This document shows, piece after piece, positions 1 to 64,000 of a stretch of DNA of 64,000 nucleotides. The notes under the pieces are model-generated. The model had not been told where the DNA came from and did no database searches. It worked only from the letters and a program-made list of their open reading frames with translations. Made by a program: the position numbers and the translations under genes. This stretch comes from Strigamia acuminata (taxonomy: Eukaryota). The stretch spans positions 248,001-312,000 of the forward strand of contig OX442314.1 in the NCBI GenBank assembly GCA_949358305.1. Direction: 5' to 3'. How positions within the stretch are numbered: position 1 is the first letter of the stretch; each line of letters starts with the position of its first letter.

Positions 1-43
1 AAAACGATTTATTTCCATTTGTTTCTTTTATTTCATTAGACAC

Positions 44-178
44 CGGTCGGCTTTGCCGCTCTCGTTGACGATAGACTTGAAATACGGAGCAACTGCATCG
101 CTCAAGTTCAAAACCCGCACTTGCGAGGCCACGGATTTATCCGCCTCGACCACAGATCCACGTTTGATGAACACGACG
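44..178 (-). pseudogene. Orphan exon of cytoplasmic dynein heavy chain with an internal deletion
   Basis: AG/GT-bounded segment translating [46 protein letters not shown]. It resembles the DYNC1H1 N-terminus but lacks the SPYETLH-containing stretch. There is no room for upstream exons before TARBP1. Confidence 0.7.
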
Positions 179-347
179 CTGCAACAAGAGAGAAAACAAA
201 TTACGTCCGCCATTTTATTCCCAATTTTTCCAATCACCTGTTGATTTTAGTGTTTGAAAATCGCACATCAGTCGAGATAATATAACTAACGATCTCCTTA
301 TACAGCAATAATAACATTTGGTGTTAATCTCAAAGTCATTTATTTCT

Positions 348-3300
348 TCATTTATTTATTACATTTTGCCGAGAATATTCCCACACAAGCAGCGCTCCGC
401 ACACGTGCACGTTGAGGGAGCGAACGACTCCTCGCTGCGGTATTTGCACGCACGCGTCCAACATTTGAATCAACGAGACCGGAATTCCTTCTTTCTCGTT
501 GCCCAACAGCAGAAGGCACTTTTCAGGAAATTTGTATTCATCCACTCGAACGCTGTCGGCGGTCTGTTCGGCGCCGATCAGGACGTACCCTTGGTTCCTC
601 TTGCTCGTCAAATATTCCTTGAGTTGGAAAGGCTTCACCTCGCACATGGCCACCCATTTCTCGGCAGAAACGCTCAAATTCTGGAACTGTTTGTCCTGGA
701 TGCATTTCATGTTGGCCACCACGTACTCCTTCGCCCCGAAGATTTCGCAGCTCCTGCACAGACCTGCACGACACAAATTCATTTCATTAGTTTGATTAAT
801 TCCATAAATTCCATTAATTCCATTTCACCTCCCAAGTTGGGAATTCTGTCGATGAGTGACGCGACCACGATCAATTCGCCGTTTGACGCGCGTTTGCACG
901 GTGTCATTTTCTTCTGCACGTTCCCGTTTTCCACATTTTCTTCAACTTCAACCTCGACTTGCACGTTTTCTTCTGCAATTCAAATTATTCATTTCCCACG
1001 TTTATTAAAAATGCCAGTACTGACCCGTTTGAAACGCACTCAATTCTTCGTCGCCACTAAACGTGCGAATAAACGAGTTTTCTTCGCTACGAAATTTCGT
1101 AAAAACGTGCGCCGGGATCCACTCGTAATCGGAGACGTCCGTCAACCTCAGAATGTCGTGAAAAATTGTCTAGAAAATAATGAATGAAAATTATTTACTT
1201 ATTTAATTTCTTGATGCCATTGATTGATTTCTAAATCTCACCTGCAAGGAGTAATGTTTGCGAGCATCGAACGCCTTGAAATAGTAATTATCGAAAATTT
1301 TCTGCGTGCAACGCGCCGAATTGCCACCTCGATACGAAAACGTCAAACTGGATTCGACCGGACCGTACATGTCGAGGGCATTTTTCAAATCGTTCGATTC
1401 GCAAATCAGCCACAATTTGTGAAAAACCACCTGCAAGATTTATAAGATTTATAAGATTTATAGACAAATATGTAAAAACTCGTCAACTTGACTTGTGCAG
1501 TGACTCTGGTGTTGAAGTTTTGCGCCATGCACCAGGGAAGGACGCAGCGGAAAGCGGCGAGCACGAATTCTTCTTGTTGCTGTAGCGGTTCCAGCAGTTT
1601 GCCCACGTGGTAGATTATTCCCAGAAACGAACCGATGCTTCCGACTCGGATTCCTGCCGCCTGCAATCAATCCAATTCAATCAAATTATCACAAGTTTCA
1701 ACTTTTTCTTCTGCTACTTTTTCAATTTCGTCCCACAACTCGTCTCTCAAGGTCGCGAATCGAAGCAAAATCCTGACGGCCAGCCATTCCTGCATCACTC
1801 GGATGGACAATTGGGAGCCTTCCTCTACGAGCTGGCCGTAAACATTCTTCAGAACGCCAGTTAACGCTTCCTCGATAATAAAAACAATTCAAAACATTAG
1901 TTAATTTAGACATTATTGATATCCTTCGATTTACTTGAGCGCAAAGTGGTTCCAGGACGAGGATCGTCTGCCAAACTCGATTTTTCTTTAAATGGATCAA
2001 AGAATTTGCATAATAACGAGTGGCCGTTGCACCGACCGCGGCGTCTTGCGCGAGCAACAGCGCGATCAACTCGGCGACCAACGGATGACCACTTTCCAAA
2101 CTCACAATCAACGACACTGCAGCGGCTCGAACGGAAACCTCGTCCAAGTGATCGCTTTCGAACAGGGAGTTGACGGTGCACGTTTCACCGAGCGCGGACA
2201 CAAAAGCGTCCGCATCGCCCTTCACTCTTTGGTCTTTGCGATGGACGGGACCGAACGTGAGCGCGTTCGCCATCAATTGCGCGTGCACGCTCATGTTGCG
2301 GCGCGTGTCTTTCGAGCGCATCCAAACGTCGACGCAGTGGAACACCAACATGTGAAATATCGTCGGACAAGTGTCGGACAACTCGTGCGCTTTTTCGCAA
2401 AACTAGAAAATCAAACAAACTAATGATTAGGAAAAGGATAAATGCAGAAAAAAATTTATTGCACAAAACGCAGAAATGCGTAAAATAAATGCTTCAAATT
2501 GCCATTGTTTCCGAAAAATGGTCACTTTTGCATTTATTTTACGATACGCAATGCAAAAAATCGTAAAATAAACGCATTAATCTCCATGTTTTCGGAAAAT
2601 GCGATTTATGCATTTATTTTGTGTTTATAATTCTCTAACACTTAATAAATTCTTCCATTTTGCAAATTATTAGATTTTTAATGCATAAACATCCTTTCTT
2701 TAATAATGATTGATTTCTTTAACTTGAAAAAATAAATTTACGTGAATTAAAATCGAGTTGGAGGCATTCGGGTGATCGAGCAGCCGCGGGTGAAAAGCCA
2801 CTTGTAGAAATGCCTCGATCGCGATCCAAAAGATTTCCGTTTTCCGTCTTTCAAAGGCCATGTTCCACACGGAGTGCAGCAATTTCCCAAAAAGCTGTTC
2901 GTTTTCGTCAAATACCTAATCCAAAACAAATAATCAACATCATTATAAAGCAAATATTAAATCAAAAATTCACTAGTCACCCGCGACAACGACAAAGATA
3001 AAACGTGTTGGATGCAACGACAAACTGGCGGAATCACGTCCGTGCCGATCTCCAACGTGTACAGCGCAAATTCGATCAAAGCCACGACCTCCAGTTCGTT
3101 GTGACATCGACTCGCGTGAAAAGCCAGACACTTCCAAACGCAATTGTAATACTCCGACACGATTCGGCCTCGTTGTCCCAAATAAACGTCGCAGTTGCTG
3201 AAATTGAATGCAGTTAAATAACAAATAATTAAACTTGAATAATTAATTTACTTGTTGGAAGACGATTTTGTGAGCGTATACTTGAAAAGATTGTTCGTGA

Positions 3301-6216
3301 ATTTGTGTCGAACAAAACGCAGGATTTTATCGCCACTTAATTTCCATTTCCCCAAATGCCGCATTTCCGATTCAATTATTTCGACGATCCAAGCGAGGCA
3401 CGCAACTGCGCAATATTTACTCAGAAGATGATCCTTTGGAAAATGAAAAATGAACAAATTAGAAAGAAAACGAGCAAATTTGTCATTCTTATGCATTTTG
3501 GCATCCATTTGAAATCAACTCACCTCTGAATTGGCGTCATCAAAGTGTAGCGCAGCAAGATCCGTCAACTTATTCACACACTCGTCCATCTCGTTCGAGT
3601 CTTCGTACGCTTTGAACAAACTTTTCAACAATTTCAAATACATCTCGAGTCTCTTCACATCATCCATCTAAAAGTAATTATTATTTTTAAAAATTCGATT
3701 TTAAATTCTATCCGTTTCTAACGTGATTCGAAATCCTGATAAGCGCGTAATCGATGATGGACGTGAGGCACGGAGCGATGCACGCGACAACTTCCATCCG
3801 AACCGCATCTTGTGACGATTCTATTAAAATCTAAATTAAAACCGACATTTGTGAATGAAAAATCTATTTCCTCCTATTTTTATACCCGCCGTCCGACTAA
3901 TTTCCACTTCCTCGAGCAGCGAAACGACAAACTTCAAACTGCGGTCGACTTTCGCGAGCGGTAAATACGGACGCGTATTAACGGACGATAAAATCATTTT
4001 CACCGGTCCCAGCGCCATTCCCACACTCGATAGAGCGAGTAAACCCGCGTCCAAACTCAGAACCAACGTCCGCGATGTGCGCTCCATTTCCAAATCCGTC
4101 AAATAAAAATCATCTATTTTGAAATAAAATTATAAAAATTATAAAAATTATAAATTTATAAATCATAAAATCAAATAACCTTTGTCCGTATTTGTATGGT
4201 TGTTTTCCGTTTCGTTTAATCGGTGCATCGTGCGTTTTATGAATTTGCCCACGTCGCTCGATGTTAAATTCGCAGCCGACGGCAGTTGCCGCAACCATTC
4301 GACGCACCGCGAGCGTAATTCAGTGCGACGACTCAACACACCGTTTTGCGCAAACGGCAATAAAAACGACGACAAAATATCGAACGTCACGTCGTCTTTT
4401 TTCACCAATTTCAGAAACGCATCCAAGAAAAAACAATGGACGGCGATCCTCAAATACTTCTCCTGGGTGCGAAGACAATCGACGATCAACGACCTACAAT
4501 AAATCATTTCTATTTCAATCATTTTTATAAAGTAAAAATTTATTACTTTAAATCTTCCAACGCCGTCAGATTCCACGCAGGCGCCACAGGCACAGTCGAC
4601 AGCGAGTAACTAATGTACAATAAAGGCACCGGAGCCCAATTTAAACCTCGAATAGACCCGAGTAAAGAACTAAAAAAATCAACTAAAAAAAGTTTAAAAA
4701 CAATTAATCGATCAAATCAATCCATAATTAATTTATTTTTCAACCGATGAGTGAAGATCCTCGCAGAATGACGACACAGTGCGTGAAAAATCGCGAAAAT
4801 GACGAGACAATCGCGGGAACAGAACCCCTCTGCTCGTTCTGCGACCTCGCGAACAACGACGCATCGTTGATGACGTTTAATAAAGGACCAAAAACAAACT
4901 AAAATAAAAAATTAAAATAATTAAAACAAATAAAAATCATTCGTCCTCACTGTCAGACGTCATACTTGAGCGTCGATGAAATTCTCTTTGGTGAAATTCA
5001 AGCGTAAAAACCGTTCGAGCGCCCATTTTTTGATCAATTTCGAATCGTGCAGAAACATGCGATGAAAAAGCGTCGACAGCAATTCCAAATGAAACGGCGA
5101 AATGTCGCTCGCTTTGATCACCCGGTCGATTTTCCCAAGAACCGGTTTAATGACGTGAACCTTAAAAATCAAATCAAATCAAATCAAATACAAACAAATA
5201 TAAACAAATACAAACAAACTTGAATTCAATACTTGTGTTTCTTCCAACGTTTCGATGATAAGAATGTAATTGGACCACGAAAAATGCTGCGACTCCAACT
5301 TGGCGCGCGACGTCACGTGCTTGAGCACGAAAAGCGCCTGTTTCCGGTGCAGCGAGTTCTCGTGCGCCAGCCCGAACCGAATTAAAAGCCACAAATTCTT
5401 CTCCGACGAAATCCGATCCAAAAAAGACGAAAAAACTGCCTCCTCCGTCATCAATTCCATCAAATTGCACACAATCAGATACCCGTTGCCCACGCTTTTA
5501 CTCTGACAATCCGAATAAGTAAAACTAAAGAAACTCTGCGCACGTTCCCACAGAATTTCCACCAACTCGAGTTTGCTCGCGAGGTCCATGAGTTTCAACA
5601 AGGGGGGCACGACGTCGACGAGCACGAAAGCGGCGAACTGCGAATCGCAACGCGAGAGAACCCAACTCAACGTGCTTTGGAATTGCACCGCAAATTCGTT
5701 GAATTCGACGTTTTTTTTCATTTTTCCAAATAAAAACGTGACGATTTCGAGAGCAACTTTGGGTTTCGAGCACTTTTCCGGGGGCTCACGATCAAATTGA
5801 ATTTGCACACTTTTCTCGCATTCTCGCGCCCATTCCACCACGTTTTCTTCGCCCGTCAACTCCAAACAAAACCATTTGGTGGCTATTGCGACCTCGCAGA
5901 GTTCTCGATTCGTCCCGGCGTGTTCCGACAGCAATATAGGCGTGCAAACGTCGTCGACGATGCGGTTTAATGCGCTCAGTAGACGAGGTTGCGGCGCGGG
6001 ATGTTTTTCATCGATTACTCGCACGATTTCTCGCAATGTGCGCAACAAATTGACGGTTTGATCGCGCGACAAATCGCGTTCAATCTCTCCGCACACATTA
6101 TCCAACACCACGTACAGTTGATCGTCACTGAAAACATTTAAAAGAGTTTTTAGAGTCATTTTTGAAGCCGTAATACCCTCAGCAGCATTCATGTTCTCCC
6201 GGTCGTTGGAAGCCAT
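348..6216 (-). CDS. TARBP1: tRNA (guanosine-2'-O)-methyltransferase TARBP1/Trm3 (multi-exon)
   Basis: The C-terminal SpoU domain is clear ([52 protein letters not shown]), preceded by a long helical N-terminal region over many GT-AG exons. ATG at 6216 (MASNDREN), stop at 348. Confidence 0.9.
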
Positions 6217-6397
6217 TTTGAATCCAGTAGCGCCCTCTGTGATCAAAAACGTCAAGTGTAAAACACAAACAGGAAATTGGCAACTGATCACATCCCGAAG
6301 TTCCGACTCTCAAAAAGGCCGCACAAGCACAAACTCATAATTAGTACATTTTTCCTTTCATCTCGCTCGCATTTTCTTTCCCCCACAGAATGGAATA

Positions 6398-7110
6398 ATG
6401 GTTCGTCATTTGATCATTTCCAATTCGAATTCAAACAAAATAATTAATTTTATTTTTATTTATTTATTTATTTATTTTTCACAAATTTTCATTTCCAGGC
6501 ACAAAATGTCAAAGTATGTGAAATCGACCCAGATTTAAAAAAGAAACTCAAAGAATTCCGATTCCGCAAGTCGCACAACAATGCGGCCGTTATCAGTAAG
6601 TGAAGACCAAAAACCGCCCATTCGCCATTTATCATTTTCAAACTGATAATCGCTAATTTTCTCGTTAATTCCAGTGAAAATCGACCGCGCGAAGCTCCTC
6701 GTGCATTTGGACGAAGTTCTCGAGGTAAATATACAAAATAAAGCTAGAAAACAAACATTGAATGCCAACTTCCGACAGGATATCAGCGTGGATCAGCTGA
6801 GAGAGTCTTTACCGGACCACCAACCGCGATTCGTCGTTTACAGTTACAAACTGGACCACGACGACGGTCGCATTTCGTACCCGTTGTGCTTCATTTTCAT
6901 CACCCCGCCGGGTAAAAATAACATCAAAATTAGTCTCAATTTTTCTCAATTATTTTATTTGGATTAGACTGCAAACCGGAACTGCAAATGATGTACGCAG
7001 GAACCAAACTGGCGCTCGTCAAAGAGGCCGATTTGACCAAAGTGTTCGAAGTTCGTCTGCTGGAGGAACTCACGGAGGAATGGCTGCACGAAAAATTAGG
7101 AAAACGTTAA
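6398..7110 (+). CDS. GMF: Glia maturation factor (ADF-H family)
   Basis: ATG-only first coding exon, then exons giving [56 protein letters not shown] and [14 protein letters not shown]. Confidence 0.92.
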
Positions 7111-7662
7111 AAAAAAACGCGTTTTTCCTTCTTTTCTCGTTGGAAACTTGGAATCAACCATAATATGCAAGCTTTTATGTAACAGTGCATGGCATTTAAA
7201 CAAAATGATGACTTTTTTAATCAAATTACGTCTTTTTCACGTTTTGTGTGTGAAATGTTAGAAATGTTTCATGTTATGAATGATGAATCGTTTAAATTTA
7301 GTCCTTTGATAGGATATACGTGTATTTTAAATGTATTAATAAGTTTATATACGTGTTTTAAGGAAGAAAAAAAGAAGAAATTTACTTTTTATTAAATTAA
7401 ATTAATTACTTAAACTCCCAAACATGTCGATTATTAAATTTACATAAAATTTGTAGCATTTTGACATTGCGATTATGCGTGTTCTGAATAAAAGAAAGCA
7501 AATTTACATTTCTTTTTCGCTCGGATACTAACACAACATTGAGAGATCATCGCTTTTTAAATCAATTCACAACCAAACAAAATATCACTTGAATTAAAGT
7601 CCCAAACATTCATTCGATCGCCCAACGCAATAACAAACACAATATGCAACGATTTCTTCCAT

Positions 7663-8878
7663 TTACGCCGTAATAAGACTGTAAATCATTCTGCAAATGA
7701 AAAACATATAAATAAGTAAATTAATTAATTAATTTCATAATTTACCCGTAAAGATAGTAAAAAAATCCGACCAAATAAAACGCTAATTTAAACCAGCCTT
7801 CCGTTTGTGCTTTGGATAATTGATCCGCGTTCATGATGGTTGTTGGGTCATATAGACCGGGTGAACTCATCACAGGACGGTTTTTGTATCTAAAAATACA
7901 TTTATTCCATATGAATTACAATTTTAACCTTTTTTTTTAACAAAATTTCAAATTTTAACCATTTTTATTGTCAAAATTTCAAAATTTCAGATTTTAATGA
8001 TTTTTATTGACAAAATTTCAAATTTTAACCATTTTTATTGATAAAATTTCAAACTTTTACCATTTTTATTGACAAAATTTCAAATTTTAATCATTTTTAT
8101 TGTCAAAATTTCAAATTTTAACAATTTTTATTGATAAAATTTCAAATTTTAACCATTTTTATTGACAAAATTTCAAATTTTAACCATTTTTGTTGTCAAA
8201 ATTTCAAATTTTAACCATTTTTATTGACAAAATTTCAAATTTTAACAATTTTTATTGTCAAAATTTCAAATTTTAACGAATTTGCTGATATAAACTCAAA
8301 TTTTAACGAATTTTCCAATACAAACTCGAATTTGAACCAATTTTTGTCAATATCAATTAGAATTTGAACGATTTTATCAACATAAATTGTAATTTAACAA
8401 CGTTTTCGATCGTTTATACCTCAGTATGTGGTAGGCAATCAGTGGGATATTTAAAATTAACGTGAACCATTCTCCCGCTACGAAAAACAAAATGTTGAAG
8501 AAGATGTGGATGAAATATTCTGGCAAGACGAGCTGAAAGAAAATTTTACCAAAATAAAAAATTTATTTCTGTATTATTTTAATTCCATTCTGCTGTACAA
8601 TACTTACTGGATTCAAACTGTTGCATTGATCAATCGGGTTTTTGTAATCGGTTTTTAGTTCATCAAAAGCGATAATCTGTGAAGAACAAACGTGGGTTTA
8701 TCAGCTCTTTTTATCTTTCATTTTACGCCCGAACGAATTTTATTTCCAATTCTTAATTCGTTCTTGACGGTTCTTCCAAGTGAGATGCAGCACTTACGTG
8801 AAAAATGGCGAAGAATATTAAGAAAGCGTCGAGAATTAATGCCGCGATGTAACAAAACGCAGCGAACGTAAACGCCAT
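7663..8878 (-). CDS. cni: Protein cornichon (CNIH1/2/3-type)
   Basis: Manually spliced: MAFTFAAFCYIAALILDAFLIFFAIFH / IIAFDELKTDYKNPIDQCNSLNP / LVLPEYFIH... / YDPTTIMNADQLSKAQTEGWFKLAFYL / MIYSLITA*. Confidence 0.92.
7920..8400. repeat. Intronic minisatellite, ~31-nt unit (attttaaccatttttattgacaaaatttcaa)
   Basis: Direct tandem copies inside a cornichon intron, degenerating rightwards. Confidence 0.9.
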
Positions 8879-9646
8879 GATGGCACAGTGGCGCCGTGCG
8901 ACGGCGACATTGACAACTTTTAATCGTACTTAGGTGTATACTTCTTTTTTTAGATGTAGGTCAAATAAAAAAACCTGTTATCAATTCTTTAATATTTCCT
9001 ATTGTTTTTCTATCTTATTTATTTCCTTTTTTGAAACATAAACTTGTTGGCATTGGTGGCTCGTCAGTATTTGTTACTTTGAATTAGTGAACAAAAAATG
9101 ATTTTATTTGATTTAGACGAGACAATTTTTTAATTTCAACTTGACAGATGATGAGAATAATACATTCCGAACAGATTTAATGAAAAAAAAGAAGTTTAAC
9201 GACGAATTTTAAGGCGAAATAGAAATAAAACAAACGGTTTACTCACTCCAAAAACCAAAAACCGGCGGTAGAGGGCGCCACGGTTCGCCCACGTTCACAC
9301 AACCAAAGCAAAACATTGATAAAAGTGAAAGAAAAACAACATGTTTTTCTCCCTTTCAATGCCATACGAAACAAAACGAGCATGACGAATCGTAATTAAA
9401 CAAAAATAAATCTCACCTAACTAGATGGAATTCCACCCTTAAGAAACTATTGGAATTTCCCAGTTCACCTCAGCGGCTGACGTCACGAAACAACACACGC
9501 ACAGGCACATAGTCATAACATACACACAGGCAGAGCTTTCAGCTGGTAGCGAAGGCGAACTGTACGTAGCTTATGATTGGTGATCTAATACAGTCGGCTG
9601 GCTAAATTTGACGCAAAAGAAAAAGCACGGCATACTTTTAGCAAGC

Positions 9647-12600
9647 CTGGCCTCGAGTGGGGACTCAGAAGACGGTGGAGTTTCTCCCCCACCGCGAAAA
9701 AAGCAACGATTGTCTGCCGCCGCTGCTACCATGCAAGCCAATGGCTGTCCTCAACACAATGGAGACACACCAGGCAGCTCGAGTGCCACAGCAGAGAATA
9801 ACGGAGGAGAAATCAACGTCAACGGCAAACCGGACTTGTCCCCCAAGATTAAAACGAGAGCTGATCAAGACATTGTCCGTTTGATCGGACAGCACTTGAA
9901 AGGATTAGGGCTCAAGTGCGTACGACTAATGACTAAAAAATCACATTTATTGAGAATTAACTCGTTTTCCCACACTAAATCTCGCTAAATAATATTTCAT
10001 TCTTTTTTTACGTTCAAACTCGCTTGATCGGCCATTTTTTTTTGTTTTGGGTTTTGCGAGTGATGAAATACGATTTTGTAAGACTCGTATCGGATTTTTA
10101 ATATTTTTTTTTCGAGGGTCGCCGAGATCGATGCTCACGGAAATGACCTTCGATGGTCGAATGGAATGATTAGAACATTAAATAATGCACAATCTGTGAC
10201 GTATTTGTATTTATTTCTCGATTTTTGAGTAGTTTTCGTGCGAAAACGGAAATTAAAAAGTGTCCAACATGGAGTGGCGCCATGTTTGTTACCTTGTACT
10301 CGATTTATCCTCTACTCGACAAATTTGTTTTAATTGCAGTCGCACCGCCGAGCAATTAATGCAGGAGTCCGGTTGTCGACTCGACCATCCGGCCGCGACG
10401 AAATTCCGCAATCACATTTTAGACGGTGAATGGGCCAAAGTGAGTCATTTAAATAATTTAATTTAAATAATTTCTTTTATTTCATTTTATTTTAATTATT
10501 TCAGGCCGAACACACGTTAAATGAACTCAAGTCGTTGCTCGATACACCTTTGGCCTTAGTCGTAAGTAGAATCCTAAAAATTGATTTTATTCTTGTTTTG
10601 ATTTAAAAATTTAAATTTTAGAAAATGAAGTTTCTGCTGTTGGAGCAGAAATATCTTGAGAAACTAGAAGACGGACAAATTTTAGACGCCCTTCATATTT
10701 TACGTAATGAATTGACTCCGCTTCGTCACAACACGAAGCGAGTCCACGAACTGAGCAGGTGCGAAGCCATTTTGATTAAAATTTGCAGCGTTGTATCGAA
10801 CGCGAACTAATAGAACGAAAAATTCAAATGATGTTCATGTTCACCATGTTTGATGATGAAAACGTCGCAAAAATGTTCGTTTAAACGTTTATCTTCATCG
10901 AAACATTCATTTTGATTACTTTTTACAACGAAAACGACTGCTTTACTAAAAAAAATGTGTTTTGTCATCTGAAATCCACAAAATGTAACAAAAAACATTT
11001 TAATTTCTAAAAAAAAAATCTGAAAAATGAACGTGAACTTCGAAAAAACTTTTAGTGAACGAGATACAACGCTGGAAATTTAAATCTGATTAAATTAAAT
11101 TGTAACGCTGAAATTGTTGATATTTAGCTACATAATGTGTGGCACTGGAGAGGAGCTTCGCAGCACCTCGAACTGGGGAGGAAAGGATTCGGATTCCAGA
11201 ACGAAACTCATGGAACGTCTTCAAGGTATAAAAATATAAATTTAATTATAATTTTAATTATAATTTAATTTTAATTTTCTAGTTTATTTACCTCCGACTA
11301 TAATGTTGCCTCCGCGTCGCCTGCAGACGTTGTTGACGCAAGCGATCGAGCTACAGAAAGACCGATGCCCGTACCACAACACGCGAATCGACAGCACGTT
11401 AGATCAAATCTCGCTGCTCATGGACCACGCGTGCAGCAGGTAACGCGAATGAGAGAGAGATGTTTTGGTTTTGACGCCGTTGAGTTGCAGAGAGCAGTTT
11501 CCTTGCGAGACCATCCAAGTGCTCAACGACCATTGCGACGAAGTTTGGTTTTGCAAGTTCTCGAACGACGGCACCAAGTTGGCGACGGGATCGAAGGACA
11601 CGACGGTCATCGTTTGGGAAATGGACACCGTAAATTTAATTTAATTTAATTTAATTTAATTTAATTTAATTTAAGAGCAATTGATTCTGTCGCAGGATAC
11701 GTTAGAATTACGTCACAAGAAAACTTTGGAAGGACATTCTTATGGAGTTTCTTACATGTCGTGGAGTCCAGACGACGCTTACCTGATAGCGTGTGGCCCG
11801 GACGATTGTTCAGAGTTGTGGGTTTGGAACGTGCAGGTGCACATTTCCTGTCTAAATGTTTTGTTTGTGATTGATTTATATTTATATTGATGTTGTTGCA
11901 GACGGGCGATTTACGGGTTAAGATGAGTCATTCGCCCGAAGATAGTTTAACTTGTTGTTCTTGGCATAAGGATGCCAAGAAATTCGTGACTGGGGGAACA
12001 CGGGGACAGTTTTACCAATGCGTAAATATCAATTTTGAAAAGCGATCTTTTTAGCTCAAAAAACCCGCTACGGCTACTAAACAGTCATTTTGTTGACGCC
12101 GTTTAGTCTACGAACGTTTTGTCGACCGGGAGAATGTTGGGTCGCTTTTTCGACTCAGTGAACGAGTACGTTTAGTTGACGTGTCATCTTGTCTGTGTAA
12201 AAATGCACTTTTCTGTGTAAGAATGCACTTTTCTGTGTAAAAATGCAATTTTTGGTCTGAAAATGTAATTTTTGTCTGAAAATGTAATTTTTGGTCTGAA
12301 AATTGCAATTTTTGGTCTGAAAATTGCAATTTTTGGTCTGAAAATTGCAATTTTTGGTCTGAAAATTGCAATTTTTGGTCTGAAAATTGCAATTTTTGGT
12401 CTGAAAATTGCAATTTTTGGTCTAAAAATGCAAATTTTTGGTCTGAAATTGCAAATTTTTGGTCTGAAATTGCAAATTTTTGGTCTAAAAATGCAATTTC
12501 TAGGGAAAAAATAAACAAAAATAAAATAAATAAAATAAGACGGTGTAAAAAGTCGACTAAATAACCCTATCCCCAAAAAACGACCAATATAATGTTTGAT

Positions 12601-14132
12601 GTGGTCCATAAAAAGTTGATTTTTGAGCTAAGAACGTTCATTTTCAATAAAAATTTAAACAAAAAAAAATTATTTTTTTAAAATTGTAATTTTTGAATTC
12701 AGGATTTGGACGGAAACGTGTTGGACTCGTGGGAAGGCGTGCGCGTTCAATGCCTTTGGTGCAAACGAGACGGCAAAGTGGTTCTCGCGTCCGACACCCA
12801 CCACCGGATCCGCGGCTACAACTTCGAAGAACTCACCGACTTTAACATGTGCGTTGCGAGTCGTAAGCAGAAAAACAAACCCGTGTTGTAATTTGTGTAA
12901 CGTTGACTTAGCATCCAAGAAGACCACGCAATCATGTCATTCTCGTGCAACGAGTCGGGCCGCCTCGCTCTTTTAAATGTAGCAACTCAGGTGAATTGAA
13001 TCGAATCGAATTTAACAAATTTTAACATTGTTTGTTGTGTGTGTTGTTGTTTTTACAGGGTGTGCACCTATGGGACTTACAGGATAGATGCCTAATCCGC
13101 AAATTCCAAGGTGTTACTCAAGGTTTTTACACGATTCACTCTTGTTTCGGTGGCGTGAATCAAGATTTTATCGCCAGCGGGAGTGAAGGTGACACGGAAG
13201 GTGAAAGACAATTGTTGCGCATTTGAGTACTAAAGACGCGTTTTTATTCTGTTTTCTTGTCAGATCACAAAGTGTACGTGTGGCACGTCCGTCGCGAATT
13301 GCCCATCGCCATTCTCTCGGGCCACATGCGCACCGTCAACTGCGTGAGTTGGAACCCGACTTTCCCGCAAATGTTGGCTAGTGCCTCCGACGACGGAACC
13401 GTCCGCATCTGGGGACCCGCGGAGCAGTATCGCAAATCGAGACGAACCACGTCATCTAAGCCCCAACAGGCCGATGGTGATTGATTTGATTTGATTTGAT
13501 TGAATTGATTTGATTAATGTAATTCATTCTTCTATGCACGAACAAATAATTATTTTTGCAAAATAACTATTTACATAACTATTTACCGTATTACCTCGCA
13601 ATAAGCGGCATGCCGTACAAAAAATTTATACCAGCATGCCGATATAAAGCGAAAAATGCCGGTGTAAAGCGAAAAATGCCGGTATAAGTGAAAAAGTGGG
13701 TTTTTTGTTTTTAATTACTTTAAAGAGGCTGAATGAATAATTATGTTGGTTTTTGGGCTTAAAATTTGATTTTTCTTAATTTTCTGGGTAAATTTATAGA
13801 AATTTAAGCCAATTTCTTCAATTTTGGAGATCTAAAAAGGATTTTATGCTTGTTTTGGCTGAATTCTCATTTAGAAAAATTCGTACTCACTTACACCGGC
13901 ATGCTGTTAAAAACAAGGTTTATCGGCATGCTGGTAAAACTCGAACTACACCAACATGCTAATGGCTTAATGTGAAGTAATACGGTAACTATTTACGAAC
14001 AAATTGATTGATTTGCATTTTTTTAAGTCTCAAATTGATGGAATGCGTTTTTGTGCTTCAGATTCTGTATCATATTGTTCACCTTCGCCACCACCACCTC
14101 AGAGTTCAACCATTGCCCGTTCACAGAATTAA
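9647..14132 (+). CDS. WDR26: WD repeat protein 26 (CTLH/GID complex subunit); first AUG at 9731, candidate CUG start at 9647
   Basis: MQANG start, LisH ([15 protein letters not shown]), CTLH ([24 protein letters not shown]) and WD40 repeats ([34 protein letters not shown]). The last exon 14062-14132 is inferred. Confidence 0.92.
10787..11072. mobile_element. MITE-like intronic element
   Basis: Inverted termini cagcgttgtatc / gatacaacgctg in a WDR26 intron. Confidence 0.5.
12200..12500. repeat. Intronic minisatellite, 21-nt unit (aattgcaatttttggtctgaa)
   Basis: Tandem copies in a WDR26 intron. They produce the spurious FSDQKLQ-repeat ORFs. Confidence 0.9.
13586..13985. mobile_element. Non-autonomous Tc1/mariner-pogo-like MITE
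   Basis: Termini ccgtattac...gtaatacgg flanked by TA on both sides, in the last WDR26 intron. Confidence 0.65.
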
Positions 14133-16255
14133 TGCAACTCGTGTCGGGCCGGTCAACGTTTTTCCTTTATTTCCCCCCCCGCTCATTTAAAAAAAAGAAA
14201 AATTAGGATTCAATTTACCTTCTGCTGCTTGCTCGACATTTTAATACACGAGAGGAAGACGACTTTCAAACAACAAAAATTGATTAAAACTAATTTTCAT
14301 CAACAATTGTCCTTTTACTTGTCCTAAAAGCGACATTTGAATTAAATCTTGTTTAGTGCAATAAAACAATTGTGACATTGTGGATTTATTTGGATCGGTG
14401 CCACCAGAGGAGTCTTTCAGTGCCTCGTTTTGGTTTTCTCTCAGTGGTTTACTGTGGTGTGTTTGTAATGTCAACTAGAAAACAAAAAAGAAAGAAAAAA
14501 AAGAAAACATGTTTCTCAATATTGTTGTGCAAGCATGTGCTTAGTGATAACAGAAATGCTTGTAATGTACGTTTTATCAAATCGAGTTAACTCTTCCCGT
14601 CTCGTTCGGTTCTCTCCGAAATTTCGTTGTTTTTGGACATTTTTTTTCCCACTTTTTTTATAATAAATTTTTTTTTTGGTTTGTTATATTTATATTTGTA
14701 TATCTTATATAATTGGATGGTCGAACGAGGTTTGTTCACCTGAGATAAGGTAACTTTAGGGTTATTTTTGGTTTCCCGCGGTCGACGAGTCAAAAGTTGT
14801 ATAAAGAATTTACGAATTATGTCAAGTAAAGTTTTCTAAATATTAAGAAAAAAAATAAATGAAATAAAACATCGAACGTTTTTGTATGATTTGTTATTTT
14901 TCGATATTATCTTAATTGCTTTTTTTCATATCAATTTGACACTTTTTGATCGCATTAAGATTACGTTGCACCTACGATGAAGCAATCGCCATTAGTCAGG
15001 CAGGCGGAATGAATTACCGTTTCAAAATACACTATCGTTGTGCAATTCAATCGCTCTTGCCAATTTAAAATAAAAATAAAAGAATTAAAAGTCTTTTTTC
15101 ATCAATTATGCCATTATTGCGTCGATTTAAATTGAAAAATACGAAATATTAAATCATCTTAAATGCAAGTACTTGTCGATAGATGGAAATGACAATAACA
15201 GCGCTGCATCAAGCAATGCAGAAAAGCGTGCCAGATAGCATAAAATTATGCATAAATTGTTCTAACTCAGCATTTGAAAATCCATAAATTTGAAATTTGA
15301 CATTTTTTATTCAAATTTTTACGTTATTATTAAAAAATTGTTGAAAATCAAACAATAATTTTGTCAATTTTGTCAAATTTTGTCAATTTTGTCAATTTTG
15401 TCAATTTTGTCAATTTTGTAGACTTGTAGGTCATTAGTTTATTACACCATTGACGTAACTCGTATCTTTTAATTACTCCCTATAACTTGGTAACCAATAT
15501 TTCAATTGGTGATGTGATAAATTATTATTTTTCGTACTTTGTAATACGAGTGATATGAAATGGAAAAAAAATAATTGATCGATTTTTGCCATTCAATTTA
15601 ATAAATTAAAAATTTTGTCGTTCAAAAAAAGGTGAGAAATATTTTGTCCAGTGCAAATTTCTTCAGCGCCACACCTTATCTATCTCCAATTTTTATCACG
15701 AGTTGAGTGGCGTGATTTTGCACAATTGGCTAGTTTCTAAATTTAAAAAACTTATCAGAAATATCATTATTTAACTTCGAGAGATTCTATTGATGCTTAT
15801 CAATTTACATATCTATTCAAGATGTGATAATCGCTCAAACCAGAATTATCTACATTTTTCTTCTTCAAGAGTTCTATTCCCCCAACATAAAAAAAAAATT
15901 AAAAAAAAAATTAAAAAATATCGACTTTCAGCGCTTGTTTCTAAGCAGTAGCGACAAAATTACCGCCTTTACACCCAAACGAAATATTTGCAAAACAAAT
16001 CATTGAGCAACGATTTAATCTTGTCAAGATTCCACATTTGTCCACACTGGTCAGTGGTCATTATCAGTCGGTTCGATTCTGTGATTGGTCCGTTGTAGTT
16101 GGGTCAATCGCCGACAACCAATATCGCATCAACAACCGTGTGAAGAGCACGTGGTGGTGAAATCGGCGATAGGACGAGCGACAGTTGTCATACATTCAAG
16201 ATTGTGTGTAGCGAAGTGGCGGCCCAACGCCGTCACTTTAATTCCTAGTCGGTGA

Positions 16256-17705
16256 ATGGCGCTCGATTTCCTCGCCGGTTGTGTTGGAGGTAATTAATAC
16301 TCATTCTCATTCTCATTTCATTTTTAATTTACATTTATACATTTATTTGCTAGGATGTGCTGGTGTTTTGGTCGGTTATCCTTTCGACACAATCAAGGTA
16401 AGCGCTCAAGGTTGAAATTGAAAATTACAGGGAAAAAATGCGGAAATTGGTTTCAGGTTCGATTACAAACTCAGGATTCAAGATGTCCAAAATACAAGGG
16501 CATGCTGGATTGTTTTTCATATATTGTGAAAAAAGAGACAGTAAGATATACTTTATTTTTGTTTAATTTTACCATTACCAAGTTAGAGTTGCACTTAGGC
16601 CTAAGCTTAGTTACACGAACCGAAATATTATCAAATCTCGAGCCAAAAAAAAAAAATAGAAATAAAAATTCTTTCCAAAGAAAATGTTGCGAAAGATATT
16701 GAAATTCTGCGCCAGAAGGAATTTTAGCAAAATTTCTGCAGTATTTCTTCCTAAATTCCTTAACAACTAGAAGAAAAAAATGCAATTATCTGATAATTTT
16801 AAATAAATCATAGATAATGAGTGACAAGTGTTGGGCCCACTAACATATTGTGCTAATTGCCACAATCAGCTATCTATCACTAAGGACCTAAATCCTAATT
16901 TCACTAAATTTTTAAAATTTTTAAAATTTTGCTAAAATTTTAATAAAAAATGAAATTTGTGCCTTATCTCATTTAGGTATTCGGTTTATACAAGGGCATG
17001 ACCTCTCCACTAGCTGGAGTTGCAGTTATCAATGCCCTCATATTCGGCATCTATGGCAACGTGCAGAAATCCCTTCCTGACCCCAACTCTGCACCCAGCA
17101 TATTCCTCGCCGGAGCCACGGCCGGCATCATGCAGTCCGTAGTCTGCTGTCCCATGGAGCTCATCAAACTGCGCATGCAAATCCAAGAAGACAGCATGAA
17201 AAAAAGTGCCCTCTCGCCACGAAACGTGCACATGCAACGCTACAAGGGCCCCATGGACTGCTTTTCCAGAATCCGTGGCAACGAAGGCTTCCGCGGCCTC
17301 TTCCGCGGCCTCGGCATCACGGCTTTCCGCGAAGCGCCGGCTTTTGGTATTTATTTCTCCTGCTACGAAGGACTAGTCGCTTGCTTCCAGAAGCCGGACA
17401 AGAAACCTCTGGGCCCGGTGCCCATCATCCTCGCAGGAGGGCTCAGCGGCATCATGTCGTGGGTGGTCACCTACCCCATAGATGTCATCAAAACGAGGCT
17501 CCAAGCGGATGGCGATTGCGGACAAAGACAGTATAAGAACACTTGGGATTGCACCTTGAAGAGCTTCCACGCCGAAGGGATCGGAGTCTTCTCCAGAGGT
17601 TTGGCTTCGACCGTGGTCCGGGCTTTTCCGACCAACGCGGCAACTTTTGCTGCCGTTACTTGGACTATTCGGACTTGCAGTGCCAAGCCGGAGAAATCAA
17701 TGTGA
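16256..17705 (+). CDS. SLC25A29: Mitochondrial basic amino acid carrier (SLC25A29-like)
   Basis: MALDFLAGCVGG start and three PX[DE]XX[KR] carrier motifs (PFDTIK, PMELIK, PIDVIK); ends RAFPTNAATFAAV. Four exons. Confidence 0.85.
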
Positions 17706-18087
17706 ATCTCAATTCTCAATGTGGATGCTTGTTTGATGGGTCAGTGGGCAACAGGACTTTGAATAAATGCTCTTTCTTTTCATTCTTCTAATCAATTGAC
17801 AATCAATTGACAATTTTCTTTTCTTCTTCTGGAGAAATTATTGAACAAAAAACGAGCCAGAAATACAGCAATCTAATTAAATAAAGTAATTTTTAACAAA
17901 TGCAAAACTAGTTCCTTTTTATAGACAAGTTTTTAGGAACAAAAATGAAAGCTGTGCACCGTAGGACAAAAATATTATTGGTAATTAATATGTGATCTCG
18001 GGCCCCAGAGGCAAATTTCTGGTCTGAGGGAGGCAGGGGGCCCTTCTTGAAATTTTTTTTAAAATTTGCTACTAAAAAAAAAAATAG

Positions 18088-18351
18088 TTGCGTTCAATCT
18101 TAAATGGATTTCCAAAATCGTGATTTTCTTGATTTTCAGAAATGAAGGAAATTGGATTTCAATTTTGAACGACCTTAAAATTTGCCAAAATCCAACGATT
18201 GCACACGCGCAATTAAGTTAGAACCGTTGGATAACTTCCTGTTTGTACGTGGATCATGTAAATACAACTGGCCGTAAAAATCGTCATTTCCGATCTCCCG
18301 AAACCAAGAAAATCAGCGAAATCAGCGAAATCCATTTCAGATTGAACGCAC
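18088..18351. mobile_element. MITE-like element
   Basis: ~25-nt imperfect inverted termini tgcgttcaatcttaaatggatttc / gaaatccatttcagattgaacgca. Confidence 0.55.
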
Positions 18352-19228
18352 TTAATGTTTTTCAGCACAAAGGCACCTTACATGTTCTTGGTAATAAGTG
18401 ATGCGAATTGCCGTTCAGAGCATTTTTATTTTTCTCAATTCGACGGCTCGATATTAGGATTTCCAATCCTATTATTGCAAGAACAAATCTTTTATGTACA
18501 ATTCAGTGAAACAAAATACATAAACCTCGATCAACACTGGCCATTTAGTGGATTTTGGTAACAAATTTAGTTGCACTCCCTCTGTAAAGGTGTAACATTT
18601 ACAAATTATGAACCAAAATTAAAAAAAAAAAATTTATACATAATAATAATAAGCAAAACTAATTCGTATAATTAAATAACAAACGATTAATTTTCTTCCT
18701 CCTTTTTATGCAATAGAAAATTTCTCCCTTTAATCTTACACATGTTAACTATAAGAACAAGATATTAACATATACAGTATTGAAAATATTTTAACATGTG
18801 TAATAAATAGCTGTTTGTTTGTGTCATTGAAAAATAGCTTTTCATCGCCAGTAATCAAAATTTCTTTCGTTCATTCAACTTTGCATGACATTGAACTTTG
18901 TGATTTTTTTTTTCATTCTTTAAAAAAAAAATTAAATGAATTAATAACAAATTAAAAAAAAAATTTCTTAATTTTTTCTTCAACATAAAAAAATAAACAG
19001 AGGCAACGCAATTAAAAATGTGAGGCTAAAATTAGTGAAAAAAAGCATCCAGTCAATTGGACACGAACAATAACACGTAAAAACGGGTAAAAAGAAAAGA
19101 GAAATCAGTGATTTGCTGCTCCGGACACCGACAGCGCATCAAAGCACAAAAAATAAAAAGAAAAGAAAAAACGAATCTTTCTTTTATTTTACGTTACAAA
19201 TTCCGACCTTCTTGTGAATTCAAATCTC

Positions 19229-22606
<3,378 letters not shown>

Positions 22607-24604
22607 ATGGGTGCTCGTGTGTCGCGCACGGATTTCGAGTGGGTCGGCTCGGATGAACCGCACGCGTCCAGAAGGAAAGAAATATTAAGTAAGTCGAAAT
22701 AAATGGAGAAAAAATGTCGACGGACCTTTCACGTGTGTCCGGCGTGACATTTTCATCTTTGATTTTCAACATTTCCGACATTTCGAATGCGGGAAAAGCG
22801 AACGGGTCCAAAATTAAAAAAAAAAAAAAAAAAAAAATACCGACATGACGTCATAAATAATCGTCTCGGTATGTTTTTTCTCATTTTTTTCTCCCGTTAT
22901 GTAATCCCATAATTAAGGGGTGGCTTTAAGAAAGTCATAATTTCCTCGTTCTAATCCGGAGAAAGTGTCCATCCAGACTGACCCAATTTCCGGCAAATTA
23001 ACGCCCGGCCAGCGTGGAATATTTCTAGTGTGACGTTGTCATGGCGACGCTAAATATTTAATTTTTGTTTCAGAGAAATACCCCGAAATCAAGAAACTGA
23101 TGGGCCACGACCCGAATTTCAAGTGGATAGTGAGCGGGATGGTGCTAGCGCAACTAATAGCGATTTATCTAGTGAAAGAGGCGTCGTGGACGACCATTTT
23201 GATCGCGGGCTACTGCTTCGGCGGAGTGATCAATCATTCGCTGTCGTTGGCGGTCCACGAGATCGCGCACAATTTGGCGTTCGGTCACGGACGACCGCTC
23301 GCGAATCGTGTGTTTGGAATGTTCGCCAATTTGCCTCTTGGGATACCAATGTCGATTTCGTTCAAAAAGTATCATCTGGAGCACCATAGGGTAACAAAGT
23401 CGACATCTGTCATTCATTTAGTTTGAGGATAAAACGTGTTTTTTATTGTTGTTGTGACGATCACAATCGTTAACTATTTTTTTTCGAATATTTTTGTCGG
23501 TTAATCAACATTTTTCATATTTTTTAACGTCATTTTCAATTTGTATTTTCAATTTTCAATTTATTTTTTCAATTTTATATCAAATTTTCAATTTTTTTTT
23601 TGTCCAATTTTCAATTTATTTTGCATTTTTTTTTATTTTTCAATTTATTTTTGTCCATTTTTCAATTTTTTTTGCATATTTTGTCCATTTTTCAATTCAT
23701 TTTGCATATTTTGTCCATTTTTCAATTCATTTTGCATATTTTGTCCATTTTTCAATTCATTTTGCATATTTTGTCCATTTTTCAATTTATTTTGCATATT
23801 TTGTCCATTCTCTAATTTATTTTTGCAATTTTTTATCGATTTTTTAATTTATTTTCCAATTTTATTCGTTGCCAGTACCAAGGCGATGAAATCTGGGACA
23901 CCGACATCCCCACGTACATCGAAGCTAAATTATTCTGCACAACATTCACCAAGATATTATGGGTGATCCTTCAACCCTTTTTCTACACCTGTCGCCCGCT
24001 ACTCGTCTACCCCAAAGTGCCGAACAAACTCGAAATAATCAACCTAATCGTCCAACTCATATTCGACGCCATTCTATGCTATTTCTTTGGTAAAAACATC
24101 GGAAATAATTATCACAATTAACATTGATTTATATTGTATTTCTTCATAGGTTTTCGCGTGTTGGTTTACATGATCGGCGGCACGCTATTGGCCATGGGGC
24201 TCCACCCCGTAGCCGGACATTTTATATCCGAACATTACATGTTCAAGAAAGGCTACGAAACGTATTCGTACTACGGTCCGCTCAATTGGATCACATTTAA
24301 CGTCGGTTACCACATGGAACATCACGATTTCCCGTACGTTGCGGGCTCGAAATTACCGGAGGTGCGTGAATTAAATAATAAAAATAAATGGACGAAATGT
24401 GCAATTTATTGTTTTCAGGTGAAGCGAATCGCGAAGGAGTTTTACGAGGATCTTCCGCAGCACAACTCGTGGGTCAAAGTGATCTACGACTTTATTACCG
24501 ACCCGGAGATCGGACCGTACGCGAGGGTGCGACGGAAACACGCGGACCGCGCGACGCGCTCCACCAACGGCGTGAACGGAAATTGTCACCAACACCAAAA
24601 CTAA
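22607..24604 (+). CDS. DEGS1: Sphingolipid delta(4)-desaturase
   Basis: [12 protein letters not shown]...[11 protein letters not shown] start, His boxes HEIAH, HLEHH and HMEHH, and [21 protein letters not shown]. Co-orthologue of vertebrate DEGS1/DEGS2. Confidence 0.93.
23590..23830. repeat. Intronic minisatellite, 30-nt unit (ttttgcatattttgtccatttttcaattca)
   Basis: Tandem copies in DEGS intron 2. Confidence 0.9.
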
Positions 24605-25207
24605 CTTTTTTGTACTTAGAAACGAATATCGATGAATTTTGTAAATTATACTTATTTTTCTGTTACTAAATCTGTTAAGTTTGCTTCCTTATTTTCTTCA
24701 TTATTTAACCGAGAAAATAATTGCTTTAATTCATCTACTTCAACTTTCATATTTATTACTAATGAGACTCGTTCTTCCATCGCCAAGTGAGCAAACGATG
24801 AAATACTCTTGAAAAATTTGTATATTTATATATCCATGCTTGGTCAAGGAGCCGGCGATCGACAGAACACGATTCAAATTCGGAGTGAATAAAAAGAAAA
24901 TGAAATTTGTACATGAAAGGAATAAAAATCTCGTCATATTTATTATAGTTTGTTTTATTTTGGTCACAGACCAACATCTGTGTAACGTATTGTGTCGATA
25001 GAAAGACCGATATTTGAATTCTTCTTCCTCCACGTATAAATTGAGGAAGGAAATCACAGAATCATCGAAATTCCATTTCAAACTCAAAATTCAAGTTTGT
25101 TGCTCATTTGTAAAGAAACATTACATTTTTTGTTTACACGCACCTCTTAGGTTGTTCGGGTGTTTTATTAATGGTATTGTCGTTTGAATGCTAACAAAAT
25201 TCACCTT

Positions 25208-28200
25208 TCAATATCCATATTTATCGTTAAGCGTCGTTCTTCCATCTCCAGTTTGGTCTGAAAAAAGCAATCAATCACTCATCAGTTATTCCAACAAAAA
25301 CATTTGACATTTTAAACCCAATGAGACGTTTCAACTAAATTCGTAGTGCGCATGCCATTCTGCGCAGACGATTTTCTAATTCCACTTGTTATTTAGCAGT
25401 ATTAAGCTTATTATTAGGCCTAATAATGCTAAAATAAAGTAAATAAACAACAACAAACTCATTATTAAAAGTAATTTACACCTATGACCAAAATATTGTT
25501 GTTTATTTACTTTATTTTACCATTATTAGGCCTAGTAATAGGCTTAAAGGAGTTGCCACATAAAAAAAAATTTTTTTTTAAGTTGTTAAAAATGAATGTA
25601 TATTGTTTAATAAATGGTTTCCAACAAATATATGCTTCCAAATATTGTTAGTTTTATTAAAAATGCGAGTTAATAATGCGAAGCCACGCCCCCCTCGTAA
25701 AAAAACACCAAAACCGGAAATGACGTCATTGGCGGAACAGATTTCAATAGCTGCATCAGAAAAAACCAAAAAATTCGATATTGCAGCTAAAAAATGGAAA
25801 GGAATCGTATAATTTTTTGTGTGATTGATGAAGTGGGGCTTCTGTAATCTTCAGAAAATTTTATACTGTATAATAGAGTGATTTTAAAGTTTTTAAATAG
25901 ATTTTTAAAAAAAAAATTGACATTTTTTTTAAATTTGTTGGTTTTATAAATTTAATTTTCTTCAAATCAATCACAAAATGTACTTCCAAGTCTTAGCATT
26001 TGGTTTTATGTACATTTTTTCAACAATTGTGTGTTTTTATTTCTGTGTGACGTCATACTGACGTCATACTGATGTCATTCCAAACACTGTCATTGGTGGA
26101 TACCCCTTAAATGACGTCATCACCAGAATTTTGTTGTTTCCCTGCTTTTGAAGCAAGGCAGTGAAGCGCAAAGGGCAATCCCTTAAAATCAACGAAATTG
26201 TGGTAGTTATCAAATTTTTGACCGAAAATTTGATAACTACGTATAAAAATACATCATATAAAGTCCTGTTGTATTTTTCATGTCGCAACTCCTGCTAAAT
26301 AAGACTGGAATTAGAAAATCGTCTGCGCAGAATGGGCTGCGCACTACGAATTTCGAACCTTACGTTTATACAATAACAAATAATTTGCACAAAAACTGGT
26401 CGAATAAATTGCAACGTCTCTCTCACCAATTATATCTAGCGAGTACTTACTGTCAGGCGGCATCCAAAGTGCGTAATCGGGATTAGCAGCGTCGTAAACG
26501 TAATTCAGCTCAGACTTAAACTTTTTCCGCCGCGACTTCAATGAGAAATCAAATTTAATCCAAAACAAAACCAAAAACACTCAACAAAAATTCACCTTAT
26601 GTCTATTTGGTTTCGAACTCTCAACCACTTCCTCCTCAATTTTCCTCAACTTCTTCGAACAATCGACATCCGGACACTTCCGGTTCCGTCCAACTTCATT
26701 TTCATTCTTCTTTTCACTTTCCGTCGCAACCCCATCACATTCTTTAACCTCTTCGACCGGCTCGACATTTTCCGACTCAACATTTTCCGGCTCGACATTT
26801 TCCGTTTTATCCACCGGCGGGTTCACTTTTCGAATAACCGGAGCCTGAAATTTTAAGTTAGAAATTAAAAAATGTAAACATGGCGACAAATCACTCCCTT
26901 AACTGCCAATCGCGTCTTAATCCCGCGTCCTTTCATGGACCCAATCATGGGTAACGGTCTTTTCCACGCAGTCGTTTTATCTGTTGTGGATTCGGGTCTG
27001 TGAAAATAATCAGAAAATTAACAAATTTCGTTTCCGGTTTGAGCTTTTTCTTCTTTTTTACGCGAGTTCGGGTAAACTGGTGGGTTTTGCAATCTCGACG
27101 AGTTGCAGCAGTCGCAGTTGTTCTTTGCGCAGTTGCAACAAACGTAATTTCGAGGCAGCGCGGCTCGTCTTGTCGAGGTAATTGTCGCTGCTGATGGATG
27201 ACATGTAGGCGTCCAAACTGTCCCCGCTTTTCTCTCCCATTTTGTCTACGAACAAATCAAATTATTGTCTTATTTTTCCTTTAACTGTGTGCCTTGGTAC
27301 CTAAGTGTTGAGATGTTTGAATTGATGCGTCCAAATCGTCGATTTCTTTGCTGATTCCGTCCAATTTTGCTTTCTGAAATGGATGGAAATAGTAAATACA
27401 ATTCATTACAATCTTTATGTTCAAAAATCAATTTTTTCGAGTAAAAATCAATTTTTTTGAGTAAAAATCAATTTTTTTGAGTAAAAACCAATTTTTTTGA
27501 GTAAAAATCAATTTTTTTGAGAAAAAAATCAATTTTTTTGAGTAAAAATCAATTTTTTTGAGTAAAAATCAATTTTTTTGAGTAAAAATCAATTTTTTTG
27601 ATTAAAAATCAATTTTTTTTAGTAAAAATCAATTTTTTTGAGTAAAAACCAATTTTTTTGAATACAAAAATTCATCTTCTAGATGCAAAATATTTCTACT
27701 TCATTTCATACCAGAGTGTCATAAGTCTCCACGACAAATTTATCTTTTCCGGCTTTTTGAATCCTCTGTTGTCTCTTTTTTTCAATTGTGCCCGTCCGGT
27801 CGAGAAAAGTATCTTCGTCGCTATCATAGTAATCATTTTCCTCCCAATTTTTCAACTTCCGTTTCCGACTTTCTGCAAAAAAAAATGAAATAATAATAAT
27901 AATAAATCATCGTAATAATAATTCCACAAACCGTGATTAGCTTGGCGTAGCAATCCCTGGCGATCTAAAATGCGACACGCTTCGAGCGCACAAGCCGCCA
28001 CCGCTTCCTTTTTCCTCGCTTTAACGACAACTTCGGCCATCATAGGCTCGGAGTCGGCATTTTCTAAAGGCAATCTCCACAAATAAACATTATTTTAAAA
28101 AAAAATTAAATTAATCAATCTAATAATTAATTCCAACCTGATTTTGCAACAAAATTGACTGTATCCTCTTTCTTCCACTTGGTACTCCAAATCGTATCCC

Positions 28201-29851
28201 TCCCTCTCGAACCAGCCACGAAGGGTCTTCTTCGGATCGTCGATGTACAATTCCTCGTTCGGTGCAATCACGTTCAAAGCAAACGGATTCTCAGCGAGTT
28301 CCTCCTCTTCGTCTTCCACCGCATCCTCCGCTATAAACAGATAAAGAAAATTTTATATTTTTCATAAATTCGCACAAAAAATCAGTTTTTCTTAGCTAAA
28401 CAAGTAATTTTCTGCAATTTTTTTTAATAATTTAAATTGAATTTTCAAATATAAATTCATATGTTCAAAGAAAAATTGTGTTTTTGAGCACGGCAATGCA
28501 TTTTTCATCTAAAAATTGAAGTTTTGCACATTTTTGTGCATTTTTAACATTTAAATTCGTGTTTTCATCTGAAACATTGCATTTTTAGCAATTTTAGACC
28601 ATAAAAATCCATTTTTAGCCTAAAATTTGCTATTTTAGACCATAAAAATCCATTTTCAGCCTAAAATTCAATATTTTATACCATAAAAATCCATTTTTAG
28701 CCTAAAATTCAATATTTTAGACCATAAAAATCCATTTTTAGCCTAAAATTCACTATTTTAGATCATAAAAATCTATTTTCAGCCTAAAATTCAATATTTT
28801 AGACCATAAAAATCCATTTTTAGCCTAAAATTCACTATTTTAGATCATAAAAATTTATTTTCAGCCTAAAATTCAATATTTTAGACCATAAAAATCCATT
28901 TTTAGCCTAAAATTCACTATTTTAGACCATAAAAATCCATTTTTCTATAAAATAAATTCACAATAATTACATACCCATTCCCCAATCAATTCCCCCCTCT
29001 TTCTCCTCCTTATTCTTCTCCCCAGAATTCTCTTCCTCGTTTTCCAACCGTGCCAACTTCTCCTCCTGTTTCTTCCTCAACTCCTTCAATTCCGTCACCG
29101 TCAACTCCGATTCCGGCTCCTGATCCTCATCGGGCCCCTAAAAAAATCATTTTAAAAATAAAAACTAAAACAAAAAGCGACAGATTACTTGTAAAATAAA
29201 CATGCGCGTCGAACCACCGAATTTCAAATTAAAACCGACGTGCAGCTTATAATAAACGCGCGCCGTCAACGTCTGTTTATTGAGCGTCGTTCCGTGCGTG
29301 CTCTCCATGTCGTACAAATAAAAGCCGAGCGAGTGCTGCTCGTCTCCGACCGGTCGAAACTGAATGATCGCGTGGTACCTCGAAACCGACGGATGTCCCA
29401 GCACTATATCGCACGTATTCAGTCTTCCGACCACGTAAAACGGTTTCGTATTCAAATCGATCGTGTCGACGATCACTCCGTTTTTAATCACTTCGAGTTT
29501 GTACGGTTTTTCGGTGCGGCCGCTCCAACCGGGCTCTTTATAGGGAACCGAGGCGCTTTTTTCCTGTCCATTAATGGCGGGTGAATTCGAATCTTCGTTC
29601 AAAACCGGCCCGATTAATTTCTTGCATTTTTCGTCGTTCGTCGAGCTCGAGATGATTTCTTCGGCTGCTTTCTTGGTGACTTGCGACGCTTGTTTGCTCT
29701 GTGGTTTGATTAACAGAGGAATTTTGAATTCTGTATCCGTGTTTTCCGTGTTGGGTTCTTCATCTTGCTTGATTTCGGATTCGTTAATCTCTTCCTTCTT
29801 ACTTTCCGGCGATGTTTTGGAGTCAATAATGTCATCCGTAAGTTCAGACAT
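25208..29851 (-). CDS. SLC4A1AP: Kanadaptin (FHA and dsRBD-like domains)
   Basis: FHA ([29 protein letters not shown]), [22 protein letters not shown] and C-terminal [24 protein letters not shown]. Confidence 0.9.
25337..26353. mobile_element. Nested non-autonomous DNA elements in the last kanadaptin intron
   Basis: Outer ~60-nt inverted arms (aaattcgtagtgcgca...ctaattcca). Inside are a TTAA-bounded fold-back (25402-25547) and a TTAA-bounded, TGACGTCA-rich Kolobok-like element (25544-26110). Confidence 0.65.
27420..27660. repeat. Intronic minisatellite, ~20-nt unit (agtaaaaatcaatttttttg)
   Basis: Tandem copies in a kanadaptin intron. Confidence 0.9.
28590..28945. repeat. Intronic minisatellite, 41-nt unit
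   Basis: Tandem attttagaccataaaaatccatttttagcctaaaattcaat in a kanadaptin intron. Confidence 0.9.
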
Positions 29852-30030
29852 TTTTTCATAAAATCATGTTGTACTTGTGGACTCGTAGGTAACTTAGAAA
29901 TGGGGTTCGCCAGCAGAGGTTAGCGCCGTCTGGAGTTAAATAATGCAAATAAAAAGCTAAGCCTAAAACGCTTGGAGTTGGGTTAATTCGGGTTCACCAT
30001 TTTTATTTTGACGATTCGACCGCTAAAGAG

Positions 30031-30995
30031 ATGGTAATTTAATGGTTTTTTTTAAAGCGTTTTGTTGTTTGGGATTAATTAATTCGTTTTTATTTGAAGC
30101 CGAAGGTTAAAAAGCCCAAATTTGCGGCCATGAAGAAGATGATCAGCGTGCGCGATAATCGGATGTAAACGAAATTTCGTAAAAGTATTATTTCGCCTAA
30201 ATTTCATAAAATTCTATTTGTATTTTATTTTAGAAAGGACGAAAAAAGCTTGGTTCCGAAGAAGAAGAAAAAGGAAGATCCTCACGAAATAAAAGTTCGC
30301 GAATTGTAGGTTTTGCCAATTTAAAATGAATTTAAAATTGTAAATTAAAAATGTGAATTTCAGACCTCAGACGTCATCGGCCATGTTTTTCAAATACAAC
30401 ACGCAGCTCGGTCCACCATTCCACGTTCTAATCGACACAAATTTCATCAATTTCTCCGTTAAAAATAAATTGGACATCATCCAATCCATGATGGATTGTT
30501 TGTACGCAAAATGTAAATGAGAAATATTTCCTTTAGAAACGTAATTTTAATCTTGTAATTGTTTTGTAGGTATTCCGTACGTCACTGACTGCGTCATGGC
30601 CGAATTAGAGAAGTTGGGGAGCAAATACAGAGTCGCTTTAAAGTACGAAAGTGTAAAGAGGAAACAAGGAGAAATTAATTTGATTTTATTGAAATTTCTT
30701 TCAGGGTTGCGAAAGACCCGAGATTTGAGCGACTCGCGTGTCTTCACAAAGGAACTTACGCCGACGACTGTCTGGTGCAGAGGATAACTCAAGTAATATT
30801 AGTTGAATTTAATATGAATTTTTAATTTTTAATTTTTTTTGTTTGTTTTAGCATAAATGTTACATCGTGGCAACGTGCGATAAAGATTTAAAGCGAAGAA
30901 TTCGCAAAATCCCAGGTGTGCCCATTATGTTTTTGTCACAACATCGATATTCAATAGAAAGAATGCCAGATGCTTACGGAGCACCTCGCGATTAA
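30031..30995 (+). CDS. FCF1: rRNA-processing PIN nuclease FCF1/Utp24
   Basis: Spliced: [94 protein letters not shown]. Confidence 0.93.
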
Positions 30996-31399
30996 TAAAT
31001 GAAAATAAATATATATATTTTATAAAAAAAAAAGTCACACTTTTTACGGTAGTATGTACTGTATATATAGTAAAATACATGCTTGGTGGCTGATTTGCAG
31101 CGCCATCTGGTGGGAACAGGTGTTATTAACTAGCTGATCGCAATCAATAGGGCTAAAGAGATTCGCGCCTATAGTCAGTTTTATTTTTTCGGATTCATGC
31201 CTTTCTGGTTCGATCTACATTATTTTCCACAATTTTCTTTCCTTTTTCGATCGTATTTCTGCATGATTGTATGATGCATGACCAAGGAGCAGGAATCAGA
31301 TTGGATTTTGAGTGGACGGTTTGGTTTTAGCATGGTTTTAGCCATAATAGAATGTAAATAAAAAGAGCCGATAAAATTACATGTTTTTGATGATTGTCA

Positions 31400-31560
31400 A
31401 GTGATTTTATTGAATTTCAAATGATTTTATTGAATTTCAAATGATTTTAATGAATTTCAAATGATTTTAATGAATTTCAAATGATTTTATTAAATTTCAA
31501 ATGATTTTATTGAATTTCAAATGATTTTATTGAATTCCAAATGATTTTATTGAATTTCAA
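31400..31560. repeat. Minisatellite, 20-nt unit (atgattttattgaatttcaa)
   Basis: About 8 tandem copies between FCF1 and striatin. Confidence 0.9.
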
Positions 31561-32765
31561 ACGCATTTTTGTGTTACTATCGGTATGCATAAAAATGCAT
31601 GAAATAAAACCAAATACAAACAAGAGACATAACAGCTATTTTAGTATTTTCCACTTTTATTTCTTAATATTAAAATTCAGCTTCGCTGCCGCAATTGTCC
31701 CAGCGCAAATCCACCTCGACCACGCGATTAATAAATGAAAAAAAAAATTATTTTATTTAAAAACTGACTTTTTTTTTTTAGTATTATCGATACACAAATC
31801 CCAAGGTTGTCAATACATCAGTAGAAGGGCCAAGAGTAAAAATTTGAAGCTGCAAATGAAATTATAAATACAGTACTGCTATTTAGTTTTAGTTTTAGTT
31901 TTTAGAAAAGAAAAAGGGGAAAAACGTTAATTTCTAACAAACATTTGTTTTTTTCTGACACACCCTAAATGCCGGAGCAGCAGTGATTGATAGTATACGA
32001 TAGTCATCTCTAAATTACTATAACATTCAAGTCCAGTTCTTTACACTGTACAAAGTGGTGATTAAACCTACAAATTATTATCAATTACGGAGTAATTCAT
32101 TTGTTAGCAATTACAAGAAACATCAGGTGCAAAACAAACGGAAAAAATAAAAAATAACAAATTAAATTAAATTCCTACTAAGGGACTCGAGAAAATAATT
32201 AATTAATCCACTTTTTTATATGTACAGAAAATCAAATCAAAGTTTAAATTTAAATTGCCTACAACACAACACGAGCAATCTAATATCTTTCTTTCTTAAG
32301 CCCATTAACTGAACATTAACACTCGAAGTTTGCGCAATCTTCGCTTTTAAATTATCAATAATTATTAACCATGCGCAAAACTCGTCAAGTGCCAATCACT
32401 TTTTCTTTTAAAAAACAAAATCATATCGTACAAAAAATTAATTTCACGATCAAACAAAAAAACGAAACAAAAAACAATAGTCTAAGTCCCCCCTTTTGGT
32501 TTTTTCTTTCTTTCTTTCGATGCAGCCAGAGAAAGAACAAAAAAGGGAGAAAAAAAGAGAAGAAATCGATTCTCACGATACCAAGTTGCATCGATCGTTT
32601 CTTTCTTTCTTTCTTTGTCCTAATTACACCATAATTTGTTTTTCTTTCTACGATTTTGTGTGATACAAATTTTACTGATTTTTTTGTTTGTTGTTGCTTA
32701 AATATTGAATTGAATTGAAACCGACAATACGTTGCACTACGTGGAGCCAATTGCTCGCACTAAGA

Positions 32766-35700
32766 TCAAACGAAAACCTTAGCCAAAGCATCGGCTCCGG
32801 CGCTCGCGATAAACGGTTTCGAAGGATGGAAGGCCACGTCGAAAATCGACTCGTCGAATTTCTTGCGGTGCGACGTGATTTCTTGAACGCAACTCTTGTT
32901 GTCCAAATTCCACAGCCGAATCGAACAATCGTGACCTGCAAAACATCCAAACAATAACTACTAAATCTGTCAACTAAATCAAATTATCAATCGTACTCCC
33001 AGACAGCAGATACAATCCGTTCGGGTCGACTGCTAAACACGTAACTGCATCCAAATGCGCAACCATCGAGTGAACCATTTTGCCTTTAAAATCACATAAA
33101 TAATAAACAATTTGAAGAGAAATAAACATTTTGATTTACGATTTACCAGAATTATTATCAAAAAAGCGAATATGCCTGTCCTCGTGCGCAGTGATGGTAA
33201 TTGGAAGTGTAGGATGACTTACGACGCGGTTAATTTGTTTCGTATAAGGGTTCAACTCTAAAACAAACAAATTTAAACCAAAAATTAAACAAAAACTCAC
33301 GCCTAAAATACCTAAAATCTGGCTGTTATCTAGTTGAACGACTGGTTTTCCAGTTTCCAAATCGTAAATGGTGCACATTGACGACGAAAACGCTGTCACC
33401 ATCTGAGCAGGGTCGCAGCGCACAAAATCAACCGAAGTCGGAGCACCCTCACCTTAAAAATAAATAAAAATAAATAAATAAATAAACAAATAAATAAATA
33501 AATAACCAATTCACCAGTGTCTACAACATAAGTATTAAGAAGAGTAGTTTTGTTCTGTGGCGCCCACAATCTCACGGTTCCGTCAGCAGAGCAGGAAAGA
33601 AGCTGCATCTTGGAACTATGAATTGACAGACCCCAAACGGAATCCGAATGTGCCGTTAATGTTTCAGTTAAAACTCCCGGATCTATTAAAAAATAATATT
33701 TATCAAATTCCACATATTTTTTTTTTAAATAATCACAACTGACCAAAGGAATCGTATGGATCTATATTGGAACTTGGGATGTTCCAGCAGCGAATGGTGG
33801 CGTCCATGCCACCGCTAAAACAATGCTCACCAGTAGCACTCATCGCTAAACACAATACAGGACCCCTAAAACAGACGCAAAAACGTTTTAAATCCTTTAA
33901 ATGCTTTCAATTCCTTTTCTTACACGTGTGCTCTAAATGTATAAACGGGCTCGACGTCTAACGAAGCGGTCCTGTAATGAATACAATTTAAACAAATTAA
34001 TTTAAATAAATTTTTGCTTTTTGTTACTTCTTGGCAGGAACGGTCTTTTGTAGATTCCACAGTTTGAGCGTGTGATCTTCCGATGCTGTGATCAACACAG
34101 GTTCCACGGGATGGAATGCCAGTGCTCTGACACCGTCGAAATGGCTCCGCAGAGTGTACTTTGCATTCCATGTTTTCCGATATGCTTCTTTGTTTGCTGG
34201 AATCTGAATCGAAAAATTAAAATCCATTTTCTATTCGTTATTTCAACGTTTTTCAACTATTTTGATAGAAAACATCAAATTTTTCCACCATTTTATCCTT
34301 TTTATTTACATCATAGCTCATATCAGCTTCGTTGTTGACAGTCAACCGTGCTAAATCACCTAAAGCTTCATTGTCCGAGCCTGGACCACGTAGAAGCGAG
34401 CCAGGGTTAAACTCGTGCTCAAACAACAGGTGAGGCTCGGCCTGGTTGCTCGCTACAAGAAAACAACAACAATTCAAAAAAATCAAATTATTCAAAAAAA
34501 ATAATCAAATTTCTCCAGATAAAACCATTAAAAATGCAACTGTTCAAATCAAACCGATTATTAAACCAAACTACCGAGTTAAAAGTGTGTTATTGCAACA
34601 TTAAACGAAACCAACCTGAATTCTCCAGATCGGCCATGTTGGCAGCGGTTGATTCGCGGCCCGAGAGGAATTCCTCGTCGGAGTCGAGGGCGGCCAACAT
34701 TGCCTGACGATGCGACCGCTTTGGCCCTGCGAAACAAAATTCGGTAGCCACATGCAGCAATCATGCAAAAGCCAAGTGCAAATCAAACTCTAACATCATT
34801 TATTCCGTGCAAAAGTCAAAAAAACTAAAAGATTCGTTCAATTTTCAAATTTTTTCCCTTTGAACCACCTTTTATCACAACCTTACCTCAACTTCGCTTT
34901 AATGGTGTCCCAAAAACCGATCAAAATCGCGTCTTTTTGCTCTTTTATTAAAATATACTCAATTTAAATTTGAAATTTGTTAAGAAGAATGTTAAATGTA
35001 AGATATTAATCCGTTTAAAATGGGTCGATCTCGATATAACGGGACGAAAAAGTGAAAAAGTGAAAAAGTGAAAGCAACAACTTACTCTGCAGATTACACT
35101 TCTTGTTCTTTTGTTCTTTTCGATATTGATCCTTGAGCTGACAAATGAGCTGCGGATTGACACCCCATTCCTCCCCTGGTGACAGCTCACCCTGCCTATC
35201 TGCTCGCGAAATCAAGGAGAAAAAAGCGAAATTCGGCAACGAAACAAACGAAAAGAAATAAACTCGTGCATTTTCAATGAGAAATTATCAAAAAAGAAAC
35301 AAAAAATAAAACACCACATTTTTACCATTTCATGCGAGGAAACAATAAGAGTAAACAAAACCACAACAAATTCGTACAAATTCATAAAAATCGAGTGATT
35401 TGTGCATGAAAAATGTGACCGCATCGTATTTGCCTACTTTCTAAGTTTCAGGTTTTAACTTTTTCCACCTACCGTCAAATTTACCGCTCACGCTTTGGTT
35501 GTCTGAAAATGCCCAACTAACTACAAATCAATAAAATTTCATCGTTTACCTCTCCATTCGTCGCCACTAGCCCTAAATTCCTGACGATAGGTGCTCGATT
35601 TAACCTACAAATTCAAATTTATCAAATTAATCAAAAATTCTGCGGAAACACGGTATTTATTTAGTGGGAAATATAGTAAGTGGAAAATTTAATATTTATT

Positions 35701-37744
35701 TAGTGGGGAATTCAAGGAAATTATATATTTATATATTTATATCTACCGATTCATAACCAGGTGAAACTCCGCTGCCGATTCGTTCTTCCGCGTCATCATC
35801 GGCTGATCCTTCTTCCATTTCGTCACTAAAACAAAATGAAAACAAAAAAGTCAAAAATAAACCCAAAAAAATTATAAAAATAAAAAATTAACCAAAAAAA
35901 AATGCGAAAAACCAAAAAATAAACCAAAAAAAATTAGAAAAATCAAAAATAAACAAAAAATTAAATTTCCATTGTGAAAATCTACCTGAGATTGTCATCA
36001 TCTTCATCCATATCGACATTTTCAGACGCTAAAAAATCAAAAGTGGCTAGAACCGACGCCTCACTGTCCATCACGGATCCCTCAGCGATCGACTGCGGTA
36101 TCTTCTTAGCCGGAGTCCTAAAACAAACAAAAATTAAACAAAACAAAAAAAATCATCAAAAACAAATTTTTACCGCCTTCCTTGCTGCTCGTTAGCTCGT
36201 TTCCCACTCTGCTCGCCATTCACCACCGCCGCCGTGTTGTGATTCTCTTCATTCTCATCATTATACGAAGTTAAACCCAACAGAGATCGTACACGAGCCG
36301 ATCGCACATCAATTATCGTGTCTGTGTATCCGATTTCCTGCAGGTACCTAAAAAACAAAACAAATAATCAATTTCTAAACATTTTTCCAAATAAAAACCA
36401 CTCACTGTCTTAATAATTGCCTTCCTTGTCGCCAGGTTACGTTACTGTTGGAAGTGAGCATAGTTTCACCGTCTAATGGTTCATCTAAATAAACACACAA
36501 AATTTTACATTTTTTAATTTAATTTAATTTAATTTATACCTTTATTCATTTCGTCAAAACTCGGCGGTTTGATGTCTCCTTGGTTTAGTTCAGTTCCATA
36601 CTTTAATTTATGATATTTAGCTCTGAAAGAAAATTGAAAAAAATTGAAAAAAAATTGAAAAATATTGAAAAAAAATTCGAAAAAATATCAGAAATTAAAA
36701 ATCGATTTACCTTTCTTGTTTGAGTGCATATTCCAGCATTTTTATCCTACGCACTAAATCATTTTTCAAATTTTCTTGTCCCTTTCGTTCTCCCTGTAGA
36801 AAAGCAATCCGCGCCTGGCAAAAATTAAATCACAACAAATTACCAACAAAAATAAGTCCAAACTTTCAGGAAATCATCGACAACAATTTATAGATCAAAA
36901 CCAGCGATTTTTTTTTTTTTTTTTTTTTAAATTTATTTTTTGTGACAAAAATAAATAAATCCAAATTTCATCAATTTATAAATAAATTGATCCATTCGCG
37001 ATAAATTCGCACCTATTTTTGGTCACCAAGTTGAACAAACCCAAAACCCAAAATAAAACCACCACATCCAGCGATTAAACCTCAAAAAAATGCAAACAAA
37101 AAGCAAAAAACAAAAATATTCCTCATTTTTTATCTCCAATAATTTCCAATTTTTTCAATCGATTTCCCACCGATTTCCACCGCCCGCGATCAAAAACGCC
37201 CGAACCAAAACCAAAAACCAACCGATCGAATCGACCGACACTCAATCCTCACAAATTCCCATCCGAAGCGATCGAAAACACACGAAAAACGAGTCGATTC
37301 AATTCGGGTCTTAGGACTCAGCAAACACTCGCCATCTTGAAACTGTGGCAGATTCTTCACCTCTCTCATCACAGAGACACGTTGATATAACACACAAAAA
37401 GCTCACTCACATCGATTTAAACGGGTGGAAATTGCGGGTAGGACGTCGGGGAATGTGTGTGGCGGTTACACGGGTCCGGGAACGGTTTAAACGGCGACGA
37501 AAAAGCGATTTGATTTGACTTGACTTACTTGTAATTCGGCTCGTTCAACTTCCCACTGAGATCTCTCCATCTCAAATCGTGCCCATTCGTGTTGAATAAA
37601 ATGTAGAATCCCCGGGATCGAGTATTGCACTCTTTGATTGTGTTCTTCATGATTCTGCTTACCTCCCACTCCCGGGCCGACTGCTGGCCCGACTTGGCCG
37701 CCGAGATTTTGTGATATACTGATCGGAGTCCCGTCCTCCATCAT
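32766..37744 (-). CDS. STRN: Striatin (STRIPAK scaffold; STRN/STRN3/Cka family)
   Basis: YSIPGILHFIQHEWARFEMERSQWEVERAELQ coiled coil, YLQEIGYTDTIIDVRS and WD40 repeats ending IASAGADALAKVFV*. Start taken at MMEDG. The central exons may be alternative. Confidence 0.92.
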
Positions 37745-38262
37745 TACACGGCCGCCATTACAAAATGCTCCAAGAGCCGCGCGCTGCATTTCGGGACGGA
37801 TCGGCAATGGCGTCATGGACTCAACTCGTATTTTGTAGCAAAAATCGGCTTTTAATTTCACAACATAATTCGTACACATTCGTTAAATTAATTTATAAAA
37901 CATGCAAACAATCGAACGTGAATCTGTCTCGCAAACAGCCATTCTTTTTTGTGCTTCTAAATACAAAATCATGTTAAAAAGGTACATTTTGTTCTATACA
38001 ATGCAATTTCTGCATTTTTCATCAACAAAATACAACAAAATAAAATATTTTTAAACATATTTAAATATATTTACACACATCAAAAGAATTTTTAATTTTT
38101 TAAAACACTTTTTCGAATTTTTTTAAAAAAAAAATTTTGGGTCATTTTGGTGAATTTCGTTAATAAAAAGTGCAAAACGTGCAGAAAAATCATGAAAACA
38201 TAAAATGCATTTAGAGATGATAATTTCTTCGATACTGTCGACATTTTCGACATTTTATTAAC

Positions 38263-38976
38263 TTAAAATTCGATATTTTCATCCATCCTTGGAACAGGAT
38301 TATTCACTAACAGAGATACGATCATGCTGCAAAAACACAAAAAACATTAAAAACCTCGCACAAATCCACGTTACAAACTCAAATCACGCACCAATAGAGA
38401 TAAATAAAGAAGAAAATGAGATAAAATCCTAATTTAATCATCGTTTCTTTCATATGACTTTTGAGCATTCCTCGATTGTGAATCTCAGTCGGATCGTAAA
38501 CTCCAAAATTCCCCGACGGCACCGACCAAAATCTACTCAAAAACAATGAAAAACATCATCACTCGATCCACAAAATGCAAACAAACCTATAAATCTGCCA
38601 AATTAACAGCGGAATATTGCACAAAAACAAAATCCAATAAGCGCCGAGCAGAAGAAACAGCGTTAGAATCCCGTGTGCGATCATTTCGGGTAAAATCCAC
38701 TAAAAAAAAAATATATAAACACGTTAAAATAAAGAACAAAAATTCCTACATATTCATATTTACATAATTTAGTTTTGAGCAACATTGCTGCGCGTTTAGA
38801 TAGTCGCATTCCAAGTCGGATAACGTGATAACCTAGGGTGGTTGAGGTGTCAAATTCGTTCATTTTTCGCGTTTAAAAAACGTTAAAAACACAAAGGATA
38901 CGTAATATACGCTTAAAAACAACAGAGTTCCCGTGTCGAATAGAGAAAATACAAACAAGAGCGTGTCAGAAGCCAT
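38263..38976 (-). CDS. CNIH4: Cornichon homologue 4
   Basis: Five exons spliced by eye: [25 protein letters not shown] / [23 protein letters not shown] / WILPEMIAH... / [34 protein letters not shown] / MIVSLLVN...EF*. Confidence 0.92.
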
Positions 38977-39137
38977 GAATTTACATTTAATTAAACGGCG
39001 TGTTGAGTTTGAGCCGAGATTACGATGACCCAGCTGGAAATAGAACAAATCTCTTTGTAGTTTGTACAACGGGATTCGCGCATCCGTTAACGGTTGCTAG
39101 GTGACGTTCGACGCTTCGTTGTGTGTTTATTTTCAAG

Positions 39138-40257
39138 ATGGAGGAGAAGGAAAAATTGGCGGACAATCAAACGTCGCCGTTGCAAGTGACAATAACATAT
39201 TGGTAAATTAAAAAAAAGAAGAAAAAACAAACTTTTGTTGATTAATTTATTTCTAAATTTCTAAAAGCAGCAGCGCATGAGGTTACAAACTAAAGGTAAC
39301 TTATTAAATAAATTAAATTTAATCAAATTTTTAATATTTTGGTTTATTAAGTATTTTCGAGTCAAGGAATTCCTCGAGAAACTTTTTGGCAAGAAAATTA
39401 GAGTCGTAAGTTAAGATATATTAATAAATATTAAATATTTCTTAATTTTTTTTCAATTTTTTGCAGGAAGGTGACGAAACATCGGGAAAAACTGGATGGT
39501 TTGAAGTCGAAATTGGAAACGAAAAGAAATCAATACATTCGAAAAAAGTTTAAAAAAAATTTAATAAATAAAAATATTCATTTATTATATTTGTTTGTGT
39601 GTTTAGAATGGCGACGGACTCGTAGACTCGTACGAAAAGGAAGCGAAACTGGCGCGTGCGATCGCGGACACGATGCACCTTCCCATGGAGACGGACACGA
39701 TCGAAAGCGCGAGCACGTTTCCGAAAACATCGTCGCTGACCAACCTCCTCCTGCTCGACCTGACCGACCCGGAGAAAGCCTGCGCCGCGCGAAAGATTTC
39801 GTTCGTCCGCAAACTGAGCTCGGACGTGACGGAGACGGTCAAGGAAGCGGTCGAGGCGTCGAGTTCGAAAAAGCCGAGCGAGAAAAACGTGCTCGAGGAG
39901 GAAGAGAAGGACAAGCCGTCGGAAAAACAAGGGCAGGCTTCCGGTTACACGTCGACGTCGGGCAAGAAAACGAGCACGAGCAAGAAATCGCTGACGACGA
40001 CGGAAAAGCGCAAGAAAAAGTCGCAGGACGAGAAGGAGAGCGCGCACAAGAGCGAGAATGTGCGCGACAGCCAGTCGAGTCAGCCGTCGAAGACGATGAA
40101 GTCGGGCGCTTCGGTGTCGGTGTCAGACGACGACGAGTTGTTCGGATCGGCCAGCAGTGGCACGTTGGAAGAGAAAGAGAGCAAGAGTGAGGGCAGTTTT
40201 CAGTCGATCGAGTCGAGAATGTCTTCCGAGTCCGGAAAACGTAAAATGGATTTATAA
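39138..40257 (+). CDS. SELENOW: Selenoprotein W-like (Rdx family, CxxU) with a long C-terminal extension, ~291 aa
   Basis: Exons 39138-39202, 39271-39295, 39352-39405, 39467-39547 and 39607-40257 give VTITYCSAUGYKLKY...GKTGWFEVEI...IHSKKNGDGLVDS...KLARAIA. In-frame TGA at 39278-39280; SECIS downstream. Confidence 0.88.
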
Positions 40258-40270
40258 AGGTGGAGATATT

Positions 40271-40345
40271 ATCTTCTGTCGTGACGAGATTTGTCGAAAA
40301 CTGGTCTTGTACAAGGTGGCAATTCTTTGATGTTTATATGGAGTT
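40271..40345 (+). promoter_or_regulatory. SECIS element (3' UTR)
   Basis: GTGAC (40281), 11-bp stem GAGATTTGTCG/TGGCAATTCTT, unpaired AAAA (40297), apical mini-stem CTTG-TA-CAAG and TGAT (40328). Confidence 0.85.
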
Positions 40346-41030
40346 TATCGTTCACTTTTGTAAAATTTATTGACGTAAAAATAAAAATAGAAATAAGCAT
40401 TCAAAAATAAAAATAATAATTTTAGTTTAAGTGCATTTTAAGTTTAAACAGGAAATGATGTCATTTTGAAGTAAAACACAAAATATTTTAGTTTTATTAT
40501 TATTATTATTATTATGCTTTTGTTCCAGCTGCTCCTCGGCTTTCCATTAAATTAAATTAAATTTGCTTTCCTGCATCACACTAGAGGCGGGATACTGGGA
40601 GTTTACTCTTTTCTCTGCGTGTTGACGATGGAATGATTAAATTTAAAAGCTCACTTAACCTCCTGTATTTCCAGTTCTATATCACAATCATGCATTTTTG
40701 TTAATCACGCATCATCTCCGGCCGCCATCAGCAGAAGCTTGCTGGTTGCGACCGGTCTCGGCTCGGTTGAAAAGCACACAACAATCAATTGCATCGCGCG
40801 CAATTTCAAATTCATCTTTTTCAGCCGTGCAAGTTTTGGCTTTGCGTTTTTATTTTCGAATCTTGCCTAAAAGCCTAAAAGTCTTCTTTTTTCGATGACA
40901 TTTGGCAGCGACTGCCATCCCGTCTAATTTGTAAGTAACAAATCAATCGCGGCAAATATTCTTCCGGTATTTCCGATAACCGAATAAATTTGTGCACAAC
41001 TCCGGTTTGAATTCGCTTTTTTTGTTCGCA

Positions 41031-41495
41031 GAGCTGAGCCGTGATGAATATATTGATTCCTTAATGAAAAAATGAAAAAACGAAGAGAAGAACGATGAAG
41101 CGACGACGATGGAGAAGGTGATGTCGATTTTGGAGGTTTTTCCGGACGCGGATCCCAGATATTTGCGCGGTTTTGTCGAGAAAAACAAGAACGATGTGAA
41201 TTACTTAAACGCGACGGTTTCCGGATGGTTGGAGAGTCGTTATCCGTTACAAACACTTCGGAAACGGAAGGTAAGTCAATGACTCACAAAAGTTAATCAA
41301 TCTCATTTCAAATTGCTTGTCAAGTGTTCTCAATTTTCTAAAAACGAGACTCAACCGGAAACGCGGCGCCGTTCGCAGCTTTACAGCGACAACACCAAGC
41401 TTACGCGCAAGCGCCGATTCCGGTTTTCATCCGAAACCGCCGCAACCAGCCACTGACCACAATTCTGACCACAATTCTCCACCAGCCAAGGAGGT
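41031..41495 (+). pseudogene. RNF216/TRIAD3-like RBR ligase fragment (copy 1)
   Basis: Exon with ILEVFPDADPRYLRGFVEK...WLESRYP (frameshift in the A-run near 41075), joined to a C-terminal piece also found inverted at 60010-60290. Confidence 0.55.
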
Positions 41496-41904
41496 CAATC
41501 CGTTCCTGTTGGGAACACCTCCGCCGCCACGGACTCCTCGTCGAAATCAATCGAATCGTCTGCACCGTGTTGCAAAAAACCTTTTTAATCGATGTAAAAA
41601 AATAAATAAAATTTATTCTCGTTTTATATGAATACTATACAGATTCTACTAATAAAGAATATAAACTATTACATTTCAGTTAAACAATTATTATTTCTTT
41701 ACAAACTTTGTTATACAATTTTATTTAAAACATTATACTGTATAACATTTTAAGCATAAAAAAAAAATTGTGGTATTTCTCAATAAAATTTTATAAAGTT
41801 TTGGGATTTTTCAATTAAATTTTGTTAAGTTTTAGGATTTTTCAATAAAAGTTTTTATTTTGTGAATTATTACTAAAAATTTTGTGAAATTTTACAATTT
41901 TTCA

Positions 41905-42295
41905 CGTGATTTTGGTGAAATTTTACCATTTCTTAATTGATTTTGGTGAAATTTTACCATTTCTTAATTAATTTTGGTGAAATTTTACAATTTCTTAATT
42001 GATTTTGGTAAAATTTTACCATTTCTTAATTGATTTTGGTGAAATTTTACCATTTCTTAATTGATTTTGGTGAAATTTTACCATTTCTTAATTGATTTTG
42101 GTGAAATTTTACCATTTCTTAATTGATTTTGGTGAAATTTTACCATTTCTTAATTGATTTTGGTGAAATTTTACCATTTCTTAATTGATTTTGGTGAAAT
42201 TTTACCATTTCTTAATTGATTTTGGTGAAATTTTACCATTTCTTAATTGATTTTGGTGAAATTTTACCATTTCTTAATTGATTTTGGTGAAATTT
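41905..42295. repeat. Minisatellite, 31-nt unit (ttgattttggtgaaattttaccatttcttaa)
   Basis: About 12 near-perfect tandem copies. Confidence 0.92.
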
Positions 42296-42627
42296 GTTCA
42301 AAAATTGCTTTTTCTCCCCAAATTTTGCCATTTTCCCTCAACATTTGCCATTTTTTTTCCAAATTTTTGTCAAATTTTGCCTTTTTTCCTAAAATTTTAC
42401 CCCTTTCCTCTCAAATTTTGCCTTCTTTCTACAATTTTACCTCAAATTTTGCCTTTTCCCCCAAAACTTGCCTTTTTTTTCTTCAAATTTTTGGTCAAAT
42501 TTTGCCTTTTTTTATCCAAAGTTTGCCTTTTCCCCCAGTTTTAGCCTTTTGGTCACATTTTTTTAAATCAAATTTTGCTTTTTTCCTCTAAATTTTTGTA
42601 ATTTTTGTCAATTGTTTTTTTATGGTT

Positions 42628-42810
42628 TGTCAAATTATTGTCAAATTATTGTCAAATTATTGTCAAATTATTGTCAAATTATTGTCAAATTATTGTCAAA
42701 TTATTGTCAAATTATTGTCAAATTTCTACAAATTTTTGTCAAACTTCTACAAATTTTTGTCAAACTTCTACAAATTTTTGTCAAACTTCTACAAATTTTT
42801 GTCAACTTTC
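42628..42810. repeat. Tandem repeats (11-nt ttgtcaaatta, then ~21-nt unit)
   Basis: Directly visible tandem arrays. Confidence 0.9.
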
Positions 42811-44449
42811 TAGAAATTTCTACAAATTTTGACATTTTTGAACAAAATCGTAGCCGAACGTGCCCTTAACTTTCCGTTACGTGCCCTTAACCTAAAGTAA
42901 CGTGCCCGAAACCTAACATAACGTAACGTGCTTTGGCCGCCATGTTGGTTTCGTTTTCGTTCTCGTCTCGCTGGTGTATTTGGTTGTTTTGGGGGTTAAT
43001 TTTCCAGAATTTGTGCGTAATTAATATACGAAATTTAAATGAAAAGATTAATTACTATCCAAACAGCAAATTAAAGAAGTCCGTACTTTGCAAATAGGCG
43101 GTGGCGAGAGTCCTGGGCGTGCAAGATGGCCGTCTCGATAATGGATCACTCACGTTTTAGAGCTTTCTAAGCGTCTCTCTGCTGAAAATTCTTTGTAGGG
43201 GATTCAATTTGTGCTTGTTTTAGGCGTCAAGCATCATCTACACCGACAGCACAACTCTCACAGGTCAATCCCCACGATTAACACTCGAAATTGTCAATTA
43301 ATATCCAGCAAATGTGTGCAAGAAAAACGTATCGTATTCATTAACGCTTCCTAACCTCGAAACTAATTTCTTTTCAGCTGTTTTCGAATCGAAGACGATG
43401 CGTAAATTCTTTCTTTAGACTGACGGGATCTATGAACGAATCAGGTGTAAAAATCGATACAAAAATCAACAGTAACAATAATATTAACAATTAACTTTGA
43501 ACAGAACACGTCCAACTCATCGAGATGTGGATTTTAAAGCGGAATAGAATCAGATATGTATACATTTTCTTAATTATAATTAATTAATTAATTAATTAAT
43601 CGGAATAACACGTATTAAAAAGCCTGAAATCTTTTCTTTCTCGTTTTTTTTTAACTTCGAGAATCTGCACAAATCTGAATTACCGTCTACATTTTTGGAA
43701 GTGGATTTATATAATTTCCCAAGGATTTGCATCGTCCAGTTGCAACATGCAATTTGCAACCACTTATTTCTCACATTTTTCTCTCGATCACGGAGCTCTG
43801 GTCCTCGTATTTTTGCACCGTTTTTGCCTGATCCACTCGTGTGTTTTGCACTTAAAAAATGTGTTTATTGTTTTGTAAGTGATGTGTATTGATTATTAAC
43901 AAAGAGGGTTTTACATATGATTTGCAATGCAATGACTTGATCGTTCAACAGCAGAGTGTGTGGATGTACATTTTATGACGATGCTGTAAACAATACAATA
44001 CGCTAAACAATAATCTGTCACGTAACTCGATCAGCACGATATAGGCGAGGTGAAGAACGAGATTTTGTTGGTTCTGCTCTGCCTTCCATTCCATTTCGTC
44101 GTTTGTTTTTATCCGTTTACATTTTATTGTCTTTCCTTTGTATTTATGCAGAATTCTATCACGAAAAGCCAAGGAACTGGATTAAGATGGTTTGATTCTT
44201 GACTTCATTCATTATTGGCTGAATTTCACTTCTGGATTCCATGTGAGGCTTAATTTCCCTTCTAAATTCCATTTTAGGCTTAACTTCACTTCTAGATTCC
44301 ATTTTAAGCCTAATGCATTTGAAATGAATATATTTGTTTGAGTGTACCATAATGGACTCGAGAAATATCTTTTTATTTTCTTTAGTTTGTTATTTTAAAT
44401 TCAATTCTTTAGATTTTTTTTTGAAATATTGAATTTCGTGTTGCTTCTT

Positions 44450-45750
44450 GCTCGTTTGATAGAGGGCAATGATCAGTTGGTCACTCCTGGATAAACTGAT
44501 GACTTGAATTGTCTAATTGGAACTGGAAGAGAGCTCTGGTTGTGCAACACATCCATGCCAAATTACAACCCCAAACAAAGGGAATTTGCATGTTGATTTG
44601 AACCCACATTTCTGCACTTGTTTTCTTTCTAGCCAAAGCATCGTCCTGCTTCCATGCACTGTTTTCTTTCAAGTGCTGCCAATGGACAGCTACATATGGT
44701 GTGTTTGCTCATTGTGCAAAACTGTTTGCAATTATGTCTGGAATGGTGGCCTAAAAGTGGTAACTTGCATTGCCAAGCAAATGACAGCTAGAAATTTGCA
44801 GCGCTAAGCTTAAAAGAGCTCCGGTTGGCATAATGCTGGTATTGTAAGTCTGCACAGAGTGTAGCTTTTACCAATTTGTCATGAATTTTTATTTATCATT
44901 AATTTCTCCATTGATTTGAGATAGTACATCCAGTTGCTTCTGCTAGATGCTCTCATCCTCTTCTCGTTTAAGTAATGAGGAGTTTGATGATCCTTATTTG
45001 CCAAATATGAAACCTAACCATCTTATTTCCTTTCTTACCATTTTCTTTAAGGTGCTTGCTCTATTATAATTGCTGATTTATGATGTAAAGCATTAGGTTT
45101 ATCGCTACCAGTCTAGCCGTTCTAGTGTTAAACTCCCAGAGTTGCAAAAATCCTCAAAAAATATTTTTTGCTATTGGAAAACAATAATATGGTGGAAAGT
45201 TGTTTTCGTTTCTTGTGTGTCGAGTTTGGTTAATATCCAACTTTTTATTGTCTCTTATTGGAATCCTTTTATCTCTTTCTGTTAAATATTTCCACAATTT
45301 CTCCTGATTGCTTGTGTTGGGTAGCCATAGAATAGCTAGCATCTTTGCCAACTGCAAACAAGTTAAATCATTTCTTAATTTCAACTTCTCCATATTGTTT
45401 GTGATAATTACAGCCAATGGCAGAGTTTTATGAAGTTAAAAATCTTTAAGACTTCGTTTAGGGACCTGTGTCTGTGCCAATTATAAAATCTTTTAATGGC
45501 AAAAGCAATGGACAAAAAAAAACATTCTTTCAACAATTTTCATTCCTTTAAAACTTCTTGGGCGAACCTTCTGACTGTCTTTCTGTTTGTATTTATATTT
45601 CTTGGTCAATATTAATAACTTGTTTTCCTGTTGCTGCCAATGCTGGACTGGCCCGGTGGGATACCCGTGGCTTGATATAAATTTGTTCCCTTGGCCCGAC
45701 CTATCCAAATTTCTTGGTGCTAAATTTTTTTCCAGTCCAGCACTGCTCAT
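44450..45750 (-). mobile_element. Degenerate BEL/Pao-like gag relic (copy A)
   Basis: Broken minus-strand reading with Cys/His knuckle remnants (CKQFC..H..C..ERKQCMEAGRCF..KCRN..H..LC) and a DUF1759-like EKL..LP.T.N.E..W..L.ER segment. Confidence 0.45.
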
Positions 45751-45904
45751 TGCAGTTGAATTCAATTGAATTACAAACTGAAAACGTTCCCCTGAAACTA
45801 CTCTTTATCTTTATATCTTTATATCTTTATCTTTATATTTCTTTTTCTTAAATCTGAATGGAATTCCACCTAAGTAATTACACAACATTTTTTTAATCTT
45901 AAAG

Positions 45905-46935
45905 TTACCCTGGATCCTTTGCTTGTTTTTGTTATAATACAATTCAATGTAAAATAATTCGTTGATTTCGGTTGGTATTGGGATATGGTCGTTCTTGAAC
46001 TTCATTTTCTTGCATACGAATAACGATTTTGTATATAAATGCCGACATGATCTTGATAGGAGATGTTTGTTTTGACATCTTGTTCAGCAAAATATTCCTT
46101 CGGATTTGGGAAAACAGCCAGGAATTCTTTTACAGTAAAAATGCTGCAAAAAATAAATAAAATTATGCGAAAAAAAATTTATAAAAACTTTCTGTTATAT
46201 TATACAAATACCTTTCAACGAATTTTCTTTTTCGTGCAGCCTTTTGAGTGTCAACCAACATTGGATACGATTTGTTTTGTGTCCATTCGGAAATCTTTTC
46301 GTTCAGAACGTGGTTTTGAGATTTTTGAACGAAACGTGCCATGTGTTCTGGGTCTGCGTCCGGGAACAACTCTCTGATGAACGCTAGCCTTCCCGTTTCG
46401 GTGGAAGTGGACGCGATTGCTTTGAAGTCTCAAAACTACTTTCGAGATTGAAATTATAAAAACTGACTAAAACTGACTACTAAACACTGATTTCTAACTA
46501 AATGTCTCTGGAGCTGATAAAAATCCATTAAAAAATTGAAAAATCCATTGAAAAATTAAAAAATCTATTAAGAAATTAAAAAATCTATTAAGAAATTAAA
46601 AAATCCATTGAAAAATCATAGGCAAAACGCATAGGTAACGAGTTATAAATTTTAATTAATTTCATTAATTAATGCAAATTAATTAATCCAAGTTATTGAA
46701 TTTTGTGTGTTCAAAACGGTTTTCTGCAGCGCCGGTGGGGATGGCGTTTCCGGTTGAGTCTCATCATTATAAAATTGAGAACACCTTGTTTTCTAAACAG
46801 CTTAAAGGAATGTGATTTCCTAGCTTGCAGATCCTGCACGTTATTTGCATACATTCTGGATTCAGGCAACGAAATATTTTCTCTGGTGAACAATTCTTCC
46901 ACCTGTGATAAAAACGAAGTCGGGTCGAATCCCGT
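45905..46935 (-). pseudogene. RNF216-like RBR ligase fragments (copy 2)
   Basis: IBR-like FRCLNPECMQITCRICKLGNHIPLSCLE, FPDADPEHMARFV and EFLAVFPNPKEYF; contains stops and domains out of order. Confidence 0.55.
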
Positions 46936-47061
46936 TTCATCGAATGAAAATAACCTAAACCCAAAAACCTAACCTAACCTCTGCAATCCTCATCTCGCGT
47001 TCCGCGGCCTTTTTTTCTTTAAAATCTGAATGGAATTCCACCTAAGTAATTACAAAACATC

Positions 47062-48270
47062 ATTTTTAAAGGCTTTTATTTAACTTGACTTGCATGTTTG
47101 TGTGTTTGTTTGTGGGGTTCGACTTTCGGTACTTCCGGTTCCTGTAACGTGACCTGTAATGTAATTTTTTAAACCGCAGCGCCACCTTGCGGAACCCGTG
47201 TCCTTTAATGGATGCCAAAATGTTTGCCCGATACGGATTTTGATGTTTTCGATACCAAAAAACGTTCTAAAAATTCTGAAACCAAGTTCAATCTGGTTGA
47301 AATGAAAATTCCTATCTGCCCATATATTTTGTTTTTTAATATTGTCTAGAAAAAGTACTCTGGCGGCGATTTGAAACACCAATATAAAAGCCTTTTTTAA
47401 AAACTTGGTTTTTTATATTTACTTGTTTAGACTTCTAAACCTGATGTTTAGAAAGTCTAATGAAACGGCTCTGTCTGTTCGTCTTCAACGTCCGGTCACG
47501 TGACCTGATTGTAATGTTTCTACTTCCGGTACTTCCGGTTTGTGTAATATCCCAAAAAAATCAATTAAAAAATTAATCAGACGATTGGAAAGTAGACTTT
47601 TCTGGTGCAGTTTTTGGTCTACTTTCCAATCATAACAATGAAGTTGGCATTAAATATAGTTAAAAAGGAGAAAATGTTAAATTACAGCGAAATGTAATGG
47701 AAAACAGCGCCACCTGGCGGATCCCGTAAGCTATAATGGAGGCAGAAATCTTCGTCGCGAACTGAAAAATGCTGTTTTCTATCTCGAAATGAGATTTATA
47801 AATTTTGAAACCAGTCTCATTCGACTGGAAATCCAAATCTGCACTTGCCTGTATCTTTTATTTTTCAATTTGGTCAAGAAAAAGTACCGTTACGATCCAC
47901 CAAAGTCGGCGACCGCATGGCAAATTTGGTGGGAAATTTGAAAAAGACTGATTTTTAAAATTGAACAATTTTAATGATTAAATAAGGTTTCCTACGTGTA
48001 ATTTGGCGCTGAAAACGATGGCGTCATTAGTTTTTGGATCAAATATAGTTATAAAGGCGAAAAAAGCAAATTACGGCAAAATTTAAGTAAACCGGAGCGC
48101 CACCTGACGAAAGCCGTGACCGAAACGTAATGTAATGTAATGAAAATTGGACAAATGGAAGGGAAATTTGAAAAAAAATATATTTTAAAAGATTTAAAGG
48201 AAAGTGTAGAAGGGGTTTAGAAGTCTAATATGTAATGCTTCCCTGCATTACAAATCCCTGCTTGTTTAGT
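47062..48270. mobile_element. Helentron/DINE-1-like non-autonomous insertion with internal repeats
   Basis: Absent from the paralogous site at ~45890. It has T-rich flanks, a 5' tgtt/tgtg microsatellite, an inverted repeat (47062/47381-47403) and a 3' hairpin gtaatgc-ttccct-gcattac followed by cttgttt. Confidence 0.55.
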
Positions 48271-48284
48271 TTTTAATCTTAAAG

Positions 48285-48705
48285 TTACCCTCGATCTTTT
48301 GCTTGTTTTTGTTATAATACAATTTAATGTAAAACAATTCGTTGATTTCGGTTGGTATTGGGATATGGTCGTTCTTGAACTTCATTTTCTTGCAAACGAA
48401 TAACGATTTTGTATATAAATGCCGACATGATCTTGATAGAAGATGTTCGTGCTGACATCTTGTTCAGCAAAATATTCCTTCGGATTTGGGAAAACAGCCA
48501 GGAATTCTTTTACAGTGAAATTGCTGCAACAAATAAATAAAATTACCTGTATGCGAAAAAAATTTATTAAAACTTTCTGTTATACCGGTATTATACAAAT
48601 ACCTTTCAACAAATTTCCTCTTTAATGCTGCCTTTTGAACATTCATCTTCATTGGATAGGATTTATTTTGTATCCATTCTTGAATCGATTCGTTCAGAAC
48701 ATTAT
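48285..48705 (-). pseudogene. RNF216-like fragment (copy 3), split by the Gypsy insertion and continuing at 54362-54570
   Basis: Near-copy of 45905-46330. The reading KSQSHD/NVLNESIQEWIQNKSYPM is restored across the insertion site. Confidence 0.55.
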
Positions 48706-51700
48706 TTTTATGTCTACTGAACAGACATATTAAACTTGTGAATTTGTGTTGGAATGTACATTCCAAAGAGACCAAAATAAGAGACGTCTGTTTTGTTTTG
48801 AGTACGACCGTCGTCTGCTTTTATTTTAAAATAACAATGAAGTAATTTTGTACAATGGTTGTTAAGGTGTCGCTATCACTAGGTAAACTAGTAATAGCGA
48901 CATCTCTGGAGTCTCACTAATGTAGTCAACATTCATTCAATTCAATTACAAACATAACATTCGCCCCCACTACATTAGTATCTCTATTTCATCAAAATTC
49001 GAAATATTTCCAACAACTTATCTCTAACAATTTCACCGTTTGCAATTGCACAAACAGTGTATTATTAATTCTAACATCACTATTAATGTTTGCATTTGCT
49101 TTTCTATTTTTTTGTACATTTTATTTCAAATAAATTTCTCATCTTAACTACTACTTCTTGTTTAATTTCGCTTTTCCTGTTTTTCCTGCCAGCGCCTGCG
49201 TCCTCTGCTTCACTCTCGCTCTCCTTAACTCCAGATGACTTCCCGACGCTTCTGGCTCAGTTCCCATCTGTGGTTCTTGAAATGATGTTTCTTGTTCTGT
49301 CTCATCTTGCTCTTCCTGATCTCTAGGGACAAAATACATCATTTCAGCCACTTTCAAACCTTTTTTTCCCCTGGCAATCTTCGGTGTCTGCATTTGTGAT
49401 GTAGGCTGCACTTCTACTTCTTCTATCACTTCTTCGTCATGTTGATTTTCCGTATATGTTCCTGGTTCCTTCCTGGCGCCAGGTCGCAACTCACGAATGG
49501 CACTCAGTGGGTGTACTTCCACAGTCGTTCGTGGTGTCTGCGCCACTTCGGGCGTCTGGAACGCTTCTTCTACAGGAGACTCGGCCTGTTCATTTAGTCC
49601 GTTTCCCGGCTGTTTGGGAGTTTGTGGCGACGCCACATCAACTGCGCCGACGTCCTCCACAGGAACCTGTCCGCGGATCCCAATCACTCGGTGAACTATT
49701 TGGGCCTCATCTCCATCTTCTCCCTCAAAGTCTATTATATCTTGTGTGTCTTTATCGTCAATTTTCGTCTGTCCAGTTATCACCTCACTGCTCCCCCTTG
49801 CGCGTAGATGATTTATGTGTCGTACCACCGTTTTCTGGGTCGCTATGTCTTTGACAACATAAACCACCTCACCTCGCCGTTCCAGAACCACTCCTGGCGA
49901 CCATGGTGGTTTTACTTCTGGGAAAGAGCGGTACCAAACCGGTGTCCCAACGCTCAGCTGTCGGGCTGTCGCGGTGGGTGGTGAAGTCACTTGCTGTGCT
50001 GGTCTCGGCCGCACCAAATCCAAGTGTGTAGTTAGCTCCCTGCCAAGAAATAGGCGCGCAGGAGTTTGATCTCCTTTTCCCTTGAATGACGCGTGCTGGA
50101 GCAGCATTATACGCTGAAGCTTAAGTTCTAAGTCACCTTGCGTGGCCTTTACCAGCTTCTCTTTAATCCAGCGCACCGCGCGTTCGGCTTGCCCGTTGGA
50201 TTATGGGTGCCATGGGGGGGCATATATCTGGTCAATTCCATTCTGTGCCATGAAGTTCTTGAATTCTTGAGAAGTAAATTGGGTGCCATTGTCTGAAACC
50301 AACAAATGTGGCAGCCCGAACGTTGCAAACACGCCGCGAAGAGCTCTTATCGTCGTTGCTGAGGTCGCCGTCGCCATCACTCGTGCCTCGATCCAACCTG
50401 AATGAGCATCTACAATTAAAAGAACCATGTAACGCCCAATTGGGCCAGCGAAATCAATGTGCACGCGAGTCCACGGTCTCTCAGCGCGTGGCCACGCAAT
50501 TGGTATCGCGTGTGGCGGCAAAGCCTTGTTTTGACCGCACATGATACAGTTTTTTACAAATTCCACTATTTCTAAGTTCATCCCGGGCCACCACACGAGG
50601 TGTCTGGCGCGCTGTTTCATTATCACTATGCCAGGATGCCCCTCATGTAAGAGTTTTAGCATCTTCGGCCTTAAGTCCAGTGGGACCACTACACGCTCAC
50701 CCCATAAAATGACCCCACTTAATAATGATAACTCATCAAACTTCACCAAGTAAGCCTTTAACACCGGCGAGGCCGTCAGCAATTGTCTGTCTCCTATTTG
50801 TAACGCCGACACCACCTGTTTCAATATTACGTCGCTCACAGTGGCGTTTGCGATCTGGTCCGCCTTCATCAGGTCTTCCTCCGCCAATTCTGTCAGGAAC
50901 ACGGATGTTTCTTCCTTTTCCTGTTGCGGGGGTTCCTGAGGAAAACGGCTCAGGGCGTCGGCGTTTGAATTGTCCTCGCCTTTCCTGTACCTGAGATCGT
51001 AATCGTATGCAGATAATAACAGTGACCATCTCAAAAGCCTTGGTGAGATGACCTCAGGAATTGGGCGGTCTCTCCCAAATATTCCCAACAACGGCTTGTG
51101 GTCAGTGAATATCACAAAGTGTCTACCTTGCAGGTAAACATTAAACTTTTTGATGGCGAAGATGATCGCCAAGGCTTCCTTGTCCAGGTGGCTGTAGTTC
51201 TGCTCTGCAGAACTGAGCGATCTTGAAGCGTATGCCACCGGTTGTTCGTTTCCTGCATCATCCGGATGGGCCAGCACCGCCCCAACTCCAAAAGGAGATG
51301 CATCAGTGGCCAGTATCAGGGTTTTTCCCAAATTGTAGAATTGCAACACTGGGGCCGTGGTCAACGCTTCTTTAATTGCATCAAAAGCTTTTTGCCGTCT
51401 CCCAGTCCATGCCCACTCTACCTTTACACACAACAATTCGTAAAGAGGTGCCGCCATTTCCGCCAAGTGACTCACAAACACAGAGTAAAAATTAATAATG
51501 CCCAAAAAGGTCCTTAATTCTTTCACATCTCGTGGGGATCCTATCTTGGTCACGGCGTCTATTTTGGAACAAATTGGTAACACTCCATTTTTGTTAATGT
51601 GAAAACCCAAAAAGTCTAAAGCTTCCCTTAACAAACAACATTTTTCTTTCGCTAATCGGAGTCCAACTTCCAACAATTTACTAAAAATTATTTTCAATAC

Positions 51701-54361
51701 CTCCAAATGTTCCTCAACAGACGCCGTGGCTACCAAAATATCGTCCAAGTATATCCAAATCCTTGGCACACCAGCAAGCACTGTCACAATTATGCGTTGA
51801 AATGCCCCCGCCGAGGGCATGGTCCCAAAGGGAAGTCGGGTCACCGCCATCAAACCGCGTGATGTGTTCACTGCGGCCACCTCCGCTGACTCCGGTGCTA
51901 ACGGGATTTGGAGGTAAGCTTGTCTCAAATCTAAAGTGGAGAACCATCTGGCTCCTCCAATCGATGCAAGCAGCTCCGGAATCTTTGGCAGTGGGTAAGG
52001 GTCAGGCTGGAGGACCGGGTTGACCGTACTACGGTAGTCGCCACAAAGGCGTACCGACCCGTCCTTTTTCTGCACATGCACGAGGGGGGTTGCCCAACGC
52101 GAAAATTTTATGGGTTTGAATACCCCCTGTGCAACCAAACGGTCAACCTCACGGTCCACCGCCTGGCGCAACGGCAATGGCACCGGCCTTGGTCTATAAA
52201 ACCTCGGCGTCGCATCCGTCTTCAAAACCAATTCAACTGGTGTTCCAGTGTAAGTCCCCAGCTCCTCGGAGAACACTTCAGAAAATTGATCAATTACCTC
52301 TTCTAAATTATTCCAAATTGTACGTGGGCCTATATCCTCGCGCCCCGCAGTATCTTTCAGAAACTTCACTCACCAACCTCACTTTCCTATCTTTGAACAC
52401 TTCCATCAATGCTGACCACCCAAATCTATCCACTACATCACGCCCAAGTAGGCTGGGGCCAGAACTTGCCACTATCACGAATTCCACATCTCTAGCTATG
52501 TCTTTCACTATACACTTCAAAACCACTGCCCCTAATACCTCAATGGGCCTGCCTTGGTAAGCAAATAATTTTATACGGGTCCCCTTTATGTCTTGTGGTG
52601 TAATTCTATTATTTGCCAATAACAAATCACACATTTTCACATTTAACAAACTCCTTTCACTTCCCGTATCCAATAAAAATGTAAGTTTCTCCCCATTTAA
52701 TGTTACCGGCACCACAACTGGTGGTGAACGTATCTCCTCCTGTGACAGTTGAAACACTGCAAATTCGTCCTCTTCTTCTTGTCGAATTGCATTTACTGGC
52801 ACACGTCTTTGGCGCCAATTCTCTTCACTTTCAACGCCTTTGTCCATCTCGTTCGTCTCACATCCACTAAAATTAGCGGTCTGGTTCGCATCTGGTGGGC
52901 GCCGCCTGTCAAACGAGGTTCTGGGGTTGTACGCCGCGTCATAAGGGCAGTTCCGCAAAAAATGTTGTCCGCCACATCTATAACACGCAATTGGCGTCCC
53001 GTCTCGACGCCACGCCAATCCACCTCTTCCTCGTCCTTGGCCGGGGCGCCCACGTCCTTGTCCGTTACTTATACCATTTGGCGGCACGTCCCGTCTTCCT
53101 GGGAAACCTCGTGCTCTTCCTCGAGCACCGCCGCCTCTGCCTCCCGTCGACGTTTGGAGAACCGCCGCCGCAGGTGTGACCACTCCCGCCGGTCTTTCCG
53201 CCTCCACTATGGGCAACGCATCATCAATCCCTGTGGCTGTTATCGCTGCCACTTCGTGGGCCATTGCTAATTTCAACAGACTGCCCATCTTGATGGGCAT
53301 CTGTACTAAAACCTGCGTCACCAAGGGTGGGTATTTAATGCCGCGGATTACCTGGTCTATTACCGCATTGTCTATTTCCGTACTTGTAGTGAACCCGCAC
53401 TTTTGCGCGAGAACTTTTAAATCATTAATATACTTTTCAACCCCTTCGCCGGTTTTTCGGATCTTGCTTCCTAGCCTCTGCCGATTCATGTAGGGCGTTT
53501 TTAGGGTTTCAAAGTGCGTTTCTATTGCGGCCGTCAACTCCGCTAATGGGGTCGCTGTAACCGACTTCGGATATACCAACCGCTTTAGCTTTTCGTACAA
53601 GGTTGGCCCAATTGTCGTCAAAAATAACGGGACTTGTTTCTCCGCCGTCACATCGTTTAGTTTCACAAACTGTTCGAACCGCTCGAGCCACGACTCCCAG
53701 TCGTGCTGGTTCACACCTGTGAACGGGGGCAGCATCCCCAACATCACTTGGTTCGCGGTAGTCATTATGTGTCTATACAGATGTGGCTGGATTCGAAACT
53801 TGTTCCCTCCAGTCGCGACTAATCAACTGCGTCGATCCACGTCTATCTGTCGTGGAACGTCGTCGCAAAAGTCCGCCAAAAATCAACACGACACGTTTAT
53901 TTCTTTCAAAACAGCAACATGCACGCTTTAACCTTCCCGCAGAAACCGCTTTTCATCAAGTTGTACATCATTTCTTTCGAGTTTTATTGTCCAACTTTCT
54001 CTCTTTTTATCCTCGAATTGTTTTACTCTTTCAGTACAGCTCGTCAACGATTTCCGTTCTCTTCCACGTCAATACAGGCACATCGAAAATCCCATCGTGG
54101 ATACCATTTTTATGTCTACTGAACAGACATATTAAACTTGTGAATTTGTGTTGGAATGTACATTCCAAAGAGACCAAAATAAGAGACGTCTGTTTTGTTT
54201 TGAGTACGACCGTCGTCTGCTTTTATTTTAAAATAACAATGAAATAATTTTGTACAATGGTTGTTAAGGTGTCGCTATCACTAGGTAAACTAGTAATAGC
54301 GACATCTCTGGAGTCTCACTAATGTAGTCAACATTCATTCAATTCAATTACAAACATAACA
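48706..54361 (-). mobile_element. Full-length Ty3/Gypsy (K02A2.6-like) LTR retrotransposon
   Basis: 254-bp LTRs at 48706-48959 and 54108-54361 with one mismatch seen, ATTAT target-site duplication, PBS-like TGGTATCCACGATGGGAT (54089-54106) and purine tract at 48960-48974. Confidence 0.95.
49151..53765 (-). pseudogene. Gypsy gag-pol, disrupted
   Basis: Gag with CYRCGGQHFLRNC, protease LLDTGS, RT YLDDIL, RNase H TDAS and integrase IDFAGP/SDNGTQF. Frame change at ~52308-52369 and a TAA at 50201 inside WHP*SNGQAER. Confidence 0.9.
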
Positions 54362-54979
54362 ATTATCGTGGCTTTGAGATTTTTTTACGAAACCTGCCAT
54401 GTATTCTGGTTAGGCCAAAATGTTGATTTTTTTTTTTTAAGTAATCCTGACCTCGGCTGGTGAAGTATCGTTATCAGAATTGAGCTCGTCAGTGGCTGGT
54501 TGCGGCGGTCTCTGACGAACAATTCTTCCACCCGTGATAAAAACTGGAATCGGCGCCTGCGCATACGCTGTAGTGATCCTGAGCTTTAATAGAAACTATA
54601 ACTACCAAAACCCAAAATCTACTATTTCGGTTGCCACACCGGGTCTTACAAACTCTATATCTTCTAAAATTACTTAAAACTGACTTTATTTGACTGGAAT
54701 TGATTATTGCTTCAATCATACGATTAAAACAAGCAATTCGGGCTAATAAATGAAACAAATAAACTTATCTGTCTTTAAAATTAAACAAACTCATTTAATC
54801 TGGGCTCAGATTAAATCTGATAAAATACATATTAAAAACTGAGATAAATAAAATTATACAATAACTAATAATGACTTAAATAATGAGAAATAAAAGGAAA
54901 ATAAATGATTAAATCCAACAATCAGCGATGCAACGATGACTTCTCGTTCGTAGAGTCTGGTCGGCATAAATTCCGATTT

Positions 54980-55180
54980 ATCCATTGAAAAATTGAAAAA
55001 TCCATTGTAAAATTAAAAAATCCAATGGAAAATTGAAAAATCTAATAATAAATTGAAAAACCCATTGGAAAATTGAAAAATCCATTAAAAAATTGAAAAA
55101 TCTAATAAAAATTGAAAAATCCATTGAAAAATTAAAAAATCTATTAAAAAATTGAAAAATCCATTGAAAAATCATAGGCA
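54980..55180. repeat. Minisatellite, ~20-nt unit (tccattgaaaaattgaaaaa); shorter copy at 46520-46630
   Basis: Tandem copies; both arrays end in gaaaaatcataggcaaaac. Confidence 0.85.
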
Positions 55181-55189
55181 AAACATCCC

Positions 55190-55450
55190 CACGTCTATAA
55201 ATCACACATTTACACGAGAAACCCAAAGTATTTACCGATATACAACTTATTAAACCCCAGAAACAAATCCAAAAACAAAAACAAAAAAGTATTAAAAACC
55301 TCAAGAAAAAAAAAATTAAAAATTATATATTATTTACTTTGAAAATGAAAAACCTGTGGCGACCCACACCACAGCTGCACCGATGAAAAAGAGCACGTAG
55401 TAGACCACATAAAAATAAGAATACAGAGCACTGATGACAACATAAGCAAA
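55190..55450 (-). pseudogene. Possible UNC-93/MFSD11-like membrane protein fragment
   Basis: Hydrophobic exon-like piece YVLFFIGAAVVWVATGFSFSK followed by GT, then FWGL; family assignment is by weak motif recall only. Confidence 0.3.
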
Positions 55451-55489
55451 TTTTAAGGCAATTTTAAGCGTTTTATGCAATAACATATT

Positions 55490-57625
55490 GTTTTCTGCAT
55501 TTCGACATTGATACTTTCTCTAATCATTAGTTTATGTTCGATTTTCTAGTTTTGCGAAAAAGCACACGAGTTGTCCGACACTTGTCCGATGATATTTCAC
55601 ATGTTGGTGTTCCACTGCGTCGACGTTTGGATGCGCTCAAAAGACACGCGCCGCAACATGAGTGTGCACGCGCAATTGATGGCGAACGCGCTCGCGTGCG
55701 GTCCCGTCCATCGCAAAGACTAAAGAGTGAAGGGCGATGCGGACGCTTTTGTGTCCGCGCTCGGTGAAACGTGCACCGTCAACTCCGTGTTCGAAAGCGA
55801 TCACTTGGACGAGGTTTCCGTTCGAGCCGCTGCAGTGTCGTTGATTGTGAGTTTGGAAAGTGGTCATCCGTTGGTCGCCGAGTTAATCGCGCTGTTGCTC
55901 GCGCAAGACGCCGCGGTCGGTGCAACGGCGACTCGTTATTACGCAAATTCGCTGATCCATTTAAAGAAAAATCGAGTTTGGCAGACCATACTCGTCCTGG
56001 AACCACTTTGCGCTCAAGTAAATCGAATGATATCAATAATGTTTAAATTAACTAATGTTTGGAATTGTTTTTATTATCGAGGAAGCGTTAACTGGCGTTC
56101 TGAAGAATGTTTACAGCCAGCTCGTAGAGGAAGGCTCCCAATTGTCCATCCGAGTGATGCAAGAATGGCTGGCCGTCAGGATTTTGCTTCGATTCGCGAC
56201 CTTGCGAGACGAGATGTGGGACGAAATTGAAAAAGTAGCGAAAAAGTTGAAACTTGTTGCGATAATTTGATTGAATTGGATTAATTGCAGGCGGCAGGAA
56301 TCCGAGTCGGAAGCATCGGTTCGTTTCTGGGCATAATCTACCACGTGGGCAAACTGCTGGAACCGCAGCAGCGACAAGAAGAATTCGTGCTCGCCGCTTT
56401 CCGCTGCGTCCTTCCCTGGTGCATGGCACAAAACTTCAACACCAGAGTCACTGCACAAGTCAAGTTGACGAGTTTTTACATATTTTGCTGTGAATCTTAT
56501 CCGAGTCACTCTGCTTGCAGGTGGTCTTTCACAAATTGTGGCTGATTTGCGAATCGAACGATTTGAAAAATGCCCTCGACATGTAGTACGGTTCGGTCGA
56601 ATCCAGTTTGACGTTTTCGTATCGAGGTGGCAATTCGCAGAAAATTTTCGATAATTACTATTTCAAGGTGTTCGATGCTCGCAAACATTACTCCATGCAG
56701 GTGCAATTTACACATAATCGATCAGTGCATCGGGAAATAAGTGAAGACAATTTTTCACGACATTCTGAGGTTGACGGACGTCTCCGATTACGAGTGGATC
56801 CCGGCGCACGTTTTTACGAAATTTCGTAGCGAAGAAAACTCGTTTATTCGCACGTTTAATGGCGACGAAGAATTGAGTGCGTTTCAAACGGGTGAGTGGG
56901 TGCTGGCATTTTGAATCAATGTGCGAAACGAATAATCTGAATTGCAGAAGAAAACGTGCAAGTTGAAGTCGAAGTTGAAGAAAACGTGGAAAACAGGAAC
57001 GTGCAGAAGAAAATGACACCGTGCAAACGTGCGTCAAACGGCGAATTGATCGTGGTCGCGTCACTCATCGACAGAATTCCCAACTTGGGAGGTGAAATGG
57101 AATTAATGGAATTTATGGAATTAATCAAACTAATGAAATGAATTTGTGTTGTGCAGGTCTGTGCAGGAGCTGCGAAATCTTCGGGGCGAAGGAATACGTG
57201 GTGGCCAATATGAAATGCACCCAGGACAAACAGTTCCAGAATTTGAGCGTTTCTGCCGAGAAATGGGTGGCCATGTGCGAGGTGAAGCCTTTCCAACTCA
57301 AGGAATATTTGACGAGCAAGAGGAACCAAGGGTACGTCCTGATCGGCGCCGAACAGACCGCCGACAGCGTTCGGGTCGACGAATACAAATTTCCTCCAAA
57401 GTGCCTTCTGCTGTTGGGCAACGAGAAAGAAGGAATTCCGGTCTCGTTGATTCAAATGTTGGACGCGTGCGTGCAAATACCGCAGCGAGGAGTCGTTCGC
57501 TCCCTCAATGTGCACGTGTGCGGAGCGCTGCTTTTGTGGGAATATTCTCGGCAAAATGTAATAAATAAATAAATAAATGATTTTGAGAACAACACCAAAC
57601 CAAACCAAATATTATTTTTGCTGTA
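55490..57625 (+). pseudogene. TARBP1: Inverted partial duplicate of the TARBP1 3' end (with introns)
   Basis: Reverse complement of ~300-2450. CAA>TAA at 55721, a 12-nt deletion near 56637 and a 3-nt insertion near 56585; the SpoU exons are still open. Confidence 0.92.
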
Positions 57626-57739
57626 TTTTCTCGAATTTTAAAATTTTATCCTAATTGTAGACAGTGATGCAGGAAAAAGACAGATGGCCCCAACAAATCT
57701 CCGTAGACGTCGGATTGTTTTCTTTTCTGCGCATGGGCA

Positions 57740-60005
57740 GACGCTAAACAATAATCTATCACGTAATTTCGTCTCGATCAGCACAAGGCGAGATGTACAG
57801 CAAGTTTTTGCTGTTCGACATGCTGTGTTCGTTCGTTTTTCACGCAATTTAACTCGGGTTTTATTTCAAAAAGGTTGGTTGGTTTCATGGTTTTATGGAG
57901 TTTACATTTTTGCAAATTTGTCAGCAAGTTTGAATTCGTATTTCTAAATGATCCATTTATTTTCTTACATATGTTCTTTTGATATTGTTTGGCGCCATTT
58001 TAAGCCTACTATAGGCCTAGTTCGAATTGTATTTTCTTCTGTATTTCTTCAGTTCTGTGGCGATTGAGTATTTATTTGTCAAGAATATTATTTGATGCAT
58101 CTTTTGGAGCCTTTTGGTAGTTTTTTGGTGGTTTTTGATGGTTGGTTTTGGTCGCTTTTCAAAGTTTGGTTTTAATTTTCGTGATTGGTAATGGCATTTG
58201 CCTTTTTTCATGACATGAGGTGTTCAGTTTGGGATATGATTTCTGAAGCCTGGTTTTTATTTTCAAAGGAATGGTCAAGATTCTTGCTCTATTAATTGTA
58301 ATCAATCTCAAATGCTCTTGGTTGGACTTCTCTGACTGTGGGAAATTTTTCTGGATGACCCATGGAGTGGTTCTTTGTCTTTTCATCTTCAAGGTGTTTC
58401 TGAATTTAAGACAAATCAATTTGACCCAAAACATCCAGTCGTTCTAGGTTAATTCTCTTTTTTTATTCTTCTTTAAGAAAAATGTCACGTTGCTGATGTA
58501 AAGCATCAAAAAACATTATCGGAAACCCATTGGGTCATTTTGACCAGTCTAGCTGTTCTAGTGTTAAACTAAAATATTTGTAAACCTTTGAGAAGCTTTC
58601 TTGTTTGATAGAGGGCAATGATCAGTTGGTCACTCCTGGATAAACTGATGACTTGACTTGTGTAATTGGAACTGGAAGAGAGCTCTGGTTGTGCAACACA
58701 TCCATGCCAAATTACAACCCCAAACAAAGGGAATTTGCATGTTGATTTGAACCCACATTTCCGCACTTGTTTTCTTTCATGCACTGTTTTCTTTTATGTG
58801 CTGCCAATGGACAGCTACTTATGGTGTGTTTGCTCATTGTGCAAAACTGTTCGCAATTATGTCTGGAATGGTGGCCTAAAAGTGGTAACTTGCATTATGG
58901 TATCATCAATTAATTTCGCTGGACTTGATATAACTTTCTTTTAAAATGCAACTATTGCCAAGCAAATAACAGCTAGAAATTTAAATTAAAAGAGCTCTGG
59001 TTGGCATAATGCTGGTATTGTAAGACTGCACAGTGTGTAGCTTTTACCAATATGTCATGAATTTTTCTTTATCATCAATTTCTCCGTTGATTTGATAGTA
59101 CATCCAGTTGTTTCTGCTAGATGCTCTGATTGCTCTCATCCTCCTCTCGCTTAAGTAATGAGGAGTTTGATGATCCTTATTTGCCAAATTTGCCAAATCT
59201 GAAACCTAACCGTCTTATTTCCTTTCTTATCATTTTCTTTAAGGTTCTTGCTCTAATTGGAATCAACGTTTGCTGGTTTATGATGTAAAGCATCAAAAAC
59301 ACTATTAGAAACCATTAGGTTTATTGCTACAGCTGTAAACCTTTGAGAAGCTTTCACTTTTTTCAAAATGACTTTCTCCCAGAGCTGCAAAAATCCTCAA
59401 AAGATTAACACAAAACACATGCAAAATTTTTTTTTTTGCTATTGGAAAACAACAATATGGTGGAAAGTTGTTTTCGTTTCTTGTGTGTCGAGTTTGGTTA
59501 ATATCCAACTTTTTATTGTCTGTTATTGGAATCATTTTATCTCTTTCTCTTAACTATTTTCACAATTTCTCCTGATTGCTTGTGTTGGGTTGCCATTGAA
59601 TAGCTAGAATCTTTACCAACTGCAATCAAGTTAAATTATTTCTTAATTTCAACTTCTCCATATTGTTTGTGATAATTTCAGCCAATGGCAGTGTTTTATG
59701 AAGTTAAAAGTCTCTATGACTTTGTTTATGGACCTGTGTCTGTACCAATTATAAAATCTTTTAATGGTAAAAGCAATGAACAAAAAAAAACATTCTTTCA
59801 ACAATTTTCATTCCTTTAAAACTTCTTGGGCGAACCTTCCAACTGTCTTTCTGTTTGTATTTATATTTCTTGGTCAATATTAATAACTTGTTGCCAATGC
59901 TGGACTGGCCCGGTGGGATATCCGCGGCTTGATATAAATTTGTTCCCTTGGCCCGACCTATCCAGATTTCCAGGTACTAAATTTCTTCCCAGTCCAGCAC
60001 TGCTC
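57740..60005 (-). mobile_element. Degenerate BEL/Pao-like relic (copy B), a direct duplicate of ~44000-45750
   Basis: Long colinear similarity to 44450-45750; the ORFs MELEESSGCATHPCQ... appear twice in the track. Confidence 0.5.
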
Positions 60006-60340
60006 AGTTGATAAAAACCGGAATCGGCGCTTGCGCATACGCTTGGTGTTGTCGCTGTAAAGCTGCGAACGGCGCCGGCGTTTTCGGTTGAGTCTCATCT
60101 TTAGAAAATTGAGAACACCTGACAAGCGAGTTGAAGTGTTTATAGTCTTTGATAGATTTGCGACATTCGTAACAGAAACGGTGGCCGCACGGACACGTCA
60201 TCACATTGCAACCTGAATCTTTTATGATGCGCCACTGGTGGAGAATCGTGGTCAGAATTGAGCTCGACAGTGGCTGGTTGCGGCGGTCTCTGACGAACAA
60301 TTCTTCCACCCGTGATAAAAACGAATCGCGTTTCATCAAA
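60006..60340 (-). pseudogene. RNF216-like RBR RING2 and C-terminal fragment (copy 4)
   Basis: IIKDSGCNVMTCPCGHRFCYECRKSIKDYKHF matches the RBR RING2 pattern, including the catalytic GCN motif. Confidence 0.65.
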
Positions 60341-60364
60341 TGGCGGTTTTTTTTTTATGAAACG

Positions 60365-63300
60365 TGTTAGAGTTATTTCGGTTTTACAATGAGTTGTTGT
60401 AATGAATGATTGCATTGTATGCAATCATGAATGAATTGTAAGAACAACAATAAATTGATGAGTGATTGTTATGATGTTATGAATGAAAAGATGTACGAGT
60501 GAATTCTTTCTCCAAATTATAAAACTGTCCCAACATGGGTTATGGGCCCCAGTTACGTGATGAAAACTGCCTGGATAACAAGAAAGGTGCAAGAATTGAA
60601 TTGCCATTAAATCAAGTGATATTTTCGTGAGTTTTGAAATCTAAAAGACGAGTTGCAACGTTCGGAAATGGCGGCCAAGTCTGATGTGCAGTCGGTTACG
60701 TACGTCGAGAAGTTGAATGGCAAGAACTATCCGTCGTGGGAGTACCGCGTGAGGACATTGCTTAGAGCAAAGGATGTCTGGACGGTCATTAAAGATGACC
60801 AACCAATTAAAACGTTGGGCGAAAGCGACGTGGATTTCAAAACAAGGCAAGACAAGTGGAATACAAACGATATCGAGGCGTTGAATTTGATTCTCCAAAC
60901 GATTGATTCGGCACAGCTGAGACATGTTTTAAATAAAGACACAGCCAAAGAGGCCTGGACAGCACTGAAGACTGAAAACCAAGGCGATTTGGCAGAGCTG
61001 AAAGTCCAGAAAAGGGTCGAATTGGGACACATGATGATGAAGCAAGGTGAAACCATTGCAACATATTTGGACAAGATGGTCTCAATTCGGGAGGAATTAA
61101 GCTCAATTGGTGTAATAATTGAGGAACATGAACTGTGCGCACACATCTTACGTGGGTTGAGTGCTGAATATGCAAACGTGATGACAAGCTGTGATGTGGC
61201 CGGGACGAGCACATTGAAGTTACTCACGCTACGCCGTGCACTGTTGGCTGCCGAGATGCGGAAAAATAGCATCGAAACGACTGTAGACACGCGGATTGAA
61301 AGCGCCACATGGACAAGAGGAGCCAATAGGGGCAATGGACGGCGTCCTATGGCAGCTGCGAGCGGGAGTCGGGGATCCGGCGGTAGGGGTGGACCAAAGT
61401 GCTGGAATTGCGGACGAATTGGCCACCGGTATGCTGAATGCCGACAACCAGTGGATCCTGCCGCTGCAGCCGATTTTCGCGGACGTGGACGTGGCCGAGT
61501 ACGCGGTTTTAATCGAGGTTTCGGACGTGCGCGCAATCAAGGTGCAAATTTTGCCACACAAGAGTCCAATGCAGTTAGTAGGGAACTGACTGACCTCGAT
61601 TACGTGGTCGATTATGCGATGTCGACAAATAAATACAATTTTGGGGTTACAAACCCGGACTGGAATTCGAATATTTGGTTCATGGATTCGGGAGCCTCAT
61701 CTCATATGGCAAACAATGCTGAGTGCTTCAATTATCTGAACATGAACCGGGGTAAAGATATTTTTTTAGCGGACGGACGCAAGGTGCATTCAACTGGGCA
61801 TGGATCAGTATTGTTGACCACATTGCTGGGCAACCAGAAGAGGTTGATACGTTTGGACAACGTAAATTTAGTACCTTCTTTAAAGACTAACCTGTTATCA
61901 GTTGGGAGAATAATTGATCTAGGATTTCAAGTGTGTTTTGGCGATGGAATTTGCGAAGTTAAAACCTCAGATGGGATTAAAGTGTTTCAGGCACAAAAAG
62001 TTAATGGTTTATTTCAAGTCAACAGCGTCTCGAATGAAATGAGTGGACCACAGAGGATGAACATAGGAATATCATCATTGGCCCACCCTGATCAATTGCA
62101 GAGGTCTTCTGGGCGTTTATCAATGGTCACTTGGCATAGACGGATGGCTCATTTGGGCTACCGCTCCTTAAAAGAACTTTGGAGTAGAGATATGGTAAAG
62201 GGGATGCATTTGAAGGATGCCAAGATACCCGAAATATGCGATAAATGCGCATTAGCTAAGAAGATCAGGGCTCCTTTTAAACCCACAAACAATATTACTG
62301 CAACTAAACCATTTGAGATGCTGCACGTTGACTTGTGCGGACCCTTTTGTACTGCATCAACATTAGGGAGCAGATATATATTTACGATTGTTGATGACTT
62401 TTCAAGAGCGATTTTCACGAGATTTCTGAAGGAGAAATCACAAACTGTAGGTGAATTTGAAAATTTTTTGAAAATGTTTGAAAATAAGTTTGACGGCAAA
62501 CTCAAGCGGTTGCGGAGCGACAACGGCACTGAGTTCTTAAATGAGAGATTTAAAACTTTATTGGCAAAACGCAGAGTCCACCATCAGTTAACCGTTCCAT
62601 GGACCCCCCAACAAAATGGCGTCGCGGAAAGAGCCAACCGGAAGTTGCTGGACGCGGCGAGGACTCTTTTGTTGGACTCGGGATTACCGACGCATTTCTG
62701 GCAAGACGCAGTTGAAACGGCAGGTTATGCGTGCAATAGATCTAAAATGCGGAGATTTGACGTCGAGACACCAATCGAACGGTTGACAGGGCATAAGCCA
62801 GATGTAAGCAATATGAGGATCTTCGGATGCGTGGCTTACACGTGGATACCCAAACAAAACCGTTATAAGTTGGAACCAACAGCCCGAAAAGCCATTTTCT
62901 TGGGATATCCGTTCCAAGTAGCAGGTTGGAAGTTTTATGATCCAGTTAAGGAGAAATATTTTGTTGCGAGGGACGTCAAATTTAATGAGGAACTGAGGGG
63001 ATCGACGTTGCTCACAACAATTGACCAGCCGCAATTGCAGGTTGATCAAAATTTGGATCAAGAGACACTACATGGGACAAGGCAAGTTCCAGTAGTTTAT
63101 GACGAGGTTCCGACCCAACCAGAGTATAGAATGCCAGCGAGGACGGGTCAAATCGGACCGGAGCGACGTTATCCATTAAGGGCGAGAAGGCCCCCGGACC
63201 GATATGTTCCGTATGACCCGGGGCAAAGATTAAGACAAAGACGAGGTGTACAGACAAGCCCGGATCCAGATGTTTCAAATTTAATAAATGAAGCAAAAAT

Positions 63301-64000
63301 TGCTGATGAGAAAGGCATTTTGATACCAAAGACTTATAAGCAAGCCATTGAGTCAGACCAATCAACCCAGTGGCAACGGGCCATGGAGAGGGAGATTCAA
63401 TCTCATGCACAACAACACACCTGGGAGGTCGTGGACCGACCCAAGGACGCCAAAGTGGTCGGATCACGTTGGATTTATTCAGTGAAAACCAACCAACAAG
63501 GACAAGTAACACGCTATAAAGCGCGTTTGGTGGCCCAGGGTTATAACATTTATAAGGGTGTTGATTATGATGAGTTTTTCTCCCCAGTGGTCAGACTTGC
63601 AACAATACGACTTTTGATGGCATTGGCGGTGATGTATCATTTTCGGGTCAAGCATCATGACGTCGAGACTGCTTACCTTCATGCCAAGCTGGGCCAGACT
63701 GTTTATATGGAGTTACCAAAAGGAATGGAAGTTCTTGGTGACAAGGTTTGCCTATTGCAAAAGGCAATATATGGGTTGCCACAGGCAGGCCGTGCCTGGC
63801 ATAAGACATTGGAAGCAGAACTCCTGAAAGTTGGTTTCTTTAAGCATCCCACTGAACAATGCGTTTATATTTACAGACATGGAAAGTCAACCATAATTAT
63901 GGCAACATATGTGGACGATTTATTGACCTTGGATAACAATAGTGAACTATTGGATCAATTAATGGCCAGAATACGACGTCGCATCAAGGTGATAGATTTG
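60365..64000 (+). mobile_element. Ty1/Copia LTR retrotransposon (5' part, truncated by window)
   Basis: Candidate LTR TGTTAG...CCAACA (60365-60535) followed by the copia-type PBS GGTTATGGGCCC. Confidence 0.92.
60668..64000 (+). CDS. Copia polyprotein (gag-PR-IN-RT), open to the window end
   Basis: KLNGKNYPSW, CWNCGRIGHRYAEC, WFMDSGASSHM, WHRRMAH, LHVDLCGP, RSDNGTEF, QNGVAERANR, YKARLVAQGY, IYGLPQAGRAW and YVDD, in Copia domain order. Confidence 0.92.
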   Translation, partial: MAAKSDVQSVTYVEKLNGKNYPSWEYRVRTLLRAKDVWTVIKDDQPIKTLGESDVDFKTRQDKWNTNDIEALNLILQTIDSAQLRHVLNKDTAKEAWTALKTENQGDLAELKVQKRVELGHMMMKQGETIATYLDKMVSIREELSSIGVIIEEHELCAHILRGLSAEYANVMTSCDVAGTSTLKLLTLRRALLAAEMRKNSIETTVDTRIESATWTRGANRGNGRRPMAAASGSRGSGGRGGPKCWNCGRIGHRYAECRQPVDPAAAADFRGRGRGRVRGFNRGFGRARNQGANFATQESNAVSRELTDLDYVVDYAMSTNKYNFGVTNPDWNSNIWFMDSGASSHMANNAECFNYLNMNRGKDIFLADGRKVHSTGHGSVLLTTLLGNQKRLIRLDNVNLVPSLKTNLLSVGRIIDLGFQVCFGDGICEVKTSDGIKVFQAQKVNGLFQVNSVSNEMSGPQRMNIGISSLAHPDQLQRSSGRLSMVTWHRRMAHLGYRSLKELWSRDMVKGMHLKDAKIPEICDKCALAKKIRAPFKPTNNITATKPFEMLHVDLCGPFCTASTLGSRYIFTIVDDFSRAIFTRFLKEKSQTVGEFENFLKMFENKFDGKLKRLRSDNGTEFLNERFKTLLAKRRVHHQLTVPWTPQQNGVAERANRKLLDAARTLLLDSGLPTHFWQDAVETAGYACNRSKMRRFDVETPIERLTGHKPDVSNMRIFGCVAYTWIPKQNRYKLEPTARKAIFLGYPFQVAGWKFYDPVKEKYFVARDVKFNEELRGSTLLTTIDQPQLQVDQNLDQETLHGTRQVPVVYDEVPTQPEYRMPARTGQIGPERRYPLRARRPPDRYVPYDPGQRLRQRRGVQTSPDPDVSNLINEAKIADEKGILIPKTYKQAIESDQSTQWQRAMEREIQSHAQQHTWEVVDRPKDAKVVGSRWIYSVKTNQQGQVTRYKARLVAQGYNIYKGVDYDEFFSPVVRLATIRLLMALAVMYHFRVKHHDVETAYLHAKLGQTVYMELPKGMEVLGDKVCLLQKAIYGLPQAGRAWHKTLEAELLKVGFFKHPTEQCVYIYRHGKSTIIMATYVDDLLTLDNNSELLDQLMARIRRRIKVIDL

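Follow-up and report, generated by a model that had tools for sequence, protein, structure and literature searches.

The WDR26 gene in the 64,000-nucleotide stretch of DNA analysed here (the window) encodes an in-frame N-terminal extension that is orthologous to the one published for human WDR26, and this extension is real and deeply conserved. It is likely that a CUG codon in strong context, 28 codons before the AUG, yields a 618-residue form bearing a predicted nuclear localization signal (NLS) together with a 590-residue form. Under this proposal, scanning ribosomes would start at both the CUG and the AUG; the 618-residue form would carry an acidic serine tract and the segment PPPRKKQR, a predicted nuclear-import signal, and the 590-residue form would be made without PPPRKKQR. 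The steps differ in how firmly we hold them: going by the comparative evidence, initiation at the CUG is very probable, a leaky output of two isoforms is predicted with good assurance, recognition of the basic motif by importin is a reasonable expectation, and a mostly cytoplasmic short form is a tentative prediction. What is new here is a myriapod-like case with transcript support, a set of loci in which a weak AUG replaces the CUG, an upstream ACG...TAG element, and a splicing alternative that had been missed.

On the plus strand of the window, the CTG at 9647 stands in the context GCAAGC CTG GC (A-3, G+4), exactly 28 codons before the ATG at 9731, and the frame ahead of that ATG is open for 49 codons, back to a TGA at 9581-9583, with no in-frame ATG. 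The preliminary description had claimed a frame open back to this TGA without an AUG, a strong-context CUG (AGC CUG GC) adding 28 residues, and the gene identity WDR26; its coordinates are exact and its letters agree with ours, and the identity holds in a model of 14 coding exons (13 of 13 introns GT-AG, the short ones 51-76 nt) whose protein, 590 amino acids counted from AUG 9731, groups with named WDR26 proteins and has the LisH-CTLH-WD40 architecture, the WD40 match having been checked by Pfam on P0055, a close relative of the window protein. A Pfam search of WDR26 exon 1 returned no family. Window WDR26 and that of the millipede Chamberlinius form one group in two trees, the first a quick tree and the second made with FastTree (support 97 and 98), which points to a myriapod as the probable source of the window. 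The arrangement of start codons alone is modest evidence, 17 of the 626 first-ATG-after-stop sites on the plus strand of the window having an upstream in-frame strong-context CTG; it amounts to more than chance because it is conserved in relatives.

Table 1. Features of the WDR26 leader, extension, and flanking DNA (window coordinates unless a locus is named).
Feature	Position	Strand	Basis
TGACGTCA palindrome, likely promoter element	9478..9485	+	upstream DNA comparison
5' leader in spliced contig, CAGCTG (9540-9545) near its 5' end	9535..9646	+	X3 contig
Out-of-frame AUG uORF, 10 codons, poor context (C-3, A+4)	9573..9605	+	window letters
Candidate 62-nt intron, would put AUG 9573 in frame	9580..9641	+	donor score 5 of 9; no joint in X3
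In-frame TGA bounding the open frame, within the transcribed leader	9581..9583	+	window letters, X3 contig
Out-of-frame ACG-three codons-TAG (A-3, G+4), putative minimal uORF or alternative acceptor	9627..9641	+	DNA lineages, protein rows
Initiation context GCAAGC CTG GC, CUG at 9647-9649	9641..9651	+	CTG, A-3, G-2, G+4, C+5 in 9/9 lineages
In-frame N-terminal extension, 28 codons	9647..9730	+	open frame and peptide conservation
Ser/acidic tract SSGDSED	9653..9673	+	alignment column counts
Basic motif, predicted monopartite NLS	9683..9712	+	K-[KR]-x-[KR] in 64/66 proteins
WDR26 stretch from AUG	9731..14132	+	X3 contig joints, exon model
SPPRKRVR or CPPRKRVR from a poor-context AUG	L019:17, L021:228, L022:1144, L023:629		

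Related loci were drawn from a metagenome scan by LisH pattern, not by the extension, and among the loci listed (24 of the 82 pattern matches) 18 have the CUG, four have an AUG, L020 is incomplete, and L024 is without the motif. Merging L002-L011 and L017-L018 reduces the 18 CUG loci to eight lineages (myriapod-like, termite, hemipteran-like, mayfly, thrips, ant, spiralian-like, and one unplaced), placed by best named match or tree, with the weak placements uncertain. The codon is CTG in all nine of the window and these listed lineages, with A-3, G-2, G+4, and C+5 equally invariant, though the lineages are related by descent and such counts are therefore not independent. As a control, CTG makes up 3 of 27 codons at three invariant leucine positions of the same exon, where five, five, and four codons are used, and 9 of 60 downstream leucine codons. 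Upstream in-frame stops lie 5 to 53 codons from the CUG across the nine lineages, and those of L016, L001, and L017 are only 5, 9, and 11 codons away, with no in-frame ATG. Between CUG and AUG there are 26-40 codons and no stops, and indels keep the frame. The longest of these extensions, 40 codons, belongs to an ant-like locus (L017:931-1416) with an intron after the first AUG, an arrangement that would explain hymenopteran gene models starting MxNYR.

Codon substitutions also change character at the CUG. Pairwise comparison of eight lineages (L016 omitted for a deletion) gives 275 identical, 185 synonymous, and 100 replacement pairs over codons +2 to +21 and 48, 21, and 267, respectively, over codons -15 to -4: changes are of coding type after the CUG and not before it, and protein-type conservation begins at the CUG. 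Codon conservation is higher in the extension than in the LisH part (modal share 0.75 vs 0.51), and this raised synonymous conservation points to an RNA-level constraint. One could suppose that what is conserved here is an untranslated RNA or DNA element whose peptide is never made, as a mean column identity of 68% across lineages might suggest, but changes after the CUG are mostly synonymous, indels keep the frame and bring in no stops, the human extension peptide has been detected (PMC5834625), and a candidate hairpin has neither covariation nor extra stability; we regard the chance of such an element as remote. That hairpin, CGGUGG/CCACCG at +27 to +48, has 88.5% of cells paired with no compensatory change, 153 of 500 shuffles reach as high a value, and its stability relative to synonymous recodings (z -1.47 to +0.93 in nine sequences) is unexceptional; we rejected it as a by-product of GG..PPP. 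An enhancing hairpin about 15 nt downstream of the CUG, an optional feature of conserved non-AUG extensions, was not found.

At the protein level, the motif is present in 91 of 182 proteins, from searches that were seeded with the motif and so provide no estimate of frequency. Nine of the 91 are without the L/M-A/E-S/T anchor, and the 66 distinct anchored proteins have Leu (63) or Met (3) at the anchor. Leu anchors are preceded by S, T, I, R, E, D, or A without exception (63 of 63), residues that all allow a purine at -3; none of them needs a pyrimidine-first codon, against a background of 0.35. Carriers span insects, crustaceans, spiders, molluscs, a tunicate, fish, corals, and a hydrozoan: named ones include Coptotermes, Ephemera, Timema, Frankliniella, Diaphorina, Plutella, Oratosquilla, Cherax, Hyalella, and Notodromas among insects and crustaceans and Gadus, Cyprinus, and Pristiophorus among fish, and among other carriers some have downstream matches of 88-94% to Trichonephila, Saccostrea, and Octopus, some fall into clusters with Styela and Hydractinia, and some match Oculina and Pocillopora at 94-98%. 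The spider, mollusc, tunicate, hydrozoan, and coral carriers are known as protein only. The annotated Styela, Hydractinia, and coral proteins begin after the motif. Aligned translated leaders show the peptide to be conserved, as the preliminary description had expected for bilaterians, and its reach is wider than was claimed there, since the Hydractinia cluster and corals also carry the motif. A single origin of the extension before the cnidarian-bilaterian split is, on this distribution, strongly favored.

The human WDR26 leader has an ACG, a CUG 24 nt later, and then ASASSSSDSDTGGASPPPRKKPR (PMC3105428); the preliminary description had pointed to a very similar human segment, and that paper bears this out. 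From the CUG onward, the window peptide aligns with the human one through Ala-Ser, an acidic Ser tract, GG, and SPPPRKKxR to MQANG, with a purine at -3 and G+4 in both, although the window extension has 28 codons and the human one is much longer (PMC3105428). The ACG lies at -24 and in frame in human, whereas in the window it lies at -20, out of frame, and is closed by a TAG; the flanks are similar (PMC3105428). Human ACG and CUG are conserved from human to fish, and two bands appear on western blots (PMC3105428). The same study reports the extension in vertebrates and flies only and takes the two as apparently independent origins (PMC3105428; Ivanov et al., 2011), the extension of the Drosophila orthologue (CG7611) starting at AUU and not CUG, and a Drosophila-type extension being reported absent in mosquitoes (PMC3105428). 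No named dipteran is among our extension matches, but because the extension is spread so widely we favor a single origin with later change in flies. Mass spectrometry has detected a peptide of the human extension, whose level dropped on EGFR inhibition, unlike that of the canonical protein (PMC5834625). Two observations speak against a human CUG start: an initiation-site table gives an AUG and a GUG 32 codons upstream of it, which is after the basic motif, and its available rows include none for the CUG or ACG (PMC12718117), and GENCODE v35 annotates no near-cognate WDR26 form. A search of the WDR26 and CG7611 literature that covered few subscription papers found no paper on an invertebrate CUG, the ACG...TAG element, or a test of the NLS.

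Transcript evidence comes from one of three runs: X3 is read as cDNA on its GT-AG joints, not from an RNA record, and X1 and X2 behave as DNA. The X3 contig covers 9535-9915 unbroken and continues into exons joined at GT-AG sites, and because it spans them, the TGA at 9581, the upstream AUG at 9573, and the CUG lie on one spliced molecule. Against a CUG start, the preliminary description had raised an AUG-bearing exon spliced in frame and transcription beginning downstream of 9647; the contig shows no such exon, and its 5' end lies 112 nt upstream of the CUG, an end that is not proof of the true transcript start. Compared with the window, X3 has single-letter changes and, in exon 1, an in-frame deletion of 3 nt (differences at 9595, 9803, 10397, and 10664), with one further exon 1 difference, and for this reason we take it to come from another individual or strain. 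In X1 and X2, read depth rises to tens to hundreds of times that of the flanks over high-copy repeats in the WDR26 introns (10773-11166, 12150-12550, and 13531-14120), and a tandem array of ~20-nt units in intron 9 lies among them.

The sole AUG of the transcribed leader, at 9573, is out of frame. Removing an intron at 9562-9641 would supply no AUG, as the preliminary description had said, but a second GT donor at 9580, leading to the same acceptor, was missed there, and removal of 9580-9641 puts AUG 9573 in frame. The extension could then be made from an AUG by splicing, with a conserved TAG at -8 serving as the 3' splice site: the join is in frame, 62 nt falls within the 51-76 nt of the gene's short introns, the acceptor at 9641 looks normal, the TAG is kept in 6 of 9 lineages, and P0005, known as protein only, has an M 14 residues ahead of the anchor. 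Yet the donor scores 5 of 9, at the bottom of the range of the 13 real WDR26 donors (5-8); X3 keeps 9580-9641, and a 9579/9642 joint is absent from the 11 joints listed for it; the cDNA-like, intron-free L001 and L012 keep the TAG with 118-125 nt upstream; L001, L012, and L017 have no donor and ATG pair scoring at least 5; and splicing leaves an invariant CUG for leucine, with its A-3, unexplained. We therefore treat an AUG-supplying splice form as a minor rival, quite improbable as the source of the extension, and since contigs drop rare splice forms, it may occur as a rare form.

Room for a further upstream WDR26 exon is limited by a cornichon gene (Pfam PF03311) on the minus strand at 7745-8879, which is arranged head to head with WDR26 and appears to start ~770 nt from the CUG; the arrangement suggests a shared promoter. 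In a set comprising the window, L002, L013, L014, L015, and L016 among the lineages compared, the palindrome TGACGTCA, presumably CRE-like, occurs exactly at -140 to -169 from the CUG in five of the seven lineages with at least 290 nt of upstream DNA and with one mismatch in a sixth, and CAGCTG occurs at -107 to -132 in five of the seven. Together these likely represent a promoter layout deeply kept in distant protostomes. Farther out, the minus strand has a 376-codon open frame at 5182-6309 with no Pfam match.

Just ahead of the CUG, six of the nine lineages have an ACG at -20 and a TAG at -8, with three free codons between; five of the six ACGs have A-3, the one in L012 having G there, and five have G+4. 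Of 61 protein rows, 15 are compatible with both ACG and TAG, 1 with ACG only, 3 with TAG only, and 42 with neither, a co-occurrence explained by shared descent because the named rows are insects and malacostracans. L001 keeps the element behind an in-frame stop nine codons up, which excludes an in-frame start further upstream as the explanation of the 'HG..L' that precedes the CUG in translation and marks it as a nucleotide feature. A minimal uORF is our preferred reading of ACG...TAG, the alternative acceptor discussed above being its rival, and such a uORF may draw off a share of the ribosomes ahead of the CUG, thereby adjusting the isoform ratio. L001 also has a 20-codon AUG uORF that runs from -68 to -6 and ends at the conserved TAG; in the window, L002, and L016, an AUG in the same frame lies at -65 to -98 and its frame stops earlier.

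In four loci (L019, L021, L022, and L023), the Leu-Ala-Ser start is absent and an AUG stands at the beginning of the basic motif. This AUG has a pyrimidine at -3 and U+4 in 4 of 4, and the next AUG has a purine at -3 in 4 of 4. If leaky production of two isoforms is selected, the exchange of a strong-context CUG for a weak AUG is to be expected. In the FastTree tree, L019 and L021 form a weakly supported group close to crustaceans, and the replacement may have been a single evolutionary event. Alternatively, translation of the leader itself (the ACG mini-ORF, the CUG start, and a possible pause at PPP) could be what is selected, setting the amount of the AUG form with the long protein as a by-product. 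The antizyme-inhibitor leader provides an analogy, and the invariant proline run, the raised synonymous conservation, and the conserved ACG...TAG would all fit, but the acidic tract and the post-proline K-[KR]-x-[KR] are kept from corals to fish, and the basic motif survives in the very AUG-start loci that have lost the rest, which makes this explanation very improbable.

Returning to a long form selected for its peptide, the K-[KR]-x-[KR] core, which we take to be the classical monopartite NLS consensus, is present in 64 of 66 distinct anchored proteins (KKQR in the window), and SSGDSED presumably provides CK2-like sites by consensus. The NLS-like motif claimed in the preliminary description is borne out as a motif; its role is predicted from the match. 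The NLS of SV40 large T antigen, which has CK2 sites upstream, shows a similar layout, though the likeness is one of layout only, with Ser-Ser and acidic residues ~10-15 residues before Pro-Pro and a basic cluster (PMC3022542). Most WDR26 is in the cytoplasm and a small pool is nuclear (PMC7616709), and high-order complexes in the nucleus depend on it (PMC11659599); both observations would fit a minor imported form. The claimed division into NLS-plus and NLS-minus isoforms stands for the long form, which has the motif, and is weakest as a clean split: vertebrate AUG forms have KKKKR ahead of the LisH motif, and corals have LKRK, so the short form may be imported by its own basic cluster. WDR26 dimerises, and mixed dimers could be imported as well.

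The basic segment of a CUG-made long form might instead be a binding or pseudo-substrate motif, for example for the acidic pocket of its own propeller. NMNAT1 and YPEL5 have basic motifs to which the WDR26 propeller binds, that of NMNAT1 doubling as an NLS, and the degron it recognizes in NMNAT1, YPEL5, and HBP1 (K-R-x-aromatic) resembles the extension in being short, basic, and located in disordered sequence close to the propeller (PMC7616709). However, the K-R-x-(W/Y/F) signature occurs in 0 of 66 extension proteins, all of which are without the aromatic residue, and exchanging the NMNAT1 motif for the SV40 NLS impaired ubiquitylation (PMC7616709). A pocket-binding role is accordingly improbable next to the predicted import signal.

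Annotated WDR26 proteins mostly begin at the AUG, and human mutant studies used isoform 1 or 2 cDNA (PMC7616460), constructs that, we infer, lack the extension. If the extension is an import signal, those constructs leave out the form on which the nuclear WDR26-CTLH pool, whose substrates include NMNAT1 and lamin B, would depend, and variants annotated as 5' UTR could matter in Skraban-Deardorff syndrome. For the history of the family, one ancient origin would replace the published separate origins in vertebrates and flies. Whether the ACG of the window is homologous to that of human is, judging from the leaders, an even call. More speculatively, and we think it rather unlikely as a whole, the ACG variants, the AUG replacement, and a rationed NLS-bearing WDR26 may be read jointly as a tandem ACG-CUG module older than the protostome-deuterostome split, with a peptide older than bilaterians: vertebrates would use the ACG as a second, in-frame start; in insects, malacostracans, and myriapods it would be out of frame and open a four-codon ORF whose end lies 5 nt ahead of the CUG; and one crustacean-like group would have exchanged the CUG for a poor-context AUG. 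If this joint reading is true, the amount of CTLH ligase in the nucleus would be governed by start-codon stringency throughout the animals.

What the first reader, a model, noticed from the sequence alone, without database searches (positions are those of the whole stretch)
39138..40345. Hidden selenoprotein: SelW-like CxxU domain fused to a ~195-aa charged low-complexity tail, with SECIS
Seen: five exons join into a ~291-aa frame with TGA exactly at the Rdx redox position (YCSA-U-GY) and the GxFEV and IHSKKNGDG motifs. There is no stop after the domain; the frame continues into a Ser/Thr/Lys/Glu-rich tail. A well-formed SECIS core starts 24 nt after the stop. Known: SELENOW is ~90 aa and SELENOV has its extension at the N-terminus. 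Inference: this is an independently extended Sec-containing Rdx protein that standard annotation would truncate or miss. I know of no described SelW with such a C-terminal tail.
Basis: partly seen in the sequence, partly recalled or inferred. Interest (0 to 1): 0.9.

Follow-up and report, generated by a model that had tools for sequence, protein, structure and literature searches.

The report
Centipede selenoprotein W with conserved tail
This gene, likely from a centipede, has a UGA codon at the redox site of a selenoprotein W domain and a matching hairpin after its stop, so it likely makes a selenium protein three times the usual size, whose 194-residue tail is shared with the centipede Strigamia and is predicted to be a floppy docking arm.

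Summary
Confirmed. Five GT-AG exons give a 291-codon frame with TGA at the CxxU site of a SelW1-type Rdx domain, a 194-residue tail and a SECIS-like hairpin 24 nt after the stop. The tail is coding and not private to this genome. Exon 5 finds one relative, Strigamia maritima T1IWN8, collinear to the end: domain 51/67, linker 29/50 and distal tail 63/144 identical, with 0 of 1000 shuffles reaching the score. The published Strigamia selenoproteome lists only SelW2a (a different 90-aa protein) and an empty SelW2b row. No paper on this form in 10 searches, and no earlier scan note on similar DNA. Against: no RNA data; the SECIS is below Rfam's cut-off; a half-depth contig deletes the stop and SECIS; an unrelated tail exists on a snake SelW. 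Most likely a Sec oxidoreductase with a phospho-regulated disordered docking arm, the mirror image of SELENOV; tail function is inferred only. New variant of a known kind.

The parts
39138..39202 (+). Coding exon 1 (ATG to the first two bases of the Cys codon of CxxU); holds an in-frame alternative donor at 39186 equivalent to the one the Strigamia model appears to use
   Evidence: mammalian SelW exon 1 also ends just before CxxU (PMC3316567, passage)
39265..39273 (+). Triple tandem acceptor of intron 1; the middle one gives CxxU, the others CxxxU and CxU
   Evidence: profile scores 88.5 / 83.3 / 82.9 bits
39271..39295 (+). Exon 2 (25 nt) carrying the Sec codon
39278..39280 (+). In-frame TGA, codon 25, at the U of CxxU (predicted selenocysteine)
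   Evidence: aligns to the redox position of a profile from 12 relatives
39352..39405 (+). Exon 3 (54 nt), Rdx helix 1; 16 of 18 residues identical to Strigamia
39467..39547 (+). Exon 4 (81 nt), GWFEV and IHSKK motifs; 21 of 27 identical to Strigamia
   Evidence: TIGR02174 E 0.002; Pfam Rdx E 0.17
39607..39672 (+). Exon 5, end of the Rdx domain (residues 76-97)
39673..39822 (+). Exon 5, conserved linker (residues 98-147): predicted helices, a Leu-rich stretch and two basic-basic-x-Ser motifs; 29 of 50 identical to Strigamia
39823..40254 (+). Exon 5, distal S/K/E/T-rich tail (residues 148-291), predicted disordered; 63 of 144 identical to Strigamia, with conserved short blocks
40255..40257 (+). 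Stop codon TAA
40273..40343 (+). SECIS-like element: core 40281-40285 / 40328-40331, helix II 40286-40296 / 40317-40327, apical A's from 40297; 825 nt from the UGA in the spliced RNA
40380..40411 (+). Two AATAAA polyadenylation-signal candidates (40380, 40406)

Best explanation
The five exons form one 291-codon frame for a SelW1-type Rdx domain plus a 194-residue tail that is conserved in the centipede Strigamia; the UGA is likely read as selenocysteine through the 3' hairpin, and the tail is predicted to be a phosphorylation-controlled, mostly disordered docking arm that would place the redox domain on its partners. Shown: frame, motifs, hairpin, homology along the whole tail, coding-type base composition. 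Inferred from family knowledge: SBP2/eEFSec recoding of UGA25, and a Cys22-Sec25 selenenylsulfide that exchanges with client cysteines as in mammalian SELENOW (which binds 14-3-3 at Cys191 through its Sec; PMC8508763, abstract read). Inferred and untested: the helical linker packs beside the domain, its two conserved basic-basic-x-Ser motifs (residues 137-146) are PKA-type sites, and the basic patch (209-213) and acidic Ser-Asp block (246-251) set localisation or partner binding. Likely origin: loss of the ancestral stop and extension of the frame up to the SECIS, before this lineage split from Strigamia. My odds: real Sec gene with translated tail about 0.85; tail as a regulatory docking arm about 0.5 given that.
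For: Splice sites and AT-rich introns. Intron 1 falls where mammalian SelW exon 1 ends (PMC3316567 passage), and exon 3 begins at the residue aligned to mouse SelW residue 19. The CxxU splice form scores 88.5 bits against a profile of 12 relatives, the exon-2-skipping form 63.6. The Strigamia domain matches mouse SelW 2NPB at E 1.1e-8. Tail homology: linker score 123 against shuffles 22.8 +/- 4.6, distal tail 213 against 93.4 +/- 9.4, 0 of 1000 each. Third-position GC is 0.82 and 0.77 in linker and tail against 0.60-0.67 in three other window exons and 0.31 overall in the 3' UTR; no 50-nt stretch of exon 5 is under 40% GC, so no hidden intron of this genome's type. Both coding variants seen in run X2 (2 of 2) are synonymous. 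Contigs of both DNA runs show no stop after the domain. The AlphaFold model of the Strigamia protein has a confident domain and first linker helix and pLDDT under 50 over most of residues 138-336. [quoted passage not shown]
Against: No RNA evidence for any junction. SECIS below Rfam's cut-off and not the lowest-energy fold; the Strigamia SECIS could not be compared. Sec machinery was not checked in this genome (no assembly held). One short contig in each DNA run, at about half depth, joins 40028 to 40334 and would remove residues 217-291, the stop and the SECIS core. The window's domain has a longer branch than Strigamia's (0.48 against 0.16, 74 columns, weak). No canonical 14-3-3 motif, no CaaX, and the PP1-type RVxF match is not kept in Strigamia. 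Short kinase motifs arise by chance in S/K-rich sequence. Only two sequences define the family.
Confidence: 0.65

Rival explanations
1. Same long selenoprotein, but the tail is a structural or tissue-specific (for example sperm) element rather than a signalling arm: a centipede counterpart of testis-restricted SELENOV.
For: Same domain subtype plus a long low-complexity extension, as in SELENOV (exon-1 extension averaging 261 residues, least conserved mammalian selenoprotein, testis-expressed; PMC3316567 passage). The Strigamia tail carries an extra repeated S/T/K/E block, as fast-evolving structural proteins often do (own knowledge).
Against: No expression data. No Pro-rich character or Cys for cross-linking in the distal tail (composition). 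Analogy only.
Confidence: 0.15
2. The main transcript skips the Sec exon (donor 39186 joined to exon 3), as in the UniProt Strigamia model, giving a 277-aa protein without a redox site; the TGA exon and hairpin are relics.
For: T1IWN8 has exactly this form; the alternative donor is in frame and matches the consensus as well as two of the four real donors (6 of 9).
Against: Loses the first strand and CxxU and 25 bits of profile score. Exon 2 has the strongest donor of the gene (8 of 9), flanked by AT-rich introns; the motif and a SECIS-like hairpin are intact. Automatic gene models are known to avoid in-frame TGA (PMC13134290, start of abstract).
Confidence: 0.07
3. The gene is dispensable or decaying in this species: a null allele lacking the stop and SECIS is segregating, and selection is relaxed.
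For: Half-depth contig joining 40028 to 40334 in 2 of 2 runs; longer domain branch; SELENOW and SELENOV knockout mice are viable (PMC13437758 passage).
Against: The main allele is intact in both runs and 2 of 2 coding variants are synonymous. The depth of the X2 contig over the deleted part (320.6) is higher than a simple heterozygous deletion would give, so the short contig may be a partial copy elsewhere. Both runs belong to one study and may be one animal.
Confidence: 0.08
4. An ordinary ~97-aa SelW whose tail is an unselected read-through, a retained 3' UTR or a second gene fused by mis-assembly.
For: Low complexity; no family match for the tail in Pfam, NCBIfam or the Atlas; 70 other SelW relatives end a median 30 residues after the HSKK-like motif.
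Against: Collinear conservation with Strigamia far beyond shuffles; codon-position bias; one contig of X1 spans 38500-40373 without differences and X2 spans 38500-39854; an independent species has the same fusion.
Confidence: 0.05

Closest known systems
SELENOW / SelW1 (Rdx family, Pfam PF10262, TIGR02174; mouse structure PDB 2NPB)
   Same: CxxU near the N-terminus, GxFEV and HSKKxGDG motifs, 3' SECIS, five coding exons with intron 1 just at the CxxU Cys; nearest named relatives are SelW1-type proteins of fish, Daphnia, cnidarians and tetrapods.
   Different: 291 instead of about 85-100 aa; 220 residues from the HSKK motif to the end against a median of 30 in 70 relatives; SECIS in the stop-codon exon, whereas mammalian SelW has it in a separate exon 6 (PMC3316567, section 14).
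Strigamia maritima T1IWN8 (UniProt, uncharacterised, 346 aa)
   Same: Likely orthologue: sister in the domain tree (SH-aLRT 96), same linker and tail blocks.
   Different: Database model lacks the 14 residues with CxxU; its tail has about 60 extra repeated residues.
SELENOV (placental mammals)
   Same: SelW1-type domain plus a long, poorly conserved extension of 200-300 residues.
   Different: Extension is N-terminal and in exon 1 in SELENOV, C-terminal and in exon 5 here; SELENOV arose in placental mammals (PMC3316567, PMC13134290), so the two are not orthologous.
SelW2 / MIEN1 (Rdx12), including the published Strigamia SelW2a
   Same: Rdx fold with CxxU/C.
   Different: Published SelW2a is a different 90-aa sequence with the FSK...GGFP type of motif (seen, compared by eye); no CaaX end here. 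The SelW2b row has no sequence, so it cannot be excluded that this name was given to the same locus.
Squamate SelW-like proteins with a C-terminal tail (Pseudonaja textilis XP_026580452.1; Paroedura picta XP_077180766.1)
   Same: SelW1-type domain followed by a charged low-complexity tail; models start after the Sec position.
   Different: Tail about 90 aa or less, K/E/P-rich, no similarity to this tail (194 and 148 of 300 shuffles score as well); separate clade in the domain tree.

Membership tests
Rdx family (SelW/SelT/SelH/SelV) | N-terminal CxxU/C motif after the first strand | tested here: met
   C22-S-A-TGA25 aligns to the redox site of a 12-sequence profile
Rdx family (SelW/SelT/SelH/SelV) | GxFEI/V motif and profile match | tested here: met
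   GWFEV in exon 4. Own profile gives 88.5 bits. Library scans were possible only on pieces: T1IWN8 without CxxU gives TIGR02174 32.3 bits (cut-off 34.2) and Pfam Rdx 18.2 (cut-off 22.6)
Rdx family (SelW/SelT/SelH/SelV) | Thioredoxin-like fold | tested here: inconclusive
   Only the Strigamia model lacking strand 1 was folded; best PDB match is mouse SelW, probability 0.96 but E 0.095; Atlas nearest structure is a SelW cluster
Eukaryotic selenoprotein | SECIS in the 3' UTR with GA/GA quartet and apical AA, more than about 110 nt from the UGA | tested here: met
   Quartet, 11-bp helix, apical A's, 825 nt spacing; criteria from PMC3316567 section 14; Rfam score sub-threshold
Eukaryotic selenoprotein | Sec/Cys pairing: relatives with Sec or Cys at the TGA position | tested here: inconclusive
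   12 of 12 relatives that keep the N-terminal motif show W there, most likely TGA read as Trp by gene callers (inference); the Strigamia codon could not be seen
Eukaryotic selenoprotein | Sec machinery in the same genome | not testable with these tools
   No assembly held; no tRNA in the window; complete in Strigamia
Eukaryotic selenoprotein | Selenium incorporated at the UGA | not testable with these tools
   needs 75Se labelling, MS or a reporter
SELENOW1 subtype | HSKKxGDGxVD motif and conserved intron positions | tested here: met
   intron 1 position from PMC3316567; human exon sizes of 25 and 54 nt, equal to exons 2 and 3 here, are recalled and were not found in print
SELENOW1 subtype | Small single-domain protein of about 10 kDa | tested here: not met
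   291 aa with a conserved 194-aa tail
SELENOV | Long N-terminal extension in exon 1; placental mammals | tested here: not met
   Exon 1 encodes only 21 residues; the extension is C-terminal
SELENOV | Testis-restricted expression | not testable with these tools
   no RNA holder listed
MIEN1/Rdx12 | C-terminal CaaX box | tested here: not met
   (the CaaX feature of MIEN1 is recalled)

The most novel reading that the evidence does not exclude
Centipedes evolved their own long selenoprotein W, a mirror image of mammalian SELENOV, that is missing from the published centipede selenoproteome. Together with the unrelated squamate tail, it shows that SelW1 domains have gained long disordered arms at least three times, and these arms give the Sec site a dedicated location or client set (for example in sperm or a phospho-signalling complex).
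Probability: 0.35. Interest if true: 0.75.

Novelty: new variant of a known kind. Interest (0 to 1): 0.58.

Why it matters
It adds a domain architecture to a small, well-studied selenoprotein family and likely adds a gene to, or corrects a gene in, the reference myriapod selenoproteome and UniProt. The role of SELENOV's extension is still unclear; an independently extended SelW with conserved motifs in its tail gives a second system in which to ask what such arms do. It does not change how Sec recoding works.

Tried and rejected
RNA evidence: no RNA holder listed, so junctions are untested. No whole genome held. Exon 4 alone found no PDB sequence. Word-index searches with the Strigamia domain and linker found only itself among 198 candidates of 190-606 aa and nothing among 42 candidates under 190 aa; proteins over 606 aa were not searched this way. 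Metagenome scans: 596 pattern matches, none a relative; 23 motif matches, none a relative by tblastn (best E 0.87). Atlas search with the linker: no usable hit. Pfam and NCBIfam give the tail only compositional matches, E above 0.2. No tandem repeat in the window's tail. The bacterial promoter/terminator scan is not applicable to an animal gene and was ignored. No second full copy in the window. A complex prediction with 14-3-3 was not sent: no animal 14-3-3 sequence was on hand and phosphorylation is not modelled. The spliced protein itself was scored only with a home-built profile, not with the family libraries or structure prediction. The deletion contig could not be looked at more closely, so allele versus partial copy is open. 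Searches had off-by-one coordinates, corrected. Literature: 10 searches found no description of a C-terminally extended SelW or of T1IWN8. The library lacks most subscription papers, including the 2016 book chapter on arthropod selenoproteins cited in PMC13134290; the supplementary file of that paper was cut when stored and its tree figures give no sequences.

Full report
Observation. The region holds five coding exons on the + strand (39138-39202, 39271-39295, 39352-39405, 39467-39547, 39607-40257) separated by GT-AG introns of 68, 56, 61 and 59 nt that are 11-18% GC. Joined, they give 291 codons with a single in-frame TGA at codon 25 in Y-C-S-A-U-G-Y and a TAA at 40255-40257. A SECIS-like hairpin follows: core at 40281 (24 nt after the stop), 10 of 11 pairs in helix II, apical A's, second half of the quartet at 40328-40331, 825 nt from the UGA in the spliced RNA. 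A simple SECIS pattern hit 3 sites in 128 kb of both strands, two of them identical copies in a repeat, and 3 of 2000 shuffles of the 3' region; the pattern was written after seeing the site. Rfam SECIS_1 places its match exactly here but at 19 bits, below the cut-off of 35, and the unconstrained fold prefers another hairpin.

The domain. A profile built from the 12 relatives that keep the N-terminal motif scores the CxxU splice form 88.5 bits, the two neighbouring acceptors 83.3 and 82.9, and an exon-2-skipping form 63.6. All 12 show W at the Sec position, which I take to be TGA read as Trp by gene callers (inference). The Strigamia domain matches mouse SelW (2NPB) at E 1.1e-8. Nine of ten of the strongest hits looked up carry a source record, most of them named selenoprotein W, from fish, Daphnia, a toad and a coral. 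Mammalian SelW exon 1 ends just before CxxU (PMC3316567, passages), as here, and exon 3 starts at the residue aligned to mouse residue 19. The equal sizes of exons 2 and 3 in human SELENOW are recalled, not checked. This is a SelW1-type gene.

The tail is real and shared. Exon 5 found 1 relative among 699 candidates: Strigamia maritima T1IWN8, 346 aa, E 2e-23. Identity by segment is 16/18, 21/27 and 14/22 in the domain, 29/50 in the linker and 63/144 in the distal tail; neither linker nor tail score was reached by any of 1000 composition-preserving shuffles. Third-position GC is 0.82 and 0.77 in linker and tail, like other exons of the window (0.60-0.67) and unlike introns or the 3' UTR. Codon usage favours this frame (0.73 against 0.46-0.71; the mirror frame on the other strand comes close), and no intron-like AT-rich stretch lies in exon 5. 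Contigs of two DNA runs cover the domain-tail junction without a stop; of five differences listed between 39138 and 40345 in X2, two are intronic, one is in the UTR and two are synonymous. X1 may be the source of the window and both runs are from one study, so this is not independent support. From the identity with Strigamia I infer that the window is from a centipede.

Annotation status. T1IWN8 lacks exactly window residues 17-30, which is what splicing from the in-frame donor at 39186 to exon 3 would give: the model avoids the TGA exon. The Strigamia genome paper (PMC4244043; passages, Table S26 and selenoprotein rows of Table S30 read) reports 20 selenoproteins and the full Sec machinery. 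Its two W-family entries are SelW2a, a different 90-aa protein, and SelW2b, whose row has no sequence; a 10-residue motif of T1IWN8 occurs 0 times in that table. So the long form is either absent from that catalogue or hidden under SelW2b without comment. The 2026 survey (PMC13134290, section 14 and passages read; supplement cut) mentions no C-terminal extension. PMC3473315 and PMC7539508 (passages) describe UxxU SelW and fusions in other families, none like this. No paper holds 'T1IWN8'. The scan's own notes hold nothing on this sequence or genome, only bacterial SelW rescues and unrelated cases.

How unusual. A full HMMER scan of 1.84 billion representatives with the Strigamia domain plus linker gave 90 hits; apart from T1IWN8 itself none of the other 89 extends beyond query residue 89 of 117. 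In the 70 other hits with an HSKK-like motif the chain ends a median 30 residues after it (range 26-140; 14 exceed 45), against 220 here and 284 in Strigamia. I tested 13 of the longer C-termini (10 of those 14 plus 3 others) against this tail: none was similar (11 to 284 of 300 shuffles scored as well, against 0 of 300 for Strigamia). One is a 158-aa snake model with a charged tail of about 90 aa, which groups apart from the centipede pair in a weakly resolved 74-column tree of 72 of 97 sequences. Few myriapod proteomes are public (own knowledge), so the range of the tail beyond two species is unknown.

Mechanism. Family knowledge gives the first steps: recoding of UGA by SECIS, SBP2 and eEFSec, and thiol exchange by the Cys-x-x-Sec site; mammalian SELENOW engages Cys191 of 14-3-3 through Sec (PMC8508763, abstract). 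The AlphaFold model of the Strigamia protein is confident over the domain and the first linker helix (block pLDDT mostly 84-94, then 77), shows two linker helices, and is disordered beyond residue 138 (170 of 346 residues under 50). Conserved within the extension are a Leu-rich stretch, two basic-basic-x-Ser motifs at 137-146, a Ser-Gly-Tyr-Thr-Ser block, a basic patch, and a nine-residue block followed by an acidic run. Islands of conservation in a disordered chain are typical of docking and phosphorylation motifs, so I favour a regulated docking or localisation arm. This step is untested: no canonical 14-3-3 or CaaX motif is present and such short motifs arise by chance. A SELENOV-like tissue-specific role is the main alternative. 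The SECIS lying only 24 nt past the stop, in the same exon, fits extension of the frame through an old 3' UTR (inference).

Results against. No RNA data. Weak SECIS score. One short contig in each run (depth 42.4 and 177, against 75.6 and 320-365 for the main contigs) joins 40028 to 40334 with 33 other letters between; it would end the frame within ten codons and remove the SECIS core, leaving the UGA as a stop. It may be a null allele or a partial copy, and it is unresolved. The window's domain branch is three times Strigamia's.

Verdict. A real, conserved, C-terminally extended SelW1-type gene, very likely a selenoprotein, mis-modelled in the one public relative and not found in print by my searches. 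It works like SELENOW and is built like a reversed SELENOV, but it fails SELENOW's size criterion and SELENOV's defining extension, so it is a new variant of a known kind. Interest 0.58.

Noticed in passing
window 39265-39273: Three tandem acceptors before the Sec exon would give CxxxU, CxxU or CxU; alternative use could retune or switch off the redox motif without touching the frame.
   Followed up: partly
window 40029-40333: A half-depth contig in both DNA runs lacks this stretch (tail end, stop, SECIS core) and has a 33-letter insertion made of short local repeats, as in end-joining repair; null allele or partial copy.
   Followed up: partly
proteins P0063 (XP_026580452.1, Pseudonaja textilis) and P0055 (XP_077180766.1, Paroedura picta): A divergent squamate SelW-like clade (SH-aLRT 98 with P0086), models starting after the Sec site; the snake member has a K/E/P-rich C-terminal tail of about 90 aa. 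Possibly an undescribed reptile paralogue.
   Followed up: partly
proteins P0031, P0085 (unnamed), P0002 (Bulinus truncatus KAH9489531.1): Two SelW-type proteins end in a shared hydrophobic helix, a possible membrane anchor; the snail model has two Rdx domains in tandem.
   Followed up: no
window 48704-54361: LTR-retrotransposon-like element on the minus strand: long gag- and pol-like ORFs (49151-53822, named from recalled motifs) between two 256-nt repeats 99.6% identical, so probably a recent insertion; the repeats hold a SECIS look-alike at 48738 and 54140.
   Followed up: no
window 317-2471 and 55468-57599: Inverted duplicate, 92.6% identical over 2.2 kb, of the 3' part of a gene whose C-terminus looks like a SpoU-type tRNA methyltransferase (TARBP1-like; name recalled).
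   Followed up: no
window 37490-37882 (-) and 41109-41267 (+): Neighbours: a striatin gene head-to-head about 1.2 kb upstream (Pfam E 7.5e-13) and a CUE-domain gene downstream (E 0.0095); useful for synteny checks in other myriapods.
   Followed up: partly
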